DNA of 49,222 nucleotides from Escherichia coli (lineage in GTDB: Bacteria; Pseudomonadota; Gammaproteobacteria; Enterobacterales; Enterobacteriaceae), in NCBI RefSeq assembly GCF_003334255.1, contig NZ_QOWU01000039.1. One strand, written 5' to 3'. Every line of letters begins with the position of its first letter. Positions within the stretch are counted from its first letter, which is position 1. Made by a program: the position numbers and the translations under genes. This document shows positions 1 through 49,222 of this stretch, in pieces. The notes beneath the pieces were generated by a model. It saw only the letters and a program-made list of their open reading frames with translations. It had not been told where the DNA came from and made no database searches.

Positions 1-77
1 AATCGGTGGAGCTGCATGACAAAGTCATCGGGCATTATCTGAACATAAAACACTATCAATAAGTTGGAGTCATTACC
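1..77 (+). mobile_element. IS1 right end (partial; window starts inside the element): 3' end of insB plus right terminal inverted repeat ending ...GTTGGAGTCATTACC
   Basis: Frame 3 of bases 3-62 translates to SVELHDKVIGHYLNIKHYQ*, the InsB C-terminus; bases ~55-77 match the IS1 terminal repeat as I recall it. Confidence 0.8.
3..62 (+). CDS. insB: IS1 transposase InsB, C-terminal fragment (5' end outside window)
   Basis: Translation SVELHDKVIGHYLNIKHYQ followed by TAA at 60-62. Confidence 0.75.
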   Translation, partial: SVELHDKVIGHYLNIKHYQ

Positions 78-1005
78 CTGCGTTCTCCACTAACGATATA
101 ACGTTGGCAATCGATAAATCGGGGTTATTGGTGTATTCACAGGAGAGCGCCATTGACGAACATCCCTGTGCGAAACGAACAGATTCGGCAAACGGCATTC
201 CGTCTACCCAACACGAAGCAAGTCCCGCCATCATGGCATCGCCCGCTCCGGTAACATTAATAACATTGGTTTTGATCGGCGCAGACCAGCCACTTTCACC
301 GCTGATATCGCTGTAATAAACGCCGTCGCCGCCCATGCTCAATACCAGTCGGTTCAGGCCATGTTGATGGAACCAGGCAGCAACTTTTGCCACATCTTCA
401 CGCCCTGACAGCGCAATCCCACTCAGGGTTTCCGCTTCAAGGCGGTTTGGCTTGAGAGTGTGGATCTGATTTAGACGGTCGCGCACTTTGACACATTTCC
501 ATGCCGAAACCGGATCGACAAATACGGGTACGTTGGCGGCATTATCCAGAATCCATGCCAGTGCCTCTTCACTGATATTACAGTCCGCGACAATGACCTT
601 TGCCCTCTGAATAAATTCACCGTGCTGTGCGAGATATTCAGCTGTAATAGCGTTGCTAATATTCATGTCATTTATAGCAACCAGCATTTCACCGGTATTA
701 TCGAGTAATGATAAATAACTCGACGTATTTTCTCCCGGCACAATCAGGCATTTATCGACATAAACGCCAGATTGATTGGTTTGCGTTAGCAGCGATTGAC
801 CATAAAAATCACTGCCTACGGCGCTCAGTAGCCAGGCTTTGTTACCCAGCAACGCCAGGTTTTGTGCAATATTGCGCCCTACTCCACCAGGCGTAAATTT
901 TATTTTACCTGGATTTGAATCCGCATAATTTAATGATTCATGTGAATATCCGGCGACATCAATATTCGCCGAACCTATAATTACGACATAATCCTTTTCG
1001 CGCAT
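73..1005 (-). CDS. psuK: Pseudouridine kinase (PfkB/ribokinase family); 310 aa here versus 313 aa recalled for K-12, 3' end replaced by IS1 sequence
   Basis: ORF track 73..1005; PfkB motifs GGVGRN and TGAGDAMMAG; N-terminus MREKDYVVIIGSANID; stop codon lies inside the IS1 repeat. Confidence 0.85.
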   Translation of the reverse strand: MREKDYVVIIGSANIDVAGYSHESLNYADSNPGKIKFTPGGVGRNIAQNLALLGNKAWLLSAVGSDFYGQSLLTQTNQSGVYVDKCLIVPGENTSSYLSLLDNTGEMLVAINDMNISNAITAEYLAQHGEFIQRAKVIVADCNISEEALAWILDNAANVPVFVDPVSAWKCVKVRDRLNQIHTLKPNRLEAETLSGIALSGREDVAKVAAWFHQHGLNRLVLSMGGDGVYYSDISGESGWSAPIKTNVINVTGAGDAMMAGLASCWVDGMPFAESVRFAQGCSSMALSCEYTNNPDLSIANVISLVENAG

Positions 1006-1072
1006 AGCACGTCCTCTGGTAAAAAATTACCAACCCTGTCAATCCACAAGAATATAGATACTGCAAAGACGG

Positions 1073-1108
1073 TTTAAACATGTGTTCATATTTAAACATG
1101 TGCTCATA
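1073..1108. repeat. Tandem 18-bp direct repeat TTTAAACATGTG(T/C)TCATA x2 in the psuK upstream region, each unit containing the palindromes TTTAAA and ACATGT
   Basis: Read directly: 1073-1090 and 1091-1108 are identical at 17 of 18 positions. Confidence 0.6.
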
Positions 1109-1242
1109 GTATGCATGTTTTACGTAAAGTAAATTACCGCCAGAGAGGCAAAATGGGCAGATTTGAGCAGGCTCACAAAATGCGATTAAATGCCTGAATT
1201 ACAAAAGCGAGGAATTTGTGACGGGATGCACAGAACAGAACA

Positions 1243-1271
1243 ATAAAAAAGGGCAGAAAATAATCTGCCCT
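1243..1271 (-). terminator. Intrinsic terminator, probably for fruBKA: stem GGGCAGA/TCTGCCC followed by a T-tract on the minus strand
   Basis: Inverted repeat 1251-1257/1265-1271 flanked by AAAAAA on the plus strand (T-run on minus). Confidence 0.55.
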
Positions 1272-1384
1272 TGAGGAAATAACCTGAGTGTTTGATGAAC
1301 GTTTGAAGTTTCTACTGAAAGATAAAACCATTTAAATTCATAAAATTACATTCACAAACCGGTCATTCTCTTTGCGCTCATCAA

Positions 1385-1417
1385 ATGTTACAGGACAGGA
1401 AATTTCTGCCCTGTAAC
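1385..1417 (-). terminator. Stem-loop immediately 3' of fruA (13-bp imperfect inverted repeat); possible terminator or RNA-stability element
   Basis: TGTTACAGGACAG ... CTGCCCTGTAACA, 11 nt downstream of the fruA stop. Confidence 0.4.
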
Positions 1418-1427
1418 ACACCTTTTA

Positions 1428-3119
1428 TTACGCTGCTTTCGCTACTGCGTCCACTTCCGGACGTTTCAGGAAGGCATAGGCCAAACCCGCCACCAGCGTA
1501 CCGGCAATAATTGCTACCAGGTAACCCAATACCGGCGTAATAGCGCCAGGGATCAGCAGAACAAACAGACCACCGTGCGGTGCCATCAGTTTCGCACCAA
1601 TCGCCATTGAGATTGCGCCAGTCAGCGCCCCACCCACGATACAGCACGGCAGCACACGCATCGGATCACGAGCAGCAAACGGAATTGCACCTTCCGAAAT
1701 GAAGCACAGTCCCAATACCAGAGCGGCTTTGCCACCTTCCTGCTGCGCTTTGTCGAATTTGCGACGCGCCACCATTGTTGCCAGACCCATTGCCAGCGGT
1801 GGCACCATACCTGCCGCCATAATCGCCGCCATCGGGCCATAGGTTTGAGTACTCAGCAGACCCACACCGAATGCGTACGCTGCTTTGTTTACCGGACCGC
1901 CCATGTCAGTACACATCATGCCACCGAGGATCGCCCCCAGCAGAACCGCATTCGCAGTCCCCATGGTCTGCAGCCAGTGAGTCAGCCCTTCGAGAATGCC
2001 AGCAACTGGTTTACCGATCAGGTAGATCATCGCCAGACCGACCACCAGACTGGAAATTAGCGGAATGATCAGGATCGGTTTCAGCGCCTCCATACTCTGT
2101 GGCAGTTTCAATTGCGTACTGATTAACTTCGCAATGTAACCAGCCAGGAAGCCCGCAATAATACCACCAATGAAGCCAGAACCGGTGCTGACCGCCAGCA
2201 TACCGCCAATCAGACCCGGAGTGAGGCCCGGACGATCGGCAATGGAAAAGGCAATATAACCTGCCAGTACCGGCACCATCAGCGCAAAGGCTGAACCACC
2301 ACCAATCTGCATCAGCGCCGCAGCCAACGTACCCGGCTCTTTAAACGCTTCGATACCAAAAGCAAAAGAAAGCGCGATACACAGACCACCTGCAACGACC
2401 ATCGGCAGCATGTAAGAAACGCCCGTCAGCAAGTGACGGTATGCGCCTGCACTCTCTTTCTTACTTTCAGTGGTCGCCGTTTGAGCTTTGCCCGCCGGTT
2501 CATACGGCGTTGCTTCAGCAACCGCTTTATCCAGTTCCTGCGCGGTTTTCTTCAGCGCCAGACCGGTAGAGGTACGATACATCGGTTTACCAGCAAATTT
2601 CGCCAGATCCACTTCGATATCTGCCGCCACAATCACCAGATCCGCTGCTGCGACTTCTTCGGGAGTGATTGCATTACCCGCGCCAACAGAACCACGGGTT
2701 TCAACTTTCACCCACCAGCCACGTTTTTTCGCTTCGGTTTCAATGGCTTCAGCCGCCATAAAGGTGTGTGCTACGCCAGTCGGGCAAGCAGTCACCGCAA
2801 CTACGCGTTTCGGACCGCTGGCGGCAACTGGTGCTGTCGCAGCGACCGGCGCAGTGTAAGGTTTCGCATGGCCTTTGGCTTCACTCAGGAACAGCTCAGG
2901 GTGCGCAACTGCCCGGGAAATATCGCCCAGCCAGACATTTTTACCGTTCAGCGCGCTGTCGTTCGGGATGGAATCACCGAGAACAATCGCCATTTCAGCG
3001 TCGTTCGGATTGTCGATGATTTCCAGTTTTGCTTTTCGCGCCGCCGCGCCCAGCAGGGTCTTCGCCATATAGGCGCGTGCCTGACCGAGATTAGCGTCAA
3101 TAATCAGCAGCGTTTTCAT
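1428..3119 (-). CDS. fruA: PTS fructose-specific EIIB'BC component
   Basis: 563-aa ORF; membrane EIIC domain and duplicated EIIB region; synteny with fruK and fruB. Confidence 0.95.
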   Translation of the reverse strand: MKTLLIIDANLGQARAYMAKTLLGAAARKAKLEIIDNPNDAEMAIVLGDSIPNDSALNGKNVWLGDISRAVAHPELFLSEAKGHAKPYTAPVAATAPVAASGPKRVVAVTACPTGVAHTFMAAEAIETEAKKRGWWVKVETRGSVGAGNAITPEEVAAADLVIVAADIEVDLAKFAGKPMYRTSTGLALKKTAQELDKAVAEATPYEPAGKAQTATTESKKESAGAYRHLLTGVSYMLPMVVAGGLCIALSFAFGIEAFKEPGTLAAALMQIGGGSAFALMVPVLAGYIAFSIADRPGLTPGLIGGMLAVSTGSGFIGGIIAGFLAGYIAKLISTQLKLPQSMEALKPILIIPLISSLVVGLAMIYLIGKPVAGILEGLTHWLQTMGTANAVLLGAILGGMMCTDMGGPVNKAAYAFGVGLLSTQTYGPMAAIMAAGMVPPLAMGLATMVARRKFDKAQQEGGKAALVLGLCFISEGAIPFAARDPMRVLPCCIVGGALTGAISMAIGAKLMAPHGGLFVLLIPGAITPVLGYLVAIIAGTLVAGLAYAFLKRPEVDAVAKAA

Positions 3120-3135
3120 TATGCCTCTCCTGCTG

Positions 3136-4074
3136 TCAGTTAAAAGGTTGTAAGTCGACGCGCGCCATCATTGCGGCCAACTGCGGACGATCGGTAATAC
3201 CCACATTGCTTTGACTTACCGCCAGGGCTGCAACAGCTGTCGCCAGACGCAGTGTGTGTTCACTGGATTCACGCATCAGCAAGCCATAAATCAGGCCACC
3301 AACCATAGAATCCCCTGCGCCAACGGTGCTTACGACATCGACTGACGGTGGTTTGGCGATCCATTCGCCGGAGGCATTAACCCAAAGCGCGCCTTCGGCA
3401 CCCAGTGAAATAACAACATGCGCGATGCCTTGTTCACGTAGCGCATGTGCAGCTTCAATCACATCTTTCATTTCAGGCAGTTTACGGCCTGCCCAGATTT
3501 CCAGCTCGCGGCGGTTAGGTTTCACCAGCCACGGTGCCGCTTTCAAACCTGCTACTAACGCTTCACGGCTACTATCAAAGATAATGCAAGGACACTGACT
3601 ACGCAGGCGAGTCATCCAGTCGGTGAACGCTTCCGGGCTGACGCCTGACGGTAAGCTTCCGCTGACACAGACCATATCGAACTGACCGAGCCAGCTCAGA
3701 GAATCAGTCACAAAGCGTTCCCAGTCGGCGGGGGTGACTTCAAAACCCGAGAAGTTGAAGTCGGTCACTTCGCCGTCTTTTTCCGTCAGCTTAACGTTAA
3801 TTCGGGTGCGCCCCTGTACAACCTGGAAACGGTTGGCAATGCCCAGCTCGCTGAACAGTTGCTGAAAACCATCCTGATTGTCTTTACCCAGGAAGCCGCC
3901 AACGGTGACATCAATTCCCAGGTCTTTTAATACTTTGGCCACGTTGATGCCTTTACCCGCCGCATGCAGACCGGTGGTTTTCACCAGGTTCACTTCGCCG
4001 CGTTCAATTTCCGGGCAGAAACCAACAAGGTCATAAGCCGGATTAAGGGTGATAGTAGCAACACGTCTGCTCAT
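3136..4074 (-). CDS. fruK: 1-phosphofructokinase (PfkB family)
   Basis: 312-aa ORF; start [15 protein letters not shown]; operon position between fruB and fruA. Confidence 0.95.
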   Translation of the reverse strand: MSRRVATITLNPAYDLVGFCPEIERGEVNLVKTTGLHAAGKGINVAKVLKDLGIDVTVGGFLGKDNQDGFQQLFSELGIANRFQVVQGRTRINVKLTEKDGEVTDFNFSGFEVTPADWERFVTDSLSWLGQFDMVCVSGSLPSGVSPEAFTDWMTRLRSQCPCIIFDSSREALVAGLKAAPWLVKPNRRELEIWAGRKLPEMKDVIEAAHALREQGIAHVVISLGAEGALWVNASGEWIAKPPSVDVVSTVGAGDSMVGGLIYGLLMRESSEHTLRLATAVAALAVSQSNVGITDRPQLAAMMARVDLQPFN

Positions 4075-5204
4075 TATGCGCCCTCCCCAAGACCAGCAGC
4101 GATAGCGTCGCCGATTGCTTTCAGCGCCTGTTCAGCATCTGCACCCTGGGCGGTAAAGCGTAGGCGATGACCTTTCTTAACGCCAAGTGCCACAACTTTC
4201 ATCAGACTACGTCCGTTTGCCGGTTTGCCGGTACCATCAAGGTTTGTCACGGTAATATCACTGTTAAATTGTTTAATGGTATTGACCAGCATGGTACCTG
4301 GACGAGCATGCAGGCCGTGTTCATTGCGCACCACAAACTCCGCGCTTAACACGTCGTCGGTCGGCGCATCATCGCTGGTCAGCAGCGCCAGCAACGTTGC
4401 CGCATCCGCTTTCAGCAAGCGGTCAGCTTTATTGTCGAGCAATAAATCAGCGAGACGCTTAAGAACCGCGATGGGCTGATCGTCATTCATCGCCACACTC
4501 ACCAGCATGGCTGCCGTTTCGCCGTCCACATCAAAAGCATTTGCCGCACGGCTTACCGCAATCGCGCTACGCAGATTGCCTTCGGCGCTATCGCTCAGCC
4601 AGATACCCTGTCCGAGATTCAGCGGTTGTTCATTGATGGCTTTGGTGACGAAAGTGGCGTCAACTGCCCCCGCCTCTTTCAGACGCGCAGCGTTCAGCGC
4701 CTGAAGAGTCAGCAGATCGCTGGCGACGATATCCAGTGTCAGCATTTCGTTGTCGAGCTTCAGCTGCTCACTCTGCTTTTCGCCCATCAGTAATGCGCGA
4801 AGTTCTTCTGCTGTTGTTGCTGACTTCAGTTGTTCAGCAACGGAATCATCGCTCAGTACGTGGGTCAGCTGGCGTAGCAGGCCCAGATGTTCATCCGAGC
4901 TGGCAGCAATACCGATTGCCACGTACGCTACCTGACCGTCACCCCAGGTGACGCCTTCCGGGAACTGAAATACCTGAACGCCGGTTTTCAGCACCTGATC
5001 GCGGGTGTCGGTAGTGCCGTGTGGAATAGCAATACCATTGCCGAGGAACGTTGAGGTTTGCTGTTCGCGCGCCAGCATGCCATTGACGTAGCCTTCTGCT
5101 ACATTACCGGCCTGCACCAGCGCCGCAGCGACCTGGCGAATCGCCTCTTCTTTGTCTCCGGCCTTTTCGCCCGGATGGATGTCCTGTACGGATAACTGGA
5201 ACAT
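4074..5204 (-). CDS. fruB: Fructose PTS diphosphoryl transfer protein (EIIA-Fru/FPr fusion)
   Basis: 376-aa ORF; HPr-like C-terminal domain; overlaps fruK start by 1 nt. Confidence 0.95.
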
Positions 5205-5218
5205 AGTTCTCCTCTCTT

Positions 5219-5239
5219 GCTGAATTGAAACGATTCAGC
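5219..5239. promoter_or_regulatory. Cra(FruR)-type operator-like palindrome GCTGAAT-TGAAACG-ATTCAGC in the fruB leader
   Basis: Perfect 7-bp inverted arms read directly; contains TGAAACGATTCA resembling the Cra box; 15-35 bp upstream of the fruB ATG. Confidence 0.5.
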
Positions 5240-5290
5240 CTCTATGAGAAAAAAAGCGCCAACCTGGCTTAGGGTTAAAGACAAGATCGC

Positions 5291-5306
5291 GCTGAAACGT
5301 TTCAAG
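5291..5306. promoter_or_regulatory. Cra(FruR) operator GCTGAAACGTTTCAAG in the fruBKA promoter
   Basis: Contains the perfect palindrome TGAAACGTTTCA; matches the known Cra consensus as I recall it. Confidence 0.65.
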
Positions 5307-5399
5307 AAAGCATAATACTTCTGTTTCAGCACGCAAGGAAAGCCGTAAAGTTATGAGCAAAAGTTTGATGTGCTGCACAATTTTTTGCCATTTTTCCTA

Positions 5400-5430
5400 A
5401 TTGCTGATGGGAAAATCCGTTATCAGCAAT
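5400..5430. promoter_or_regulatory. Perfect 9-bp inverted repeat ATTGCTGAT-N13-ATCAGCAAT in the fruB/setB divergent region; candidate operator
   Basis: Read directly from sequence. Confidence 0.35.
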
Positions 5431-5571
5431 TTCATTTCAGCAGCGTCAGCAGCCAATCAGCAACAGTGAAATGGCATTTTGACTATTCGTGGCGCTTTTG
5501 ATTTCGCTGTCTGTTTATTTTCTGACAAGCAGCGTAAACTCCGCGTCTTCCTCTTCCAGTGATCGACCAGC

Positions 5572-6753
5572 ATGCATAACTCCCCCGCAGTCTCCAGCGC
5601 GAAATCGTTTGACCTGACCTCGACGGCGTTTTTAATCGTTGCCTTTCTCACCGGTATTGCGGGCGCTCTGCAAACCCCGACACTCAGTATTTTTCTTACC
5701 GATGAAGTACATGCCCGTCCGGCGATGGTGGGATTCTTCTTTACCGGCAGCGCTGTCATTGGGATTCTGGTAAGTCAGTTTCTCGCCGGGCGCTCTGATA
5801 AGCGCGGCGATCGCAAATCGCTGATTGTCTTTTGCTGCCTGTTAGGCGTGCTGGCCTGCACCCTTTTTGCCTGGAATCGCAACTACTTTGTTTTGCTATT
5901 CGTTGGCGTCTTTCTTAGCAGCTTTGGCTCGACCGCTAACCCGCAAATGTTTGCCCTTGCCCGTGAACATGCCGACAAAACCGGACGTGAGGCGGTGATG
6001 TTCAGCTCTTTTTTACGCGCTCAGGTTTCACTGGCATGGGTCATTGGCCCACCGCTGGCTTATGCCTTAGCGATGGGTTTCAGCTTTACGGTAATGTATC
6101 TGAGCGCAGCGGTAGCGTTTATTGTTTGCGGTGTGATGGTGTGGCTGTTTTTACCGTCGATGCAAAAAGAGCTTCCGCTGGCGACCGGCACGATCGAAGC
6201 GCCGCGCCGTAACCGTCGCGATACGCTGCTGCTGTTTGTCATTTGTACATTGATGTGGGGCTCGAACAGCCTGTACATCATCAACATGCCGCTATTTATT
6301 ATCAACGAACTGCATCTTCCCGAGAAACTGGCCGGTGTGATGATGGGGACCGCCGCCGGGCTGGAAATCCCGACGATGTTGATTGCCGGATATTTCGCCA
6401 AACGTCTGGGTAAGCGTTTCTTAATGCGCGTTGCTGCCGTGGGTGGCGTCTGTTTTTACGCAGGAATGCTGATGGCGCATTCACCTGTCATTCTGTTGGG
6501 CTTGCAGCTGCTAAATGCTATTTTTATTGGCATTCTGGGCGGCATCGGGATGCTCTATTTTCAGGATCTGATGCCCGGTCAGGCGGGTTCAGCCACCACG
6601 CTCTATACCAACACTTCGCGCGTGGGCTGGATCATCGCAGGATCAGTGGCGGGCATCGTCGCCGAGATCTGGAATTATCACGCTGTGTTCTGGTTTGCGA
6701 TGGTGATGATTATCGCCACTCTGTTTTGCTTACTGCGGATTAAAGATGTTTAA
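5572..6753 (+). CDS. setB: MFS sugar efflux transporter SetB
   Basis: 393-aa ORF with multiple hydrophobic segments; synteny. Confidence 0.9.
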
Positions 6754-7004
6754 GGCGCGGTCAGCATTTCCAGATCGATAAGCCAGGTCATGGCCTGCTG
6801 ACGCGAGTTACCGCACATTTCAGCGCTGGCTTGTAAGCCTGCACAGACTTTCGGTCGCAGTGGCGAGGTGAAAATTTTACAGCGTTGCTGTTCATCAAGC
6901 TGAATGCAGGGCGTATTGGCGGGCTTGCCATCTGGCATACCGGGAATAGGGCTGGAAATTGAAGGGGCAGTGCAACACGCCCCGCAACCCGGACGGCATT
7001 CCAT
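6750..7004 (-). CDS. yeiW: Small cysteine-cluster protein (UPF0153 family), 84 aa
   Basis: Internal start [11 protein letters not shown] chosen within the 128-aa ORF 6750..7136; Cys-rich; expected size 84 aa. Confidence 0.75.
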
Positions 7005-7158
7005 ACGTTGTTCTCTTAAGGTTAACCACCGGATTGATGAGCGCGCACAGTACCACCTTTTTTGCACCAGCAAAAGTGCGAATACCACTTGCCCGAAAGG
7101 CCCGTCGCGAGTACTTTGTCGCGATATTTTTGACATTTTCGACTACAGGAATTTTTCG

Positions 7159-7731
7159 ATGCCAAGAGCGAACGAAATTAAAAAAGGTATGGTACTGAAT
7201 TACAACGGCAAACTGCTGCTGGTTAAGGATATTGATATTCAGTCGCCCACTGCCCGCGGTGCCGCTACGCTGTACAAAATGCGTTTTTCTGATGTCCGTA
7301 CCGGGCTGAAAGTAGAAGAGCGTTTCAAAGGTGATGATATCGTTGACACCGTGACGCTGACCCGCCGTTACGTTGACTTCTCCTATGTCGATGGCAACGA
7401 ATATGTCTTTATGGATAAAGAAGACTATACCCCGTATACCTTCACCAAAGATCAGATTGAAGAAGAGTTGCTGTTTATGCCAGAGGGCGGCATGCCGGAC
7501 ATGCAGGTGCTGACCTGGGACGGTCAACTGCTGGCGCTTGAGCTGCCGCAGACCGTTGATCTGGAAATCGTTGAAACCGCACCAGGCATCAAAGGGGCAT
7601 CTGCCAGCGCCCGTAACAAACCGGCGACATTGAGCACTGGTCTGGTGATTCAGGTACCAGAATACTTAAGCCCGGGCGAAAAAATTCGTATCCATATCGA
7701 AGAACGCCGTTATATGGGGCGTGCTGACTAA
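7159..7731 (+). CDS. yeiP: Elongation factor P-like protein (EfpL/YeiP), 190 aa
   Basis: Start [20 protein letters not shown] within the longer ORF 6904..7731; EF-P fold-like sequence. Confidence 0.9.
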
Positions 7732-7749
7732 CTTCAGCCGCATGCAGAA

Positions 7750-7780
7750 AAGGGATAGCTCAGGCTGTCCCTTTTTTAAT
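7750..7780 (+). terminator. Intrinsic terminator after yeiP
   Basis: Stem GGGATAGC/GCTGTCCC, loop TCAG, followed by TTTTTT. Confidence 0.6.
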
Positions 7781-7953
7781 TTATTATACCAATCTTCTAT
7801 TTTGCGCTTCCTGAACACCTTACGCCCTCAATTTTCACTCGTTGATTGATCGCCCTCACACTTCATCGCATTAACAATCCAGACCAATTTCAATTGCTGT
7901 CATATAACTTTACACTGTCGTTGTTAATTAATCGTTACTAAGACGTGACTCCT

Positions 7954-9420
7954 ATGAATACAATCGCCTCCGTTACGCTCCCGCATCATGTACGCGCTCC
8001 ACGCTATGATCGCCAGCAGTTGCAATCACGTATCGTTCATTTTGGCTTTGGAGCCTTTCACCGCGCTCATCAGGCGTTACTGACCGATCGTGTGCTGAAT
8101 GCCCAGGGCGGCGACTGGGGGATCTGTGAAATCAGCTTGTTCAGCGGTGATCAACTGATGAGCCAGCTCCGCGCACAGAACCATTTATATACCGTGCTGG
8201 AGAAAGGTGCGGACGGCAATCAGGTGATAATTGTCGGTGCCGTTCACGAATGCCTTAATGCAAAACTGGATTCCTTAGCGGCAATTATTGAGAAATTTTG
8301 CGAGCCACAGGTGGCAATTGTTTCCCTGACGATTACCGAAAAAGGCTATTGTATTGACCCGGCCACCGGTGCACTCGACACCAGTAATCCGCGGATTATT
8401 CACGATCTACAAACCCCTGAAGAACCTCACTCCGCACCGGGTATTCTCGTCGAAGCACTGAAACGCCGCCGTGAGCGCGGCCTTACACCGTTTACCGTGC
8501 TCTCCTGCGACAATATTCCCGACAATGGTCATGTGGTGAAAAACGCGGTGCTGGGAATGGCAGAAAAACGTTCGCCAGAACTCGCCGGGTGGATAAAAGA
8601 GCACGTCAGTTTTCCGGGAACCATGGTCGACCGCATTGTTCCGGCTGCAACCGACGAATCACTGGTGGAAATCAGCCAGCATCTGGGGGTGAATGATCCC
8701 TGCGCGATTAGCTGCGAACCGTTTATCCAGTGGGTGGTGGAAGATAACTTCGTCGCTGGGCGTCCTGCCTGGGAAGTCGCAGGTGTACAAATGGTGAATG
8801 ATGTCCTGCCATGGGAAGAGATGAAACTGCGGATGCTTAATGGCAGCCACTCTTTTCTCGCTTATCTGGGTTACCTCTCAGGATTCGCCCATATCAGTGA
8901 TTGCATGCAGGATCGCGCATTTCGCCATGCCGCCAGAACATTAATGCTGGATGAGCAAGCGCCGACACTGCAAATTAAAGATGTCGATTTAACACAATAT
9001 GCGGATAAGTTAATTGCACGTTTTGCTAATCCGGCGCTGAAACATAAGACCTGGCAAATCGCGATGGATGGCAGCCAGAAATTACCGCAACGCATGCTGG
9101 CAGGTATTCGCATACATCAGGGGCGCGAAACGGACTGGTCGTTGCTGGCATTAGGCGTTGCAGGCTGGATGCGTTACGTCAGCGGCGTTGATGATGCCGG
9201 AAATGCCATTGATGTTCGCGATCCGCTTAGCGATAAAATTCGCGAACTTGTTGCGGGCAGCAGCAGTGAACAACGCGTAACCGCCCTGCTTTCCCTGCGT
9301 GAAGTTTTCGGTGATGATCTGCCAGATAACCCGCATTTTGTGCAGGCCATCGAACAAGCCTGGCAACAAATCGTACAATTCGGCGCACATCAGGCGCTAT
9401 TAAACACCCTCAAAATTTAA
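7954..9420 (+). CDS. yeiQ: Putative NAD-dependent oxidoreductase, mannitol dehydrogenase family, 488 aa
   Basis: ATG at 7954 within ORF 7945..9420; synteny. Confidence 0.85.
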   Translation: MNTIASVTLPHHVRAPRYDRQQLQSRIVHFGFGAFHRAHQALLTDRVLNAQGGDWGICEISLFSGDQLMSQLRAQNHLYTVLEKGADGNQVIIVGAVHECLNAKLDSLAAIIEKFCEPQVAIVSLTITEKGYCIDPATGALDTSNPRIIHDLQTPEEPHSAPGILVEALKRRRERGLTPFTVLSCDNIPDNGHVVKNAVLGMAEKRSPELAGWIKEHVSFPGTMVDRIVPAATDESLVEISQHLGVNDPCAISCEPFIQWVVEDNFVAGRPAWEVAGVQMVNDVLPWEEMKLRMLNGSHSFLAYLGYLSGFAHISDCMQDRAFRHAARTLMLDEQAPTLQIKDVDLTQYADKLIARFANPALKHKTWQIAMDGSQKLPQRMLAGIRIHQGRETDWSLLALGVAGWMRYVSGVDDAGNAIDVRDPLSDKIRELVAGSSSEQRVTALLSLREVFGDDLPDNPHFVQAIEQAWQQIVQFGAHQALLNTLKI

Positions 9421-9537
9421 CGATTTCTGCGGTTAAAGCGGATGAAGCTCACCTTCGTCCGCTCTCCCCTTCTCTTTTCTGCCTTTTTTAGCCAGGATTA
9501 ACGCTCAGTTAACTTACCAGAGTATTGCGGAGCCGTT

Positions 9538-10524
9538 GTGACCAGGACCAACCTCATCACCGGTTTTCTCGGCAGCGGGAAAACCACGTCGATTCTTCAT
9601 CTGTTAGCCCATAAAGATCCCAACGAAAAATGGGCGGTACTGGTTAATGAATTTGGGGAAGTCGGAATTGATGGTGCTTTGCTCGCCGATAGCGGCGCAT
9701 TGCTGAAAGAGATCCCCGGCGGCTGCATGTGCTGCGTTAATGGTTTACCCATGCAGGTAGGGTTGAATACCTTACTGCGTCAGGGAAAACCAGACCGCTT
9801 GTTGATAGAGCCGACCGGGCTGGGCCATCCGAAACAGATCCTCGATCTGTTAACCGCACCAGTCTATGAACCGTGGATAGATCTGCGCGCCACCTTGTGC
9901 ATTCTCGATCCGCGCTTGCTGCTGGACGAAAAAAGCGCCAGCAATGAAAACTTCCGTGACCAGCTGGCTGCCGCAGACATCATTGTCGCCAATAAATCCG
10001 ACCGTACGACGCCCGAAAGTGAGCAAGCGCTACAGCGTTGGTGGCAGCAAAATGGTGGCGATCGACAATTAATTCACAGTGAGCATGGGAAAGTTGACGG
10101 TCATCTTCTGGATTTGCCGCGTCGCAATTTAGCCGAGTTGCCCGCCAGCGCCGCGCATTCTCATCAGCATGTCGTGAAAAAAGGGTTAGCAGCGTTAAGC
10201 CTGCCAGAGCATCAACGCTGGCGTCGCAGTCTGAACAGCGGGCAAGGATATCAGGCCTGCGGCTGGATATTCGACGCTGATACGGTATTCGACACCATTG
10301 GCATTCTGGAATGGGCGCGACTTGCACCGGTGGAACGCGTCAAAGGCGTGCTGCGTATTCCCGAAGGGCTGGTGCGAATCAACCGTCAGGGCGATGACCT
10401 GCACATTGAAACGCAAAACGTTGCGCCACCGGACAGCCGTATTGAGCTGATTTCCAGCAGCGAAGCTGACTGGAATGCCTTGCAGAGCGCGCTGTTGAAG
10501 CTTCGTTTAGCGACTACCGCGTAA
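9538..10524 (+). CDS. yeiR: Zinc-binding GTPase, COG0523/CobW family
   Basis: 328-aa ORF with GTG start; P-loop GFLGSGKTT and the CxCC motif GGCMCC. Confidence 0.9.
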   Translation: MTRTNLITGFLGSGKTTSILHLLAHKDPNEKWAVLVNEFGEVGIDGALLADSGALLKEIPGGCMCCVNGLPMQVGLNTLLRQGKPDRLLIEPTGLGHPKQILDLLTAPVYEPWIDLRATLCILDPRLLLDEKSASNENFRDQLAAADIIVANKSDRTTPESEQALQRWWQQNGGDRQLIHSEHGKVDGHLLDLPRRNLAELPASAAHSHQHVVKKGLAALSLPEHQRWRRSLNSGQGYQACGWIFDADTVFDTIGILEWARLAPVERVKGVLRIPEGLVRINRQGDDLHIETQNVAPPDSRIELISSSEADWNALQSALLKLRLATTA

Positions 10525-10562
10525 GGTTGCCTGCGTTTTTCAGTAAGATAATTAGAGAAAAT

Positions 10563-11276
10563 ATGATTAAAAATTTGCCGCAAATAGTGTTGTTGAATAT
10601 TGTCGGCCTCGCGCTGTTTCTTTCCTGGTATATCCCCGTTAATCATGGATTCTGGTTGCCGATTGATGCGGATATTTTTTATTTCTTTAATCAGAAACTG
10701 GTCGAAAGTAAGGCCTTTTTGTGGCTGGTTGCATTGACCAACAATCGCGCCTTCGACGGTTGTTCACTGCTGGCGATGGGTATGTTGATGCTGAGTTTCT
10801 GGCTGAAAGAAAACGCCCCTGGCAGACGACGTATCGTGATTATTGGTCTGGTCATGCTATTAACTGCAGTGGTATTAAACCAGCTGGGTCAGGCATTAAT
10901 TCCTGTAAAACGGGCCAGCCCAACATTGACTTTTACCGATATTAACCGCGTCAGCGAACTGCTCTCTGTTCCCACGAAAGATGCCTCACGAGATAGCTTT
11001 CCCGGCGATCACGGCATGATGCTGCTTATTTTTTCGGCATTCATGTGGCGTTATTTCGGCAAAGTTGCAGGCCTTATCGCCCTTATTATTTTTGTGGTTT
11101 TTGCATTTCCCAGAGTAATGATTGGCGCACACTGGTTTACTGACATCATTGTCGGTTCGATGACCGTGATATTGATCGGTTTGCCCTGGGTGTTGCTGAC
11201 GCCATTAAGTGATCGATTAATCACCTTTTTTGACAAATCACTACCAGGAAAAAACAAACATTTCCAAAACAAATAA
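10563..11276 (+). CDS. lpxT: Lipid A 1-diphosphate synthase (PAP2-family phosphotransferase), 237 aa
   Basis: Start MIKNLPQIVLL inside ORF 10527..11276; membrane protein; synteny. Confidence 0.85.
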   Translation: MIKNLPQIVLLNIVGLALFLSWYIPVNHGFWLPIDADIFYFFNQKLVESKAFLWLVALTNNRAFDGCSLLAMGMLMLSFWLKENAPGRRRIVIIGLVMLLTAVVLNQLGQALIPVKRASPTLTFTDINRVSELLSVPTKDASRDSFPGDHGMMLLIFSAFMWRYFGKVAGLIALIIFVVFAFPRVMIGAHWFTDIIVGSMTVILIGLPWVLLTPLSDRLITFFDKSLPGKNKHFQNK

Positions 11277-11290
11277 CTCACAGTAATTAA

Positions 11291-11333
11291 CATCATCAGG
11301 GTTATTTTTATAGTGAGGATAATCCTGATGATG
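11291..11333. other. Long stem-loop (15-bp arms, 14 of 15 complementary, 12-nt spacer) directly 3' of lpxT; no T-tract
   Basis: CATCATCAGGGTTAT ... ATAATCCTGATGATG read directly. Confidence 0.5.
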
Positions 11334-11687
11334 CGCACCGTGCTTTCATCTATCGAACGCAAAAATCATTCTCTAAGTAAATGAATGGATTGCATGCGTT
11401 TCACTCAATTGTACTTTAATTGACCAACCCCGCTTATTAACTTTCTGTATCACTTTTTCTTATAAAAAATCATGTAAAACCGCTCGCCAAGACCGCACCA
11501 ATCGGGTAATCTCGAACTCGTTTTGCCTCGGCGGTAGATTATCCTCACAGCATATAATTTTGTGCGTTAGTCCACAGATTTGGCCTTAAGGAATTGTTTC
11601 AACATGCCCAGGTAATTAGTCTCGTGTCGCTTGGCATTTTTTTATAACGATATTTGTCGTTAAGGACTTCAAGGGAAAACAAACAAC

Positions 11688-12254
11688 ATGGTCAAATCTC
11701 AACCGATTTTGAGATATATCTTGCGCGGGATTCCCGCGATTGCAGTAGCGGTTCTGCTTTCTGCATGTAGTGCAAATAACACCGCAAAGAATATGCATCC
11801 TGAGACACGTGCAGTGGGTAGTGAAACATCATCACTGCAAGCTTCTCAGGATGAATTTGAAAACCTGGTTCGTAATGTCGACGTAAAATCGCGAATTATG
11901 GATCAGTATGCTGACTGGAAAGGCGTACGTTATCGTCTGGGCGGCAGCACTAAAAAAGGTATCGATTGTTCTGGTTTCGTACAGCGTACATTCCGTGAGC
12001 AATTTGGCTTAGAACTTCCGCGTTCGACTTACGAACAGCAGGAAATGGGTAAATCTGTTTCCCGCAGTAATTTGCGTACGGGTGATTTAGTTCTGTTCCG
12101 TGCCGGTTCAACGGGACGCCATGTCGGTATTTATATCGGCAACAATCAGTTTGTCCATGCTTCCACCAGCAGTGGTGTTATTATTTCCAGCATGAATGAA
12201 CCGTACTGGAAGAAGCGTTACAACGAAGCACGCCGGGTTCTCAGCCGCAGCTAA
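11688..12254 (+). CDS. mepS: Peptidoglycan DD-endopeptidase / LD-carboxypeptidase, NlpC/P60 lipoprotein
   Basis: 188-aa ORF; lipobox LLSAC; NlpC/P60 catalytic region with conserved Cys (GIDCSGF). Confidence 0.95.
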
Positions 12255-12298
12255 TAAACCGTTTGGATGCAATCCCTTGGCTATCCTGACGAGTTAAC

Positions 12299-12330
12299 TG
12301 AAAGCACTGCTTAGGCAGTGCTTTTTTGTT
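12299..12330 (+). terminator. Intrinsic terminator after mepS
   Basis: Stem AAGCACTGC/GCAGTGCTT followed by TTTTTTGTTTT. Confidence 0.7.
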
Positions 12331-12434
12331 TTCATTCATCAGAGAAAATGATGTTTCCGCGTCTTGATCCAGGCTATAGTCCGGTCATTGTTATCTTTTA
12401 AATGTTGTCGTAATTTCAGGAAATTAACGGAATC

Positions 12435-13991
12435 ATGTTCATACGCGCTCCCAATTTTGGACGTAAGCTCCTGCTTACCTGCATTGTTGCAGGCGTAATG
12501 ATTGCGATACTGGTGAGTTGCCTTCAGTTTTTAGTGGCCTGGCATAAGCACGAAGTCAAATACGACACACTGATTACCGACGTACAAAAGTATCTCGATA
12601 CCTATTTTGCCGACCTGAAATCCACTACTGACCGGCTCCAGCCGCTGACCTTAGATACCTGCCAGCAAGCTAACCCCGAACTGACCGCCCGCGCAGCGTT
12701 TAGCATGAATGTCCGAACGTTTGTGCTGGTGAAAGATAAAAAAACATTCTGTTCATCTGCGACCGGTGAGATGGACATTCCACTCAATGAATTGATTCCG
12801 GCGCTCGACATTAATAAAAACGTCGATATGGCGATCTTACCCGGCACGCCGATGGTGCCGAACAAACCCGCAATCGTCATCTGGTATCGCAACCCTTTGC
12901 TGAAAAATAGCGGCGTCTTTGCCGCTCTGAATCTCAACCTGACGCCTTCACTCTTTTATAGTTCACGGCAGGAAGATTACGATGGCGTCGCCCTCATTAT
13001 TGGCAATACTGCGCTATCTACCTTTTCTTCACGTTTGATGAACGTTAACGAATTAACCGACATGCCAGTCCGTGAAACTAAAATTGCGGGCATTCCTCTG
13101 ACCGTTCGGCTTTATGCAGATGACTGGACATGGAACGATGTGTGGTACGCATTTTTACTGGGCGGCATGAGTGGAACTGTCGTTGGCCTGCTCTGCTATT
13201 ACCTGATGAGCGTACGTATGCGCCCCGGCAGAGAAATCATGACCGCCATCAAGCGCGAACAATTTTACGTGGCGTATCAACCGGTGGTGGATACACAAGC
13301 TTTGCGAGTAACGGGCCTGGAAGTACTGCTACGCTGGCGGCATCCTGTCGCGGGAGAAATTCCCCCGGATGCCTTCATTAACTTTGCCGAATCGCAAAAG
13401 ATGATTGTGCCGCTGACTCAGCACCTGTTTGAGTTAATTGCCCGCGATGCCGCAGAATTAGAAAAAGTGCTGCCGGTAGGCGTCAAATTTGGTATTAACA
13501 TTGCGCCGGACCATCTGCACAGCGAAAGCTTTAAAGCAGATATCCAGAAACTGCTCACTTCCCTGCCCGCACACCATTTCCAGATTGTGCTGGAAATTAC
13601 CGAGCGCGATATGTTGAAAGAGCAAGAAGCCACACAACTCTTCGCCTGGCTGCACTCGGTCGGCGTAGAAATTGCTATTGATGACTTCGGCACCGGGCAC
13701 AGCGCGCTTATCTATCTTGAGCGTTTTACGCTCGATTATCTGAAAATTGACCGTGGATTTATCAACGCCATCGGTACGGAAACGATCACTTCCCCCGTAC
13801 TTGACGCGGTGCTGACGCTGGCGAAACGCCTCAATATGCTGACGGTTGCTGAAGGGGTCGAAACGCCGGAACAGGCGCGATGGCTAAGCGAACGCGGCGT
13901 TAATTTCATGCAAGGCTACTGGATTAGCCGCCCGTTACCGCTGGACGATTTTGTTCGCTGGCTAAAGAAACCGTATACGCCGCAGTGGTAA
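12435..13991 (+). CDS. pdeN: c-di-GMP phosphodiesterase (CSS-motif sensor domain plus EAL domain)
   Basis: 518-aa ORF; N-terminal TM segments; C-terminal EAL domain; synteny (rtn). Confidence 0.9.
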   Translation: MFIRAPNFGRKLLLTCIVAGVMIAILVSCLQFLVAWHKHEVKYDTLITDVQKYLDTYFADLKSTTDRLQPLTLDTCQQANPELTARAAFSMNVRTFVLVKDKKTFCSSATGEMDIPLNELIPALDINKNVDMAILPGTPMVPNKPAIVIWYRNPLLKNSGVFAALNLNLTPSLFYSSRQEDYDGVALIIGNTALSTFSSRLMNVNELTDMPVRETKIAGIPLTVRLYADDWTWNDVWYAFLLGGMSGTVVGLLCYYLMSVRMRPGREIMTAIKREQFYVAYQPVVDTQALRVTGLEVLLRWRHPVAGEIPPDAFINFAESQKMIVPLTQHLFELIARDAAELEKVLPVGVKFGINIAPDHLHSESFKADIQKLLTSLPAHHFQIVLEITERDMLKEQEATQLFAWLHSVGVEIAIDDFGTGHSALIYLERFTLDYLKIDRGFINAIGTETITSPVLDAVLTLAKRLNMLTVAEGVETPEQARWLSERGVNFMQGYWISRPLPLDDFVRWLKKPYTPQW

Positions 13992-14072
13992 GGTGTGCTT
14001 ACGTCCCTTATTATTCATAGTGAAAGCATGCCGGATTGCGGCTAATGATGAGTAAAAGGAAATCCGTTGCAG

Positions 14073-15887
14073 ATGATTGTGCGCATACTGCTGCTGTTTA
14101 TCGCTCTGTTCACCTTTGGTGTGCAGGCGCAGGCTATCAAGGAAAGCTATGCCTTTGCCGTGCTGGGCGAACCCCGGTACGCGTTTAATTTCAACCATTT
14201 TGATTATGTGAACCCCGCCGCGCCAAAAGGTGGGCAGATAACGTTGTCAGCCCTCGGCACCTTCGATAATTTCAACCGCTATGCACTGCGCGGCAACCCG
14301 GGCGCACGCACCGAGCAGCTGTACGACACGCTATTTACGACTTCCGATGACGAACCAGGCAGTTATTACCCGCTGATTGCTGAAAGCGCACGCTATGCTG
14401 ACGATTATTCCTGGGTGGAGGTCGCTATTAATCCGCGCGCCCGTTTTCATGATGGTTCGCCCATTACTGCCCGCGATGTAGAGTTTACTTTTCAAAAATT
14501 TATGACCGAAGGCGTGCCGCAATTTCGTCTGGTCTACAAAGGCACCACCGTCAAAGCCATTGCACCGTTAACCGTGCGCATTGAGTTAGCTAAACCCGGC
14601 AAAGAAGATATGCTGAGTCTGTTTTCGCTGCCGGTATTTCCAGAAAAGTACTGGAAGGATCACAAACTTAGCGACCCGCTCGCCACGCCTCCGCTTGCCA
14701 GTGGTCCGTACCGCGTTACGTCCTGGAAAATGGGGCAAAATATTGTCTATTCCCGTGTGAAAGATTACTGGGCAGCAAACTTACCGGTAAACCGTGGACG
14801 CTGGAATTTCGACACCATTCGCTACGATTATTACCTCGATGATAATGTCGCCTTTGAAGCGTTTAAAGCAGGTGCCTTTGATTTGCGTATGGAAAACGAC
14901 GCCAAAAACTGGGCCACGCGTTATACCGGTAAAAATTTCGATAAAAAATACATCATCAAAGATGAGCAAAAGAACGAATCAGCCCAGGATACGCGTTGGC
15001 TGGCGTTTAATATCCAACGTCCGGTATTCAGCGATCGCCGGGTCCGGGAAGCTATCACTCTCGCCTTTGACTTTGAATGGATGAACAAGGCGTTGTTTTA
15101 CAATGCCTGGAGTCGCACGAACAGTTATTTTCAGAATACCGAATACGCGGCCAGAAATTACCCCGACGCCGCGGAGCTGGTGCTTCTGGCACCAATGAAA
15201 AAAGATCTACCGTCAGAAGTCTTCACACAAATCTACCAGCCGCCGGTATCCAAAGGCGATGGCTACGATCGTGACAACCTGTTAAAAGCCGACAAACTTC
15301 TCAACGAAGCGGGCTGGGTGCTGAAGGGTCAGCAACGCGTTAATGCCACAACGGGTCAGCCACTCAGCTTTGAATTATTGCTTCCCGCAAGCAGCAATAG
15401 TCAGTGGGTATTGCCGTTCCAGCACAGCCTGCAACGGCTGGGTATCAACATGGACATTCGCAAGGTGGATAACTCGCAAATCACTAACCGCATGCGCAGT
15501 CGCGACTATGACATGATGCCGCGCGTATGGCGGGCGATGCCGTGGCCCAGTTCCGATTTACAGATTTCCTGGTCATCGGAATATATCAATTCCACTTATA
15601 ATGCCCCCGGCGTGCAAAGCCCGGTTATCGACTCGCTGATCAACCAAATTATTGCCGCGCAGGGAAATAAAGAAAAATTACTGCCGTTGGGGCGAGCACT
15701 GGATCGCGTATTAACGTGGAATTATTACATGCTGCCAATGTGGTACATGGCGGAAGACCGTCTCGCCTGGTGGGATAAATTCTCCCAGCCGGCCGTGCGC
15801 CCCATCTATAGCCTCGGTATCGATACCTGGTGGTATGACGTCAATAAAGCGGCCAAACTGCCGTCCGCCAGCAAACAGGGAGAGTAG
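14073..15887 (+). CDS. yejA: ABC transporter periplasmic substrate-binding protein (oligopeptide / microcin C uptake)
   Basis: ATG at 14073 within ORF 14067..15887; signal peptide; family-5 solute-binding protein; first of four ABC genes. Confidence 0.9.
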   Translation: MIVRILLLFIALFTFGVQAQAIKESYAFAVLGEPRYAFNFNHFDYVNPAAPKGGQITLSALGTFDNFNRYALRGNPGARTEQLYDTLFTTSDDEPGSYYPLIAESARYADDYSWVEVAINPRARFHDGSPITARDVEFTFQKFMTEGVPQFRLVYKGTTVKAIAPLTVRIELAKPGKEDMLSLFSLPVFPEKYWKDHKLSDPLATPPLASGPYRVTSWKMGQNIVYSRVKDYWAANLPVNRGRWNFDTIRYDYYLDDNVAFEAFKAGAFDLRMENDAKNWATRYTGKNFDKKYIIKDEQKNESAQDTRWLAFNIQRPVFSDRRVREAITLAFDFEWMNKALFYNAWSRTNSYFQNTEYAARNYPDAAELVLLAPMKKDLPSEVFTQIYQPPVSKGDGYDRDNLLKADKLLNEAGWVLKGQQRVNATTGQPLSFELLLPASSNSQWVLPFQHSLQRLGINMDIRKVDNSQITNRMRSRDYDMMPRVWRAMPWPSSDLQISWSSEYINSTYNAPGVQSPVIDSLINQIIAAQGNKEKLLPLGRALDRVLTWNYYMLPMWYMAEDRLAWWDKFSQPAVRPIYSLGIDTWWYDVNKAAKLPSASKQGE

Positions 15888-16982
15888 ATGGGCGCTTACC
15901 TGATTCGCCGTCTGTTGCTGGTGATCCCAACATTATGGGCGATTATCACCATCAACTTTTTCATCGTGCAAATTGCGCCTGGCGGTCCGGTCGACCAGGC
16001 CATCGCCGCCATTGAGTTTGGTAATGCCGGAGTATTACCCGGCGCAGGCGGTGAAGGTGTTCGTGCCAGCCATGCGCAAACGGGTGTCGGCAATATCAGC
16101 GACAGTAATTACCGTGGCGGACGCGGATTAGATCCAGAAGTGATCGCTGAGATCACTCATCGCTACGGTTTTGATAAGCCGATCCACGAACGTTACTTCA
16201 AAATGCTCTGGGACTACATCCGCTTTGATTTTGGCGATAGCCTGTTTCGCAGCGCCTCGGTGCTGACGCTGATTAAAGACAGTCTGCCGGTTTCCATCAC
16301 CCTCGGATTGTGGAGCACGCTGATTATCTATCTGGTGTCGATTCCGTTAGGCATTCGCAAAGCTGTTTATAATGGGAGCCGCTTTGACGGCTGGAGTAGC
16401 GCATTTATCATCATCGGCTACGCCATTCCGGCCTTTTTGTTTGCCATCCTGCTGATTGTCTTCTTCGCGGGCGGCAGCTATTTCGACCTGTTCCCTCTAC
16501 GCGGCCTGGTTTCCGCTAACTTTGATTCGCTGCCGTGGTATCAGAAAATCACCGATTATCTGTGGCATATCACGCTGCCGGTGCTGGCGACAGTGATTGG
16601 TGGCTTTGCGGCGCTGACCATGCTGACAAAAAACTCATTCCTTGATGAAGTGCGCAAGCAATACGTGGTGACCGCGCGTGCGAAAGGGGTAAGTGAAAAA
16701 AATATTCTCTGGAAACATGTGTTCCGCAACGCCATGCTGCTGGTGATTGCCGGTTTTCCGGCGACGTTTATCAGCATGTTTTTTACCGGCTCGCTGCTGA
16801 TTGAGGTGATGTTTTCACTCAATGGTCTGGGCTTACTGGGCTACGAAGCGACCGTCTCGCGCGATTATCCTGTAATGTTTGGTACCTTGTATATTTTCAC
16901 CCTGATTGGCCTGCTGCTGAATATTGTCAGTGATATCAGCTATACGCTGGTTGATCCGCGTATTGATTTTGAGGGACGTTAA
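15888..16982 (+). CDS. yejB: ABC transporter permease
   Basis: 364-aa ORF; start immediately after the yejA stop. Confidence 0.9.
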
Positions 16983-18007
16983 TGTCGCGACTCAGCCCCG
17001 TCAATCAGGCCCGTTGGGCGCGTTTTCGTCATAACCGTCGCGGCTACTGGTCGTTATGGATTTTCCTCGTCTTGTTTGGTTTGAGTTTGTGTTCTGAACT
17101 TATCGCCAACGATAAACCGTTGCTGGTGCGTTATGACGGCAGTTGGTATTTCCCGTTATTGAAAAACTACAGCGAAAGCGATTTTGGCGGCCCGCTGGCA
17201 AGTCAGGCTGATTATCAGGACCCGTGGCTGAAACAACGGCTGGAAAATAACGGCTGGGTACTGTGGGCACCGATTCGCTTTGGTGCTACCAGTATCAACT
17301 TTGCTACCGATAAGCCCTTCCCTTCTCCACCCTCCCGGCAAAACTGGCTGGGAACGGATGCCAACGGCGGCGATGTGCTGGCACGCATTCTCTATGGCAC
17401 GCGGATCTCGGTTCTGTTTGGCCTGATGCTGACTCTCTGTTCCAGCGTGATGGGCGTGCTGGCGGGGGCGCTACAAGGCTATTACGGCGGTAAAGTCGAT
17501 CTCTGGGGACAACGCTTTATTGAAGTATGGTCGGGGATGCCGACGCTGTTTTTGATTATTTTACTTTCCAGCGTCGTACAGCCTAACTTCTGGTGGCTGC
17601 TGGCAATTACTGTCTTGTTTGGCTGGATGAGTCTGGTCGGCGTGGTGCGGGCGGAGTTTTTACGTACTCGTAATTTCGACTACATTCGTGCGGCACAGGC
17701 GCTTGGCGTCAGCGATCGCAGTATCATCCTGCGTCATATGTTGCCTAATGCCATGGTCGCGACCCTCACCTTTTTACCGTTTATTTTATGTAGTTCGATA
17801 ACCACCCTGACCTCGCTCGATTTCCTCGGCTTCGGTCTACCGCTCGGTTCACCGTCACTCGGTGAACTGCTGTTACAAGGGAAAAATAACCTTCAGGCCC
17901 CGTGGCTTGGGATCACCGCCTTCTTGTCGGTGGCGATATTATTGTCTTTGCTGATCTTTATTGGTGAAGCCGTCCGCGACGCATTTGATCCTAATAAGGC
18001 GGTGTAG
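16982..18007 (+). CDS. yejE: ABC transporter permease
   Basis: 341-aa ORF; TAATG overlap with yejB. Confidence 0.9.
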   Translation: MSRLSPVNQARWARFRHNRRGYWSLWIFLVLFGLSLCSELIANDKPLLVRYDGSWYFPLLKNYSESDFGGPLASQADYQDPWLKQRLENNGWVLWAPIRFGATSINFATDKPFPSPPSRQNWLGTDANGGDVLARILYGTRISVLFGLMLTLCSSVMGVLAGALQGYYGGKVDLWGQRFIEVWSGMPTLFLIILLSSVVQPNFWWLLAITVLFGWMSLVGVVRAEFLRTRNFDYIRAAQALGVSDRSIILRHMLPNAMVATLTFLPFILCSSITTLTSLDFLGFGLPLGSPSLGELLLQGKNNLQAPWLGITAFLSVAILLSLLIFIGEAVRDAFDPNKAV

Positions 18008-18008
18008 C

Positions 18009-19598
18009 ATGACGCAAACTCTGTTAGCGATTGAAAATTTGTCGGTGGGTTTTCGCCATCAGCAAACCGTACGTACAGTAGTCAATGATGTTTCACTACA
18101 GATTGAGGCTGGCGAAACGCTGGCGCTGGTGGGTGAGTCAGGTTCAGGCAAAAGCGTTACCGCGCTGTCAATTTTACGCCTGCTCCCTTCCCCGCCGGTT
18201 GAATATCTCTCCGGCGATATTCGTTTTCATGGCGAATCGCTGCTTCACGCCAGCGATCAAACGTTGCGCGGTGTACGCGGTAATAAGATCGCCATGATTT
18301 TTCAGGAACCGATGGTGTCGTTAAATCCATTGCATACCCTGGAAAAACAGCTTTATGAAGTGCTTTCACTCCACCGCGGGATGCGTCGGGAAGCGGCTCG
18401 TGGCGAAATTCTTAACTGCCTTGATCGCGTTGGTATCCGCCAGGCGGCAAAACGGCTGACAGATTATCCGCATCAGCTCTCCGGCGGCGAACGGCAGCGG
18501 GTGATGATTGCGATGGCGCTGTTAACGCGACCGGAATTATTAATTGCCGATGAACCGACCACCGCACTGGACGTCTCTGTCCAGGCGCAGATTTTACAGC
18601 TGTTGCGCGAACTGCAAGGCGAGCTGAATATGGGCATGCTGTTTATTACTCATAACCTCAGCATTGTCAGAAAACTGGCCCACCGCGTGGCGGTAATGCA
18701 AAACGGTCGCTGTGTCGAGCAAAATTACGCCGCTACGCTATTTGCATCACCCACTCATCCTTACACACAAAAGCTACTCAACAGTGAACCGTCAGGCGAT
18801 CCAGTGCCGTTGCCAGAACCTGCCTCAACGTTGCTGGATGTTGAACAGCTTCAGGTTGCCTTCCCCATTCGCAAAGGGATTTTGAAGCGCATTGTGGATC
18901 ATAATGTGGTGGTGAAAAACATCAGTTTTACGCTACGAGCGGGTGAAACACTGGGTTTAGTGGGCGAGTCCGGTTCCGGGAAAAGTACGACGGGACTGGC
19001 GCTGCTGCGACTGATTAATTCTCAGGGCAGCATCATCTTTGACGGTCAGCCACTGCAAAATTTAAATCGCCGCCAGCTGTTACCTATTCGTCATCGCATT
19101 CAGGTGGTATTTCAGGATCCAAACTCCTCGCTCAACCCACGACTCAACGTTTTGCAGATTATTGAGGAAGGCTTACGGGTTCACCAGCCGACGCTTTCTG
19201 CCGCACAACGCGAACAACAAGTGATAGCCGTGATGCATGAAGTGGGATTAGATCCTGAAACACGCCACCGTTATCCGGCGGAGTTCTCTGGTGGTCAGCG
19301 ACAACGTATTGCGATTGCCAGGGCATTAATTCTTAAGCCCTCGCTGATCATACTTGATGAACCGACATCATCACTCGACAAAACGGTACAGGCGCAAATA
19401 TTGACGCTATTGAAATCATTGCAACAAAAGCATCAACTGGCCTATTTGTTTATCAGCCACGATTTGCACGTTGTCCGCGCGTTATGTCATCAGGTTATCA
19501 TACTGCGACAAGGGGAAGTAGTGGAACAAGGACCGTGCGCGCGCGTGTTTGCCACACCGCAGCAGGAGTATACGCGTCAGCTACTGGCGTTGAGCTGA
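18009..19598 (+). CDS. yejF: ABC transporter ATP-binding protein with duplicated ATPase domains, 529 aa
   Basis: Start MTQTLLAIENL at 18009; two Walker A motifs (GESGSGKS) and two LSGG signatures. Confidence 0.9.
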   Translation: MTQTLLAIENLSVGFRHQQTVRTVVNDVSLQIEAGETLALVGESGSGKSVTALSILRLLPSPPVEYLSGDIRFHGESLLHASDQTLRGVRGNKIAMIFQEPMVSLNPLHTLEKQLYEVLSLHRGMRREAARGEILNCLDRVGIRQAAKRLTDYPHQLSGGERQRVMIAMALLTRPELLIADEPTTALDVSVQAQILQLLRELQGELNMGMLFITHNLSIVRKLAHRVAVMQNGRCVEQNYAATLFASPTHPYTQKLLNSEPSGDPVPLPEPASTLLDVEQLQVAFPIRKGILKRIVDHNVVVKNISFTLRAGETLGLVGESGSGKSTTGLALLRLINSQGSIIFDGQPLQNLNRRQLLPIRHRIQVVFQDPNSSLNPRLNVLQIIEEGLRVHQPTLSAAQREQQVIAVMHEVGLDPETRHRYPAEFSGGQRQRIAIARALILKPSLIILDEPTSSLDKTVQAQILTLLKSLQQKHQLAYLFISHDLHVVRALCHQVIILRQGEVVEQGPCARVFATPQQEYTRQLLALS

Positions 19599-19601
19599 CG
19601 C

Positions 19602-19946
19602 TTAAAAAGGATTGTAGTTTGAAAAGGGTTCGGCAATTGCCACACCAAAATTTTTCAATCGGCATGTTGCAGCAAACTCGTCCTGGCGATTTACAAACAG
19701 GCACGGCTCACCTTCACACTCCAGCACCGAACATGGAACTTCGATGTCGCTTAACGCCTGGCTTAGTTTATACATCACCGACCATGCATTATCACCATCC
19801 GGGCTAAGCAATTTAAGCGCCACCAGGCTGTTGTCACCGCACGGTCCATTTTGCGGAATCGGTTCAACCTTCGAACCTGCGAAACCAGCAGACCAGCGAT
19901 AGTTCTGCGGCAGTCGATGGACGATTGAGAGTTGTAATGAAGTCAC
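19602..19946 (-). CDS. yejG: Uncharacterised protein YejG
   Basis: 114-aa ORF in the expected synteny position; convergent with yejF. Confidence 0.75.
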
Positions 19947-20278
19947 TTATTTTCCCCGGAAGCACATTCACTTCACAATTTGTTTACATCAATTTTAACA
20001 CATCATCGACAATCCGTCTTTATACAGATCGTAAAGATTGATGCCTCGCCTGCGTGGCCTCTATGGCTCTGATTTAAGTAATATCTGCGGGCGTGGTCAC
20101 GTTTGCGGGGCTATATGTACCCGTTTCTGCGATCTAACTCAACCTTTTTAACTACAATGATGTGACTTTTTACATAAATTGATTTTACATAAAATAAACA
20201 TATATCGGGGGAATGATAGATTTGTGGTTGACATGCATCAACAAAGGAAGCCTTTTAGCTTCCTCGTTGTGCAATAGA

Positions 20279-21469
20279 TCACCGTTTTTTCGGCCGACTG
20301 GCGTACAGACAGAAGAGAATGGAGCTGGTTGCGCAGAATGCAATTGACCAAATCATCGGCCATGCAGAGTTAAAGGTCGCAAGAGAAAGCAATGCGCCAA
20401 CAATTGCCCCTATGCCAAAACGGAAGGTTCCTGCCAGCGAAGATGCCGTTCCCGCCATATGGGGAAACTCATCAAGAATGACCGCCATCGCATTGGATGA
20501 CACCATCGACACGCAGCCCACAAACGCCGCAACGCCAACCACCAGCGACCAAAATCCCAGCCCCAGCAGCGCACTGATGACCATCCACGCTGCCATAATA
20601 AATTGTATCCACAACCCCGAGCGGAACATATTTAACGCGCCAATGCGGCGGACGAAGCGGCTGTTAAAGATGGTCATCACGAACAGAAAAACAATGTTTA
20701 GCGCAAAGTAATAACCAAAGTTTTCCGGCGCGACGTGGTTAATTTCAATATAAACAAACGGTCCGGCGCTTAAGAATGAGAACATCCCGGCAAAGCTGAA
20801 ACCACTGGCAAGCATGTAGCTCAGGACACGTTTATGGCGGAACAGCGCCGCAAAGTTACCAATAGTGGTACGAATGTGAAATGGCTGACGACGCTCCGGT
20901 GGTAAGGTTTCTTTAATCAGGAAGAAAATCATTGCCGAAGCCAGAATCGCCGCTAATGCCAGGATCCAGAAGATGTAATGCCAGCTCAGCCACACCAGCA
21001 CCCAGCCGCCAACTATCGGTGCCATCAGCGGTGCAATGGTTGTCACCAGCATGACAAACGACATCATCCGCGAGAACTCTTCTTTCGGGTAAATATCGCG
21101 CATCAGGGCGTTAATGACCACGCTGGCCGCAGCCGCAGCCAGCCCGTGGAAGAAACGCATCACAATCAGCTGATCGATGGTGTTTGCCAACGCACACGCC
21201 ACCGCGGCGGCGGCAAACACCAGCGTACCGCCGAGCACCACCGGCTTACGCCCGAAGCTGTCTGCCATCGGCCCGTAGATTAACTGCCCCAACGCAAAGC
21301 CCAGAATATAAGTACTGAGGGTCATCTGCGTACTGCCCGCCGGTACGCCAAACTGCGCTGAAATTACCGGTAGCGCGGGCAGATACATATCAATCGACAG
21401 CGGCATCAACATGGCCAGCAGGCCAAGGATAAAAACAATAGCAAACGACGAATGCTGTCGGGTGGTCAC
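20279..21469 (-). CDS. bcr: MFS multidrug efflux transporter (bicyclomycin/sulfonamide resistance)
   Basis: 396-aa ORF; 12-TM MFS pattern; synteny. Confidence 0.9.
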
Positions 21470-21496
21470 AACGGGCTCCTGAAAGTCATTGAAAAG

Positions 21497-22192
21497 TTAG
21501 ACGACGCTGGCAATTTCTTCTTCAGTTAACGGACGATATTCACCGGGGGCTAAATCAGCATCCAGCGTAATACCGCCAATACGTTCACGATGCAGCTCAA
21601 CCACGTGGTTACCCACGGCGGCGAACATGCGTTTCACCTGATGATAACGCCCTTCGCTGATGGTCAGACGAACCTGCGTTGGGGTAATCACTTCCAGCAC
21701 CGCAGGCTTAGTGAGATCTTTTTCGTTATGCAGCTGCACGCCTTTAGCAAATTGCTCTGCCGTATCGTCAGCTACAGGTGATTCCAGTGTCACCAGATAG
21801 GTCTTCTCGCAATGATGGCGCGGAGAAGTAATGCGGTGCGACCACTGACCATCATCAGTCATCAGCACCAGACCGGTGGTATCAATATCCAACCGCCCCG
21901 CCGCATGCAGTTTCCACGCTACCGGTTCATCAAGAAAATAGAGCACCGTTGGGTGATCAGGGTCGTCCGTGGAGCAAACATAGCCCTGAGGCTTATTGAG
22001 CATGAAGTAACGTGGACCGTGTTGCTGCGCCAGCGGGTTGCCATCGTAAGCGACATCATGTTCAGGAAGCAGTTTGAACGCTGCATTACGGACGATTTCG
22101 CCATCGACGGTGACACGATTGCCGCGGATTTCACGCCCGGCAATAGCACGGCTAACGCCGAGTTGCTGTGCGATAAATTTATCAAGTCGCAT
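21497..22192 (-). CDS. rsuA: 16S rRNA pseudouridine(516) synthase
   Basis: 231-aa ORF; S4 domain N-terminus and RsuA-family catalytic region. Confidence 0.9.
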
Positions 22193-22340
22193 GTGTGTGA
22201 TTTTGCCTGTAAAAACGGAGGTCGGGCATTGACCCGAAAATCTGAACTGTTGTCTGCCCAGTATAGCGGTCTAATAACATCCCTCAAGGGAAAAAGATCC
22301 ATGGCATACTATTAGCAGAATAATCTACCTACGCGAGACC

Positions 22341-24101
22341 ATGATTTTTACACTTCGCCCATATCAGCAAGAAGCCGTGGATGCCACGCTCAACCATTTT
22401 CGTCGTCATAAAACCCCTGCCGTTATCGTGCTGCCCACCGGCGCAGGTAAAAGCCTGGTGATAGCGGAACTGGCACGGCTGGCTCGTGGTCGCGTGCTGG
22501 TGCTGGCACACGTTAAAGAACTGGTGGCGCAAAACCATGCAAAGTATCAGGCGCTGGGGCTGGAAGCCGATATTTTTGCCGCCGGGCTAAAGCGCAAAGA
22601 GAGCCACGGTAAAGTGGTATTTGGCAGCGTGCAGTCTGTCGCCCGTAATCTTGATGCCTTTCAGGGTGAATTTTCGCTGTTGATTGTCGATGAATGTCAC
22701 CGTATTGGTGACGATGAAGAGAGCCAGTATCAGCAAATCCTCACTCACCTGACAAAAGTGAATCCCCACTTACGCCTGCTGGGGCTGACTGCCACGCCTT
22801 TTCGATTGGGCAAAGGCTGGATCTACCAGTTTCATTATCACGGCATGGTACGCGGCGATGAGAAAGCCCTTTTCCGTGACTGCATTTATGAGCTGCCGCT
22901 GCGTTATATGATTAAACACGGCTATCTGACGCCGCCAGAACGACTGGATATGCCAGTAGTGCAATACGATTTCAGCCGCTTGCAGGCACAGAGTAACGGG
23001 CTGTTCAGCGAAGCCGATCTCAACCGTGAGCTGAAAAAACAACAACGTATTACCCCGCACATCATCAGCCAGATTATGGAGTTTGCTGCAACGCGCAAAG
23101 GGGTGATGATTTTTGCCGCGACGGTTGAACACGCAAAAGAGATTGTGGGATTACTGCCTGCCGAAGATTCAGCACTGATTACTGGCGACACCCCCGGCGC
23201 TGAGCGCGATGTGTTAATTGAAAATTTTAAAGCCCAGCGTTTTCGCTATCTGGTCAACGTCGCGGTACTGACCACCGGATTTGACGCCCCGCACGTCGAT
23301 CTTATCGCCATTCTGCGCCCTACCGAATCAGTGAGTCTTTACCAACAAATTGTCGGGCGCGGTCTGCGTCTCGCTCCGGGCAAGACTGATTGCTTAATTC
23401 TTGATTATGCGGGTAATCCTCACGATCTCTACGCGCCGGAAGTTGGTACACCAAAAGGCAAAAGTGACAACGTTCCGGTACAGGTTTTCTGCCCTGCCTG
23501 CGGTTTTGCCAACACCTTTTGGGGGAAAACGACCGCCGACGGGACATTGATTGAACACTTTGGTCGTCGCTGTCAGGGATGGTTTGAAGATGACGACGGT
23601 CATCGCGAACAATGTGACTTCCGTTTCCGTTTTAAAAATTGCCCGCAATGTAACGCGGAAAACGATATTGCCGCCCGCCGCTGCCGCGAATGTGACACCG
23701 TACTGGTTGATCCGGACGATATGTTAAAAGCGGCGCTACGACTGAAAGACGCGCTGGTATTACGCTGTAGCGGCATGTCTTTGCAACATGGGCACGACGA
23801 GAAAGGCGAATGGTTGAAAATCACCTATTACGATGAAGACGGCGCGGATGTGAGTGAGCGTTTCCGTCTGCAAACACCTGCCCAGCGTACCGCCTTCGAG
23901 CAGCTTTTTATCCGCCCGCATACGCGCACACCGGGCATCCCGCTGCGCTGGATCACCGCCGCCGATATCCTCGCCCAGCAAGCCTTATTGCGACACCCGG
24001 ATTTTGTCGTCGCCCGCATGAAAGGCCAGTACTGGCAGGTGCGTGAAAAAGTGTTCGATTACGAAGGTCGTTTTCGTCTGGCGCACGAATTACGCGGTTA
24101 A
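22341..24101 (+). CDS. radD: Superfamily-2 helicase-like DNA repair protein RadD (YejH)
   Basis: 586-aa ORF; Walker A GAGKS, DEAH-like DECH box, C-terminal zinc-ribbon cysteines. Confidence 0.9.
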
Positions 24102-24117
24102 TGGTAGTTTTGATTGA

Positions 24118-24510
<393 letters not shown>

Positions 24511-24526
24511 TTGCTGAATAAGTTGT

Positions 24527-24556
24527 AAAAAACCCCGCTCCGGCGGGGTTTTTTGT
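24527..24556 (+). terminator. Intrinsic terminator after rplY
   Basis: Stem CCCCGC/GCGGGG, loop TCCG, followed by TTTTTTG. Confidence 0.8.
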
Positions 24557-24598
24557 ATCTGCAGATTATGCCTGATTACGGTATTGCTATTTTTTGCA

Positions 24599-24629
24599 GG
24601 CCAGATAAGGCGTTCACGCCGCATCTGGC
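24599..24629. repeat. REP element (GGCCAGATAAGGCGTTCACGCCGCATCTGGC)
   Basis: Matches the canonical E. coli REP palindromic unit. Confidence 0.7.
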
Positions 24630-24648
24630 ATTCAGAACACAAAACCGA

Positions 24649-25656
24649 TTAATTGCCGCCAGACGTCCGGCGCTGCAATTGGTCGCGCAAATTCGGCGGC
24701 GTGCCTTTAATGGTCAAGGTATCGGTTGCTGGATCCCAGAAGATGCGTTCACCTAACAGCATCGCATCAAAGTTAATAGTCAAGCCACCGCCGCTACCGG
24801 CAAACTTCGTCAACTGACGCAGTGTGCTACGGTCTGCCGGGAAGCTCTCTTCCAGTTCGTAGCCTTTTTCAGCCGCAAACTCCGTGAAGCTCACTTCGCT
24901 TACGCCTGCCAGCTCTTTCGACAGCGATTTCAGTTCGATCTCTTCGCCTGCCTGCAGCTGCTCATTACAGTAGCTATAAACCTGCTGGCGCACGTTCTGT
25001 CGCTCTGCTTTATCCAGTTGTGCTTCGGCAGTGAAATCATCAACCGCTTGCAACAGCCCACGGTTTTGCGCTTTCGCGTTTAACCCTTCGCTGGCCCCGA
25101 GGAAATCCATAAAGAAATCCGCCACTTTGCGCCCTACTCGCCCTTTCAGGAAAGTGAGATAGCGGGTGGACTCTGGATTGGTTTCCCATTCGGTTAAATC
25201 GATACGCGCAACAATATCCGCATGATTGATATCAAGATAATGGGTTGGGTTGATGTCGAGATTTTCGTTAACGCGCATACTGCTCAGGTTGCTCAGAACT
25301 GCCACCAGCAAATACTCCACCGCCAGATAGCGATAGTGGCAAAACAGCACGAATCCACCGTCAGCAAAAGGATATTTCGCTAATTCGTCACGCAGGCGGC
25401 CGGTTGCCGCGCGGCTAAATGCCAGGAAGTCCTCTTCGCCCTGACGCTGTAAGCGCAGCGTCTGCGCCAGTTCACTCTCTTCGCTAAACAAGCCGTAAGC
25501 TTTATTTTTGGCGCTATAGACCCGATGCAGTTCTGCCACCATCTCAACGACGGTTTCTGTCGGTTCCAGCAATGAATCGCGCAACACCAGCTCAAGGTTC
25601 TGCTCATCACGCTTGATAAGCTGGTGCAGAGCAATCTGGTTGATATCCAGACTCAT
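24649..25656 (-). CDS. ndpA: Nucleoid-associated protein NdpA (YejK)
   Basis: 335-aa ORF; start [19 protein letters not shown]; synteny. Confidence 0.9.
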
Positions 25657-25837
25657 GATAAACTCTCCTTTAAGACCGGGCGGTATTCAACCACCGCCGG
25701 TTAAGCGACGCAATAAAAGATGGCGGTCATTTTACAGAAGGCAGCGTAACGAGAATGATTTAACGCATAAAAAAGCAGAAAAAAAACCGTTGCTACGGTA
25801 ATATGTTGCCCTTTCATCAACTAACTGATTTCGATTT

Positions 25838-26065
25838 ATGCCACAAATTTCCCGCTACAGTGATGAACAGGTTGAACAATTGCTCGCAGAGCTGCTCAAC
25901 GTACTGGAAAAACATAAGGCTCCGACCGACCTTTCCCTGATGGTGTTAGGCAACATGGTCACTAACCTTATCAACACCAGCATTGCCCCGGCCCAACGCC
26001 AGGCAATTGCCAACTCTTTTGCCCGCGCCTTACAGTCCTCTATCAACGAAGACAAAGCGCACTAA
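25838..26065 (+). CDS. yejL: UPF0352 protein YejL
   Basis: 75-aa ORF directly upstream of yejM. Confidence 0.85.
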
Positions 26066-26084
26066 GGGAAACAGATAACAGGTT

Positions 26085-27845
26085 ATGGTAACTCATCGTC
26101 AGCGCTACCGTGAAAAAGTCTCCCAGATGGTCAGTTGGGGGCACTGGTTTGCACTGTTCAATATTCTGCTTTCGCTCGTCATTGGCAGCCGTTACCTGTT
26201 TATCGCCGACTGGCCGACAACGCTTGCTGGTCGCATTTATTCCTACGTAAGCATTATCGGCCATTTCAGCTTCCTGGTGTTCGCCACCTACTTGCTGATC
26301 CTCTTCCCGCTGACCTTTATCGTCGGCTCCCAGAGGCTGATGAGGTTTTTGTCCGTCATTCTGGCAACGGCGGGAATGACGCTATTACTGATCGATAGCG
26401 AAGTCTTTACTCGTTTCCATCTCCATCTTAATCCCATCGTCTGGCAACTGGTTATCAACCCAGACGAAAATGAGATGGCGCGCGACTGGCAGCTGATGTT
26501 CATCAGCGTGCCGGTTATTTTATTGCTTGAACTGGTGTTTGCGACGTGGAGCTGGCAAAAGCTGCGCAGCCTGACGCGTCGTCGACGCTTCGCGCGCCCG
26601 CTGGCCGCATTCTTATTTATCGCCTTTATCGCCTCGCATGTGGTGTATATCTGGGCCGATGCCAACTTCTATCGCCCGATCACCATGCAGCGCGCTAACC
26701 TGCCGCTTTCGTACCCGATGACGGCGCGACGTTTTCTTGAGAAGCATGGTCTGCTTGATGCGCAGGAGTATCAACGCCGTCTTATTGAGCAAGGTAATCC
26801 AGACGCCGTTTCCGTTCAGTATCCGTTAAGCGAACTGCGCTATCGCGATATGGGCACCGGGCAGAATGTGCTGTTGATTACTGTCGATGGCCTGAACTAC
26901 TCACGCTTCGAGAAGCAGATGCCTGCGCTGGCAGGTTTTGCTGAGCAAAATATTTCGTTCACGCGCCATATGAGCTCCGGCAACACTACAGACAACGGCA
27001 TCTTTGGCCTGTTCTATGGCATCTCGCCGAGCTATATGGACGGCATTCTGTCGACCCGTACGCCTGCGGCATTAATTACTGCGCTTAATCAGCAAGGCTA
27101 TCAGCTGGGGTTATTCTCATCAGATGGCTTTACCAGCCCGCTGTATCGCCAGGCATTGTTGTCAGATTTCTCGATGCCGAGCGTACGCACCCAATCCGAC
27201 GAGCAGACCGCCACGCAGTGGATCAACTGGCTGGGACGCTACGCACAAGAAGATAACCGCTGGTTCTCGTGGGTTTCTTTCAATGGTACTAACATTGACG
27301 ACAGCAATCAGCAGGCATTTGCACGGAAATATAGCCGGGCGGCAGGCAATGTCGATGACCAGATCAACCGCGTGCTCAATGCACTGCGTGATTCTGGCAA
27401 ACTGGACAATACGGTGGTGATTATCACTGCCGGTCGGGGTATTCCACTGAGCGAAGAGGAAGAAACCTTTGACTGGTCCCACGGTCATCTGCAGGTGCCA
27501 TTAGTGATTCACTGGCCAGGCACGCCGGCGCAGCGTATTAATGCTCTGACTGATCATACCGATCTGATGACGACGCTGATGCAACGCCTGCTACATGTCA
27601 GCATACCTGCCAGCGAATATTCGCAAGGTCAGGATTTGTTCAACCCTCAACGCCGTCATTACTGGGTTACCGCAGCGGATAACGATACGCTGGCAATTAC
27701 CACCCCGAAAAAGACGCTGGTACTGAACAATAACGGTAAATACCGCACTTACAACTTACGTGGTGAAAGAGTGAAAGATGAAAAACCACAGTTAAGTTTG
27801 TTATTGCAAGTGCTGACAGACGAGAAGCGTTTTATCGCTAACTGA
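26085..27845 (+). CDS. yejM: Inner-membrane protein YejM (PbgA/LapC): N-terminal TM domain plus periplasmic sulfatase-like domain
   Basis: 586-aa ORF; N-terminal hydrophobic helices; synteny upstream of proL. Confidence 0.9.
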   Translation: MVTHRQRYREKVSQMVSWGHWFALFNILLSLVIGSRYLFIADWPTTLAGRIYSYVSIIGHFSFLVFATYLLILFPLTFIVGSQRLMRFLSVILATAGMTLLLIDSEVFTRFHLHLNPIVWQLVINPDENEMARDWQLMFISVPVILLLELVFATWSWQKLRSLTRRRRFARPLAAFLFIAFIASHVVYIWADANFYRPITMQRANLPLSYPMTARRFLEKHGLLDAQEYQRRLIEQGNPDAVSVQYPLSELRYRDMGTGQNVLLITVDGLNYSRFEKQMPALAGFAEQNISFTRHMSSGNTTDNGIFGLFYGISPSYMDGILSTRTPAALITALNQQGYQLGLFSSDGFTSPLYRQALLSDFSMPSVRTQSDEQTATQWINWLGRYAQEDNRWFSWVSFNGTNIDDSNQQAFARKYSRAAGNVDDQINRVLNALRDSGKLDNTVVIITAGRGIPLSEEEETFDWSHGHLQVPLVIHWPGTPAQRINALTDHTDLMTTLMQRLLHVSIPASEYSQGQDLFNPQRRHYWVTAADNDTLAITTPKKTLVLNNNGKYRTYNLRGERVKDEKPQLSLLLQVLTDEKRFIAN

Positions 27846-27877
27846 TTAATTATAAATCAGTTAGCGAAATATCTTAC

Positions 27878-27905
27878 TTGCAATCGGTGTGGAAAACGGT
27901 AGTAT
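27878..27905 (+). promoter_or_regulatory. Putative sigma-70 promoter of proL (TTGCAA -16 bp- TAGTAT)
   Basis: Hexamers read directly, 16-bp spacing, about 15 nt upstream of the tRNA 5' end; AT-rich UP-like region upstream. Confidence 0.4.
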
Positions 27906-27919
27906 TAGCAGCCACGAGT

Positions 27920-27996
27920 CGGCACGTAGCGCAGCCTGGTAGCGCACCGTCATGGGGTGTCGGGGGTCGGAGGTTCAAATCCTCTCGTGCCGACCA
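27920..27996 (+). tRNA. proL: tRNA-Pro (anticodon GGG)
   Basis: 77 nt CGGCACG...CGUGCCGACCA; acceptor stem pairs 7 of 7; T-loop GGTTCAAATCC; anticodon loop AUGGGGU; encoded CCA. Confidence 0.95.
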
Positions 27997-28004
27997 AAAA
28001 TCCC

Positions 28005-28037
28005 AAGAAAAAACCAACCCTTACGGTTGGTTTTTTT
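28005..28037. terminator. Bidirectional intrinsic terminator between proL and yejO
   Basis: Stem CCAACC/GGTTGG, loop CTTAC, flanked by A-run upstream and T-run downstream. Confidence 0.7.
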
Positions 28038-28098
28038 ATATCTGCAATTAATTCGATAAACAGACCGTGACACATCACAGCCTGTTTATTTTCTGTTA

Positions 28099-30690
28099 TC
28101 AGAACGTCCAGACCACACCCGCCTGAGTATTCCACGGCGATTCTACCCCTGCGCCATTGCCATAGCTGACTGACAAATGACCGCTTAACGTCGGGGTAAA
28201 CGATGACCTTATACCAGCCTGATAAACGCCACTGGTTCCAGCCACATCATTATTAAATTTGCCATCGTCATTAACTTTCACCTGGTTAGAATCGGCGTAT
28301 TCCTGACGCACGGCCGCTTTCAGCCAGGGTTCCAGCGTCGTACCGTTTTGCAGGTCCATGTGATAGCTTACCGCCGTTCCCGCTTCAGCGCGTAATATCC
28401 GGGTATTTCCCACATCCGCGCGCATGCCGTTTGATAACGTGTAGTCCTGACCATCTGTGGTAAAGCCGGTAAAGGCCAGATAGGGTCTAACACTCCACAA
28501 TCCGTCAACCCAACGGAACCCGCTCTCAACATGAGCACCCGCGCCGTTACTATTGTAATCGCCAAACGCTGTTGCCCCATTACTCATCTTGCCATGGATG
28601 GTGTTGGCAAAACGGTCAACTTTCACCACCCCATCAACATAGGCACCGTTCTGATGCTCCCAACCGGCATAAGCCCCCAGGGTATAGCTATCGATATTAC
28701 CTTTGCCGCCGCGATCAAAACCAATATCAGAATGAGAGTAACCAAAGATCAAGCCGCAAATTGTACTGCTTTCTTCACGGGAGAAACGGCTATCGATACC
28801 GAGCGTCAGGCCCGTCAATGTTTGCTCAAAACCAGCTCCCGCATCAGTGGTCACGTTGTTGCGGGTGTTAATTGCCGAACTCCACATCGCCGTATCGTAA
28901 CTAACGCCTTTTACGCTACCAAGACGCTCACGCACGGTGTCCAGTTCTGCATCAAATACCAGCGGTTGTGCGGCCGCCATATTCAGCACATCAGTGGTTG
29001 AAGGGGTAATTTGCGCGCGATTCTCTGCCAGACTCCAGCTATGGTTGCCATTATCCAGCAAGGTATATTCATACGTACCGATATCAACAACGCCTCCGGC
29101 ATTGCCCAACGTAAATGCAGCATCACCGCCGCCCGTTGTTACCAGTGTAAGGCTATCTCCTGCTGCCGGGCTGGCACCGGTGTCCGTCACGAATATTTTG
29201 AAATCACCTGTTGCCTGACCGGTGACGTTGAGCTGATCGCTCTGATGATTAGCCATATCGGTACGCATATAAAAATTGCCGTTTCCCGACAGGGTATTGG
29301 TGGTCAACGTAATGAAATTTTCCGCACTTGCCGTCACTGATGAACGAGTCACTGGCTCATCCATCATAATCACATTTGCGTCAGACATCGCAAGGTTGGC
29401 TAAGTTGAGGAGGGTGTTTTGGTTCGTCGTAGTGATATCGGCAATGATGGTCCATACGCTATTTTCGAGCGAAACGTCCGCTTTGCTGGTATCCACGGCA
29501 CCATGCGTTCTAAAAGAAGCGCCCTCAGAAACCACTACCTTACCCACCAACATTGCGGGTGCATAATTTATTTGCGGCTTCATGACCTCAAGAATGCCAT
29601 CATTCCCTCTGACTGAAACGTTAACCATTGTGCCAGCCCAGACGTTAGCGCGGCCATTGTTGATAACCATATTTTCAGAGATGGCTTTTGAGGAATACGT
29701 GATACTTCCATTCTGATATGATCGACCGAGATCATATACCGCATTTGCCTGCACTTTCGTACCAGTATCCTTTCCCAGCGATTGCATAGTGGCATGCTTA
29801 TCAAGGATAGTATCAATGGCCTGCGTGTCCTCCATAACAATGAGCCCGGAACCATCATCCAGTTCATAATTTTTTGACACACCATCTTTTATACTAAATT
29901 GGCCTTTACTGTTTGGACCACTCACTTCCAGCGCATTCGTTGAGACAATTAATTTTCCGCCTGCTTTTTTATCAACGCCAGTTACAGTCCCGCCATCCAT
30001 AACCTCCAGTAAGCCGCCACTATCTACAGTGGTATTATAAGCGAAGTCATTTTCTTCAACTCGCAAACTTCCGCCGTTTTCCAACAACATATTATTAGCA
30101 ATACCATTCTTGATATCGAACTGACCGAGACGGTTTGTTCCGAATACCTCCATGGCCCGCGTGGTTGTTTTAATAGCACCGCCTGCTTTCTGATCTACCG
30201 CAAATGCAAATCCCCCCTCTTTAACCTCCAGTAGTCCTCCCTTTTCGATAGCGACAAAGACGGCCCCCCCATCTTTTTCAACGATTAAGCGCCCGCCTTT
30301 AATCGTGGTATCATTCGCTGCGCCATAAACCTGTAGCACACCATTATTGAGCGTAGTCTGGTTTGCCGCGCCACCCATTTGAACAATTTGATAACCGTCA
30401 TTTAATACTGAGTATTCTGCGGCGCCATTCATTTCAATGTACTGATACCCTCCGTTAATTTCAGTATTATTACTTACACCAAATTCTTTTATATGCTGTT
30501 CTCCGCCAGGATTGATTTTCGTATTATTGGCGGTCCCATAAACCAGCTGGATATCTTTTTCCAGGACAACACCATCAACTGTCTCACCATACTCAACAGT
30601 TGATGCCAATGCTATGGGTGAATATAACGCTGTAGCCACCAGAACAGATATTGCGGAACGACAAAGAGAAACAGAACCAGATTGATGCAT
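28099..30690 (-). CDS. yejO: Autotransporter (type Va) adhesin-like outer-membrane protein; intact 863-aa ORF
   Basis: N-terminal signal peptide; repetitive Gly/Asn-rich beta-helix passenger; C-terminal beta-barrel ending ...GVVWTF; lower GC than neighbours. Confidence 0.85.
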   Translation of the reverse strand: MHQSGSVSLCRSAISVLVATALYSPIALASTVEYGETVDGVVLEKDIQLVYGTANNTKINPGGEQHIKEFGVSNNTEINGGYQYIEMNGAAEYSVLNDGYQIVQMGGAANQTTLNNGVLQVYGAANDTTIKGGRLIVEKDGGAVFVAIEKGGLLEVKEGGFAFAVDQKAGGAIKTTTRAMEVFGTNRLGQFDIKNGIANNMLLENGGSLRVEENDFAYNTTVDSGGLLEVMDGGTVTGVDKKAGGKLIVSTNALEVSGPNSKGQFSIKDGVSKNYELDDGSGLIVMEDTQAIDTILDKHATMQSLGKDTGTKVQANAVYDLGRSYQNGSITYSSKAISENMVINNGRANVWAGTMVNVSVRGNDGILEVMKPQINYAPAMLVGKVVVSEGASFRTHGAVDTSKADVSLENSVWTIIADITTTNQNTLLNLANLAMSDANVIMMDEPVTRSSVTASAENFITLTTNTLSGNGNFYMRTDMANHQSDQLNVTGQATGDFKIFVTDTGASPAAGDSLTLVTTGGGDAAFTLGNAGGVVDIGTYEYTLLDNGNHSWSLAENRAQITPSTTDVLNMAAAQPLVFDAELDTVRERLGSVKGVSYDTAMWSSAINTRNNVTTDAGAGFEQTLTGLTLGIDSRFSREESSTICGLIFGYSHSDIGFDRGGKGNIDSYTLGAYAGWEHQNGAYVDGVVKVDRFANTIHGKMSNGATAFGDYNSNGAGAHVESGFRWVDGLWSVRPYLAFTGFTTDGQDYTLSNGMRADVGNTRILRAEAGTAVSYHMDLQNGTTLEPWLKAAVRQEYADSNQVKVNDDGKFNNDVAGTSGVYQAGIRSSFTPTLSGHLSVSYGNGAGVESPWNTQAGVVWTF

Positions 30691-31009
30691 TGAGCTTTCA
30701 TCCTATGAAATTAATTGCTGTTAAAAGCATTGGGTACAGAAAATACCCATAGCTCCATACCCGGAGTCAGTTTTTAAAAACTGTTTAAAGAAATGCACAA
30801 GTATTGTGATTGATTTTTTAGTTGTTTTTCTTGATGAGAAGCTGATGCAAAATTCCGTCTTTATAATGAAAATGATGCCAAAGCGAACGACAAGGTTGTA
30901 GTTTTCACTACATGTCCATACATAAAATGGGGTAACATTCACGCGCCTGGTAGCGTTACCAACGCTACGCTCAAACATAATGATTCTAATAAAACCTCAG
31001 GAGACTACT

Positions 31010-31657
31010 ATGCCTGAAGCAACGCCTTTTCAGGTGATGATTGTGGATGATCATCCACTTATGCGACGCGGTGTTCGTCAGTTACTGGAGCTTGATCCTG
31101 GCTTTGAAGTGGTCGCCGAAGCGGGCGACGGCGCGAGCGCTATCGATCTGGCGAATAGACTGGATATCGACGTGATCTTGCTGGATCTCAATATGAAAGG
31201 TATGAGTGGCCTGGATACTCTCAATGCCTTGCGCAGGGATGGCGTTACCGCGCAAATTATTATCCTGACCGTATCCGATGCCTCCAGCGATGTCTTTGCG
31301 CTGATAGACGCAGGCGCAGACGGTTATCTGTTGAAAGACAGCGACCCGGAAGTATTGCTGGAAGCGATTCGTGCCGGAGCGAAAGGCAGCAAAGTCTTTA
31401 GCGAACGCGTCAATCAGTACTTACGTGAACGTGAAATGTTTGGCGCGGAAGAAGATCCCTTCAGCGTGCTGACGGAGCGCGAGCTGGATGTTCTGCACGA
31501 GCTGGCACAGGGGCTGTCAAATAAACAGATTGCCTCGGTGTTGAATATTTCCGAGCAGACAGTAAAAGTACATATTCGCAATCTGCTGCGTAAACTCAAT
31601 GTCCGCTCACGCGTGGCGGCCACCATTCTGTTCCTGCAACAACGCGGGGCACAATAA
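31010..31657 (+). CDS. narP: Nitrate/nitrite response regulator NarP (NarL/FixJ family), 215 aa
   Basis: Start MPEATPFQVMIVDDHPLMRRG at 31010; receiver domain plus LuxR-type HTH. Confidence 0.95.
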   Translation: MPEATPFQVMIVDDHPLMRRGVRQLLELDPGFEVVAEAGDGASAIDLANRLDIDVILLDLNMKGMSGLDTLNALRRDGVTAQIIILTVSDASSDVFALIDAGADGYLLKDSDPEVLLEAIRAGAKGSKVFSERVNQYLREREMFGAEEDPFSVLTERELDVLHELAQGLSNKQIASVLNISEQTVKVHIRNLLRKLNVRSRVAATILFLQQRGAQ

Positions 31658-31710
31658 AAATAGCCCGATGGATTTATCATCGGGCTGAGATTTATGACAA
31701 ACGCAAAACT

Positions 31711-31809
31711 GCCTGATGCGCTACGCTTATCAGGCCTACGTGGATCGATCAATTTATTGAATTTACACAATTTTGTAGGCCGGATAAGGCGTTCACGCCG
31801 CATCCGGCA
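31711..31809. repeat. Pair of REP elements (BIME-like) in the narP 3' UTR, flanked by two similar hairpins (31662-31686 and 31839-31861)
   Basis: GCCTGATGCGCTACGCTTATCAGGCCTAC and GTAGGCCGGATAAGGCGTTCACGCCGCATCCGGC. Confidence 0.75.
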
Positions 31810-31838
31810 TAAACTAAGCGCACTTTGTCAACAGTCTA

Positions 31839-31873
31839 GCCCGATGGCATCACCATCGGGCCTCTTTTTATTT
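31839..31873 (+). terminator. Intrinsic terminator, probably for narP; its T-tract overlaps the ccmH stop codon
   Basis: Stem GCCCGATGG/CCATCGGGC, loop CATCA, followed by CTCTTTTTATTT. Confidence 0.6.
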
Positions 31874-32920
31874 ACTCTCCTGCGGCGACAAATGTTGCAT
31901 CGCCTGCGCGATACTACGTTCAATCACCGCACGGCGAGTATCGTTGGCAGGTAAGAGTTTCAACATCATCTCCCACGCGGCAACGGCTTCGCCAAATCGC
32001 TGCTGCTCAAAGGCATTAAACGCATACATGCTTAGCACACGGATATTGCTATGGTCCGTTCTCACCAGCTGACGTAGCAGTTCACCGCCGAGGCGGTTGT
32101 CGTTGGGATCAGATGAACGAGTCAACGCTTCAGCGTATCCCAGTGCAGCATCACTGTTTTTCGGATCGAGGCGATACGCAGTGGCGTATGCATCGGTGGC
32201 GATACTGGCGTTACCCAGCGCCATGCCAACGCGGCCCAACATAATCCAGCCTTCTATATCTCCCGGATTTTTTTGCAGTTGAGTACGCATCCCCAGCGCA
32301 AGACGCGACATCTCTTCTTCGTTGAGCGGATCGGCTTTCGGATCCAGCGCCCTGTCCAGCAACGCCGGAGCCTGTGCCGTGGCCTGCTGCCAGATTTTCA
32401 CCTGCTGATAATTGCCAGTCTGGTAGTAGCTGACGCCAGCCACAATTAACGCCACCACAATACCCGGCAGATAAACAACATATCCGGCACGCTTACCTTC
32501 CGGCACGCTTTGTTCAGGAAACGCTTCCGGCACCACGCGTACCCGACGCCGCGAGCGGGCGTATATGACCCAACCGCCAATGCCAATAGCCACTACTGGC
32601 AGCACCCACAGCAGCACGGTCAGCGGCGTTAACGGCGGATCGTAAGTGACGAAGTTGCCGTAACGCGCCACCATATAATCGACAATCTCTTTTTTACTTT
32701 TACCTTCCTGCATCAGTTCATACACTTTCTGACGCAGGTCGGTGGCAATCATCGAGTTGGAATCGGCAATGCTGTTGTTCTGGCATTTCGGGCAGCGCAG
32801 TTCTTCAGTGAGCTGACGGAACTGTTGTTCCTGTGCTTCATCTTTAAACTGCAACACATCGATGGTCGCCAGCGCTGAGCCGGAGATCATCAGCATCAGC
32901 ACGCCCAATAAAAACCTCAT
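31868..32920 (-). CDS. ccmH: Cytochrome c-type biogenesis protein CcmH
   Basis: 350-aa ORF; CxxC motif (LRCPKCQ); TPR-like C-terminal part; last gene of ccm operon. Confidence 0.95.
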   Translation of the reverse strand: MRFLLGVLMLMISGSALATIDVLQFKDEAQEQQFRQLTEELRCPKCQNNSIADSNSMIATDLRQKVYELMQEGKSKKEIVDYMVARYGNFVTYDPPLTPLTVLLWVLPVVAIGIGGWVIYARSRRRVRVVPEAFPEQSVPEGKRAGYVVYLPGIVVALIVAGVSYYQTGNYQQVKIWQQATAQAPALLDRALDPKADPLNEEEMSRLALGMRTQLQKNPGDIEGWIMLGRVGMALGNASIATDAYATAYRLDPKNSDAALGYAEALTRSSDPNDNRLGGELLRQLVRTDHSNIRVLSMYAFNAFEQQRFGEAVAAWEMMLKLLPANDTRRAVIERSIAQAMQHLSPQESK

Positions 32921-33474
32921 TGTGCGGCCTCCTTACTGTATTTCTCCCACAGCGGCTTGATCTCTTCTTCCCAGACGCGAGGATTCAGATCGCCCGCATG
33001 GCGATAGCGAATGATGCCGTTGCCGTCAATAAGAAACGTTTCTGGCGCGCCATAGACACCGAGATCCAGCCCTAACATGCCATCGCCATCAAACAGGCTT
33101 AGCGCGTAAGGATTGCCCAGCTCTTTCAGCCAGCTGATTGCCTTCTGGCGATCGTCTTTATAGTTCATGCCGACCACGCGGATGCCCTGCGCAGAAAGCT
33201 GATTCAGATATTGATGTTCCGCACGGCAGGTCGGACACCAGGTCGCCCAGACGTTAAGCAGTACTGGTTTGCCCTGAGTCAGCACATCCGCCTGATAAAA
33301 CTGCCCCGGATTGTCCAGTGATTCGAGACGAAACTTCGGCACAGGCTTGCCAATGAGCGCCGATTCCAGATTGGTCGGATCATCCCCTTCGGCATTACGC
33401 GCCAGCTGCCACAGCAGCGCCGCGGCAATCGCCAAGAAGATAATCAACGGAATTAACAATACTTTGCGCTTCAT
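32917..33474 (-). CDS. ccmG: Thiol:disulfide interchange protein CcmG/DsbE
   Basis: 185-aa ORF; thioredoxin motif WCPTC. Confidence 0.95.
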   Translation of the reverse strand: MKRKVLLIPLIIFLAIAAALLWQLARNAEGDDPTNLESALIGKPVPKFRLESLDNPGQFYQADVLTQGKPVLLNVWATWCPTCRAEHQYLNQLSAQGIRVVGMNYKDDRQKAISWLKELGNPYALSLFDGDGMLGLDLGVYGAPETFLIDGNGIIRYRHAGDLNPRVWEEEIKPLWEKYSKEAAQ

Positions 33475-35414
33475 ACGGCCTCCGGCGCAGTTTTTTGCGG
33501 ACTCACGCGCTTACGATAGCGAGGATCAAACAGACACAGCAGTCCGCCCAACGCCATCATCAGCCCGCCCGCCCAAATCCAGCGAACAAATGGTTTGTAG
33601 TAAAGACGCACGGCCCACGCGCCGTTTTCCAGCTCTTCACCGAGGGCCGCGTACAGGTCACGCGTGATGCCGCCGTCAATTGCCGCTTCGGTCATCATCG
33701 ACCCGGCAGTGTTGTAATAACGTTTTTCCGCATACAGCACCGTTTCCGGCTTGCCATCGCGCGTTACGCCGATAGTCGCCACACCGCCACGCCAGTTCGG
33801 GCCAGTCACCTCTTTGACATCACGGAAGGTGAAGCGATATTCATGAATATCGACGCTATCGCCGGACTTCATGCGCACATCACGCTCAACGCTATAGTTC
33901 TGGCTAAAGGCAATGCCAACAATTGTCACTGCCAGCCCAAGGTGAGCCGCCACCATCCCCCAATAACTGAAGGTGGTTTTCGTGCCGCGTGAAATACGTA
34001 GCGCAGCTTCCGCAATTGCCAGCACCGCAATCCAGCAGGCCATTGCCAGGCCGAGCACCGTCATCGCCACAACTTTGCTTTCGAACAGCCACGGCAACAG
34101 CAGCGACAGCACCAGCGTAGAGATGAAGGCGATAATCAATAAATTGCGGATCTTACGCGGGCGATCCCGCCCCCAGCGCACCAGAGGACCGACACCAAGC
34201 AGTAGCGCAAACGGCACCATCAGCCAGGTAAACATGGTGTTGAAGAACGGTTCGCCAATCGAAATACTGCCCAGTCCCAGTTGCTTATGCACCAACGGCA
34301 GCAGCGTCCCCAGCAACACCACCAGCATCGCAGCGACCAGCAAAACATTGTTCGCTAACAGCAAAGATTCCCGCGACCACAGCGCATTGTTTACGCGTGA
34401 GCGAACTTTGTGTCCACGCGCGGCAAACAGCAGCAGCGAACCGCCAATCACCAGCACCATAAAGGCGAGGATAAACATACCGCGCGCCGGATCAGACGCA
34501 AACGCGTGTACCGATACCAGCACGCCGGAACGCACGAGGAAAGTCCCCAACAGACACAACGAGAAGGCACTGATTGCCAGCAGTAATGTCCACGCTTTGA
34601 AGCTGGCGCGTTGTTCAGTGACCGCCAGTGAGTGCATCAGCGCAGTCCCCACCAGCCACGGCATAAACGAGGCGTTTTCTACCGGATCCCAGAACCACCA
34701 GCCACCCCAGCCGAGTTCGTAATAGGCCCATGCGGAACCGAGCACGATGCCGAGCGTCAGGAAGATCCACGCTGCCAGCGTCCACGGACGAGTAAAACGC
34801 GCATAAGTGCTGTCCAGACGCCCGCTCAGCAAAGAAGCAATGGCAAAAGCAAACGCCACCGAGAAACCCACGTACCCCATATAAAGCAGAGGCGGATGGA
34901 AGATCAGCCCCGGATCCTGCAATAGCGGGTTAAGATCGCGACCTTCAATCGGGAAGTTCGGCAACGTGCGAGAGAACGGGTTAGAGGTAAAGAGAATGAA
35001 CAGCAAAAAGCCGACACTGACCATCCCCATTATCGCCAGTACACGGGCCACAATATCCAGCGGAATACGCTGACTAAAAATCGCCACCGCAAAGGTCCAG
35101 CCGCTCATCAGCAGCACCCACAGCAGTAGCGAGCCTTCATGCGCGCCCCAGGTAGCCGCCACGCGATACCACACCGGAAGCTGGGTATTGGAGTTGCTGG
35201 CAACATAGGTGACGGTGAAGTCGTTGACCACGAAAGCATTGACCAGCACCAGAAATGCGCCAGCCACAGACATAAACAGCAGCCAGGCAAACAAGCGGGA
35301 AGACGCCATCATGCGCGCATCTCCGCGCGCCACGCCCCATAGCGGATACACGGACAGCAGCAGCGCAATTCCCAGCGCCAGGCACAGCAGTCCGTTACCA
35401 ATTTCTGGCATCAT
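33471..35414 (-). CDS. ccmF: Cytochrome c heme lyase subunit CcmF
   Basis: 647-aa polytopic membrane ORF; operon position. Confidence 0.95.
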
Positions 35415-35890
35415 GATGCTGGGTCCTTATAAACACTCGCCGGGCGACGGTGGTTAGCTTCCATCGCTTTCTCAACTTCTGGCGGCGTATAGTTTTCATC
35501 GTGTTTCGCCAGCACTTCTTTCGCGAGGATATGATTGCCTTTTTCCAGTTCGCCCTGCACCACAACGCCCTGCCCTTCACGGAACAGATCCGGCAAAATG
35601 CCTTCGTAAGAGACATCCACTGAGCCTTCAGCATCGTAAATGGTGAAGGTCACTTTCAGCGAATTGGGATCGCGCTGCACACTACCCGGCATCACCATCC
35701 CGCCAACGCGCAGACGCTGACCGACTTCCGGCATTTGCTGAGTTTCACGCTTGCCGTAGAGAATTTCCCCCGGCGTATAAAAGAGATCGATATTCGAGCG
35801 CAGCGCATATAGCACCAGACCGATAGTCAGCGCCAGCCCTGCCAACACGGCACAGGCAATCCACAAGCGGTTTTTACGGCGAATATTCAT
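35411..35890 (-). CDS. ccmE: Heme chaperone CcmE
   Basis: 159-aa ORF; operon position. Confidence 0.95.
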
Positions 35891-36096
35891 GCAGCCTCCT
35901 GCTGTTGCGCAGCACGTAAACGCGCCTCACGCGCCCGCTGTTGCGCCACGCCACGCAGAATTGCGCGATGTTGCATCACCGAGTGCACGACCAAAACCAC
36001 CAGCGGAATAACGGTCATCACCACCGCCAGCCAGACAAAAAAGGCGTAACCGCCCATTGCGAAAAATTCATTCCAGGAAGCAAATGCAGGGGTCAT
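35887..36096 (-). CDS. ccmD: Heme exporter protein CcmD
   Basis: 69-aa single-TM ORF overlapping ccmC and ccmE. Confidence 0.9.
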
Positions 36097-36830
36097 TTAC
36101 GGCCTCTTTTCAGTATCAGTTCACTCACCCACGGACGGCGTTTTTCCATCAGCAAAATCAAATTACGCATCCGCATCAGCGTCAGCGTGGCAGACAGGAG
36201 CAGGAAGCCAAAAATCGACCAGCGCAGCGGCGAACGCATCGCCGGATCGATACTTTGCTGCATCCGCGTTGATCCCTGATGCAGGGTGTTCCACCACTCC
36301 ACGGAGTAATGAATAATCGGCAGATTCACCACGCCAATCAGCACCAGGATACCTGCCGCACGGCCCGCCAGACGGCGGTCGTCGAAGGCGTGCCACAGGG
36401 CAATCACACCCACATACAAAAACAGCAGCACCAGTTCAGAAGTCAGACGTGCATCCCATACCCACCAGGTGCCCCACATCGGTTTTCCCCATGCAGAGCC
36501 GGTAACCAGGGCAATAAAGGTAAACACGGCACCAATGGGGGCCATCGCCGCCACCGCCAGGTTGGCCATTTTCATCTGCCAGACAAGGCCAATAAACGCT
36601 GCCACTGCCATTGATGCATAAATGCCCATCGACCAGATCGCCGCAGGCACATGCAGGTAGATAATGCGGTAGCTATTTCCCTGCTGATAATCAGCCGGAG
36701 CAAAGCCGAATCCCCAGATCCAGCCGACGGTAAGCACGACCACACTGGCAATTGCCAGCCACGGTATAAACCAGCCACAGATTTGATACAGCCGTGGTGG
36801 GATCGCCAGTTGATGCAGTGTTTTCCACAT
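36093..36830 (-). CDS. ccmC: Heme exporter protein CcmC, 245 aa
   Basis: Start MWKTLHQLAIPP chosen inside ORF 36093..36854; conserved W-rich motif WGxxWxWD. Confidence 0.9.
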   Translation of the reverse strand: MWKTLHQLAIPPRLYQICGWFIPWLAIASVVVLTVGWIWGFGFAPADYQQGNSYRIIYLHVPAAIWSMGIYASMAVAAFIGLVWQMKMANLAVAAMAPIGAVFTFIALVTGSAWGKPMWGTWWVWDARLTSELVLLFLYVGVIALWHAFDDRRLAGRAAGILVLIGVVNLPIIHYSVEWWNTLHQGSTRMQQSIDPAMRSPLRWSIFGFLLLSATLTLMRMRNLILLMEKRRPWVSELILKRGRK

Positions 36831-36871
36831 AGTTTCGATACCAGACTCGAACAAAAATCAGTAATCCAGCG

Positions 36872-37534
36872 TTATTGAATGCTGATTCGTAACGCTGCCG
36901 CCGTCGCAAAAGGACTTAATGTCGCGGTGCCTGCCAGCAACGCGCCTAAAATTGCCAGATACCCGTCAACGGGCAAATGCATAGAAGCCGCGTCCATCGC
37001 GGCGGTGGCAAAGATGAGTAATGGGATAGTCAGCGGTAACACCAGTATGCTGAGCAGCACACCACCGCGCTTAAGTCCCACTGTCAGCGCCACGCCCGGT
37101 GCACCGAGAAAGCCAAGCGTAGGCGTTCCCAGCAGCAGCGTCAGCGCCATCACTTGCCAGCCATAAACATCCATTCCCAGTAGCATTGCTACCAGTGGCG
37201 AAAGGATGAGTAACGGCAGACCGGTTACCATCCAGTGCGCCATCACCTTCGCCAGCACAACGGCGGGCAAGGGTAACGGCAACAACATCAATTGTTCAAG
37301 ACTGCCGTCCTGCAAATCGTCACGGAACAGTCGTTCCAGCGCCAGCAAGGATGAAAGCAGCGCAGCAACCCAGATAATGCCCGGTGCAATACGCGCCAGC
37401 AGTTGCGGCTCCGGACCGATACTGAGCGGAAAAAGGGTAATTACAATCAGGAAGAACCACAGCGGGTTGGCGATTTCGGCGCTATGGCGAAACGCTACAC
37501 GCAGCTCAAGACGGAAAATGCGCCAGAACATCAT
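36872..37534 (-). CDS. ccmB: Heme exporter permease CcmB
   Basis: 220-aa membrane ORF. Confidence 0.95.
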
Positions 37535-38154
37535 GCGGCCCTCGTTTGCGTCAGTGAAATGCGGCGAATTTTACTTTCAGCAACGTTGAGCGGCTGGTGG
37601 GTAGTCAGAATCACAATCCCCCCCTGCTCCGTATGCTGCGCCATACGCTGGGTCAGACGATCGACACCGTTAACGTCAATCGCGGTAAAAGGCTCGTCGA
37701 GGATCCATAACGTGGCACGGGTCAGCCACAGACGCGCTAAAGCGACGCGGCGTTGTTGCCCGGCCGAGAGCTGATTTACAGGAATATCTTCGAATCCGGC
37801 AAGCCCGGCCTGCGCCAGGGCTTCCAGACATTGTGCGGTATCGCCATCGCGATGATAAAAGTGCAGATTTTCTAACGCCGTCAGCCGGGTTTTGATCCCC
37901 GGCTGATGGCCTATCCATAACAGGTTTTGATGGTAGCTGTCGCGTACCTGATGCAAGGGCTGCCCTTGCCAGAGAACCTCGCCTGCGTCAGGGCGAGACA
38001 ACCCCGTCAGCAAACGGAGAAGCGTTGTCTTCCCCGCGCCGTTGCTACCGGTGATTTGTACCCACTCTCCTGCGTTCAGCGTAAATGACAAGCCACTAAA
38101 TAAGGTTCGTTCATCCCGCTCACAAAGTAACTCTCTGGCTTCAAGCATACCCAC
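37531..38154 (-). CDS. ccmA: Heme exporter ATP-binding protein CcmA
   Basis: 207-aa ORF; Walker [10 protein letters not shown]; LSAGQQRR signature. Confidence 0.95.
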
Positions 38155-38166
38155 GCAATAACCCTG

Positions 38167-38769
38167 TTAAAAACCTGGCTCGACTTCACGCATATCGGGC
38201 AGCTTGTGCGCTATCCCTTTATGGCAATCAATACAGGTTTGCCCATCTTTCACCGCCTGGTCATGCATCTTCGCGGCAACCGATTTCTGGGCGGTTGTAT
38301 CCATATACTCGAAGTTGTGACAGTTACGGCACTCCTGCGAGTTATTGTCCTTCATGCGCCGCCACTCATTCTGTGCCATCGTCAGACGATGAGCTTCAAA
38401 TTTCTGCGGCGTGTCAATAACGCCAAAAATTTTACCATACAGCTCTTTACTTGCTTTGAGCTTGCGTATCATCTTCGGCACAAACTCGTGCGGAACGTGA
38501 CAATCCGGACAGGTCGCACGGACGCCGCTACGGTTGTTGTAGTGCACGGAATCCATGTATTCCTGATACACCGTGTTGCGCATTTCGTGGCAGCTAATGC
38601 AGAACTCTTCGGTATTGGCTTTTTCCATCCCGGTGTTAAAGCCACCCCAGAAGACGATGCCGCCAACAAAACCGATCAACAGCAGCGTCCCCAGCGCCAG
38701 ACGGCTGGGGGTACGCCACCATTTCCACAGGCGCTTAATCAGACCAGGCTTACGGTCAGAATTTCCCAT
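38167..38769 (-). CDS. napC: Periplasmic nitrate reductase tetraheme cytochrome c NapC (NapC/NirT family)
   Basis: 200-aa ORF; four CxxCH motifs. Confidence 0.95.
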   Translation of the reverse strand: MGNSDRKPGLIKRLWKWWRTPSRLALGTLLLIGFVGGIVFWGGFNTGMEKANTEEFCISCHEMRNTVYQEYMDSVHYNNRSGVRATCPDCHVPHEFVPKMIRKLKASKELYGKIFGVIDTPQKFEAHRLTMAQNEWRRMKDNNSQECRNCHNFEYMDTTAQKSVAAKMHDQAVKDGQTCIDCHKGIAHKLPDMREVEPGF

Positions 38770-38778
38770 AATAACCTC

Positions 38779-39228
38779 TTATTTCCCGTAACCTTTTGAT
38801 GGGGTAAAGGTATTCCCCACGATTGGCGCGGTATCGGCCTGCGGTACGTGACATTGCAGACAGAAATAACGACGCGGAGCCACTTCCGCGCCCACTTTGC
38901 CGTCGCTGTCCATAAAGTGAGTAGGACTGATACGCGGCGCGCCAGTGGTGCGATAGCTTTCGACACCGTGGCACTGCAAGCAGCGATTGGTATTGGTCGT
39001 TACCTGATAACCTTCAACGCTATGCGGGATCATTGGCGGCTGATTCACATAGTTCAGCGGCATCCGATCCTGCTCTTTTGGCATCCGAATGGCCCCTTCC
39101 TGTGTCCCGGATACTTCCGGCGACTGGCTAAAATCGACGCCATTAGCCGCCCAAACCGCGCCGCTTACCACCAGGGCCAGCATCGCCGTCCATTGACACA
39201 GCGCTTTCTTCAGGTCATGGCTTTTCAT
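38779..39228 (-). CDS. napB: Periplasmic nitrate reductase diheme cytochrome c subunit NapB, 149 aa
   Basis: Start MKSHDLKK inside ORF 38779..39249; two CxxCH motifs. Confidence 0.9.
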   Translation of the reverse strand: MKSHDLKKALCQWTAMLALVVSGAVWAANGVDFSQSPEVSGTQEGAIRMPKEQDRMPLNYVNQPPMIPHSVEGYQVTTNTNRCLQCHGVESYRTTGAPRISPTHFMDSDGKVGAEVAPRRYFCLQCHVPQADTAPIVGNTFTPSKGYGK

Positions 39229-40088
39229 GATTTCGCTCCCGAACTCCATCGTGTAGTTATTGTAAATACATCCTCAGAACAGACATCCACGCAGCGACCG
39301 CACGTCATGCAATCGCGGCTGGTGACCTGCACCGGGCTTTGTTCATCCAGCACCGGGGCACGTAGCACATGCGGTTCCGGGCAAACATGAAAACAATCCA
39401 TACAGCGGTTACATTTCTGCCGATCGGTGGCCGCAACGGTAATCACACCTTTGCTACCCAGCACGCCATACAGCGCGCCAACCGGACAAATGTGCCCGCA
39501 CCAGCCGTGTTCAACGACCAGTAGATCAAATAAAAACAGCGCGAGAATAAGCAGCGCGCCGCTGCCGAAGCCCATTACCAGGCTACGCCCCATCAGAGAA
39601 ACGGGGTTGATCCATTCCCAAATGAGCGTGCCAGTTAAGGCTGATCCCACCAGAATGACCACCAACAGCACGTAGCGAATGTGGCGAGGGATCGTCGCAG
39701 ACTGATTGAGGTCAAAGCGCCTGCGTAACCAGTTCGCTAAGTCGGTAATCGGGTTCAGCGGGCAGACCCAGCTGCAAAATAATCGCTTTCCCGCCAGGGC
39801 GTAGAGCACGGTGATAATCACCGCACCGGTCAACGCCACCGTGGCAGGCAGATGACCACTGGCAAGACTTTGCAGCGTCATCAGCGGATCGGTCAGCGGA
39901 ACGGTGTCGAATAACAGGCTACTGCTGTAGTTGCCGTGCAAGATCCACACACCAAACCATGGACCGCTCAAAAACATCCCCAGCACGAAGAACTGACAAA
40001 GGCGACGTAACACCAGCCAACGGTGACTGCGCCACCAGCCTTTTTTCTCCAGCGCCTCGCGCCCGGCGTCACGTTTACGATTTGCCAT
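39225..40088 (-). CDS. napH: Ferredoxin-type membrane protein NapH
   Basis: 287-aa ORF; TM segments plus Cys clusters. Confidence 0.95.
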
Positions 40089-40770
40089 TGTTCCCCTCCA
40101 GCCAGCCGAAGCGGTAATGGTGACCTAACTCCCCTTTCGCCAGTGACAGCGGTAACACCTTGATTGCCGGTTGTTCCAGCACGCATACTTTTTCGCACTT
40201 ACCGCAACCGGTACAGGCGTCGCTGTGAACCGTCGGCAGAAAGCGGGCGTGCTTACCGGTACGCGTGTTGCGCTCCAGCTCCAGGGTGATGGCCTCATCA
40301 ATTTTCGGGCATTCGCGATAACAAACATCGCAGCGCAGCCCCTGAAAGTTGAGACAGTTTTCCTGGTCCACCAGTACCGCCAGCCCCATCCGCGCGTCGT
40401 CGATCGATTCAATCTCACGATCCAGCGCACCGCTTGGGCACACTTTGGCGCACGGAATGTCCTCACACATTTCGCAAGGAATATCCCGTGCGACAAAATA
40501 TGGCGTGCCCGCCGACAGACCAGAGGCCAGCGTCGCCAGTTTTAAGGTGTCGTAAGGGCAAGCCTGAACACACTGACCGCAACGCACACAGGCACTGGCA
40601 AAGGCGTTCTCGTTTATGGCTCCGGGCGGGCGCAACCGCACGCCAGATGCGCGTGCGGTTTGCTGTTGTAACCCCAGCGCCACACCCACGGCAGCCAGCC
40701 CGCCTGCTGTGCGAACGACATCGCGCAGAAAGCGGCGGCGACCATTTTGAGGTTTCGCTGACCGGGACAT
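40075..40770 (-). CDS. napG: Ferredoxin-type protein NapG (Tat signal, four [4Fe-4S] motifs)
   Basis: 231-aa ORF; RRRFLR Tat motif; CxxCxxCxxxCP repeats. Confidence 0.95.
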
Positions 40771-40776
40771 AATGGC

Positions 40777-43263
40777 TTACACCTTCTCCAGTTTGACCGC
40801 GCACTTCTTGAAGTCCGTCTCTTTCGAGAGCGGATCGGTCGCATCCAGCGTCAGTTTGTTAACCAACTGTGCGGCGTCGAAGAACGGCATGTACACCAGG
40901 CCCTGTGGCGGACGGTTACGACCGCGCGTTTCAACAATCGAGATCACTTCGCCACGGCGAGAAACCACTTTCACTTTGTCGCCACGGCGCAGATCGCGCG
41001 CTTTCGCATCCAGCGGGTGAATAAACAGGACCGCTTCCGGGAAGGCGCGGTGCAGTTCTGGTACACGGCGAGTCATACTGCCGGTGTGCCAGTGCTCCAG
41101 AACGCGTCCGGTAGAGAGCCACAGGTCGTACTCTTCATCCGGTGCTTCCGCCGCCGGTTCGAATGGCAGTGCGAAGATCACCGCTTTGCCATCCGGTTTA
41201 CCGTAGAACTTATAGCCTTCGCCCGCTTTCACGTACGGGTCGTTACCTTCGCTGTAACGCCACTGCGTTTCTTTACCGTTCACCACCGGCCAGCGCAGAC
41301 CGCGCGCTTTGTGGTAGTCATCGAACGGTGCCAGATCGTGACCGTGACCGCGACCAAACCATGCGTACTCTTCGAACAGCCCTTTTTGCAGATAGAAGCC
41401 CAGCTCGCGGGATTCATCGTTCAGCTGATCTTCCGCCAGTTCGGATACCGGGAATTTGCTCACTTCCGGTGTGGCATACAGCACTTCGTACAGCGTTTTG
41501 CCACGCAGTTCCGGTTTCTTCGCCAGCAGATCTTCCGGCCATACTTCTTCAGTTTTGAAGCGGCGGGAGAACTGGACTAACTGCCAGAGATCCGATTTCG
41601 CTTCGCCCGGTGCCTGTACCTGTTGACGCCAGAACTGAGTACGGCGTTCGGCGTTACCGTAAGCGCCCTCTTTCTCTACCCACATTGCGGTCGGCAGGAT
41701 CAAGTCGGCGGCCAGCGCACTGACTGTCGGATACGGATCGGAGACGATGATGAAGTTGCGCGGATCGCGCCAGCCCGGCATACGCTCTTCATTGATGTTC
41801 GGCCCGGCCTGCATGTTGTTGGTACACATGGTCCAGTAAACATTCAGTTTGCCGTCTTTCAGCGCACGGTCTTGTGCCACCGCGTGCAGACCGATTTTCG
41901 CCGGAATGGTGCCGCTCGGGATATTCCACTTCTTCTCGCAGATATCACGGTGTTTCTCGTTGGTCACCACCATGTCCGCAGGCAGACGGTGAGCAAAGGT
42001 GCCCACTTCACGCGCAGTACCACACGCAGAAGGTTGCCCGGTCAGGGAGAACGGACCGCAACCCGGCTGGGAAATTTTGCCGGTCAGCAGGTGCAGGTTG
42101 TAGACCAGGTTGTTAGCCCACACGCCACGAGTATGCTGGTTGAAGCCCATCGTCCAGTAGGAGATGACTTTCTTGTTCGGATCGGCATACAGCTGCGCCA
42201 GTTGTTCTAACTGGTCTTTCGGCACGCCGGTCATTTCGGCAGTTTTTTCCAGCGTATACTCGGCAACGAAGGCTTTGTAATCTTCAAAGCTCATCGGTTC
42301 GGAGGCGTCAGAACCCGGATTCTTCGCTGCTTTTTCCAGCGGATGGGTCGGACGTAAACCGTAGCCGATGTCCGTCGCCCCTTTGCGCAGGTTAACGTGC
42401 TTGCTGAAGAAGTCCTGATTTATCGCATTGTTTTGAATGATATAGTTGGCGATGTAGTTCAGGATCACCAGGTCAGATTGCGGCGTAAAGATGATGCCGT
42501 TATCCGCCAGCTCGAAGCTACGATGCTGGTAGGTAGAAAGCACCGCCACGGTGACGTTCTGGTTAGAGAGACGACGGTTAGTGATGCGCGACCAGAGGAT
42601 CGGGTGCATTTCCGCCATGTTTGCGCCCCACAGCACAAACGCGTCAGCCTGCTCGATGTCGTCATAGCAGCCCATCGGCTCATCCATACCAAAGGTACGC
42701 ATAAAGCCAACTACTGCCGACGCCATACAGTGACGCGCGTTCGGGTCGATGTTGTTCGAACGGAAGCCCGCTTTAAACAGCTTGGACGCGGCATAACCTT
42801 CCCAGATAGTCCACTGACCAGAACCGAACATACCGATCGATTCCGGCCCTTTTTCTTTCAGGGCGGTTTTGAATTTCTCTTCCATCACATCGAAGGCCTG
42901 ATCCCAGGTGATTGGGGTAAATTCGCCTTCTTTGTCATATTTACCGTTTTTCATACGCAGCAGCGGCTGCGTCAAACGGTCTTTACCGTACATGATTTTG
43001 GGCAGGAAATAGCCCTTAATGCAGTTCAGGCCACGGTTAACCGGTGCGTCCGGGTCGCCCTGACAGGCCACCACACGTCCCTGCTGCGTTCCGACCAGAA
43101 CGCCGCAACCAGTACCGCAGAAACGGCACGGCGCTTTATCCCATTTGATGGCTTCCTGCTGACCAACAACGGCGCGGGCAACGCCCGGCACGCTGAGACC
43201 GGCAGCCGCCGCAGCGGCCGCAACGGCGTTAGCTTTCATAAAGCTACGACGACTGAGTTTCAT
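40777..43263 (-). CDS. napA: Periplasmic nitrate reductase catalytic subunit NapA (molybdopterin)
   Basis: 828-aa ORF; Tat signal SRRSFMK; N-terminal CxxCxxxC Fe-S motif. Confidence 0.97.
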
Positions 43264-43523
43264 GGTGTTTCCTCACCTTGCTCTTCCTGCTGGTGATAAA
43301 CCAGCGACACCGCCAGCACGCCCTCTACGTTGCGTACTGACTCAATGGTTTGGATCAGCGTTTCGCTGTCTTCTGCTTCCACCACCACAATCAACTGACC
43401 GCTCGGCGCGTCGCTGACAGCAACTTCACAGCCGGGAAAGGCGTTCAGTTGGGTGCTGATGTCTGAAATTCGTTCGCTTTTGGCCTGCACGACCAGGCTG
43501 CAAACTTGCCAGTTAGTGTGCAT
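43260..43523 (-). CDS. napD: NapA chaperone NapD
   Basis: 87-aa ORF overlapping napA start. Confidence 0.9.
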
Positions 43524-44007
43524 GGAGATACTCCGCAGTTATGGCTGATACCGGACAGCTGGCTGCACATGCTCCACATCCGTTGCAAAGTTGGCTATTA
43601 AGTTGCGGCTGGTAGATCCCGGAGAGCGTCGGGCGAAAGATAATTGCCATTGGCTCACAGCTATCCTGACAGCGGCGGCATTCAACTGACTGATACGCCA
43701 GGCACGCGTCCCCGATGGTGAACTGCAAATCCCAGGCCCTGGTGTGGCGCGGAGAAAATAGCGATTCGGGGCAAGCCTGCGCGCAGGCGTAACAGAAGCT
43801 GCACTCGTTATTTTTGAAATTAACGCTCGGATAGCCGCCCGCGCCGCGTTGCAGAATGTTGTTTTCACAAGCATTAATACAGGCGTCGCAGCGGGTGCAA
43901 TGGGTCAGAAAATGAGATTCATCACCGGACCAGGGCGGACGGATACCGTTACTGGCTTTGCGCCAGCGACCAGTGAGTATGCCCCGACGGGATGCATCAA
44001 TCTTCAC
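43513..44007 (-). CDS. napF: Ferredoxin-type protein NapF
   Basis: 164-aa ORF; multiple CxxCxxCxxxCP motifs; first gene of nap operon. Confidence 0.95.
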   Translation of the reverse strand: MKIDASRRGILTGRWRKASNGIRPPWSGDESHFLTHCTRCDACINACENNILQRGAGGYPSVNFKNNECSFCYACAQACPESLFSPRHTRAWDLQFTIGDACLAYQSVECRRCQDSCEPMAIIFRPTLSGIYQPQLNSQLCNGCGACAASCPVSAITAEYLHAH

Positions 44008-44120
44008 ATTGACCTTCCATCATTAACGCGCTCTGAAAATTGAGAGCGACCAAATAAACCGCATAATTAATAAGCCATTTTTATAGCCGCTAAGATATTA
44101 AAGGATGTGTCAAAGATGCA

Positions 44121-44136
44121 TACCCCGATCGGGGTA
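44121..44136 (-). promoter_or_regulatory. NarP/NarL 7-2-7 heptamer pair TACCCCG-AT-CGGGGTA in the napF control region
   Basis: Perfect 16-bp palindrome read directly, about 115 bp upstream of the napF ATG. Confidence 0.7.
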
Positions 44137-44141
44137 AAACC

Positions 44142-44155
44142 TGTAGCAGGATCAA
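44142..44155 (-). promoter_or_regulatory. Putative FNR site (TTGAT-CCTG-CTACA on the napF strand)
   Basis: One perfect TTGAT half-site about 20 bp upstream of the NarP site centre; second half-site degenerate. Confidence 0.4.
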
Positions 44156-44205
44156 AAGAGTGGCGGGAAGCGTGGCAAAAACGGGCTTTTGCTCACATTT
44201 CAAAT

Positions 44206-44232
44206 GGTTATAAATATATTTATATAGCGATT
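44206..44232 (-). promoter_or_regulatory. Putative ModE-binding site (contains ATCGCTATATA on the napF strand)
   Basis: Resembles a ModE operator half-site; about 90 bp upstream of the NarP site. Confidence 0.35.
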
Positions 44233-44414
44233 GATTCACCAGAGATATTTCTGCTGGTTTGCTCTCTCATTAGAATTTAACACTAAAAGAGCAGGTAAAA
44301 TTGTCTGAATGTTCTTTAAGTTATTCATAAAGCAAATTAATAAATCTGATGAATATGTTAACCTTCAGCGACATCATCGGTGAAAACCTATAAATGAAGA
44401 AGGAAAGCAAAAAA

Positions 44415-44903
44415 ATGAAGACCATTCTACCTGCAGTATTGTTTGCCGCTTTCGCTACCACTTCCGCCTGGGCGGCAGAAAGCGTCCAGCCACTGGAAAA
44501 AATCGCGCCTTATCCACAAGCTGAAAAAGGGATGAAGCGTCAGGTGATTCAGTTAACCCCGCAAGAAGATGAATCTACCCTGAAAGTAGAACTGTTAATC
44601 GGTCAGACGCTGGAAGTCGATTGCAATTTGCATCGTCTCAGCGGGAAGCTGGAAAACAAAACGCTGGAAGGCTGGGGCTATGATTATTATGTCTTTGATA
44701 AAGTCAGTTCCCCGGTTTCAACGATGATGGCCTGCCCGGATGGCAAGAAAGAGAAGAAATTTGTCACCGCGTATCTGGGCGATGCTGGAATGCTGCGTTA
44801 CAACAGCAAGCTGCCGATCGTGGTGTATACGCCAGACAATGTAGATGTGAAGTACCGCGTCTGGAAGGCGGAAGAGAAAATTGACAACGCGGTAGTTCGC
44901 TAA
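44415..44903 (+). CDS. eco: Ecotin, periplasmic serine protease inhibitor, 162 aa
   Basis: Start [20 protein letters not shown] (signal peptide) inside ORF 44394..44903. Confidence 0.95.
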
Positions 44904-44905
44904 AC

Positions 44906-45462
44906 TGCCGTGAAGTGCGGCACCCCGTAGGTCAGACAAGGCGGTCACGCCGCATCCGACATCCAACGCCCGAGCCGGTTGCCTGATGCGACGCTGGCGC
45001 GTCTTATCAGGCCTACACCGCTGTGAAGTGCTCCACCCCGTAGGTCGGATAAGGCGGTTACGCCGCATCCGACATCTAACGCCCAAGCCGGTTGCCTGAT
45101 GCGACGCTGGCGCGTCTTATCAGGCCTACACCGCTGTGAAGTGCTCCACCCCGTAGGTTGGATAAGGCGGTTACGCCGCATCCGACATCCAACGTCCGAG
45201 CCGGTTGCCTGATGCGACGCTGGCGCGTCTTATCAGGCCTACACCGCTGTGAAGTGCTCCACCCCGTAGGTCGGATAAGGCGGTTACGCCGCATCCGACA
45301 TCTAACGCCCAAGCCGGTTGCCTGATGCGACGCTGGCGCGTCTTATCAGGCCTACACCGCTGTGAAGTGCTCCACCCCGTAGGTTGGATAAGGCGGTTAC
45401 GCCGCATCCAACATCTAACGCCCGAGCCGGTTGCCTGATGCGACGCTGGCGCGTCTTATCAG
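44906..45462. repeat. Tandem array of about 4.9 copies of a ~113-bp BIME unit (each unit is two REP sequences in opposite orientation) between eco and mqo
   Basis: Units begin at 44906, 45021, 45134, 45247 and 45360; read directly; they generate five overlapping spurious 67-122-aa minus-strand ORFs. Confidence 0.85.
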
Positions 45463-45494
45463 CATACGCATACCATGCCGGATGTGGCGCATCA

Positions 45495-47153
<1,659 letters not shown>

Positions 47154-47358
47154 TTACTTTTAGTCGCTTTATTGCAGGTGAGATTTGCGCGGCATCAACG
47201 GTAACACTTAAGTAACAACATTTAAATAATGTTTATAAATTATATTCTAATTTTAGAAACATTATAATTTCGTTGATTAATTATAGGGTTATTAGAAATG
47301 AAGGGATTTTTAGCATATTGACCTGACGGCAGCAGTCCGCCAGGTCAGCGTCGTAATA

Positions 47359-49002
47359 TTATGCCGTCCGGGCAACGGCATCACGCGAAGCGGCATCGCG
47401 CTCTTCGCCCGTCAGCTCGCTAAGTTGCCCATTGCGCATTTCCAGCAGGCGGTCGGCGTGGATAAAGTAATGATCATCATGACTGATAGCGAAAATAGTT
47501 TTACCCATCTCCTGCATCAGCGGCAGCAACACCTGATAAAACTCACGACGGAAGTGTGGATCCTGATCCGCCGCCCATTCATCCAGCAGGATAATATCGC
47601 GTTCTTCTGCCAGCGCCAGCAACAGCGCCACGCGTTTTTTCTGCCCTTTTGATAACTTCAGGTTAACAATACGCCCGTTGCTTAACTCAAGCTTATGAGC
47701 CATTTTCAGCTGCGCCAGCCACTTCTCAACCAGTTGCGGGTTAGCGGGTTTACCCTCCGGCCCCAGCAGTTGATCAAACAGCCAGACATCGGTAAACACT
47801 GCCGAAAACAGTTTGCGATAATCTTCCGGTTGTTCGCCGCTGACAGGTTTGCCATCCAGCAAGATTTCGCCGCTTTGTGGCTGATACAAGCCCGTCAACA
47901 ACATCGCCAGCGTCGATTTTCCGCTACCGTTGCCGCCAATCAGAAACAGCAGCTCGCCACGTTTGATGGTGAGATTAATCGGACCAACGGAAAACGCGTT
48001 ATCCTGATAAGCAAACGTCACGTTACGCAGCTCCAGCGTTTGCCAGTTGGGAAACGCCTGCGGGCGCGGAAACTCTGCTTTGAAAGGCGCGAGCGCGAAT
48101 TTGTTCAGCTTGTTAAACGCCACCTGCGCCGTCAGCAGCGTCGGCAATGCGCCAACCGCCGAAAGCAGCGGCGTACGCAGGAATAAAAGCGTCAACGAAT
48201 AGGTCGCGGCAACGTTGGTATCAGCCCAACCGAGGCTGTTCGCCATCCAGAACACCAGGCCGATTGCGCCCAGCATCATGATGTTTGACCAGTTCACGGC
48301 ACTAAGATGGAAGGTGTCTGCGCGAATAATATGGTGGCGATACTCTTGCGCATCAGGAATGTAGAGGTTGTTAAACACATACTCGGCGCGTTCCCGGTTC
48401 AGAGTCAGCTCTTTGCGCCCTTCAAGTACAGTTTGAAAATCCGTGTACAGCTTGTCTTCGGTTTCACGCAGGGTCGCCATATGTTTGTACACCCGCGCCA
48501 CCAGCACAAAACCGCCCCAGATGGTGATCGCCATCCAGATAGCCGTTACCAGCAACATTTTGCCCGACAGCATCCACAGATACGCCGCTGAACCGATAGT
48601 GAGAATGATCCCCTGCACCAGTTCCGGCAGACGCACAAAAGCAATGGTGATATTGCGCACATCGCTGGTTAACCCCGCCAGCAACGAGGCGCTACCGAGT
48701 TGTTCAATGCGCTCGACGTGAGTATCCAGAATCCGCTTGATAAATTCACTACGCAGTCGGTAAACGAAGTGATGCCCCAAAGTGGTGAGCGCCAGTTGCG
48801 ATCCGAGAGTGACTGCCATCAACAGCAGCAATAATCCCAGAAACTCCGGCAACACCAGCAGACTGGTATCCGCCGTTTCGATAAGGCGCTGATTGATAAA
48901 AGCAATTAAGCCAATGCCTAATGCCGCACTGGCGAGGCTTAGCGCCATCACACTGATAAATGGCCAGCGATACTGCCGCCAGACAAGTACAAGAAGTTCC
49001 AT
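47359..49002 (-). CDS. yojI: ABC exporter, fused permease and ATPase (microcin J25 efflux)
   Basis: 547-aa ORF; N-terminal TM domain; C-terminal Walker [10 protein letters not shown] and Walker B ILLDEW. Confidence 0.9.
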
Positions 49003-49077
49003 GCAGAAAACCCGGACAATGAATTACAGCCCGCAGTTTAAACATCTTCGCGCGCACAGCAATAATAATTCTTATTT

Positions 49078-49146
49078 TTATTCTTTTTTACCTGCCTGAC
49101 GGAATGTCAGGTTGTAGCGGCAGTCGATGGTGAGTGGATGAAACCC
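49078..49146 (-). pseudogene. alkB: 3' fragment of alkB (last 22 codons, GFHPLTIDCRYNLTFRQAGKKE*), separated from the rest of the gene by IS186
   Basis: Minus-strand translation matches the AlkB C-terminus as I recall it; an in-frame stop and unrelated sequence follow at 49147 onwards. Confidence 0.7.
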
Positions 49147-49222
49147 ATAAGCGCTAACTTAAGGGTTGTGGTATTACGCCTGATATGATTTAACGTGCCG
49201 ATGAATTACTCTCACGATAACT
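49147..49222 (+). mobile_element. IS186 left end (partial): terminal inverted repeat ATAAGCGCTAACTTAAGGGTTG plus start of the transposase gene
   Basis: Repeat recognised from memory; ATG AAT TAC TCT CAC GAT AAC at 49201 encodes MNYSHDN, the N-terminus of IS186 transposase. Confidence 0.65.
49201..49222 (+). CDS. insL: IS186 transposase, N-terminal fragment (3' end outside window)
   Basis: Encodes MNYSHDN..., matching the IS186 transposase N-terminus as recalled. Confidence 0.6.

Follow-up and report, generated by a model that had tools for sequence, protein, structure and literature searches.

The left end of the contig analysed here (NZ_QOWU01000039.1, from Escherichia coli assembly GCF_003334255.1; its whole 49,222 nucleotides are referred to as the window) joins the right end of an IS1 element directly to the 3′ end of psuK. 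The junction, first noticed by inspection of the sequence, is confirmed. It is an ordinary disruption by a mobile element and of a kind already known, either a textbook polar insertion or an IS1-bounded deletion, in which the element is IS1 itself. We somewhat favour a fresh, simple transposition of IS1, with duplication of 9 bp of target, over a deletion or rearrangement; under either, the strain should be able to phosphorylate pseudouridine without cleaving the pseudouridine-5′-phosphate that is formed. Below, we describe the junction and the proteins on either side of it, then the contig in which it is found, and then the explanations that can be offered for its origin.

Bases 1-77 (plus strand) had been taken in the first-pass annotation for the right end of IS1, and alignment shows them to be identical to the last 77 nucleotides of a full 768-bp IS1A copy (locus L002). 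Translation of bases 3-59, with a stop codon at 60-62, gives SVELHDKVIGHYLNIKHYQ, which is the C-terminus of InsB as encoded by the IS1 open reading frame in strain G1/2; the earlier assignment of bases 3-62 to InsB was therefore correct. Features expected of an IS1 terminus are present: the insB frame closes just inside the right repeat (3-62, including the stop), the terminal inverted repeat, GGTAATGACTCCAACTTATTGAT..., lies at the tip of the element (approximately 55-77), and the tip itself, ...GGAGTCATTACC, ends precisely at base 77. From base 78 onward, which corresponds to base 2501 of the MG1655 locus (L001), the sequence is K-12-type psuK with 100% identity. Alignment to IS1 and to the K-12 psuK/psuG junction, the check that had been proposed for the annotation, thus gives IS1 through 77 and psuK from 78. 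Identity remains at 100% over 78-1100 in comparison with K-12-type genomes and over 78-25000 in comparison with strain G1/2. The psuK (yeiC) reading frame occupies 73-1005 on the minus strand, and is preceded by an intact psuK/fruA intergenic region of K-12-type identity, which includes the psuK promoter region (1006-1427, minus strand); the open reading frame of fruA follows at 1428-3119 in the list of open reading frames.

The position of the junction is best appreciated from the native arrangement of the two genes. In MG1655, as the first-pass annotation had stated for K-12, the gene downstream of psuK is psuG. What had escaped notice is that the two genes overlap there by 13 nt (ATGTCTGAATTAA), the native sense strand reading ...GTG GAG AAC GCA GAA TGT CTG AAT TAA with the psuG ATG embedded in it. 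The sense strand of the contig reads ...GTG GAG AAC GCA G/GG TAA TGA CTCC (the slash marks the boundary with IS1). Because of the overlap, an element that enters psuK a few codons before its stop ends 1 nt upstream of the psuG ATG position. The K-12 organisation psuK-psuG-psuT is consequently not found on the contig, IS1 standing in place of all native sequence beginning 1 nt before the psuG ATG.

It is necessary to consider whether the junction is real, since it lies at the very end of a contig. The window is a complete short-read contig that overlaps by approximately 77 nt into a repeated insertion sequence at both of its ends; it begins inside IS1 because a short-read contig has been broken at two such copies. 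About 77 nt of repeat at each end is the typical look of a contig assembled with k=77. At the right end, the last 76-77 bases (49146-49222, plus strand, approximately 77 nt) belong to the end of an IS186/IS421-family element that interrupts alkB, and the alignment to G1/2 stops at 49146. The 3′ part of alkB on the contig lies at approximately 49078-49146 on the minus strand, and the element follows after about nucleotide 582 of the 651, so that some 22 codons are missing from the end of the gene. The same alkB junction is seen in six complete genomes, VG48B2 (with 100% identity), PCN061, MLI023K1, MLI023K2, PRO_A-1412-6M-A_ESBL and LT883142, and is missing from G1/2, G6/7 and G8.

That the IS1 portion measures exactly 77 nt, a common assembler k-mer size, might raise the suspicion of a chimeric contig end generated from a repeat k-mer. 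An overlap of one k-mer into a repeat is, however, the expected appearance of a true insertion sequence junction, and the identical junction recurs with other lengths of IS1, 120 nt in a second assembly (L004) and 27 nt in a Logan contig (L005), from other samples and other assemblers. The protein that results, a PsuK of 310 amino acids, is found as an exact match on seven contigs (six of 20-50 kb and one Logan contig of 2.2 kb), has been deposited under four GenBank/ENA accessions (CUK08965.1, OWD38296.1, RCQ37999.1 and CAM3060518.1), and is carried by, amongst others, assembly GCA_965136505.1 and sequencing run ERR1948968. Since the junction recurs with different overlap lengths and the protein stands under four accessions, we do not consider it to be an assembly artefact, an explanation to which we attach almost no credence.

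A search of 5,426 complete E. coli genomes found the junction in one piece in none of them; it therefore marks a lineage that is known only from draft assemblies. The closest complete relatives, G1/2, G6/7 and G8, are collinear with the window and 100.0% identical to it over 49 kb (78 to 49146), and all three have psuK-psuG-psuT intact. In VG48B2, where the alkB junction is also present, the genes from psuK to cirA stand in their native order and there is no IS1 in the vicinity. Given the absence of the junction from the complete genomes and the intact psuK-psuG-psuT of the closest relatives, the event is specific to this clone.

The product of the interrupted psuK gene ends ...ENAG, at 310 amino acids, in place of the ...ENAECLN of the native protein of 313. 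It was correctly noted from the sequence that the stop codon, at 73-75, comes from IS1 and that the lengths are 310 and 313; the suggestion that the last three or so codons are replaced holds for the replacement but not for the number, four residues (E310, C311, L312 and N313) having given way to a single glycine after 309 native ones. The Gly310 codon, GGG, is made up of one native G and two bases of IS1, and the TAA stop lies inside the inverted repeat of the element. The Pfam PfkB domain (PF00294) spans residues 5-295 of the 310-residue protein (E = 8.8e-70), and the native-type protein of 313 residues matches PDB entry 7vkp, a solved structure of E. coli PsuK for which related entries exist, over 1-313 (E = 6e-208); the protein thus has both the domain of the family and near-identity to its structurally characterised E. 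coli member. In the structural work, the C-terminal region of E. coli PsuK is described as Met285-Asn308 (PMC9247573). Both the PfkB domain and the region ending at Asn308 stop short of the residues that are lost, from which we infer that the shortened protein is still a working kinase; the tail is probably dispensable and the loss of residues 310-313 probably harmless, so that the effect of consequence would be that on psuG and psuT. Strain U1 has an even shorter PsuK, truncated by IS1B, which is annotated as intact by PGAP. The ‘pseudouridine kinase’ of 310 amino acids deposited under the four accessions is an IS1-truncated allele, a point that is relevant mostly to annotation.

A contig that ends one k-mer's length into an insertion sequence shows one junction only, and what lies on the far side of IS1 has to be deduced from elsewhere. 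The element is visible for 77 nt in the window and for 120 nt in L004, none of the assemblies of the clone spans it, and its left flank is outside the contig. Evidence on what may be expected there comes from a survey in which all IS1 copies located inside or beside psuK/psuG in complete genomes were mapped onto the native gene order. There are seven cases. In 2017.15.02CC and in U1 (NZ_CP041359.1), psuK carries a simple insertion with a 9-bp duplication, of IS1A in the former and IS1B in the latter, and psuG of 2017.15.01CC likewise has a simple IS1A insertion with a 9-bp duplication. 23AR1101 has a simple insertion in psuK in the opposite orientation, for which the duplication was not mapped. 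In the other three, 13C1065T, 8600 and GDSC2227PM, IS1 lies between a remnant of rihB and a remnant of psuG as the result of a deletion. At this locus, then, deletions are almost as frequent as simple insertions on the unseen side of an IS1 junction.

A simple insertion is, in our view, moderately the more probable explanation of the present junction. It accords with the four simple copies out of the seven in complete genomes, three of which were mapped at both ends with 9-bp duplications. In such an event, IS1 would have duplicated the 9 bp adjoining its tip, CTGCGTTCT (78-86; AGAACGCAG on the sense strand, positions -10 to -2 relative to the psuG ATG). The duplications made by IS1 measure 8-10 bp, and most often 9 bp; the present one is a prediction mapped to the native sequence, the second copy being outside the window. 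The left junction would then read ...CAGACATT-CTGCGTTCT-GGTGATGCTGCC, where GGTGATGCTGCC... is the left repeat of IS1; put in another way, this repeat should be flanked by ...TTCAGACATT followed by CTGCGTTCT.

Simple insertion would also have distinct consequences for the downstream genes. psuG and psuT would be left beyond the 768-bp element, with psuG retaining its ATG but no more than 10 bases of native sequence before it, too few for a promoter. At -12 to -9, CCAG would take the place of the GGAG ribosome-binding site of psuG, whose translation would no longer be coupled to that of psuK. Before reaching psuG, any transcript begun at the intact psuK promoter would first traverse IS1 in antisense, 768 nt that are not translated; the element is classically strongly polar through Rho whichever way it lies, and transcription should stop there. 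A consensus scan of the full IS1 in this orientation gave no outward promoter-like site facing psuG, and the scan for terminators and promoters on the psuK-to-psuG strand gave nothing above chance. The expectation of polarity and of ribosome-binding site loss is drawn from established knowledge of IS1 together with inspection of the sequence. The net effect would be that pseudouridine is phosphorylated while both the cleavage of pseudouridine-5′-phosphate by PsuG and the PsuT transporter are silenced. The first-pass annotation, whose interpretation as a whole is partly supported, had raised a possible polar effect on psuG; this probably understates the matter, since the ribosome-binding site and the coupling would be lost as well under simple insertion. 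Its placing of psuG beyond the element goes further than the sequence of the window supports.

The principal alternative is that the left repeat adjoins a distant locus (for example rihB), so that psuG has been lost and not just moved, probably along with psuT and yeiL. Two routes could lead there: intramolecular transposition of IS1, which gives adjacent deletions, and recombination between a pair of directly repeated copies of the element. The three deletion genomes of the survey are the clearest precedent, as they have the order rihB remnant-IS1-psuG remnant-psuK with IS1 in the same orientation as here, and account for three of the seven comparable copies; seen from the psuK side, their junctions look exactly like that of the contig. 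It is also consistent with deletion that the contig holds no sequence to the left of IS1 and that the psuG ATG has been removed from the visible side of the junction. Set against this, simple insertions are locally at least as common (four of seven), neither this clone nor VG48B2 was found to carry a resident IS1 from which an adjacent deletion might have started, and none of the remnant proteins specific to such a junction could be assigned to the clone. We therefore regard a deletion or rearrangement as a genuine but clearly less probable explanation.

A special case of deletion is suggested by the lineage of the closest complete relatives, G1/2, G6/7 and G8, which carry an IS1 in yeiL from which an adjacent deletion could have removed the yeiL remnant, psuT and psuG, with precisely the observed junction as its outcome. 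G1/2 has the 49-kb identity already described, its yeiL copy is only 2.6 kb from the position of the junction with the right repeat facing psuT, psuG and psuK, and the lineage has already been rearranged here by an 11-kb inversion between the IS1 copies of yeiL and cirA. However, all five yeiL and cirA copies that were examined (L006 5834-5963, L012, L015 and both copies of L017) have an A at nucleotide 82 from the right tip, whereas the corresponding position in L004 (10929-11048) has the canonical G. The change is synonymous (TTC to TTT in insB) and is a copy-specific marker of the G1/2 lineage. The window itself ends 5 nt short of the marker, so that the argument rests on L004 as another assembly of the same junction, and on the assumption that k-mers across the junction anchor the 120 nt of IS1 read there. 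The fusion proteins of the lineage, which a genome of this origin would have to encode, point in the same direction. CirA-5′::IS1 (572 amino acids) is on six contigs, none of them in the 10-20 kb or 20-50 kb classes, and among the matches listed for it there is none from a sample known to carry the 310-residue PsuK; YeiL-N::IS1 (136 and 149 amino acids, from two start codons) is likewise without a contig in either class. Both fusions were found only on a few long contigs and on small Logan contigs, whereas the 310-residue PsuK is in six assemblies of 20-50 kb. With the marker at nucleotide 82 and with fusion proteins that are unseen in assemblies of the clone type, we reject adjacent deletion from the G1/2 yeiL copy, its probability being very slight.

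Some features of the neighbouring region are of interest in their own right. In G1/2 (L017, NZ_CP060083.1 1725400-1745000), the inverted segment of 11 kb runs from cirA-5′ via lysP, nfo and rihB to yeiL-N, and is bounded by the two IS1 copies, in inverted orientation, in yeiL and cirA; in GCA_000768465.1 (L028, L030), yeiL and cirA carry the same insertions but the segment is not inverted. Pseudogene forms of yeiL are common in E. coli and owe their state to an internal stop, a frameshift or an IS1 insertion (L031 5519-6217 of VG48B2; L018-L027); the C-terminal fragment of YeiL, 81 amino acids long, is called as a separate protein. In the three deletion genomes (L032, L034 and L036), 3.1-3.4 kb is missing, with different end points on both sides; these are three independent deletions in which rihB-5′, yeiL, psuT and most of psuG have gone, and psuK has been spared each time, a pattern that may stem from selection or from a local hot region for IS1. 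The right-repeat junction in 8600 is at the base directly after the 9-bp duplication of the psuG::IS1 of 2017.15.01CC (L034 compared with L033; reference 16277-16286, in psuG), which suggests that one target site in psuG may have been used twice.

Several searches bear on the left junction that simple insertion predicts. Among JGI metagenome contigs, there were no matches to this junction (with a duplication of 7-13 bp allowed), and none to the contig's own junction, which was used as a control; the clone is therefore not in that collection. The 9-bp duplication would create a TTG start 24 nt upstream of psuG, and exact look-up of the N-terminally extended PsuG that would result (MAASPERR followed by PsuG, in three alleles) found none on record; gene callers would be expected to keep the native ATG. 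Other proteins of the region proved too widespread to be diagnostic, the PsuG allele of G1/2 occurring in 1,024 blocks of the collection and the YeiL C-terminal fragment of 81 amino acids in 240; a YeiL remnant of 97 amino acids was found in one assembly only.

With psuG and psuT presumably lost to silencing or to deletion, strains with the 310-residue PsuK are very probably unable to complete pseudouridine catabolism, as judged from the sequence. The psu pathway can be regarded as dispensable, because some 22% of complete E. coli genomes have no psuK. IS1 was found at the locus in 7 of 4,226 complete genomes that have psuK, with approximately 10 IS1 copies per genome; as a rough estimate, in which copies shared by descent are not separated, this is not obviously above chance. 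At least eight independent IS1 events were counted at the psu/rihB region, and it might be asked whether the uncoupling or deletion of psuG, psuT, yeiL and rihB by IS1, with psuK spared, is a recurrent and selected change in natural E. coli. We think this improbable, and would put little weight on it. If it were true, the change could relate to the selection of psuK/fruA mutations in the mouse gut, for example by turning a catabolic pathway into one for the phosphorylation of pseudouridine only.

The nearest parallels are the classical polar insertions of IS1 in the gal and lac operons of E. coli, described in the 1970s, in which downstream genes were silenced by the element in either orientation. 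As in those cases, a 768-bp IS1 would lie inside an operon, with the upstream gene still expressed and termination occurring in the untranslated element. In contrast to them, the site here is in a 13-nt gene overlap, the downstream ribosome-binding site and coupling would also be removed, and only one flank is seen. The insertions in U1, 2017.15.02CC and 2017.15.01CC are closer in location, being in the same two genes and the same orientation, and theirs are simple with 9-bp duplications; the psuK::IS1B of U1 is only approximately 40 bp from the present site and also gives a C-terminally shortened PsuK. They differ in having other positions, none of them in the psuK/psuG overlap, and in that both flanks are visible. 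Adjacent deletions mediated by IS1 were reportedly described by Reif and Saedler in 1975. The deletion genomes 13C1065T, 8600 and GDSC2227PM resemble the present case in that the right repeat of IS1 faces psuK and psuK is retained, but 78-558 nt of psuG are kept in them and none on the visible side here. Finally, evolution of E. coli in the mouse gut has selected mutations in the psuK/fruA intergenic region, and altered expression of psu genes recurs in gut-adapted E. coli (PMC9509342). These mutations affect the same locus but are upstream, in the psuK promoter region, which is identical to that of K-12 in the window, whereas it is the 3′ end of the gene that is altered here.

Follow-up and report, generated by a model that had tools for sequence, protein, structure and literature searches.

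A conserved tandem dyad at the predicted psuK transcription start, a candidate operator for the winged-helix PfkB protein YeiI

Related enzyme-regulators and promoters

The ROK repressors (NagC, Mlc and XylR of Firmicutes) control the catabolic and transport genes of their cognate sugar, and their paralogues are true kinases. YeiI, the protein considered here as a regulator of the psuK-psuG-psuT operon of Escherichia coli, resembles them in carrying an N-terminal winged helix-turn-helix (HTH) and a sugar-kinase fold as putative ligand sensor. The ROK proteins, however, have an ASKHA (hexokinase-like) fold, whereas that of YeiI is of the PfkB/ribokinase type, and the operators are unrelated. 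In BirA, NadR and the archaeal RbkR (a riboflavin kinase with a winged HTH), a pathway enzyme and a DNA-binding domain are likewise united in one polypeptide. A similar arrangement is suggested by the single-copy HTH-PfkB proteins of Yersinia, Pasteurella and Shewanella: each is encoded by the first gene of its operon, keeps the GAGD motif intact and has predicted dyads in front of its own gene, and the fetched flanks reveal no second kinase in the operon. Unlike in BirA, NadR and RbkR, the two roles appear to be split in the Enterobacteriaceae, between PsuK, which lacks the HTH, and YeiI, which has the HTH and a GADD motif. Ligand, fold and operator of the HTH-PfkB proteins all differ from those of the three enzyme-regulators.

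At the level of promoter architecture, lac, malT (CRP at -70.5), deoP2 and nupG combine a weak sigma-70 promoter with a class I CRP site upstream and a repressor site at or after the transcription start. The same layout is predicted here for psuK, with the difference that its putative operator consists of two adjacent dyads 18 bp apart, in contrast to the distant looping operators of those promoters. The glp operators also occur as adjacent tandem sites. In addition, the TGTT(C/T)-N6-GAACA pattern of GlpR and DeoR resembles the dyad that lies between the two psuK units; it is the 5-N2-5 arrangement within each unit that is conserved, however, whereas the N6 spacing of the GlpR/DeoR type is lost in other orders, and the loci carry no DeoR-family gene. 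The ARG boxes of ArgR are comparable as well, being 18-bp imperfect palindromes in tandem near the start. They lie 2-3 bp apart (20-21 bp from centre to centre) and read TGAAT-N4-ATTCA, whereas the psuK dyads have centres 18 bp apart and conserved (A/G)AACA and TGTT(T/C) arms.

The tandem repeat and the psuK promoter

The window, i.e. the whole stretch of 49,222 nucleotides that was analysed, derives from a phylogroup-A E. coli; its psuK-fruA intergenic region is 100% identical to that of K-12 MG1655, and the remainder is 99.5-99.97% identical. In this intergenic region, between the end of fruA at 1428 and the psuK ATG at 1005-1003 on the minus strand, an earlier note had described an 18-bp tandem repeat, and TRF returned precisely such an array (period 18, 2.0 copies, 94% matches, score 65). 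The units TTTAAACATGTGTTCATA (1073-1090) and TTTAAACATGTGCTCATA (1091-1108) are identical at 17/18 positions according to a repeat finder; on base composition alone, about 4e-5 tandem pairs of 18 bp with at least 17/18 identity are expected per window. The only other tandem array that TRF reported in the 49-kb window is a REP/BIME cluster. The distance to the psuK start, given earlier as 70-100 bp, is 68-103 nt, and the ATGCATG noted after the repeat is found at 1111-1117. Read in psuK orientation, the upstream region runs ...TTTTGTGAGCCTGCTCAAATCTG...GGTAATTTACTTTACGTAAAACATGCATAC TATGAGCACATGTTTAAA TATGAACACATGTTTAAA CCGTC...AGAGGACGTGCTATG (Table 1). The terminator hairpin downstream of fruA is conserved in Escherichia, Buttiauxella and Enterobacter, and insulates the psuK promoter from fruBKA read-through. 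At its other end, psuK has lost its last codons in this window, where they are replaced by the end of an IS1 element.

Table 1. Features of the psuK upstream region, in coordinates of the window
Feature	Position	Strand	Remarks
psuK (pseudouridine kinase), first gene of psuK-psuG-psuT	73..1005	-	
psuK Shine-Dalgarno AGAGGA	1012..1017	-	sequence reading; CCAG.GG.CG.GCTATG conserved in 12-sequence alignment
2 x 18-bp tandem repeat	1073..1108	-	psuK orientation: TATGAGCACATGTTTAAA TATGAACACATGTTTAAA
Dyad 2 (16-bp PWM site)	1074..1089	-	PWM 22.2 bits; conserved in alignment
Dyad 1 (16-bp PWM site)	1092..1107	-	PWM 20.6 bits; conserved in 12-sequence alignment
Predicted transcription start, A	1099..1099	-	7 nt after -10, +/-2 nt; hexamer positions only
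Predicted -10, TACTAT	1106..1111	-	TA..AT invariant in alignment; 16 nt after -35
Predicted -35, TTTACT	1128..1133	-	TTTAC.TT invariant in alignment
CRP-like site TGTGAGCCTGCTCAAA	1162..1177	-	9/10 to TGTGA-N6-TCACA
Intrinsic terminator downstream of fruA	1249..1272	-	9-bp stem, T-run

Each repeat unit contains one 5-N2-5 palindrome, so that two copies are present with their centres 18 bp apart. The dyad consensus is rAnCA-yr-TGyTy, and a wider one reads yAAACA-NN-TGTTTr. Dyad 1 has the core GAGCA-CA-TGTTT at 1105-1094 (centre 1099.5), which spans approximately -6 to +6 of the predicted promoter, and dyad 2 has the core GAACA-CA-TGTTT at 1087-1076 (centre 1081.5), at approximately +13 to +24. 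The ACATGT palindrome that had been noticed inside each unit is indeed present, and turns out to be the core of the longer dyad GA(G/A)CA-CA-TGTTT; the true register of the sites, given by the two minus-strand cores, is thus offset from the 18-bp units as first delimited. Perfect 5-N2-5 dyads occur in related sequences, namely GAACATATGTTC in E. albertii, AAACACATGTTT in Buttiauxella, CAAACATATGTTTG in Shewanella and TAAACATATGTTTG in a Salmonella island.

The hexamers TTTACT and TACTAT, which match the consensus at 8/12 positions, were missed by a generic sigma-70 scan because its threshold lay at 9/12. The predicted -10 overlaps the distal repeat unit by three bases, its last and the unit's first, and the predicted start at 1099 corresponds to about 2,259,390 in NC_000913.3. 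What the scan listed instead was TTTAAA (1078-1073) with TATATT (1056-1051), separated by a 16-nt spacer and matching at 9/12 positions. This candidate promoter was rejected: the TATATT region is unconserved even between E. coli alleles, and the scan gave two promoter-like sites in all, compared with a mean of 1.1 in shuffled sequence.

Further upstream, the CRP-like site is centred at 1169.5, about -70.5 if position 1099 is +1 as predicted. Its TGTGA and TCA.A are kept in all the enterobacterial sequences, without indels relative to the -35. Class I CRP sites are centred near -61.5, -71.5, -82.5 or -92.5. With the predicted start, the CRP-like site would stand at a class I distance, and the promoter is probably CRP-activated.

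Additional information on this promoter comes from evolution experiments. A SNP in the psuK/fruA intergenic region recurs when E. coli K-12 evolves in the mouse gut, in five of seven mice and always as A>C at NC_000913.2 2257444, and altered psuK expression and growth have been reported for it (Frazao 2022, PMC9509342). The psuK/fruA SNP was also found in old and young mice (PMC7518454), and an A>C change named 'psuKp', whose position is not in the main text, arose repeatedly in this intergenic region, in three populations kept in long-term stationary phase (PMC7858067). Shifted by an offset of +1978, NC_000913.2 2257444 becomes NC_000913.3 2,259,422, which is window position 1131 and carries an A on the plus strand. 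Version 2 coordinates are indicated by two checks: the ssrA phage insertion given at 2753950 meets the ssrA/CP4-57 junction only after the addition of 1978, and 2257444 read as a version 3 coordinate would fall inside psuG. On the psuK strand, the change at 1131 turns the predicted -35 from TTTACT into TTGACT, which reads as a textbook -35 up-mutation. The promoter assignment is therefore supported, and with it a placement of the dyads at about +1 and +19.

The dyads hence lie between the conserved -10 hexamer and the psuK start codon, as far as the predicted hexamer positions indicate. Because they are downstream of the likely -10, they are better understood as an operator over the start site than as an upstream activator site. 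We are confident that the repeat is real, non-random and conserved, and predict that it is almost certainly the operator of a protein.

Conservation of the dyads and their association with the HTH-PfkB gene

We aligned the psuK upstream regions of 12 sequences, with one genome per species; beyond the window, the alignment comprises three further Escherichia lineages, E. albertii, four Citrobacter, two Buttiauxella and a Raoultella metagenome-assembled genome (MAG). Five conserved blocks stand out without indels between them: the CRP-like TTGTGA-N6-TCA.ATCT, ATTTAC.TT, AAAACA.GC.TA..AT and the two dyad blocks, rAnCA-yr-TGTTy and GAACA-yr-TG.T. The dyad cores are invariant or nearly so in the 12 sequences, while their flanks diverge, and the stretch of leader that separates them from the Shine-Dalgarno sequence is unalignable between genera. 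The central dinucleotide of the dyads is always YR (CA, TG, CG or TA), and such switching is as expected for the site of a two-fold symmetric protein.

Both dyads precede psuK in Escherichia, Citrobacter, Buttiauxella, Enterobacter, the Raoultella MAG and the Salmonella island, and each time they come after the CRP-like site and the -35 and -10 hexamers. Conservation in Escherichia and Salmonella, which the earlier note had proposed to look for, is thus found, with the qualification that the Salmonella copy belongs to a mobile island found in rare Salmonella. That island repeats the full layout, with a CRP-like site, TTTACT, 16 nt, TACAGT and then GTAAACATATGTTTGT.

Within E. coli, psuK and the region upstream of it also exist as a diverged allele, present in about 22% of the complete genomes, which resembles that of E. 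albertii (B2/E. albertii-type; the example examined is a Nissle derivative). In this allele the two units, TATGAACATGTGTTTAAA and TCTGAACACGTGCTCTAA, are only about 12/18 alike, and both dyad cores are kept; selection therefore acts on the dyads and not on the 18-mers. The K-12-type allele has thus acquired its 17/18 identity secondarily, and the two units may have been homogenised in this lineage. A small local duplication, raised earlier as an alternative account of the element, is accordingly not borne out.

Homologues with the two-domain HTH-PfkB architecture of YeiI were found in Enterobacterales, Pasteurellales, Alteromonadales, Vibrionales and Burkholderiales. The search for loci related to PsuK with strict peptide patterns gave 11 loci, and sampling was widened through exact-protein look-ups. 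The HTH-PfkB gene adjoins psuG or psuT in 9/9 fetched contexts, to which the Citrobacter and Buttiauxella loci can be added. In Citrobacter, Buttiauxella and Enterobacter, yeiI and nfo follow directly after psuK-psuG-psuT in convergent orientation, and in E. coli rihB, nupX and yeiL intervene between psuKGT and yeiI. In Yersinia, Serratia, Xenorhabdus, Pasteurella, Shewanella, Aliivibrio and a Burkholderiaceae MAG, the HTH-PfkB gene comes first in an operon with psuG and, in some cases, psuT. Rare Salmonella carry yeiI and psuTGK as a four-gene island, flanked by a transposase and a RelB/ParE pair.

A position weight matrix (PWM) of the dyad, trained solely on the Escherichia/Citrobacter/Buttiauxella/Raoultella alignment, picks out pairs of dyads spaced 18-19 bp, directly before the start codon, in Yersinia (ACAGACACATGTTTAA / ACAAACAAGTGTCCAT), Serratia, Pasteurella, Shewanella, Aliivibrio and Enterobacter (ACAAACAGATGTTTGT / GCAAACATAAGCTCTA). 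In these six taxa the dyad pair scores higher than all of the 417-577 background windows of its locus. Proximal PWM scores are weak in Xenorhabdus and in the Burkholderiaceae MAG, in the latter of which GCCAACACTTGTTTGC is visible. As controls served three psuK-psuG-psuT operons, of Aeromonas, a Pasteurellaceae MAG and a Bartonella sp., in which PsuK lacks the HTH and no HTH-PfkB gene lies within 6 kb; no dyads were found in them, the best scores (-3.8 to 0.6 bits) being background-like. Since the dyads accompany HTH-PfkB and are absent from the three controls, the motif follows the regulator candidate and not psuG as such.

Yersinia, Serratia, Xenorhabdus and the Salmonella island also have perfect dyads that stand alone (CCAAACACTTGTTTGG and the like), at a distance of 250-320 bp upstream. 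The 5-N2-5 palindrome is therefore the unit, and it acts as DNA. The earlier suggestion of tandem binding sites for a dimeric regulator is supported by the 5-N2-5 palindromes, by the retention of the pair with its 18-bp spacing in at least six enterobacterial genera and by its recurrence in other orders. Within E. coli, the PWM was run over the window and over MG1655 2,240,000-2,262,000, a range with nfo-yeiI, nupX, rihB and yeiL in it; no further site of at least 11 bits emerged, and these scanned regions hence provide no regulon-level support.

YeiI as candidate regulator and the competing explanations

The gene yeiI (b2160) is located at a distance of about 6.5 kb, outside the window and past its left end. 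Its product of 362 aa comprises an HTH_24 domain at residues 1-48 (Pfam, E 2e-10) and a PfkB domain at residues 58-348. The AF2 model (pLDDT 89.6, pTM 0.82) shows a three-helix winged HTH (helices at 3-14, 20-27 and 31-43, plus the wing), followed by a PsuK-like domain. The closest solved relative of YeiI is the E. coli pseudouridine kinase, on which the modelled kinase domain superposes with a TM score of 0.95 and an rmsd of about 1.9 A; sequence and fold searches of the PDB gave no solved protein with a winged HTH and PfkB, and no chain that covers the YeiI HTH.

The residues that confer pseudouridine specificity on the E. coli pseudouridine kinase EcPUKI are Ser30, Asn143 and Lys170 (PMC9061257). 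They correspond to S83, N196 and K223 of YeiI, and are invariant in seven aligned sequences; among 32 homologues, N196 and K223 are invariant and S83 is at least 90% conserved. By its residues, then, YeiI appears to retain the pseudouridine pocket. As for the PfkB motif GAGD, it reads GADD in all the enterobacterial YeiI proteins examined and is kept as GAGD in the single-copy HTH-kinases, which fits the idea that YeiI, once duplicated, specialised in sensing. Compared with the Yersinia HTH-kinase, PsuK shares 60% identity with its kinase part, and YeiI 51% identity with the protein. These values fit a scenario, which we infer from the sequences, in which a bifunctional kinase-repressor ancestor was duplicated, PsuK being the copy that would have lost the HTH and YeiI the copy that would have kept it and become a sensor.

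YeiI is listed as uncharacterised (PMC9061257, 2022; PMC12506659, 2025), and no function for it is described in the literature searched. The literature searched likewise gave no psu operator or regulator, in agreement with the remark in the earlier note on the lack of a defined operator. Neither the literature nor the structure searches yielded a PfkB-based regulator of the YeiI kind.

What the computations show is the tandem repeat and its conservation, the elements of the promoter, the association of the motif with HTH-PfkB genes and the architecture of YeiI; we infer that YeiI binds DNA and represses instead of activating, and likewise which ligand is the inducer and where transcription starts. 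On comparative genomics, YeiI is likely to be the protein that binds the dyads. The best explanation of the whole, which we regard as probable, is that the repeat is the psuKGT operator, to which YeiI would bind and at which it would repress until pseudouridine is present; relief of repression by pseudouridine is the most likely mode, with somewhat better than an even chance. One YeiI dimer would bind each palindrome, two dimers would sit side by side, and the bound protein would cover about -6 to +24 and block initiation by RNA polymerase.

As to induction, PfkB kinases dimerise through their lid (the beta-clasp), which closes on the substrate, as established for ribokinase. In the model of YeiI, the HTH appears to be joined by a short linker to the N-terminal strand of the lid region. 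Since the HTH is linked to this region and the lid closes on substrate, a ligand could reorient the HTHs. In this regard, a conformational change triggered by pseudouridine has been described for EcPUKI (PMC9061257). Pseudouridine or its 5'-phosphate, held in the kinase-like domain, would alter the geometry of the dimer and reorient the HTHs so that DNA is released. The operon would in this way be induced by its own substrate, with cAMP-CRP supplying the activation.

We also lean towards the broader proposal that the wHTH-PfkB proteins are an undescribed class of one-component regulators, serving as kinase and autorepressor in many gamma- and beta-proteobacteria, with the functions split between PsuK and YeiI in the Enterobacteriaceae and the repeat as the YeiI operator. 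The operator is in kind ordinary; the interest lies in the wHTH-PfkB class, in a function for yeiI and in the tie to a famous adaptive SNP. If the proposal is true, it would assign a function to a y-gene of E. coli K-12, and would define the first operator and promoter for pseudouridine catabolism. It would provide K-12 with a pseudouridine-inducible switch, and would account for a single -35 SNP being the recurrent route to higher psu expression in the gut, the SNP creating a near-consensus -35 in a weak promoter with a conserved CRP-like site and a predicted operator. Additionally, it would offer a clean case of a bifunctional enzyme-regulator split into enzyme and regulator after duplication, as well as a compact, substrate-specific pseudouridine sensor, made of one protein and a 36-bp operator, that might serve as a biosensor for production strains.

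The principal competitor to YeiI is another regulator, either one of the DeoR/GlpR type acting on the central TGTTT-N6-GAACA or some other nucleoside or global regulator, in which case YeiI would be merely a kinase with an unrelated HTH. The dyad between the units, TGTTTAAATATGAACA (TGTTTGATAGTGAACA in Citrobacter), does resemble the glp half-sites TGTTCGATAACGAACA and the deo operator TGTTAGAATTCTAACA; glpR is a frequent target in the same evolution experiments, and YeiI is itself a putative DNA-binding protein. Nevertheless, the spacer of the central dyad is 6 nt in enterics and 7 nt in Shewanella and Aliivibrio, whereas the 5-N2-5 spacing is constant, and because the N6 spacing varies between orders and 5-N2-5 does not, the GlpR/DeoR-like reading is disfavoured. 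The existence of solitary 5-N2-5 dyads argues against it as well. Moreover, the motif accompanies the HTH-PfkB gene through five orders in varied neighbourhoods and is missing from the three control operons that lack this gene within 6 kb, and no other regulator gene, of the DeoR family or otherwise, is common to these loci. We consider a different regulator unlikely.

A second question is whether YeiI, if it binds the dyads, could do so as an activator or dual regulator and not as a simple repressor relieved by substrate. The evolution experiments speak in this direction. In many of them, higher psuK expression was reached through one and the same -35 SNP every time, which weighs against a simple repressor (PMC9509342, PMC7858067, PMC7518454). 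The adaptive mutations thus include a promoter-up SNP and no yeiI loss-of-function alleles; such alleles are not reported in these experiments, in which knock-outs of frlR, srlR, dgoR and glpR dominate (PMC9509342, PMC7858067, PMC7518454). This lack of yeiI knock-outs is unexpected for a simple repressor, unless the operon was already induced or the loss of yeiI is costly; if the operon was already induced in those settings, promoter strength was possibly limiting. The intrinsic weakness of the promoter, at 8/12 to consensus, points the same way. Against this, all lineages studied have the sites after the -10 and before the start codon, which is the position of a repressor, and activators rarely work from +1 to +24. 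Activation or dual control by YeiI hence seems improbable to us, and repression remains the preferred reading.

Still less probable is a role as RNA, in which a hairpin of the psuK 5' leader (UUUAAAUAUG/CAUGUUUAAA) would influence stability or translation. In K-12, folding of the leader between 1101 and the ATG gives z = -2.4, with an 11-bp stem formed by the two units, and RNAalifold draws the hairpin across nine species. The hairpin, however, is the central inverted repeat of neighbouring half-sites, compensatory changes are found in 0/10 pairs with a covariation term of -0.22, and by sequence reading the K-12 stem is mostly mismatched in Citrobacter. It is, moreover, far from the Shine-Dalgarno sequence, and the solitary dyads, 250-320 bp upstream, are outside any leader. 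An Rfam scan of 900-1500 at E <= 1 gave only a spurious eukaryotic lncRNA model (E 0.51).

The faintest chance is left to there being no dedicated regulator at all, the repeat having arisen by recent local duplication or representing AT-rich promoter DNA (for example the -35 of a second promoter, TTTAAA-16-TATATT): the high unit identity, solely in the K-12-type allele, and the 9/12 promoter match in the scan point that way, but the two-dyad structure is older than the genus, since every enterobacterial genus studied has both dyads and other orders have them too, the TATATT region is unconserved, shuffled sequence gives about as many promoter-like sites, and a functionless duplication is excluded because the dyads are conserved.

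Several described regulators were also considered for the repeat. The motifs of LexA, ArgR, TyrR, NsrR, Cra, CRP (for the repeat itself), RutR, FabR, KdgR, DeoR and GlpR do not appear to fit the conserved positions and spacing. LexA was considered in view of the strong drop of PsuG and PsuK in recA mutants under ciprofloxacin; no CTGT-N8-ACAG is present, and the proteins that change together with them, GlpA, GlpT, MalK, TnaA and TdcE, suggest an effect of catabolite repression rather than of LexA.

IS1 at the psuK/psuG junction and PsuG/PsuK levels

The window opens inside an IS1 element, which is inserted 1 nt before the ATG of psuG. The final codons of psuK are replaced by IS1 sequence, such that the protein ends in ...LVENAG instead of ...LVENAECLN, and psuG-psuT is separated by IS1 from both the psuK promoter and the psuG ribosome-binding site. 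IS1 was found near psuK/psuG in five complete E. coli genomes of the collection, and the exact IS1/psuK junction was found in one piece in none of the complete E. coli genomes of the collection searched.

Regarding expression, PsuG has been reported among the most strongly lowered proteins in recA mutants of several clinical E. coli strains treated with ciprofloxacin, and in one strain the same holds for PsuK (log2 fold changes as low as -6; PMC11039860). psuK lacks a LexA box, and the decrease of both proteins in recA mutants may stem from catabolite repression or from the amount of inducer that RNA turnover supplies.

Features of the window and of related loci
Feature	Position	Detail
IS1 right end (...GTTGGAGTCATTACC)	1-77	
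Spacer between -35 and -10 of the psuK promoter, containing AAAACA.GC	1112-1127	
Second hairpin downstream of fruA	1249-1272	arms GGGCAGA/TCTGCCC (repeats D7, I5)
First hairpin downstream of fruA	1386-1418	arms GGGCAGA/TCTGCCC (repeats D7, I5)
yejO, site lacking IS5K	~30624-30627	
REP/BIME-like tandem array	44910-45462	113-bp units, 4.9 copies, 95% identity
Apparent extra leading codons, Yersinia HTH-PfkB gene	7001-7027 (L014)	27 nt
Apparent extra leading codons, Serratia HTH-PfkB gene	5001-5027 (L018)	27 nt

The psuK control region across genera and alleles

Within the promoter spacer, AAAACA.GC is near-invariant between genera and includes an AAACA half-site some 15 bp before dyad 1, the first of the two palindromes preceding psuK. 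This half-site could be a third, half-strength contact of the regulator, or else a constraint on the spacer itself. Additionally, the Yersinia, Serratia and Xenorhabdus loci and the Salmonella island carry solitary, often perfect dyads (e.g., CCAAACACTTGTTTGG). These precede the start of the psu operon by 250-320 bp and so lie well upstream of the proximal tandem pair, a hint that the DNA may loop to bring distal and proximal operators together. Such a distal solitary dyad was not seen in E. coli. The genes for HTH-PfkB (372 aa), the winged-helix kinase fusion, appear to be annotated too far upstream in Yersinia and Serratia; the conserved N-terminus MTSRE... starts at the ATG following the annotated one, and the extra codons overlap both dyads.

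Within E. coli, two deeply diverged alleles of psuK and its control region coexist, the K-12 type in ~78% of genomes and the B2/E. albertii type in ~22%, their divergence being beyond the reach of megablast. This suggests an old recombination or introgression at the locus. In the Nissle-derived genome, whose allele differs from that of the window, nupX is only a fragment.

Further features of the window

Two related hairpins with common arms lie downstream of fruA, only the second having a T-run. Since other genera show a single hairpin, this allele may have gained the ~140 bp separating the two by insertion or duplication.

The adhesin-like autotransporter gene yejO appears uninterrupted, as the window lacks the IS5K element that splits it in MG1655; the strain thus resembles K-12 but is distinct from MG1655. 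The REP/BIME-like array begins within the napF 5' end, continues into the intergenic region between napF and eco, and has one unit more in MG1655 (676 bp, versus 563 bp in the window).

Follow-up and report, generated by a model that had tools for sequence, protein, structure and literature searches.

The divergently transcribed genes fruB (4074-5204, minus strand) and setB (5572-6753, plus strand) face each other across the DNA analysed here, a window of 49,222 nucleotides from Escherichia coli to which all positions below refer. Of 5426 complete E. coli genomes, 5414 match most of a 501-bp query around the intergenic region, and the genes in these matches are annotated as fruB and setB. In K-12, too, fruB and setB enclose this spacer of 367 bp (window position = NC_000913.3 position - 2258291). 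Cra has fruBKA, with its textbook Cra/CRP promoter, as its founding target; setB encodes a poorly understood sugar exporter. Orthologous loci were collected by a SetB search with one genome per species, which gave 80 loci across the Enterobacteriaceae. The divergent neighbour is fruB in 79 of these 80 SetB loci, at a distance of 330-372 bp. The features of the spacer are listed in Table 1. A small ORF which spans the inverted repeat discussed below (5370-5501, 43 aa) was considered and rejected, as the orthologues have indels (11, 12 and 20 nt) which break its frame.

Table 1. Features of the fruB-setB intergenic region. Positions are those of the window; species counts refer to the 80 orthologous loci.
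Feature	Position	Strand	Basis or conservation
Extra half-site GCTGAAT, which gives O2 the look of a 21-bp palindrome	5219-5225	+	GCTGA in 69/80 species
Cra operator O2 (fruB distal), 16-mer GCTGAATCGTTTCAAT	5224-5239	-	14/16 against GCTGAAWCGWTTCAGC
Leader hairpin of fruB, similar to an intrinsic terminator, with U7 tract; located between O1 and O2	5249-5293	-	fold of -14.2 kcal/mol
Cra operator O1 (fruB proximal), GCTGAAACGTTTCAAG	5291-5306	+	14/16 against consensus GCTGAAWCGWTTCAGC
Probable fruB -10 hexamer TATTAT, with -35 TTTCCT at 5336-5341	5312-5317	-	predicted; best minus-strand sigma-70 score in the region
CRP site, core TTTGA-N6-GCACA	5364-5379		8/10 against TGTGA-N6-TCACA, best match of the spacer
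Left arm of the palindrome, AATTGCTGAT, with core TGCTGA (5402-5407, copy L)	5399-5408	+	GCTGA here in 68/80 species
Copy L, TGCTGA	5402-5407	+	68/80 species
Right arm of the palindrome, ATCAGCAATT, with core TCAGCA (5423-5428, copy R1)	5422-5431	+	core in only 33/80 species
Copy R1, TCAGCA	5423-5428	+	33/80 species
Copy R2, TTCAGC	5436-5441	+	71/80 species
Copy R3, GTCAGC, 9-10 bp from R2	5445-5450	+	70/80 species
Copy R4, ATCAGCAA, direct repeat of R1, Escherichia-specific	5456-5463	+	core in only 7/80 species
Rigid conserved block, candidate setB core promoter and upstream sites	5466-5547	+	conservation profile
Block D	5466-5483	+	conservation profile
Block E	5487-5503	+	conservation profile
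Block F	5511-5528	+	conservation profile
TAAACT, -10-like hexamer	5535-5540	+	best conserved; highest mean -10 score across species

Two Cra (FruR) operators of fruBKA had been proposed in an initial annotation of this DNA, and this assignment is right and already published. Both are 16-bp sites after GCTGAAWCGWTTCAGC with the TGAAWCG core and the central CG which characterize a Cra operator. The fruBproximal oligonucleotide of a recent study on Cra and FruK (JBC 2024), TTCTTGAAACGTTTCAGC, is the reverse complement of O1, and the fruBdistal oligonucleotide of the same paper, GAGGCTGAATCGTTTCAA, is the minus-strand sequence of O2. O1 and the core of O2 are present in 80 of 80 species, and every alignment column of O1 is conserved to at least 95%. 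O2 is located in the fruB 5' UTR, just upstream of the Shine-Dalgarno sequence. The larger palindrome at 5219-5239 (GCTGAAT-TGAAACG-ATTCAGC), first taken as the operator, is a real 7+7 inverted repeat which contains O2, but the canonical operator is only the 16-mer 5224-5239 within it, read on the minus strand, and the left arm represents an extra half-site. As RNA the same stretch forms a 7-bp hairpin within the predicted fold of the fruB leader. A further half-site, GTTTCAGC, is found at 5325-5330 just upstream of the fruB -10 region; only 26 of the 80 species have its core, and together with the left half of O1 it makes up an 11-nt imperfect inverted repeat.

The CRP site combines similarity to TGTGA-N6-TCACA with conservation in the spacer alignment and with a fixed position relative to the fruB promoter, the distance from O1 to CRP being 83 bp in 77 of 79 species. 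According to the literature a single CRP site serves both fruBKA and setB, and CRP binding as well as CRP dependence have been reported. Between the two Cra operators the fruB leader has the features of an intrinsic terminator: a hairpin (5255-5293) followed by a U7 tract (5249-5255), a conserved A7/GCGCC segment, and a strong RNA 3' end mapped by Term-seq to NC_000913.3 2263539 on the minus strand (Adams et al., supplement), which is window position 5248 and 44 nt upstream of the fruB ORF. When the full leader is folded, the Shine-Dalgarno region (GAGAGGAGAA) is paired to a U-rich tract (UUUUUUUCUC), and the O2 hairpin is enclosed by this pairing. The modelled structure suggests that the leader may act by attenuation or translational masking.

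On the other side of the spacer, the distances within the setB-proximal block are fixed, with 20 bp from D to E, 14 bp from E to F and 24 bp from F to TAAACT. The block is likely to be the setB core promoter together with activator sites. Blocks D and E contain two TTTTGA repeats 19-20 bp apart, which are followed by CTGTTTATTTTCTGACAA. The latter consists of two CTGnnnA heptamers with a distance of 11 bp, resembling the direct repeats bound by response regulators of the PhoP/PhoB/TorR type. A consensus scan for promoters and terminators found no promoter, and it also missed the known fruB promoter. In the transcription start data of Kim et al. (2012) a weak plus-strand start (5 reads) at NC_000913.2 2261425, which is window position 5112, was assigned to setB with a leader of 460 nt. 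This start is inside fruB, antisense to the fruB 5' end, and a TACATT is found upstream of it at 5100-5105.

The most eye-catching element of the spacer is a third inverted repeat. It was originally described as a perfect 9-bp repeat at 5400-5430; it is indeed perfect, but longer by one base in each arm, and has to be written as a 10+10 bp repeat, AATTGCTGAT-N13-ATCAGCAATT, at 5399-5431. Perfect inverted repeats of at least 10 bp with a spacer of 3-20 nt occurred in 31 out of 2000 dinucleotide shuffles of the 367-bp spacer (1.6%), and the 49-kb window contains seven inverted repeat loci of such size versus 1.3 windows per shuffle. The window-wide count also includes two other perfect inverted repeats with long spacers, one with arms of up to 14 bp around 27835-27867 and one with the 10-bp arms CATCAACTGT-N13 at 30573-30605.

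The palindrome had been proposed as a candidate operator for setB or for a divergent promoter, with the proviso that it should be conserved. Such an operator, bound by a dimeric setB regulator, could be real only in E. coli and its closest relatives. In favour of it, a perfect 10+10 repeat rarely arises by chance, the sequence is unchanged in all six E. coli strains sampled while SNPs are found just outside, and the arm centres are 23 bp apart, which is about two helical turns. However, perfection is confined to E. coli; 9 bp remain in Escherichia sp. MOD1 and 8 bp in E. albertii, and the repeat is broken in three further Escherichia clades, whose SetB proteins are 98-99% identical, as well as in most other genera. 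It is not conserved beyond E. coli and its two closest relatives, and in its specific form the proposal of a separate setB operator thus fails by the proviso that came with it. A fixed-spacing dimeric operator should preserve both arms and their distance. Here the core of the right arm is missing in the majority of species, the outer AATT bases of the left arm are not conserved, the four outer pairs are mostly unpaired, and the distance from L to R1, measured between the pentamer starts, is 8, 18, 19 or 20 bp depending on the genus, which makes the arrangement ill suited to a fixed dimer. In addition, about 140 bp separate the palindrome from the best conserved setB -10 hexamer downstream of it, and the two are not in register. 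None of the E. coli motifs known to us matched the palindrome. SgrR, the regulator of the setB paralogue setA, was tried and rejected as a candidate, because the sgrR-sgrS spacer with the sgrS promoter is devoid of GCTGA. A dimeric operator is thus improbable. The palindrome is probably no functional unit of its own but an accident of the E. coli lineage, in which two inverted copies of a short motif have flanks that are complementary by chance. The perfect palindrome which catches the eye is the least conserved part of the region.

What is conserved is the motif inside the arms. The pentamer GCTGA/TCAGC is found nine times in the 367-bp spacer compared to 1.5 times in shuffled sequences, and none of 5000 shuffles reached nine. 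Five of the nine copies are within 5403-5461, and no other part of the 49-kb window has so dense a cluster of them. The initial annotation singled out a third element next to the Cra operators; the core of its left arm proves to be well conserved, but it belongs to an array with the copies R2 and R3, which had not been described. In the array interval of about 79 bp every species has two to six pentamers (mean 3.7), while control intervals of the same spacer have 0.39. Copy number, orientation and spacing all vary between the genera: Enterobacter has TGCTGA-N3-TCAGCA, Klebsiella and Buttiauxella have TTCAGC-N4/5-GCTGAA, and in most other genera the copies are direct repeats at a distance of 9-10 bp. 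Changing copies and orientations between genera have the appearance of binding-site turnover. The conserved object, presumably also the functional one, is the whole hexamer cluster between the CRP site and the setB-proximal block, which consists of L, R1, R2 and R3, and in Escherichia also of R4. This conserved cluster beside the CRP site has apparently not been described before. In E. coli strain 1002W03 (L086) a deletion of 11 bp, equivalent to 5446-5456, between the direct repeats R3 and R4 (TCAGCA...TCAGCA) has removed one hexamer copy. This deletion illustrates how slippage between its repeats can alter the array.

The distances between the array and its neighbours are not continuous but fall into classes. 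From CRP to L they are 29, 18 or 9 bp, from CRP to R2 61, 51 or 41 bp, and from L to R2 either 32-34 or 21-22 bp, while R2 and R3 are 9 bp apart in 31 species and 10 bp apart in 29. Adjacent copies keep a distance of approximately one turn of the helix. In Escherichia a loss of 2 bp before L is offset by a gain of 2 bp after L. The distances from CRP to the array change in steps of about 10 bp, which is about one helical turn, with only about four to five independent indel events behind these steps of approximately 10-11 bp. The steps would fit selection for a constant register with CRP, but they could also result from slippage between repeats, as in the 11-bp deletion of L086. The linker from R3 to D, in contrast, is unquantised and varies from 26 to 36 bp. 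Because the distance classes are linked to O1 and CRP and the linker to D is free, the array travels with the CRP/fruB module and not with the presumed core promoter of setB. The earlier description of the repeat as lying nearer to setB is therefore misleading.

Intestinirhabdus alba (L074, 1963-2500) is without fruB, so that fruK is followed directly by a spacer of about 540 bp. This spacer retains an O1-like sequence (TGAAACGTTTCA), the CRP site, R2 and R3 (CTTCAGCAGCTTCAGC) and the setB-proximal block, while the hexamer L is gone. With fruB and L lost and O1, CRP, R2 and R3 kept, this locus decides nothing on what the array follows. A search for FruB relatives outside the family, which bears on whether the array follows fruB or setB, gave only matches of the Salmonella level.

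Instead of a DNA site, the repeat could represent a hairpin, of RNA or of a single strand, formed in a long 5' UTR of setB or by an upstream antisense transcript, where it would act as attenuator, stabiliser or processing site. As RNA the E. coli palindrome has a folding energy of -13.6 kcal/mol (z -3.8) with a U-rich stretch behind it, some GCUGA/UCAGC stem is possible in most species, and the weak plus-strand start at 5112 was assigned to setB. Single positions also agree with pairing: the locus L002 reads GTTGA, so that on the plus strand a G-U pair would be kept, and the inner pair 5408/5422 alternates between AU, CG and UA in 20 of 48 species. Over the whole alignment of these 48 species, however, 61.0% of the cells are paired versus 59.3% in shuffles, and 55 out of 500 shuffles reach the observed value. 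The four outer pairs are unpaired in most of the 48 species, and the arms extend beyond the core by 2.68 bp within species compared to 2.55 bp between species (permutation p ~0.19). Folding of all orthologues on both strands gave a mean z of -1.4 for the plus and -1.6 for the minus strand, with neither a common structure nor a strand bias. It is the core sequence that is conserved and not the pairing, and the indel steps of a helical turn point to DNA geometry. An Rfam scan at E values up to 10 gave noise only, with no match better than E=7. The consensus scan found no terminator-like site in 5100-5700, the palindrome having a loop of 13 nt and a stem rich in AU, and a 3' end for setB is missing from the Term-seq tables of Adams et al. 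A structured RNA is usually recognized by pairing that is maintained through compensatory changes, by a shared fold and by a match to a described family, none of which was found for the palindrome. As complementarity is not kept by compensatory change, the hairpin reading is not supported across species. A hairpin role restricted to the E. coli lineage is conceivable, since the sequence is invariant in the six strains and would fold well, but nothing supports it. We consider an RNA function quite improbable.

A binding site for FlhD4C2 has also to be discussed, because a genomic-SELEX study of FlhDC found a strong peak with an intensity of 82 in the fruB/setB spacer, confirmed binding by gel shift, and measured lower fruBKA and setB mRNA in an flhD mutant. 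The peak could reflect binding at or near the palindrome, since the tabulated position of the FlhDC box, 2261710, converts to window position 5397. However, the box sequence given by the authors is located at 5625-5667, inside setB (codons 19-32) and 250 bp from the tabulated position. The 42-44-bp FlhDC consensus (AAYGSSNNAAATAGCG-N10-12-CGCTATTTNNSSCRTT) has its best match in 5150-5700 with 17/28, which equals the shuffle mean of 16.7, and this motif bears no resemblance to TGCTGA. The authors' box at 5625-5667 itself does not score better than shuffled sequence. The carbon-metabolism genes newly assigned to FlhDC (ptsH, fruB, pfkA, epd, adhE, aceB) are those of the classical Cra regulon, which calls for caution. 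That FlhD4C2 recognizes the palindrome is in our opinion very improbable.

The more serious alternative concerns Cra itself. The hexamers could be weak Cra half-sites upstream of the CRP site, i.e. auxiliary pseudo-operators. Together with O1 and O2 they could allow Cra dimers, which FruK might bridge, to assemble into a looped or higher-order repression complex, comparable to the part played by lac O3 for LacI; Cra control might in this way also be passed on to setB. A Cra half-site has GCTGA(A) as its outer half, and the array is in helical register with the O1/CRP module. The 16-mer at 5426-5441, which ends in R2, is the third-best match to the Cra consensus in the region (11/16), and three 16-mers with at least 11/16 are found in the region where 0.25 are expected. 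FruK-bridged looping of Cra operators on the fruB promoter has been raised in the JBC 2024 paper, and the fruR-fruB spacer of Vibrio, which has three FruR operators, is a precedent for additional sites on the divergent side.

On the other hand, L and R1 reach only 8/16 against the Cra consensus (the 16-mer from L at 5403 has 8/16, as has another one at 5435), and no palindrome arm or other hexamer has a TGAAWCG core, the best 16-mer being the one with 11/16. The view that the repeat is not explained by Cra, expressed in the initial annotation, is consequently correct for complete operators, but it overlooks that the arms carry GCTGA, the pentamer of a Cra half-site. Positions 7-9 (W-C-G), invariant in both operators, are not conserved between species in the copies. 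For comparison we looked at nine other Cra-target regions of K-12. In eight of them (pykF, ppsA, pfkA, pck, fbp, ptsH, adhE and epd) a site with at least 11/16 is present and the TGAAWCG core is kept, while icd is without such a site. Additional hexamers are not found in these nine regions, where the density is 0.20 per 100 bp, i.e. the random level, versus 1.9 per 100 bp here. Furthermore, proteins of the LacI family bind as dimers and require two adjacent half-sites with a central CG, and Cra appeared dimeric in AFM (JBC 2024). Auxiliary Cra pseudo-operators are therefore an unlikely explanation of the array.

We favour the following reading. The motif is (T)TGCTGA(A), of which two inverted copies, L and R1, make up the E. 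coli palindrome, and the cluster would be a set of double-stranded DNA binding sites for one protein. The putative protein would read single hexamers in either orientation on a fixed helix face relative to CRP; such a fixed face would in turn imply that the protein acts jointly with the CRP/fruBKA promoter module. It may also reach setB by way of the shared CRP site. We judge the chance somewhat better than even that a protein binds this double-stranded DNA in register with CRP and modulates fruBKA, and possibly setB.

Which protein this might be is a separate question. Because the motif equals the outer half of a Cra half-site, Cra is the leading single candidate; it would have to bind in an auxiliary way that is not canonical, perhaps with FruK as a bridge, and it is rather unlikely to be the binder. 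A factor other than Cra is at least as likely. We know of no E. coli factor with a TGCTGA motif, and none of the motifs known for MlrA, NikR, LexA, FNR, sigma-54, sigma-28, PhoP/PhoB/TorR, CreB and YpdB or the LysR-type boxes, which were considered as leads only, fits the array. Taken more broadly, the hexamer cluster in CRP register across the Enterobacteriaceae could be a platform for a factor that has not yet been linked to fruBKA or setB, be it another regulator or Cra, with or without FruK, acting on half-sites in a CytR-like manner; this idea is tentative and we give it somewhat less than an even chance.

If true, a third layer of control would be added to the fructose PTS operon, and this layer would be coupled to the divergent sugar-efflux gene. 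The accepted picture of two operators plus CRP would then be incomplete. An array that binds protein would also help to find out how setB is linked to the uptake of fructose, or whether half-sites or FruK bridging can be used by Cra, a question raised in the 2024 work on Cra and FruK. As it stands, the array is a modest and testable annotation of a well-studied region and does not represent a new kind of element.

Comparison with known systems shows partial similarities. The hexamers share the GCTGA(A) of the outer half-site with the Cra operators of fruBKA and are located in the same intergenic region, but they differ in being without inner half-site and central CG, in occurring singly, in either orientation and at variable spacing, and in reaching 8-11/16 against the consensus. 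With the auxiliary operators lac O3 and gal OE-OI they have in common that weak operator-like elements are placed upstream of a CRP site and in register with the main operator; lac O3, however, is a degenerate operator of full length to which a tetramer binds, whereas here the elements are half-site-like hexamers and Cra appeared dimeric in AFM. The GTTGCA sites of PutA in the putP-putA region are a known hexamer array in a divergent control region. Several copies of a 6-bp motif are scattered through the divergent intergenic region there too, although motif and protein are others than in the fruB-setB array. CytR, a repressor of the LacI family, binds repeats of the octamer GTTGCATT, direct or inverted and flexibly spaced, beside CRP and in register with it. 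Neither fruBKA nor setB is known to be a CytR target. The motif of the array is TGCTGA (TTGCT) and not TTGCA/TGCAA, and its conservation is centred on GCTGA. With its short sites in either orientation, flexible spacing and position beside CRP and in register with it, the array nevertheless resembles the CytR operators, which are its closest behavioural analogue.

Follow-up and report, generated by a model that had tools for sequence, protein, structure and literature searches.

In a canonical intrinsic terminator the stem is followed immediately by about 7-8 nt of U-rich sequence, and the RNA ends about 7-9 nt from the stem. E. coli RNA polymerase needs the U-tract for hairpin-driven release. 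RNase III cleaves inside a duplex of about two helical turns. Peters and colleagues are said to have put forward, in 2012, the hypothesis that protective stem-loops form the 3' termini of transcripts with ends of the Rho-dependent type. A class of precise 3' ends lying directly past stable stem-loops without U-rich tails was described by Dar and Sorek in 2018 (PMC6061677). According to that genome-wide work, such stems guard transcripts that have terminated diffusely further downstream against PNPase and RNase II, and the authors proposed that the type of terminator switches by gain or loss of the U-tract (Dar and Sorek, PMC6061677).

Here, the spacer between lpxT and mepS was analyzed in a stretch of E. 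coli DNA of 49,222 nt (the window). The stem-loop that follows lpxT resembles the U-less protective stem-loops in being stable, in lying shortly past a stop codon and in having no U-rich tail. In addition, the steady-state 3' end of lpxT lies directly past the stem, and related species have a canonical terminator at the same site, as predicted for switching. The lpxT stem is unusually long and A/U-rich for this class (5 of its 20 pairs are G-C). The hairpin thus fits the U-less protective class in its structure and in its 3' end, while Rho-dependent termination and trimming by exonucleases would be carried over to lpxT by analogy. We consider it likely that this hairpin is a stem-loop without a U-tract at the terminator position of lpxT, which marks and protects a stable mRNA 3' end.

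The hairpin is like a canonical intrinsic terminator in position, orientation and stability, and it is homologous to true terminators of Klebsiella, Kluyvera, Siccibacter, Cedecea and others. However, it has no U-tract, its stem is A/U-rich, and the lpxT end lies 3 nt from the stem and not in a U-run. A canonical intrinsic terminator was therefore rejected, since the stable stem-loop was present but the two other defining features, the U-tract and an end within it, were lacking. The hairpin was also compared with the REP and BIME elements that stabilize mRNA 3' ends. Like these, it is an intergenic palindrome that, by analogy, may be able to block 3' exonucleases. Unlike these, it has no REP consensus and is orthologous rather than dispersed. 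Its sequence was found at a median of 1 place per genome in 5426 complete E. coli genomes, and this single copy ruled out a repeated element of the REP/BIME kind.

Table 1. Positions of features at the lpxT-mepS locus (window coordinates)
Feature	Position	Strand	Details
lpxT CDS (Kdo2-lipid A phosphotransferase)	10563..11276	+	RefSeq NC_000913.3 2268854-2269567, mapped by identical alignment
lpxT stop codon TAA	11274-11276	+	RefSeq annotation
Stem-loop at lpxT 3' end	11291..11333	+	left arm 11291-11310, loop 11311-11313, right arm 11314-11333
12-mer copy 1, GTGAGGATAATC	11313..11324	+	last loop base and upper right arm; within the Escherichia-specific 9-nt apical expansion
Mapped RNA 3' end	11336	+	NC_000913.3 2269627; ...GAUGAUGCGC-3', 3 nt past the last paired base
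mepS upstream promoter P2	11484..11519	+	-35 TCGCCA 11484-11489, -10 TAATCT 11507-11512, TSS about 11519 (-169 from ATG)
12-mer copy 2, GATTATCCTCAC	11537..11548	+	+19 to +30 of the long (P2) mepS 5' UTR
mepS CDS	11688..12254	+	RefSeq annotation mapped by identical alignment
mepS canonical intrinsic terminator	12300-12325	+	terminator scan; RNA 3' end at 12329

A long stem-loop without a T-tract follows the lpxT stop codon

The lpxT-mepS spacer of the window is 411 nt long and was, by alignment, base-for-base the MG1655 (K-12) sequence; adding 2258291 to a window position gives the coordinate in NC_000913.3. An inverted-repeat search found two core arms, CATCATCAGGGTTAT (11291-11305) and ATAATCCTGATGATG (11319-11333), which are 93% complementary. 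Their sole non-Watson-Crick position, G11301 against T11323, becomes a G.U wobble in RNA. Folding of the + strand RNA added 5 pairs, 3 of them U.G, and gave a stem of 20 bp (5 G-C, 11 A-U and 4 G.U pairs) with a loop of 3 nt. The lpxT stop codon is 14 nt upstream of the hairpin, whose free energy in a 91-nt context was -25.8 kcal/mol (z = -3.9), and none of 200 shuffles folded as well. The - strand folded slightly worse (z = -3.4), because the U.G wobbles become A.C mismatches. The sequence 3' of the stem, CGCACCGTGC, has no T-tract and contains 1 T in 8. The sequence-only reading of this DNA had described a long stem-loop just after lpxT, with a stem of 14 of 15 bp, a loop of 12 nt and no T-tract behind it. 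The fold agreed with the stem-loop, the arms and the missing T-tract, and only the loop size had to be corrected, since 13 nt lie between these arms.

Hairpins with arms of 15 nt, no more than 1 mismatch and loops of 3-20 nt were counted in order to estimate chance. There were 2 in the 49-kb window and 0.025 per dinucleotide shuffle, so that such hairpins were about 80 times rarer in the shuffles. A terminator scan of the region did not report the lpxT hairpin among its intrinsic terminators. A scan against Rfam at permissive E-values gave, as its best match over the hairpin, an irrelevant miRNA model (E = 6.3, 15.7 bits against a threshold of 70).

The only other comparable hairpin in the window, TTATCGCTAACTGATTAATTATAAATCAGTTAGCGAAAT, lies at 27833-27869 and has 15-nt arms with 1 mismatch and a 7-nt loop. 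It overlaps the stop codon of a 586-aa ORF (26085-27845), is not followed by a T-run and lies just upstream of a tRNA-Pro-like sequence. From its length, we take this ORF to be yejM/lapC-like. The hairpin is probably another U-less 3'-end hairpin.

Between the lpxT stop codon and the lpxT hairpin lies the sequence TAATTAACA (11284-11292). Its ATTAAC part was conserved in Escherichia, Citrobacter, Salmonella, Enterobacter, Trabulsiella and Yokenella, while the flanks varied. Together with the TAA of lpxT, this sequence provides stop codons in all three frames.

An RNA 3' end is mapped directly past the stem

Published Term-seq data were examined for RNA 3' ends at lpxT. A curated 3' end is listed at 2269627 on the + strand, with the class 'orphan' and a score of 1323 (Adams et al. 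2021 eLife, PMC7815308, Supplementary file 1). It corresponds to window position 11336, 3 nt past the stem, and the flanking sequence printed with the entry is the hairpin sequence. The coordinate convention was checked on the entry for the mepS terminator, 2270620, which falls on window position 12329, within the T-run after the 12300-12325 stem. In that study 'primary' 3' ends were limited to 50 nt (PMC7815308); the distance of 60 nt from the stop codon to the lpxT end exceeds this limit and is the sole reason for its 'orphan' class. The entry is present once in Supplementary file 1, probably in the sheet for LB at OD 0.4 as judged from its position in the file. A single entry with a low score fits a weakly expressed gene such as lpxT. 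Supplementary file 2 of Adams et al. lists no bicyclomycin-sensitive region between lpxT and mepS, where the low expression of lpxT could hide one.

The main rival to an exonuclease barrier is weak intrinsic termination, in which the hairpin itself would be the termination site and would work without a U-tract, perhaps aided by NusA or NusG. We regard this as unlikely. The great stability of the stem and the lack of a reported Rho termination region in the spacer speak for it, and Dar and Sorek noted that structures of this kind may be intrinsic terminators of low efficiency in the course of a transition (PMC6061677). However, the tail CGCACCGUG contains 1 T in 8, and the end was mapped 3 nt from the stem in place of the typical 7-9 nt. 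In contrast, the end of the mepS terminator in the same Term-seq table is a typical one, inside the U-tract.

The position of the end also bears on RNase III, which the sequence-only reading had named as a possible user of the stem. The 20-bp stem would then be a processing site that controls the decay of lpxT mRNA, and it does resemble the RNase III substrates in the rnc, pnp and betT mRNAs as a long, nearly perfect duplex; its 20 bp, including 4 G.U pairs, are near the lower limit for such substrates. However, the sole curated 3' end lies outside the stem, with none mapped inside it, and stems homologous to it are 9-14 bp long in most of the other genera, which is too short for RNase III, yet they are conserved. 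A literature search found no paper tying RNase III to lpxT. Processing by RNase III was thus left without support and is highly unlikely.

The hairpin is conserved in position and structure

Conservation was investigated in one genome per species with MepS, which gave 80 Enterobacteriaceae loci. The lpxT gene was directly upstream of mepS in 79 of the 80 species, and the spacer was about 410-425 nt in most of them. An automated search detected a hairpin with a free energy of -12 kcal/mol or lower within 65 nt of the lpxT stop codon (most at 10-45 nt) in 64 of the 80 species. The loop limit of this search was 15 nt, and it misses a few long-loop hairpins, such as those of loci L052 and L039; several species outside the 64 had imperfect or long-loop hairpins on inspection.

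A T-run (at least 6 T in 8 bases) followed the hairpin in about 14 species, for example in Kluyvera, Cedecea and Atlantibacter, where it is thus a canonical intrinsic terminator. By eye, the hairpins of Siccibacter, Buttiauxella, Dryocola and Klebsiella were of this kind too, with part of the T-run taken up by the predicted stem. The remaining hairpins, among them those of Escherichia, Citrobacter and most Enterobacter, had no T-run behind them. Canonical terminators at exactly this place in related genera are a further point in favor of the intrinsic termination discussed above.

The base of the hairpin, ATCAGGG...CCCTGAT, was common to Escherichia, Citrobacter, Enterobacter, Kosakonia, Phytobacter, Franconibacter, Trabulsiella and others, with the typical form CATCAGGGATCGTTTTCGATCCCTGATG. 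The alignment showed that the apex is 9 nt longer in four Escherichia lineages. In Salmonella arizonae this position was taken by a hairpin whose sequence is unrelated.

Covariation was analyzed in an alignment of 39 species over a stem of 14 pairs. The data showed that 85.2% of the cells could pair, compared with 74.5% when partners were shuffled (0 of 500 shuffles reached the observed value) and 29-50% in controls with slid partners. Both sides had changed in 12 of the 14 pairs. Starting from CAGGG/CCCTG, compensatory changes gave TAGGG/CCCTA in Kosakonia, CGGGG/CCCCG in Pseudocitrobacter, CAGAG/CTCTG in Enterobacter wuhouensis and CAAGG/CCTTG in Yokenella. As judged from these comparisons, structure rather than sequence is conserved, at the place of a terminator. 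Among the non-Watson-Crick cells at the inner pairs, G.U occurred 13 times and A.C 4 times. This excess, with the three U.G pairs at the E. coli apex, fits a modest bias towards the + strand RNA, and not DNA or the other strand, as the form that would be kept.

The alignment was also used to weigh a promoter hidden in the hairpin (TTAACA, 16 nt, TATAGT; 11287-11314), which would drive an unannotated transcript toward mepS. A consensus scan gave 10 of 12 matches for this site, and its TTAAC part was kept across genera. However, the -10-like TATAGT lies in the variable apex and was lost in E. albertii, Citrobacter, Salmonella and Enterobacter; the 2.1-kb region had 1 promoter-like site, fewer than the 4.1 found in shuffles, and both mepS promoters of the literature lie further downstream. 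Such a promoter is barely credible.

Within E. coli, the 70-mer around the hairpin was identical to that of K-12 in 36.5% of the 5426 complete genomes, and a 71-mer of the mepS leader had at least 99% identity in 98.7% of the E. coli genomes. The variable site of the hairpin in the sampled strains was the wobble position 11301, which was G, T or C. In E. coli 20A24 (L087, 401-470) an IS1A is present inside the right arm, after window position 11324, and the hairpin is therefore dispensable for viability. In E. coli MIN12 (hit H30) the spacer is split at about 11482, adjoining the -35 of mepS P2.

The mepS promoters and leader

The start of spr/mepS at -169 has been reported with the -35 sequence CGCTCGCCA and the -10 sequence GGTAATCT (Mendoza-Vargas et al. 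2009 supplement, PMC2760140), and mepS has two promoters 109 nt apart (PMC10798246), a description with which a P2 start at about 11519 is in accord. The -35 and -10 blocks of P2 were conserved across genera. The long mepS leader folded alone was of no unusual stability (z = -0.35).

Several further observations were made in this leader. Its last 110 nt or so (window 11590-11700; loci L002-L081) were almost invariant across genera, and this conservation is much stronger than that of the lpxT coding sequence (64-97% at the protein level). A direct repeat, ATTTGGCCTTAAGGAATT (11578-11595) and ATTTGTCGTTAAGGACTT (11652-11669), has its copies 74 nt apart; they flank the inferred P1 start at about 11628, and the second copy and part of the first lie in conserved blocks. 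A perfect TATAAT (11553-11558) lies 5 nt after 12-mer copy 2 in the P2 leader, without a recognizable -35. Other genera have AT-rich sequence at the aligned positions, and the motif could be a third start site or plain leader. Term-seq 3' ends at 2269973 and 2269975 correspond to window 11682-11684, 4-6 nt before the mepS ATG, and were scored as Rho-independent by Adams et al. (PMC7815308). They lie just downstream of the inferred OxyS pairing site (about 11664-11675) and may reflect processing or protection linked to the sRNA.

The 12-mer pair matches chance expectation

The sequence-only reading had also noted a second, inverted copy of the hairpin core in the mepS upstream region. The 12-mers GTGAGGATAATC and GATTATCCTCAC are indeed exact reverse complements with 212 nt between them, and copy 2 is present at 11537-11548. 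With P2 starting at about 11519, copy 2 therefore lies in the transcribed leader of the long mRNA (+19 to +30) and not in promoter DNA. Exact 12-mer inverted repeats 20-300 nt apart were then counted: there was 1 in the 49-kb window, compared with 1.05 +/- 1.2 in shuffles.

Copy 1 differed in E. albertii, Escherichia sp. MOD1 and a divergent Escherichia (L002, L003, L004), and was absent from Citrobacter, Salmonella and Enterobacter. Copy 2 was kept within Escherichia, because it is part of the very conserved mepS leader, and was partly kept in Salmonella and Citrobacter as AATTATTCTC.. (ATTAT.C). No co-variation between the copies was seen across the compared species. Both copies were present in most sampled E. 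coli strains, with copy 2 mismatched in strain EC11. When the entire spacer was folded, the local hairpin was retained and no long-range pairing of the 12-mers was predicted.

These data were used to judge whether the two 12-mers act jointly, as a protein-binding pair that forms a DNA loop or through RNA pairing of the lpxT 3' end with the long 5' UTR of mepS. Joint action would draw on the 12 of 12 complementarity, on the fact that both copies are transcribed, one at the lpxT 3' end and one in the P2 leader of mepS, and on their occurrence together in most of the sampled strains. However, one pair per 49 kb is the chance expectation, copy 1 was lost in relatives while copy 2 stayed, copy 2 carries the EC11 mismatch, and copy 1 is buried in a 20-bp stem that the whole-spacer fold keeps. 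Joint action is therefore hardly plausible, and the protein-binding site pair of the sequence-only reading failed on both chance expectation and conservation. Because the chance rate was matched, copy 1 was not conserved and no long-range pairing was predicted, the pair was treated as a coincidence, which that reading had also offered, and not as part of the element.

A very long shot is that in E. coli proper the lineage-specific 9-nt apical expansion made a perfect 12-nt complementarity to the long mepS leader, where the stable lpxT 3' fragment or an lpxT-mepS read-through RNA might pair. If true, pairing at the leader would tie the phosphorylation of lipid A to how MepS, a peptidoglycan endopeptidase, is expressed.

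Discussion

The mapped end, 3 nt past the stem, and the conserved, covarying hairpin support a 3'-end stability element, one of the options given by the sequence-only reading. That reading had held that the lack of a transcript 3' end or processing site, together with a lack of conservation, would speak against the element; a mapped 3' end and conservation are both present, and the objection therefore falls away for the hairpin. By analogy with the U-less protective stem-loops, the following course of events may be proposed. RNA polymerase would pass the hairpin without an efficient stop, because there is no U-tract. Termination or a cut in the RNA would then occur further downstream in the spacer, possibly via Rho. 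The 3'-to-5' exonucleases PNPase and RNase II would trim the RNA back to the 20-bp stem, which would block them, and the blocked trimming would leave an end 3 nt from the stem base, where the 3' end was mapped.

An excess of C over G downstream of the hairpin was tried as a proxy for Rho. In E. coli there were 46 C and 25 G in 11337-11520. Comparison of species with and without a canonical terminator gave mean C/G skews of -0.24 against -0.25 (p = 1.0). Because this rut-like bias is equally strong in species with canonical terminators, it was uninformative and gives no evidence for a rut site. Literature searches on the lpxT-mepS locus found no measurement of mRNA stability or exonuclease dependence, and nothing relevant was found on the lpxT and mepS intergenic region or an lpxT terminator.

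What is new here is only the assignment of a known public 3' end to the conserved lpxT hairpin, together with its evolutionary series. A function is thereby proposed for an unannotated element and for an 'orphan' Term-seq end, and a spurious motif pair is removed, which matters little alone. In E. coli, the hairpin may bear on read-through from lpxT into mepS, with the P2 start 183 nt downstream. For the family, the locus is an example of terminator turnover, in which one covarying hairpin has a U-tract in some genera and is without it in Escherichia, Citrobacter and most Enterobacter; the lpxT series thus illustrates how, as Dar and Sorek proposed, a terminator may switch from an intrinsic to a U-less end or back.

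Follow-up and report, generated by a model that had tools for sequence, protein, structure and literature searches.

An uninterrupted yejO allele, predicted to encode a classical type Va autotransporter, between proL and narP in an Escherichia coli strain close to K-12

Introduction

The closest described counterpart of the gene considered here is yejO of Escherichia coli K-12 MG1655 (b2190), an 'adhesin-like autotransporter YejO' that is annotated as a pseudogene and is disrupted by IS5 (PMC11005336), whereas the RefSeq label in many other genomes is 'autotransporter YejO'. That wild E. coli carry an intact yejO and that the K-12 copy is disrupted is already known. Searches of the literature for yejO in connection with autotransporters, adhesins or H-NS returned no study showing that YejO is made, exported or adhesive; what they returned were mentions of the K-12 pseudogene, studies of IS5, gene-presence surveys and an expression ranking. 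The promoter, PyejO, has been termed 'uncharacterized' (PMC11677980).

Here, we describe the yejO locus in a 49,222-nucleotide stretch of an E. coli genome (contig NZ_QOWU01000039.1), referred to below as the window, and follow up a first-pass annotation that had singled out its intact reading frame. Our analysis indicates that this gene is an ordinary, ancestral, uninterrupted chromosomal allele, relative to which the K-12 pseudogene is derived, and that its product is, by its predicted domains, a classical type Va autotransporter, with a mechanism that would be the one typical of the family. We assign this reading as a whole a probability of about 0.9.

Results

The gene on the minus strand between proL and narP (Table 1) is yejO, and it is intact: both the list of open reading frames and the sequence itself give a frame of 863 amino acids that starts with ATG and contains zero internal stops, as had been claimed at first pass. 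The gene order, yejM/lapC, proL, yejO, narP, ccmH, is that of MG1655, and this matching chromosomal position, along with near-identity to the K-12 fragments, identifies the gene as the ortholog of b2190. The proposed neighbourhood of a tRNA gene also held, the yejO stop codon lying 102 bp from proL, and the spacer towards narP, put at about 320 bp without an insertion sequence, measures 319 bp and is IS-free in the window.

Table 1. Features of the proL–yejO–narP region, in window coordinates
Feature	Position	Strand	Evidence
proL, tRNA-Pro (anticodon GGG)	27920..27996	+	ARAGORN, Rfam tRNA, MG1655 annotation b2189
proL–yejO spacer with two strong hairpins	27997..28098	.	RNA fold and sequence
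yejO CDS, intact, 863 codons plus stop	28099..30690	-	ORF list
Predicted autotransporter beta-barrel translocator, residues 602-863	28102..28887	-	Pfam PF03797, TIGR01414
Rare missense R645C, early barrel strand	28758..28758	-	Genome comparison
Pertactin-like C-terminal passenger/autochaperone region, residues 431-555	29026..29400	-	Pfam PF03212, E = 3.2e-45
N-terminal passenger, AIDA-type beta-helix repeats, residues 30-330	29701..30603	-	Pfam, TIGR04415, PDB sequence matches
Two tandem 74-aa modules, residues 165-238 and 239-312	29755..30198	-	Direct module comparison
Predicted signal peptide, residues 1-29 (MHQSGSVSLCRSAISVLVATALYSPIALA, then STVEYGE)	30604..30690	-	Read from translation
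4-bp site ATAA, codons 22/23, duplicated on either side of IS5K in MG1655, uninterrupted here	30624..30627	.	Junction mapping vs NC_000913.3
yejO–narP divergent intergenic region, 319 bp, GC 36%	30691..31009	.	MG1655-identical
narP, nitrate/nitrite response regulator, 215 aa	31010..31657	+	MG1655 b2193 mapped onto window

Comparison with MG1655 locates the K-12 lesion precisely. Junction mapping against NC_000913.3 puts IS5K (1195 bp, plus the 4-bp duplication) inside yejO at codon 22/23, within the part encoding the signal peptide and 63-67 nt past the ATG; when the element and the duplication are removed and the MG1655 fragments joined, the two genes differ by 1 base. Across aligned blocks of 4919 and 2877 bp, there are 2 and 3 differences, respectively, of which only 1 lies within yejO. 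The two copies share the proL–narP locus and the spacer and differ in that MG1655 has IS5K at codon 22/23 and Arg645, whereas the window copy has no IS5K and Cys645. The first-pass statement that MG1655 carries an IS5-bearing yejO pseudogene is borne out by this mapping and by the literature (PMC11005336), whereas the position given for the element, between yejO and narP, proved wrong: it sits inside the reading frame. MG1655 has the very same 319-bp spacer, without a single base difference and without an insertion sequence, and an identical, IS5-free MG1655 spacer was literally the outcome that had been named beforehand as counting against the annotation. Therefore, the 'intact promoter' of the first-pass annotation is not a difference between the window strain and K-12. 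Spacer identity likewise rules out a distinctive promoter region in the window, and what distinguishes the window strain from K-12 is the continuity of the coding sequence, not the promoter.

The overall similarity to MG1655 (99.97% identity over ~45 kb) raises the question of whether the intact gene could be a reverted pseudogene, in a K-12 derivative from which IS5K was precisely excised. However, the window differs from MG1655 by 12 substitutions dispersed outside the repeat array, has one naRNA4 unit less and carries at psuK an IS1 that is absent from that strain; the segment 27850-31700 is identical to that of the enterotoxigenic (ETEC) strain H10407 except for base 28758; and the uninterrupted state occurs in more than 5000 natural genomes. 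The differences from MG1655 and the identity with H10407 effectively refute precise excision, to which we attach a negligible probability. The source strain is phylogroup-A-like and very close to both K-12 and ETEC H10407.

The only unusual feature of the window yejO is the substitution R645C. Base 28758 is A here, where MG1655, H10407 and all the other genomes examined have G; codon 645 consequently reads TGC (Cys) instead of CGC (Arg). The exact window protein is present in public databases, named 'autotransporter YejO', in 12 contigs only, and it differs by R645C alone from the common wild-type YejO, also of 863 aa (e.g. WP_000554226.1; ETEC H10407, NCTC86). The homologous position is occupied by Val in Vag8 and Ala in BrkA. 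The substitution is probably neutral.

Across the species, 251 bp around the IS5K target site are uninterrupted in 5009 of the 5426 complete E. coli genomes. Thus, an uninterrupted yejO is the species norm and K-12 is the exception, and the intactness that the first-pass annotation had considered noteworthy is in fact common. Split copies, among the matches listed, come from laboratory strains (K-12 CETR1G40 and BM28). The 90%-identity cluster to which the window protein belongs has 16,859 members, mostly of 863 aa, and among complete genomes sampled evenly, some 60-70% keep a full-length gene of the same length. In about one-fifth of the genomes sampled, the locus is reduced to a remnant with two large deletions, and in other strains insertion sequences are found within yejO (IS1 twice, and IS1203) as well as in its flanking spacers (IS4 and IS2). 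Because yejO is so often degraded in nature, through deletion remnants, IS1 and IS1203, it is dispensable, and many backgrounds may carry it in a non-functional or cryptic form.

IS5 in K-12, IS1 twice, IS1203, IS4 and IS2 in the flanks, the deletion remnants and alleles with different module numbers would together be the evidence that yejO and its flanks are repeatedly targeted for inactivation in E. coli. We consider this rather improbable. A dispensable, AT-rich gene prone to receiving insertion sequences could just as well be lost neutrally and leave the same pattern. If repeated targeting were real, strains in certain niches might pay a cost for expressing the surface protein, for instance because it is recognised by the immune system or by phages, and the intact R645C allele would represent one of the alternative states of yejO as selection fluctuates.

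The architecture read at first pass from the translation, namely, a signal peptide, a beta-helix passenger and a C-terminal barrel, was borne out by inspection of the translation and by Pfam domains. By inspection, residues 1-29 comprise a basic n-region (R11), a hydrophobic core and an A-L-A motif ahead of the predicted cleavage site. AIDA repeats (PF16168) span approximately residues 50-315, with strong matches at 184-245 (E = 7.7e-24) and 257-315 (E = 1.5e-21) and 4 weak copies besides, and the TIGR04415 repeat matches 3 stretches (65 bits vs a cutoff of 30). These two models recover the strand-loop-strand repeat of ~19 aa, the corresponding periodicity (lag 18-19) being weak in the autocorrelation of the passenger. 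The sequence matches in the PDB include the Ag43 and TibA passengers for the N-terminal passenger and pertactin (1dab) and Vag8 (7akv) for the pertactin-like region. The translocator domain matches PF03797 over residues 602-841 (E = 9.4e-46) and TIGR01414 with 371 bits against a cutoff of 16; alignments with the BrkA barrel (3qq2) and Vag8 reach the last residue, and the protein ends in ...GVVWTF, the terminal Phe providing the C-terminal aromatic residue of the outer-membrane protein beta-signal. A single polypeptide thus holds the passenger between signal peptide and barrel, with a pertactin-like autochaperone junction, and by this predicted architecture YejO is a classical type Va (AIDA-I-type) autotransporter.

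Two similar modules of about 70 aa had also been reported in the passenger, and direct comparison confirms two tandem units of 74 aa, starting with VDQKAGG at residue 165 and VDKKAGG at residue 239. They are identical at 29 of 74 positions without gaps (39%), a value as high as which was reached in none of 10,000 shuffles, and the passenger autocorrelation is positive at lag 74 only; self-BLASTP of YejO for internal repeats returned the self-hit alone. The natural allele of enteroaggregative (EAEC) strain 042 encodes 789 aa, exactly 74 residues fewer, with the gap aligned to residues 168-241.

The base composition of yejO is uneven. The whole coding sequence has a GC content of 48.1% vs 51.9% for the window, with the signal peptide and passenger at 44% (39% at third codon positions, GC3) and the barrel third at 52%, like the neighbouring genes. 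The claim that yejO is AT-richer than its neighbours accordingly stands for the signal peptide, the passenger and the upstream spacer (36%) and fails for the barrel third. The AT-richness of the 5′ half and the promoter region is compatible with the earlier idea of horizontal acquisition, in which yejO is the cargo of an old genomic island integrated at proL. Indeed, proL does serve as an integration site, as indicated by a gtrIC prophage remnant at this tRNA gene in Shigella flexneri 1c (PMC4924310) and by phage or P4-like replication genes located directly after yejO in E. albertii.

The E. albertii locus, however, argues against island cargo. A scan of the genome collection for yejO relatives returned this single locus, exact-peptide seeding reaching close relatives only. 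In Salmonella, the proL–narP interval harbours SPI-12. The E. albertii locus holds an 862-aa ortholog adjoining narP, with a barrel 94% identical to that of the window protein and a diverged passenger; narP itself is 97.7% identical between the two. Homology with the window ends 7 bp past the 3′ end of proL (window 28003), which places the foreign DNA of E. albertii between proL and yejO. Because the ortholog holds the same narP-adjacent position, any acquisition of yejO predates the split of E. coli and E. albertii. Moreover, the present-day elements enter between proL and yejO and leave yejO on the chromosomal side (E. albertii; PMC4924310). In the window, the segment between proL and narP holds yejO alone, by the ORF list and the MG1655 annotation, with no integrase, tRNA 3′-end direct repeat or other island feature accompanying it, and the barrel third is of ordinary composition. 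Low GC content in passenger domains is also common among vertically inherited adhesin genes. Taken together, island cargo appears unlikely. Instead, given the E. albertii ortholog beside narP and the insertion of present-day elements between proL and yejO, yejO behaves as a conserved flank.

Both spacers were examined for signals. In the yejO-sense strand, the proL–yejO spacer folds with -36.3 kcal/mol (z = -7.15), and 0 of 200 shuffled sequences were as stable. The hairpin nearest proL has a CCAACC-loop-GGTTGG stem with an A-run and a T-run on either side and is probably a bidirectional intrinsic terminator for proL and yejO, a putative assignment from fold and sequence. The divergent spacer must hold the promoters of both yejO and narP. 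It contains no match to the sigma-70 consensus at the scan threshold, and the region as a whole has 3 promoter-like sites vs 6.2 in shuffled sequences. An Rfam scan of the whole window at gathering thresholds, covering regulatory RNAs in the spacers, returned tRNA-Pro alone near yejO.

A compendium of 3,376 RNA-seq sets from K-12 places yejO at about rank 4501 among some 4507 genes (PMC10392735), a figure that was measured downstream of IS5K and may understate promoter activity. Because this rank is near the bottom and the promoter region is identical, expression in the window strain is probably low under laboratory conditions. The gene could be intact yet silent or cryptic, on its way to loss by drift and repressed, for example, by H-NS bound to the AT-rich DNA of the spacer and 5′ half, in which case its intactness would have no phenotypic consequence in the source strain. 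The low GC content of the spacer and low GC3 of the passenger, the lack of a consensus promoter in the spacer, the K-12 expression rank and the repeated, independent inactivation across the species are all compatible with silence. Against it stand the retention of a full-length copy in roughly 60-70% of evenly sampled complete genomes and the E. albertii open reading frame, in which a conserved barrel combined with a diverged passenger is the pattern of a selected surface protein, not of neutral decay. On balance, we give silence somewhat less than an even chance.

Discussion

The findings presented here correct a common impression drawn from K-12: the pseudogene is confined to the K-12 lineage, the intact gene being standard in wild E. 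coli, and the K-12 lesion falls in signal-peptide codons rather than in the promoter. Under the favoured reading, that of an ancestral allele, the K-12 pseudogene would have arisen by insertion of IS5K at codon 22/23. Any wild-type strain, including that of the window, could supply an intact yejO for adhesion work, which makes this use not specific to the window, and the importance of the intact gene here goes little beyond bookkeeping.

If YejO follows the scheme of its family, the 29-residue signal peptide would take it through Sec, and the C-terminal domain would form an outer-membrane beta-barrel with the assistance of BAM. The passenger would then be threaded to the surface, folding from the pertactin-like autochaperone region toward the N-terminus into a right-handed beta-helix, so that the N-terminal AIDA-type rungs, including the two 74-aa modules, would be the exposed face. 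We infer secretion, surface display and adhesion from family membership, and the exposed face is, by analogy, presumably adhesive or self-associating. Some type Va passengers are enzymes, as in the SPATEs and the esterase autotransporters, and a protease, lipase or toxin might be imagined here as well. Nevertheless, Pfam and NCBIfam show AIDA-type repeats and a pertactin-like domain alone, catalytic domains such as peptidase S6 or lipase being absent, and by sequence the best matches of known structure are two adhesins, Ag43 and TibA; we consider a non-adhesive passenger very unlikely.

Among known autotransporters, the junction and barrel of YejO align over ~400 residues with Bordetella Vag8 (7akv, E = 2e-36), BrkA (barrel 3qq2) and pertactin. 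The N-terminal passengers are unlike, however, and these Bordetella complement-resistance and adhesion factors are not orthologs of YejO. The BafA family model (NF040482) scores 208 bits, below its cutoff of 700, and covers the C-terminal region only. Within E. coli, the models for Ag43/Cah (NF033177, 130 bits) and AIDA-I (NF033176, 73 bits) both score far below their NCBIfam equivalog cutoffs of 1200. No glycosyltransferase ORF, and hence no heptosyltransferase of the aah/tibC type, is present in 26000-33500, the neighbours of yejO being proL and narP. Another parallel is with the self-associating autotransporters (SAAT) Ag43, AIDA-I and TibA, with which YejO shares the predicted type Va architecture, the AIDA-type strand-loop-strand beta-helix repeats, the pertactin-like junction and the 12-strand-type barrel domain, and from which it differs in its much shorter passenger.

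An intact yejO is the ordinary wild-type state

We retrieved MG1655 (NC_000913.3) and aligned it to the window. In the MG1655 annotation, yejO (b2190) is a pseudogene of two joined fragments with IS5K between them, and it has been described as an IS5-disrupted pseudogene (PMC11005336). The alignment falls into two blocks sharing 4 bp (ATAA, 30624-30627), the target-site duplication on either side of the 1195-bp IS5K. The insertion site falls 64-67 nt past the yejO ATG, at codon 22/23 in the signal-peptide coding region, so that the K-12 IS5 lies within the gene and not, as the first-pass annotation had implied, between yejO and narP. Across 30624-31023 there are no differences, and neither sequence has any IS in the yejO-narP spacer; an identical, IS5-free spacer in MG1655, which that annotation had named as an observation that would refute it, is literally what the alignment gives. 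Nor does the intact promoter region mark this strain, being the same in K-12. The proposed contrast is thus right in substance, with yejO intact in the window and IS5-disrupted in K-12, but wrong in detail.

The coordinates and gene names proposed earlier agree with the ORF listing, the ARAGORN tRNA and the position of narP (see table): the complete 863-aa frame runs unbroken from ATG to stop, and the spacer, put at about 320 bp, measures 319 bp, as left by a narP start at 31010. RefSeq starts yejO of ETEC H10407 17 codons downstream of the MG1655 ATG (equivalent to window 30640), yielding 846 rather than 863 aa. Because the shorter form would lack the signal peptide's basic n-region, the ATG at 30690 seems preferable. 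The 102 bp that separate proL from the yejO stop codon contain two very stable hairpins (fold z = -7.15). One of them, with an A-run on one side and a T-run on the other, resembles a bidirectional terminator, and strain SY033 has an IS4 inserted in it.

Coordinates of features in the window, and of IS insertions in genomes otherwise identical to it (window numbering)
Feature	Position	Strand	Remarks
IS1 end	1-77		terminal inverted repeat
L25 leader (RF03131)	24179-24204		upstream of rplY
proL, tRNA-Pro(GGG)	27920-27996	plus	ARAGORN; sole tRNA of window
Hairpins	27997-28098		proL to yejO stop codon
yejO ORF	28099-30690	minus	863 aa, ATG start, no internal stops (ORF listing)
yejO-narP intergenic region	30691-31009		319 bp
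narP	start 31010		divergent from yejO, upstream of ORF
Tandem array	44910-45462		eco to mqo
IS4	28016-28028		proL-yejO spacer, strain SY033
IS1203	28421-28426		inside yejO
IS1X2	30046-30054		inside yejO
IS1A	30104-30113		inside yejO
IS2	30882-30887		yejO-narP spacer, natural strain N18-04097; yejO intact

An intact yejO is not unusual; the gene, known but functionally uncharacterised, is ordinarily intact in wild-type strains. Searching 5426 complete E. coli genomes with a 251-bp probe that has the IS5K site at its centre gave an unbroken match in 5009, and the split copies in the sampled listing belong to the laboratory strains K-12 CETR1G40 and BM28. Coverage of the full gene reaches 80% or more in 4282 genomes. 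From this ranking, 60 records were drawn at even steps and inspected: about 40 hold full-length yejO in one piece, three of these probably frameshifted, given a length off by one base, whereas an IS splits the gene in four, a 2370-bp allele is present in three and about 13 retain remnants. The remnant type, with two deletions (window 28129-28760 and 29215-30218, as in strain R3), is annotated as a pseudogene by RefSeq and agrees with the reported absence of yejO from ST131 (PMC5654935). In EAEC 042, the ORF is also intact but encodes 789 aa; exactly 74 residues are missing, the gap aligning to residues 168-241. The exact window protein is present in public databases as 'autotransporter YejO', and the 90%-identity cluster to which it belongs has 16,859 members. 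An IS does occur in the yejO-narP spacer of at least one natural strain, N18-04097, but it is IS2, not IS5.

Base composition and origin of the locus

The suggestion that yejO is AT-richer than its neighbours holds for the 5′ part, passenger (GC 44%, GC3 39%) and spacer (GC 36%), but not for the barrel, at 52% against 51.9% for the window. E. albertii NBRC 107761 encodes an 862-aa ortholog directly adjoining narP; yejO was therefore already in place here when the two species diverged. Overall identity to the window protein is 76%; by region, the AIDA passenger reaches 70%, the middle segment 34% and the barrel 94%, whereas NarP, CcmH and CcmG are 96-99% identical. The exposed part of YejO therefore evolves fast. 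Ancient acquisition is possible.

Homology to E. albertii ends at 28003, 7 bp past the proL 3′ end. Right after E. albertii yejO (6683-10586 of that locus, L002), phage or P4-like genes take the place of proL. They encode the C-terminal part of a phage-type primase, an SSB, a FinO/ProQ-like protein and a small activator of transcription. The nearest 4 kb hold no tRNA, and yejO is probably cut off from proL there by an integrated element. A gtrIC prophage remnant likewise occupies the interval from tRNA-Pro to yejO in S. flexneri 1c (PMC4924310). Thus proL is an active integration site, but yejO lies on its chromosomal side.

Other features of the window

The IS1 end, whose reverse complement begins GGTAATGACTCCAACTTATTGATAG, joins the psuK/psuG junction at base 78 (MG1655 2258369). 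This IS1 is absent from MG1655, and the top matches include no complete genome in which this junction is present in one piece. The tandem array (113-bp unit, 4.9 copies, 95% match) gives five Rfam naRNA4/CssrE (RF02564) hits and is one unit longer in MG1655. The L25 leader is as expected for E. coli.

YejO architecture, expression and the R645C variant

Residues 1-29, which end in A-L-A, resemble a Sec signal peptide, and the C-terminal residue is Phe. Pfam places two strong AIDA repeats at 184-245 and 257-315, with weaker ones nearer the N-terminus, followed by Pertactin (431-555) and the Autotransporter beta-domain (602-841). The two modules described earlier, beginning VDQKAGG (residue 165) and VDKKAGG (239), are real: they share 29 of 74 residues, a value matched in none of 10,000 shuffles, and within the passenger a positive autocorrelation peak occurs at lag 74 alone. 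Just two NCBIfam models exceed their cutoffs: TIGR01414, the generic barrel (371 bits, cutoff 16), and TIGR04415, the strand-loop-strand repeat (65 bits, cutoff 30). Among solved structures, the passenger matches Ag43 and TibA, the junction pertactin and Vag8, and the barrel Vag8 and BrkA. By these matches, YejO classifies as a standard AIDA-I-type, type Va autotransporter. Orthology to Ag43, AIDA-I or BafA was rejected, the scores against the NCBIfam Ag43/Cah, AIDA-I and BafA equivalog models being far below cutoff; no heptosyltransferase gene adjoins yejO.

YejO would thus be exported through Sec, its barrel inserted with the help of BAM and the passenger translocated, with beta-helix folding starting at the pertactin-like autochaperone region; the exposed surface, which is presumably adhesive or self-associating, would consist of the N-terminal AIDA rungs. 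Our literature search found no published test of YejO function. Laboratory expression is probably low: yejO ranks about 4501st of about 4507 genes in 3,376 K-12 RNA-seq sets (PMC10392735), although this figure, measured downstream of IS5K, is an imperfect guide. The spacer contains no consensus sigma-70 match, and H-NS silencing is a reasonable guess.

At 28758, the window has A where every complete genome compared (MG1655, H10407, 2018-18.25PC and five IS-bearing strains) has G, changing Arg645 in an early barrel strand to Cys, which would be the sole cysteine of mature YejO. All other sampled 863-aa cluster members have Arg; the exact Cys645 protein occurs on 12 public contigs, so that the allele is real, if rare. 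The substitution is probably tolerated, since Vag8 has Val and BrkA has Ala at the aligned position.

Follow-up and report, generated by a model that had tools for sequence, protein, structure and literature searches.

Two classes of BIME have been described. BIME-1 elements, known also as RIB or RIP, consist of a Z1 and a Y unit, occur as a single copy and contain a long L linker, frequently with an IHF site. BIME-2 elements consist of Z2 and Y units in tandem; their short linkers differ from locus to locus, and their copy number from strain to strain. The y REPs are the REPs preferred by DNA gyrase. The K-12 element in the gap between eco and mqo is listed as BIMEs2 'eco>-<mqo', with a length of 654 bp (Sutormin et al. 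2018, Table DS3). It contains 11, 7, 2 and 5 gyrase cleavage sites in the Cfx, RifCfx, Micro and Oxo Topo-seq experiments, respectively, and its entry is annotated 'Espeli, Boccard 1997: 6 cuts'. Gyrase cleavage sites are depleted in the BIME-1 elements of that table. The Harris et al. 2026 supplement names the MG1655 eco-mqo element REP161.

A further tandem array, REP325 (the naRNA1-6 array), lies between yjdM and yjdN, with units in the order Y-l-Z2 (Qian 2015). The same study reported that naRNA4 binds HU and affects the nucleoid, and that many REPs are transcribed. Harris et al. 2026, whose authors include the senior laboratory of Qian 2015, observed that nucleoid volume stays the same whether REP325 or naRNA4 is deleted or overexpressed, and found neither a stable HU-DNA-RNA ternary complex nor REP-REP contacts in Hi-C. 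They describe REP325 as a partly Rho-dependent attenuator and mRNA stabiliser, whose transcripts form a ladder with hairpins at their ends. REPs located between convergent genes were associated with a higher expression of the two genes, and terminal REPs had no general effect on mRNA half-life (Harris 2026). The BIMEs of the REPtron, which flank the transposase gene tnpAREP (RAYT, yafM), are likewise built of Y and Z2 units of the BIME-2 class.

Here, we analysed a 49,222-nt stretch of Escherichia coli contig NZ_QOWU01000039.1, referred to as the window. Tandem Repeats Finder identifies a tandem array at 44910-45462 with a period of 113, 4.9 copies, 95% matches, no indels and a score of 1015, which makes it the strongest repeat of the window by a wide margin. 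The array is located in the 591-bp gap separating the convergent genes eco and mqo and lies wholly between both stop codons. The ecotin gene eco occupies 44415-44903 on the plus strand (stop codon at 44901-44903), as given by the ORF list and by RefSeq annotation, including that of the near-identical strain G1/2; its open frame also permits a start at 44394. The malate:quinone oxidoreductase gene mqo occupies 45495-47141 on the minus strand (stop codon at 45495-45497; ORF list and RefSeq annotation). All matching RefSeq genomes annotate the flanks as convergent eco and mqo, which bears out the position between these two genes given in the initial annotation. The neighbourhood comprises yojO-eco on one side and mqo on the other. 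No transposase gene is adjacent, in contrast to the BIMEs of the REPtron, which adjoin tnpAREP.

We identify this array, with high confidence, as an allele of K-12 REP161, the BIME-2 of the eco-mqo gap; the allele of the window strain is composed of five 113-bp units and non-coding. Nothing was found that contradicts this identity. The array is thus an already known and ordinary element, a catalogued BIME-2 gyrase site, and adds one allele to a known polymorphic gyrase-site array. It shares with K-12 REP161 the locus, the 113-bp unit and the edge units. As far as the CAG at 45462, window units 1-5 show no difference from MG1655 units 1 and 3-6; from there onward, the repeat register of the window ends and a degenerate Z2 tail begins. 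MG1655 possesses six units, the first one being duplicated, whereas the window possesses five.

On the plus strand, each unit is arranged as a Y-type REP, a 20-nt linker, an inverted Z2-type REP and a 23-nt linker, or in letters GTGAAGTGCTCCACCCC, Y, the 20-nt linker, Z2 and ACCGCT. The Y unit reads GTAG-GTCGGAT-AA-GGCG-gtta-CGCC-GC-ATCCGAC, with an AA/GC bulge, and the Z2 unit reads GCCTGAT-GC-GACGC-tggc-GCGTC-TT-ATCAGGC-CTAC. Each unit holds two oppositely oriented imperfect palindromes with a two-base stem bulge, as in REP/PU elements, which are imperfect palindromes of 30-40 nt with a conserved GTAG at the 5' foot, and the array is extragenic and multi-copy, as REPs are. The initial annotation had described a unit of about 113 bp with two opposed REP palindromes in about 4.9 copies, and both Tandem Repeats Finder and the in-register comparison of the units agree with it. 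We assigned Y and Z2 by means of the y REP sequence in the literature, the z-specific TGCC|TGAT site and the identity with the Y-l-Z2 units of REP325. The TGCC|TGAT site occurs in z and is absent from y inverted REPs (Ton-Hoang et al.), and the Z2 of the array carries it. Compared to the 'y REP' in the co-crystal with TnpAREP, the Y of units 2 and 4 has 2 mismatches in 32 positions.

The array is preceded by a leader linker at 44904-44926 (ACTGCC followed by GTGAAGTGCGGCACCCC), which, with the units aligned in register, corresponds to the GTAG-side linker between units (ACCGCT followed by GTGAAGTGCTCCACCCC). Since its first six bases, ACTGCC at 44904-44909, are equivalent to the inter-unit ACCGCT, the array effectively begins 1-3 nt past the eco stop codon; the start at 44906 in the initial annotation takes in this ACTGCC. 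All five units are oriented on the plus strand. Unit 1 (44910-45022) comprises Y at 44927-44960, the linker at 44961-44980 and Z2 at 44981-45016, ending in CTAC; its Y consists of GTAG and a degenerate stem, GTCAGAC/ATCCGAC. Unit 2 (45023-45135) comprises Y at 45040-45073, the linker at 45074-45093 and Z2 at 45094-45129. Unit 3 (45136-45248) comprises Y at 45153-45186, the linker at 45187-45206 and Z2 at 45207-45242, and its Y stem, GTTGG/CCGAC, contains a T.G wobble on the plus strand only. Unit 4 (45249-45361) comprises Y at 45266-45299, the linker at 45300-45319 and Z2 at 45320-45355. The terminal unit 5 (45362-45468) comprises Y at 45379-45412 with a compensated stem (GTTGG/CCAAC), the linker at 45413-45432 and a degenerate Z2 at 45433-45468. 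GTAG lies 5' of all five Y units on the plus strand, and CTAC follows the Z2 of units 1-4. The terminal Z2 reads CAG-CATAC where the internal units read CAGGCCTAC, so that the minus-strand GTAG is lost; Escherichia sp. E1V33 retains GGCCTAC at this position.

Units 2 and 4 are identical, and the pairwise differences among units 1-4 amount to 4-7 of 113 positions in register, while unit 5 leaves the 113-bp register past 45462. A repeat search additionally returned a 226-nt family spaced at 113 nt, and units 2-3 and 4-5 form a 226-bp super-repeat. An inverted-repeat search with a minimum arm of 14 nt returned no pairs in the array, because the REP arms are short and interrupted; the hairpins were therefore established by folding. 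Folding predicts the Y and Z2 hairpins for both strands, and whole units are more stable than shuffled sequences, with z of about -3, as seen for unit 2, where both hairpins form on either strand (z -3.1 and -3.7). The exception is the plus strand of unit 1, which reaches only z -1.4 because its Y stem is degenerate.

The array displays all BIME-2 sequence features that we examined, namely Y and Z2 in alternating orientation, tandem arrangement, short linkers and variable copy number. The initial annotation had called it a BIME array; it can now be placed more precisely in the BIME-2 class (Y and Z2 in tandem), catalogued both as REP161 and as the BIME-2 'eco>-<mqo'. BIME-1 elements share with it a Y unit with an inverted partner, an extragenic location and a position at the 3' ends of transcription units. 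However, they contain Z1, are single-copy and carry an L linker with an IHF site, whereas the array contains Z2, is tandem and is devoid of the IHF core consensus. The IHF core motif WATCARNNNNTTR has ten sites in the window, none of them within 44904-45494. The two classes also differ in that BIME-2 is enriched for gyrase cleavage and BIME-1 depleted. The initial annotation had stated that such arrays bind IHF and gyrase. The gyrase part stands, as cleavage has been published for this very locus in its K-12 allele; the IHF part does not, as it is a property of the BIME-1 L linker and the array contains no IHF core motif. DNA gyrase cleaves this locus preferentially in vivo, as published for the six-unit K-12 allele. 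A CRISPR array was considered as well and rejected, as the entire 113-bp unit repeats, including both linkers, and no unique spacers are present.

Several open frames run through the array on the minus strand. The longest encodes 122 aa (44718-45086) and reaches antisense into the 3' end of eco; it is without a PGAP call or a credible family. Three frames encode 78 aa each. The one at 44945-45181 (MRRNRLIQPTGW...) recurs as an exact copy 226 bp away, at 45171-45407, and the one at 45076-45312 is 94% identical to it over 72 aligned residues, with its DNA offset by one unit. The fifth frame encodes 67 aa (45302-45505), and its start overlaps the stop region of mqo. The peptide MRRNRLIQPTGWSTSQRCRPDKTRQRR... 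quoted in the initial annotation corresponds to the 78-aa ORF. As the 113-bp period is not divisible by three, the ORFs overlap one another in shifting frames. It could be argued that they are real small protein genes, as open frames of 67-122 aa do exist and the 78-aa product is deposited in GenBank as a 'hypothetical protein', in a 46-member cluster with many members labelled 'partial'. Against this, the frames rotate from unit to unit, and one ORF runs antisense into eco and another into the mqo stop. In all ten RefSeq records with an intact eco-mqo gap that we inspected, the array is free of PGAP gene calls, and an NCBIfam scan of the five products yielded no family match, the sole hit being a meaningless 13.5-bit match to PnuC. 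Furthermore, in E. albertii, unit-length changes of 1-2 nt re-cut the ORFs into pieces of 40-133 aa without conserved boundaries, and variation among units preserves the DNA or RNA stems, not codons. The probability of genuine small protein genes is consequently close to nil, and the dismissal of these ORFs as phantoms in the initial annotation was correct. For annotation, the region is best masked as REP161/BIME-2 and the 67-122-aa ORFs left uncalled; copies of them are already present in GenBank.

To survey the locus, the joined flanks without the array were queried against 5426 complete E. coli genomes, and a systematic sample of 60 of 5422 was parsed. One unit is present in 38 of the 60 genomes, three units in 2, four in 3, five in 7 and six in 9, and in one genome the array is interrupted by IS621. 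A 59-nt unit-to-unit junction is found at full length in 2008 of the 5426 genomes, with a maximum of 11 matches per genome. The number of junction matches equalled the number of units minus one in all three genomes checked, and by extrapolation from the single genome with 11 matches, arrays of about 12 units may exist. Among deposited genomes, BLR(DE3) carries seven units, MG1655 six, XL1-Blue five, as in the window, and MG1655-pvir three. The copy-number polymorphism anticipated from the window is thereby evident, with 1, 3, 4, 5, 6 and 7 units across the genomes compared and 6, 5 and 3 among K-12 derivatives.

The same variability raises the question of whether the array is real but its count of five units reflects collapse or expansion during assembly. 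A 63-aa partial form of the ORF is indexed in 41 collection blocks, 24 contigs of which were read, and among the matches listed it touches the contig end beside eco in six of six places. This indicates that draft assemblies break inside the array. The supposedly near-isogenic K-12 derivatives, deposited with 6, 5 and 3 units, may include cases of collapse, and the identical units 2 and 4 create a situation that favours it. On the other hand, the separately deposited complete genomes G1/2, G6/7 and G8 share both the five units and a 10-bp deletion (see below), XL1-Blue and seven of the 60 sampled genomes also carry five units, and the whole array of about 560 bp is below typical long-read length. 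We consider an assembly artefact in this count quite improbable. The expectation that the region is prone to misassembly is nevertheless supported by the partial ORFs at contig ends beside eco and by the K-12 derivatives at 6, 5 and 3 units. Short-read unit counts of the array should hence not be trusted, and the main practical value of our analysis lies in annotation and assembly.

In the parsed alleles, gains and losses affect internal units only, while the first and last units stay fixed, and all length changes correspond to whole units or to the 226-bp dimer, in register. Presumably, identical units recombine or undergo replication slippage, which adds or removes units, perhaps with the aid of TnpAREP, the REP-associated transposase. 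As all junctions are in register, RecA, slippage and TnpAREP are indistinguishable from sequence. The one-unit allele joins the left part of the first unit to the right part of the last, and for this reason it is most simply explained as a collapse. Judged from this structure, the array has probably fallen to one unit in most lineages.

The array may also be seen as a neutral or selfish, non-autonomous REP/BIME element, multiplied by TnpAREP (RAYT) and recombination without host benefit at this locus, with gyrase cleavage and hairpin effects as mere by-products. This explanation shares its identity with the one we prefer and differs only on the matter of host benefit. In keeping with it, the unit number ranges from 1 to at least 7 without obvious constraint, the commonest allele being a single degenerate unit, and the edge units are decaying, as seen in the loss of GTAG and in stem mismatches. 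The Y units moreover keep the GTAG and the stem bulge that TnpAREP needs for binding and cleavage, matching the crystallised substrate at 30 of 32 positions, and matches to the two consensus sites of in vitro cleavage, TGCC|TGAT and GGCC|TACA, are present in every full unit. Two observations speak against it. The array has been kept at one locus through several Escherichia species, and its palindromes are much more conserved than its linkers and show compensatory stem changes, although homogenisation could yield the same pattern. We regard a purely neutral or selfish array as possible, but unlikely.

These two observations derive from a pattern scan with one genome per species and from a comparison of units. 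The unit of the array is found at the same locus in four other Escherichia, with about 6.5 units, more diverged from one another, in E. albertii, about 2.5 in E. whittamii, three in Escherichia sp. E1V33 and one in Escherichia sp. MOD1-EC7003. The array consequently predates E. coli. Four pattern matches outside Escherichia (Planctomycetota, Acidobacteria, a proteobacterial MAG and Nocardia) were discounted as chance-level, since 19 specified bases in 298 Gb are expected to give approximately the number seen. Across 30 distinct units, including those of REP325, 98% of stem cells are paired, compared to 26-41% after sliding of the partners. Hardly any variation is seen in the Z2 stem, while two pairs of the Y stem changed on both sides, one as U-A/C-G and one from C-G to U-G to U-A. 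Differences per site amount to 0.03-0.06 in palindromes and 0.12-0.29 in linkers, so that the palindromes are 2-5 times less variable. The covariation is thin, as the majority of stem columns do not vary and the units are recent duplicates of one another. This conservation of the stems is compatible both with constrained hairpins and with homogenisation by other REPs. Together, the age of the array beyond E. coli, its probable collapse in most lineages and the loss of a terminator hairpin in the window lineage reach modestly beyond textbook knowledge.

The array is furthermore closely related to REP325. Both are Y-linker-Z2 tandems sense to the upstream gene, with nearly identical palindromic units, the Y stems differing by one compensated pair, C-G to T-A. 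In contrast, the REP325 unit measures 100 bp instead of 113, its linkers of 12 and 17 nt are unrelated in sequence to the 20- and 23-nt linkers of the array, and REP325 lies between tandem genes of one operon, while the array lies between convergent genes. Scored against the naRNA4 model (Rfam RF02564, gathering score 59.5), the five units reach 61.9-76 bits on the plus strand, the eco-sense orientation, with 63.7 bits for unit 1, 76 for unit 2, 74.2 for unit 3, 76 for unit 4 and 61.9 for unit 5. The minus strand of the units attains only 25.8-41.6 bits, and nothing else in the window reaches the gathering score.

The scores could be read as marking naRNA4-like non-coding RNA genes, in which transcripts from the eco promoter are processed to Y-linker-Z2 RNAs of about 80 nt that bind HU, bridge cruciform DNA and condense the chromosome, as modelled for REP325 by Qian et al. 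2015. All five units pass the RF02564 threshold in eco-sense orientation, their palindromic units equal those of REP325, and HU binding, nucleoid effects and widespread REP transcription have been reported (Qian 2015). Yet the Rfam model in effect detects any Y-linker-Z2 unit of a BIME-2, and the score thus reflects repeat homology, not function. As REP325 has equal Y and Z2 units and unlike linkers, the naRNA4 score marks the array as a paralogue of REP325. The nucleoid, HU-complex and Hi-C negatives of Harris et al. 2026 and the single degenerate unit of most E. coli at this locus weigh further against such RNA genes, and we consider them very improbable.

We favour another role for the REP161 allele. 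The array would lie in the 3' untranslated region common to the convergent eco and mqo transcripts, where its RNA hairpins, on either strand, may block 3' exonucleases and read-through, as experiments have shown for the homologous REP325. This functional part is weaker than the identity of the array, since 38 of the 60 sampled genomes have a single degenerate unit and the multi-unit array is therefore dispensable. In addition, the gyrase data come from the six-unit K-12 allele, and Harris 2026 saw no general influence of terminal REPs on mRNA half-life. The barrier role of the hairpins might weigh more in the window lineage, as the dedicated terminator hairpin on the mqo side is deleted there. 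REPs close to a stop codon can stall ribosomes. For eco, such stalling was set aside, as the first stem begins 27 nt past the stop codon.

Most E. coli possess a perfect 18-bp palindrome (AUACGCCACAUCCGGCAU, loop ACC) past the array, a few bases from the mqo stop codon. In the window, the left arm of this palindrome has been lost through a deletion of 10 bp (CACATCCGGC, junction 45469|45470), and allele comparison reveals a remnant at 45463-45494 with the right arm only (ATGCCGGATGTGGCG), whereas the hairpin of MG1655 REP161 is intact. The mqo end folds with -14 kcal/mol in the window (z about 0) compared to -38/-39 in MG1655 (z -9.3/-6.7). With the left arm lost, the mqo-end hairpin is gone in the window. 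The deletion is present in 3 of the 5426 complete E. coli genomes, namely G1/2, G6/7 and G8, which are human faecal isolates from Germany, and the window differs from G1/2 by a single base over 1771 bp. This loss of the hairpin in the window lineage is the one feature of the locus without an earlier description. Searches for intrinsic terminator patterns and promoters found none in the eco-mqo gap, with counts no higher than in shuffles.

The Harris supplement lists the mqo-end hairpin for eco:mqo, convergent, REP161, and judging by the main text, the table contains the REPs within 306 bidirectional terminators of an earlier study. If this listing is right, eco transcripts would normally cross the whole array, and eco and mqo of the window lineage would be left with REP hairpins only, their shared terminator hairpin having been lost. 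We speculate, while regarding it as rather doubtful, that in the deletion lineage the eco and mqo transcripts would end or gain protection within the array itself, and that the number of units might tune expression or supercoiling. If true, the window lineage would represent a natural experiment, with two genes whose only 3'-end element is a REP array, and the unit number, from 1 to at least 7, would constitute a heritable, quickly mutable dial for eco and mqo expression or local supercoiling.

The initial annotation was silent on the naRNA4 scores, the arrays of other Escherichia, the IS621 insertion and the 10-bp deletion that destroys the mqo-end hairpin. A query containing the array matches each E. 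coli genome at a median of 14 places. Within the window, the REP core pattern has 20 matches compared to 2.5 expected, 14 of the 20 being located inside the array, and two solitary Y REPs are found elsewhere.

In the deposited genomes of K-12 derivatives, the array between eco and mqo consists of six units in MG1655, five in XL1-Blue, and three in MG1655-pvir. The length steps between these alleles correspond to exact whole units. Either the array is rapidly unstable in the laboratory, or it has been collapsed during assembly.

The 113-bp unit of the window array is also arrayed between eco and mqo in other members of the genus. The E. albertii array (locus L018, 9848-10619) is composed of about 6.5 units, with the GTAG foot mutated to GCAG or ACAG in several of them. 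Arrays of about 2.5 and 3 units are found in E. whittamii (L021) and Escherichia sp. E1V33 (L024), respectively. The locus of Escherichia sp. MOD1-EC7003 (L022) carries one unit, followed by unrelated sequence in place of mqo.

The array of E. coli 2017-02-2CC (L014, 4104-5871) is interrupted by IS621, a member of the IS110 family, which sits in the first Z2 unit, within its CTAC tail, with ...TTATCAGGCCT on one side of the element and ACACCGCTGTGAAG... on the other. REP sequences are preferred targets of IS621, and the position of the element is consistent with this preference. Because the eco and mqo flanks are too distant for joining in 48 of 5422 genomes, it is probable that this locus harbours further insertions, or arrays of great length, in other genomes.

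Within the window array, the Y stem of unit 3 (45157-45186; columns 26/51 of the unit alignment A1) features a T·G wobble, paired on the plus, eco-sense strand only and presenting a C·A mismatch on the mqo-sense strand. The same wobble is seen in several units of other strains in A1, and unit 5 bears a fully compensated T-A pair at this position. The wobble may hint that selection acts on the eco-sense RNA, or it may be a neutral intermediate.

On the mqo side of the array, 10 bp (CACATCCGGC) are missing from the window at 45463-45494, with the junction between 45469 and 45470. Their loss removes the left arm of an 18-bp perfect hairpin adjoining the mqo stop codon, given as a terminator hairpin for eco:mqo in the supplement listing of Harris 2026. 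Its predicted fold in MG1655 (-38 kcal/mol) is abolished in the window. Among 5426 complete genomes, just three (G1/2, G6/7 and G8) have this deletion as well.

At the opposite gene, the eco start differs among RefSeq annotations (44394 versus 44415), the same DNA being annotated as a 169-aa or a 162-aa product.

Across the whole window, 10 sites fit the IHF core consensus WATCARNNNNTTR, compared to 3.1 expected from shuffles; none of these sites lies inside the array, and one (43683-43695) lies inside napF. Two solitary Y-type REPs are located outside the array: a canonical one (GTAGGCCGGATAAGGCGTTCACGCCGCATCCGGCA, 31776-31810) and a variant (GCAGGCCAGATAAGGCGTTCACGCCGCATCTGGCA, 24596-24631), in which GTAG is changed to GCAG and one stem pair is compensated from G-C to A-T. 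In an Rfam scan of the window, a tRNA (27920-27993) and the L25 ribosomal-protein leader (24179-24204), both unrelated to the array, exceed their gathering scores.

Follow-up and report, generated by a model that had tools for sequence, protein, structure and literature searches.

The insertion sequence IS186 (= IS421) is known from three copies in Escherichia coli K-12 MG1655 (IS186A, IS186B and IS186C, annotated in NC_000913.3), and a consensus for its target was reportedly published by SaiSree et al. in 2001. The K-12 copies occupy the targets cGGGGATCACTCCCCg (IS186A), cGGGGAGTAATCCCCg (IS186B) and cGGGGATAATTCCCCg (IS186C), all of which, together with the yehM target of strain VG48B2 (cGGGGAAATCGCCCCg), have the form GGGG-N6-CCCC, with the inner GG-N6-CC being duplicated. 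IS186 is also known from the lon promoter, a hot spot of the element with the target GGGGGAAACATCCCC, where instability of the insertion through precise excision has been reported (PMC3861542). Here, we derive the IS186 target pattern from the three K-12 copies, the yehM copy and the lon promoter sequence, and compare with it a junction between IS186 and the alkB gene at the right end of a 49,222-nt stretch of E. coli DNA. This stretch, referred to below as the window, is the whole of the short-read draft contig QOWU01000039.1 (GCA_003334255.1). The explanation favoured below, a transposition of IS186 into alkB with predicted loss of AlkB function, is given a probability of about 0.9.

The junction and the identity of the element can be read directly from the window. 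The last 22 codons and the stop codon of alkB (49078-49145, minus strand; TAA at 49078-49080) are present with 100% nucleotide identity to K-12, and their minus-strand translation equals residues 195-216 of K-12 AlkB, GFHPLTIDCRYNLTFRQAGKKE (22/22). This remnant, which is without a start codon and without the first 194 codons, is separated from the downstream yojI by 75 bp, the spacing found in K-12. The yojI gene (47359-49002, minus strand), encoding a microcin J25 efflux ABC transporter, is intact downstream of alkB, with its start codon 144 bp from the end of IS186, and is annotated in all related loci; the yojI gene of strain SCU-104 shows a 9-nt length difference (551 aa vs 547 aa). Beyond the remnant, positions 49146-49222 (plus strand), reading CATAAGCGCTAACTTAAGGGTTGTGG..., are the first 77 nt of the left end of IS186, cut by the contig end and identical to K-12 IS186A, B and C at 77 of 77 positions, an identity that covers only 77 nt in the window. 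This segment includes the left copy of the 23-bp terminal inverted repeat, CATAAGCGCTAACTTAAGGGTTG (49146-49168, plus strand), which recurs inverted at the opposite end of complete copies, and codons 1-7 of the transposase gene insL (MNYSHDN; 49201-49222, plus strand), which reads away from yojI and whose related full proteins start identically. A 10-bp target-site duplication, GGATGAAACC (coding strand GGTTTCATCC), is present in one copy at 49136-49145 within codons 195-198; it falls at a target composed of a G run, a six-base spacer and a C run, the same geometry as in the three K-12 copies. The minus-strand translation of 49078-49221 reads ...KSYQA-stop-YHNP-stop-VSAYGFHPLTIDCRYNLTFRQAGKKE-stop, with the in-frame stop at 49159-49161 lying four codons upstream of the AlkB remnant. 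Of AlkB, the window contains only the fragment with Arg204 and Arg210, which is not joined with the HxD...H iron triad in a single ORF, and in relatives the part of AlkB that carries the triad stops at Pro198 and then runs into IS186. The alkB locus in the window is a disrupted gene and no functional member of its family.

These comparisons, including the two proposed by the initial annotation (the end of the window against IS186 and 49078 onward against alkB), bear out its central claim that IS186 interrupts alkB at this place, as well as its recognition of the exact AlkB C-terminus from 49078 onward on the minus strand, of a frame stop just upstream of it, of the IS186 terminal repeat, and of the IS186 transposase N-terminus at 49201. 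The start that it gave for IS186, 49147, has to be moved by one base, since closed genomes, in which the second junction is visible, place the first IS186 base at the C at 49146. The same base is also wild-type in alkB, and more than 5,400 complete E. coli genomes agree with the window as far as 49146 and diverge beyond. Because this C fits both alkB and IS186, BLAST matches to alkB reach 49146, and the start of the element cannot be placed from the window alone.

The anatomy of the complete element is provided by the related loci. In the alkB gene of closed genomes, IS186 extends from CATAAG... to ...CTTATG over 1,339 bp, with 23-bp perfect inverted repeats and a right end reading …CAACCCTTAAGTTAGCGCTTATG. 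The right inverted repeat falls beyond the end of the window; each of the 10 related alkB loci has it. Three closed-genome records give the element a length of 1,338 or 1,340 bp with a frameshifted transposase annotation, most likely as a result of sequencing errors. The copies at the alkB sites are mutually identical except for one SNP. In nine closed genomes, GGATGAAACC flanks both ends of IS186, and the second copy of the window strain would fall beyond the contig end. Of the transposase, the window contains codons 1-7 only; the full InsL protein of the related loci has 370 aa, scores 133 bits against the NCBIfam model NF033592 (IS4 family transposase; cutoff 115) and carries PF01609 (DDE_Tnp_1).

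The target in alkB, aGTGGATGAAACCCCg, also written GTGGATGAAACCCC or GT/GGATGAAACC/CC, corresponds to GTGG-ATGAAA-CCCC, a variant of GGGG-N6-CCCC in which one G is exchanged for another base while the geometry is kept. Strict GGGG-N6-CCCC has no occurrence in the 49-kb window; relaxed G.GG-N6-CCCC occurs twice when both strands are counted, so that a whole genome should offer roughly a couple of hundred such sites. Since the relaxed target is frequent and the alkB site is near-consensus, repeated hits in alkB are to be expected of IS186. Complete genomes contain such hits: IS186 occupies the exact alkB site in 11 of 5,426, six of them carrying it in one orientation and five in the other. The carriers show at least five flank haplotypes (MAFFT; 4.2 kb of left and 2.6 kb of right flank), and PCN061 (plus orientation) and ETEC1749 (minus orientation) show 2 and 0 flank differences, yet carry IS186 in opposite orientation. 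The complete genomes nearest to the window, G1/2, G6/7 and G8, are 100% identical to it over the unique sequence of the contig and have an intact alkB. The alkB site may be called a hot spot because several independent IS186 events appear to have struck one base pair in unrelated wild strains, a reading that these sequence comparisons support well. In a collection of 15 billion proteins, seven IS-fused AlkB alleles are represented by 42, 30, 14, 99, 16, 9 and 2 contigs (~212 in total), and many fusion-bearing draft contigs end just within IS186. The searchable literature contains no mention of IS186 and alkB together.

The window itself begins with exactly 77 nt of an IS1 end (1-77), which match an IS1A copy in strain G1/2 exactly, with no match at 78 nt, and ends with 77 nt of IS186. 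Because both contig ends carry exactly 77 nt of an insertion sequence, we infer that a de Bruijn graph assembler was used with k=77 and that its contigs end at the points at which unique sequence passes into a multi-copy element. The assembler would thus have become stuck at the multi-copy IS186, leaving the contig to end one k-mer (77 nt) inside it. As the contig stops at this point, the far side of the element is unreadable from the window.

At the opposite end of the window (1-1005), the 77 nt of the IS1 end abut the 3' end of psuK, whose product has 310 aa and ends in ...VENAG, vs 313 aa ending in ...VENAECLN. Relative to the otherwise identical G1/2, 2,634 bp (psuG, psuT and the remnant of an HTH gene) are missing between psuK and the resident IS1 beside a truncated cirA, a pattern resembling an adjacent deletion mediated by IS1; the contig also carries a 19-aa DDE_Tnp_IS1 gene fragment. 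The 310-aa PsuK-IS1 fusion recurs on at least six further public contigs, 20-50 kb long, such as CBCRYS010000038.1 (49,073 nt; GCA_965136505.1, L017), and since these share the same PsuK-IS1 junction, the clone of the window has been sequenced several times. Farther along the window, the eco-mqo intergenic region (44930-45464) contains five tandem ~84-nt repeats whose scores for naRNA4 (RF02564; 62-76 bits) exceed the Rfam gathering threshold, and the Rfam scan also identified two ordinary features, a tRNA gene (27920-27993) and, upstream of rplY, an L25 ribosomal protein leader (24179-24204).

What lies beyond IS186 in the window strain can be approached through the closed genomes. Ten of the 11 carriers were compared at the locus level, of which nine are simple insertions and the tenth is VG48B2. 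Among the closed genomes that carry IS186 oriented as in the window, five of six continue beyond it with the rest of alkB and then ada, as do all five of the opposite orientation. In VG48B2 (NZ_CP128584.1), the junction is identical to that of the window at 300 of 300 positions and its far side continues into yehM'-yehL, with a reciprocal junction, yehM'-IS186-alkB-ada, located 101 kb away and the duplications GGATGAAACC and GGAAATCGCC exchanged between the two IS186 copies (L001 4224-5562 and L016 10396-11734). This is the mark left by homologous recombination between inverted copies of IS186, one in alkB and one in yehM, and the outcome is a ~101-kb inversion; where IS186 copies are paired at sites of this kind, they can thus drive inversions of the 100-kb scale. 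VG48B2 is also the reason for considering that, in the window strain as well, recombination through IS186 inverted or deleted a segment, so that something other than alkB stands on the far side of the element, a possibility under which alkB would be split regardless. We regard such a rearrangement as unlikely in view of the preponderance of simple insertions in both orientations and of the 217-aa fusion ORF described below, which is common beside ada in draft contigs; moreover, the window, despite having only 2 differences from VG48B2 in the 4.2-kb flank, is nearer to insertion-free strains over 25 kb. A 217-aa AlkB fusion from GCA_003334255.1 itself was not found among the matches listed (nine places). 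A simple IS186 insertion, with the rest of alkB on the far side, is in our judgement the probable state of the window strain.

The history of the locus under a simple insertion can be outlined as follows. The host strain is an E. coli near the K-12-like commensals. In it, a 1,339-bp IS186 would have landed in alkB, the gene that closes the ada-alkB operon, at the near-consensus target, duplicating 10 bp. If the rest of alkB is indeed on the far side, the strain would encode AlkB residues 1-198 followed by 19 IS-encoded residues (ISANLRVEPSEECDASVPR) and would be without Leu199-Glu216. In the closed-genome relatives, the fusion ORF is directly visible: the 5' part of alkB runs through Pro198 into the element, giving AlkB(1-198)+ISANLRVEPSEECDASVPR of 217 aa in the orientation of the window and AlkB(1-198)+ISANLRVVVLRLI of 211 aa in the opposite orientation. 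The initial annotation had counted a loss of 22 codons; ten of the bases that it counted belong to the target-site duplication, because of which the N-terminal ORF loses 18 residues (Leu199-Glu216), not 22.

The iron ligands His131, Asp133 and His187 are kept in AlkB 1-198, and the lost segment holds Arg204, Asn206 and Arg210. The guanidinium group of Arg204 forms a salt bridge to the C5 carboxylate of 2-oxoglutarate (PMC7467159), in agreement with the role that the initial annotation had given it, whereas its description of Arg210 as a further 2-oxoglutarate-binding residue is only approximate, Arg210 being an active-site arginine conserved in the AlkB family that forms hydrogen bonds with succinate, Asp133 and the oxo group (PMC8508711, PMC3994944). 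Because Arg204, Asn206 and Arg210 are lost, loss of AlkB function is very likely on the evidence of the sequence, and the dioxygenase should be inactive. The strain would then be defective in the oxidative repair, by direct reversal, of 1-methyladenine and 3-methylcytosine, a predicted defect that is relevant only where the isolate is used for mutagenesis or alkylation work. AlkB deficiency and MMS sensitivity of the isolate are thus predictions. A single-sequence AlphaFold2 model of AlkB had a mean pLDDT of 33.6 and was discarded, and the literature on solved structures was used in its place.

It might be supposed that the insertion is real and that AlkB(1-198) with its tail nevertheless keeps enough activity for the strain not to be phenotypically AlkB-deficient, given that all three Fe(II) ligands persist and that the fusion scores 359 bits against an AlkB model with a cutoff of 267 and is named AlkB by RefSeq without a flag as a pseudogene. 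Such residual activity is very improbable, since Arg204, the anchor of the 2-oxoglutarate C5 carboxylate, and Arg210 are replaced by unrelated residues. The literature yielded no activity data for AlkB(1-198) fusions. In SCU-104 (NZ_CP053284.1; L013 5520-6155), the alkB gene disrupted by IS186 has acquired an internal stop in its 5' part as well, which fits the decay of an already dead gene and likewise speaks against retained function. Loss of function therefore remains the preferred reading for AlkB. A polar effect on ada is not expected, because gene order and knowledge of the operon place alkB last in ada-alkB. A consensus scan of 48900-49222 found no promoter-like site on the minus strand and no terminator-like site.

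Database annotation tends to conceal the disruption. The wild-type protein scores 380 bits against the NCBIfam AlkB equivalog, and RefSeq/PGAP gives the fusions the name 'DNA oxidative demethylase AlkB' and no pseudogene flag in nine of the ten closed genomes compared (217-aa and 211-aa fusions in L002, L004-L007, L012, L014, L015 and L016) because they still pass the family model. Only the 69-nt alkB remnant carries an incomplete flag in RefSeq, where the same 69 nt are labelled 'AlkB, incomplete, missing N-terminus' in the 11 closed genomes. As the fusions are unflagged, gene-presence surveys will overcount functional alkB.

Chance and artefact were both rejected as explanations of the junction, given that an identical junction is present in closed genomes; on sequence comparison, none of the matches at the junction can be due to chance. 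That the strain has a functional alkB and the junction represents a chimeric join at a repeat or a minority of the culture is scarcely credible, even though the window is a short-read draft contig ending in a repeat, since the junction recurs base for base in six closed genomes and its mirror image in five more, a canonical 10-bp duplication is present at a near-consensus IS186 target, and a mixed population would, from the usual behaviour of de Bruijn graph assemblers, be expected to produce a branch at the junction and a contig stopping there, not one that extends a full k-mer into the element.

The insertion in alkB is an ordinary gene disruption in which a well-known element has used a target of the kind that it prefers, and it leaves the current understanding of IS186 or AlkB unchanged. 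What it adds is modest, namely a new natural and recurrent IS186 site in alkB, a disruption that database annotation conceals, and one case of a large inversion driven by the IS186 copies. The alkB site joins the lon promoter as a natural site of recurrent IS186 insertion and helps to define the target rules, in that insertion can take place with one of the four Gs of the G4 run replaced. While the hot spot at codons 195-198 is itself well supported, we consider it doubtful, though worth stating, that it might act as a recurrent and possibly reversible switch, in which precise excision between the 10-bp duplications, as reported for IS186 in the lon promoter, would restore the gene, so that lineages could lose and regain alkylation repair, perhaps under selection (e.g., for higher mutability or altered yojI expression).

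Three known systems provide the closest comparison. The alkB site resembles the IS186 site in the lon promoter in that the same element, a target made of a G run, a spacer and a C run, and independent recurrent insertions that inactivate a gene are found in both; it differs in that the lon insertions lie in a promoter, whereas those in alkB lie in the coding region near its 3' end, at a target one base off the G4 run. With IS186A, IS186B and IS186C of K-12 MG1655, the element shares every base of its visible end in the window and, in the related alkB loci, the length of 1,339 bp, the 23-bp repeats and the 10-bp GG-N6-CC duplication; unlike those copies, which are intergenic or hok-associated and lie at perfect GGGG-N6-CCCC targets, the alkB copy interrupts a gene, at a chromosomal site new for the element. 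Finally, as in the laboratory alkB null mutants, which are classically MMS-sensitive, loss of the Fe(II)/2-oxoglutarate dioxygenase acting on 1-methyladenine and 3-methylcytosine is expected, with the upstream ada unaffected; in contrast to these mutants, alkB::IS186 is a natural allele of wild isolates, leaves a 198-residue N-terminal part joined to IS-encoded residues, and has a predicted phenotype.
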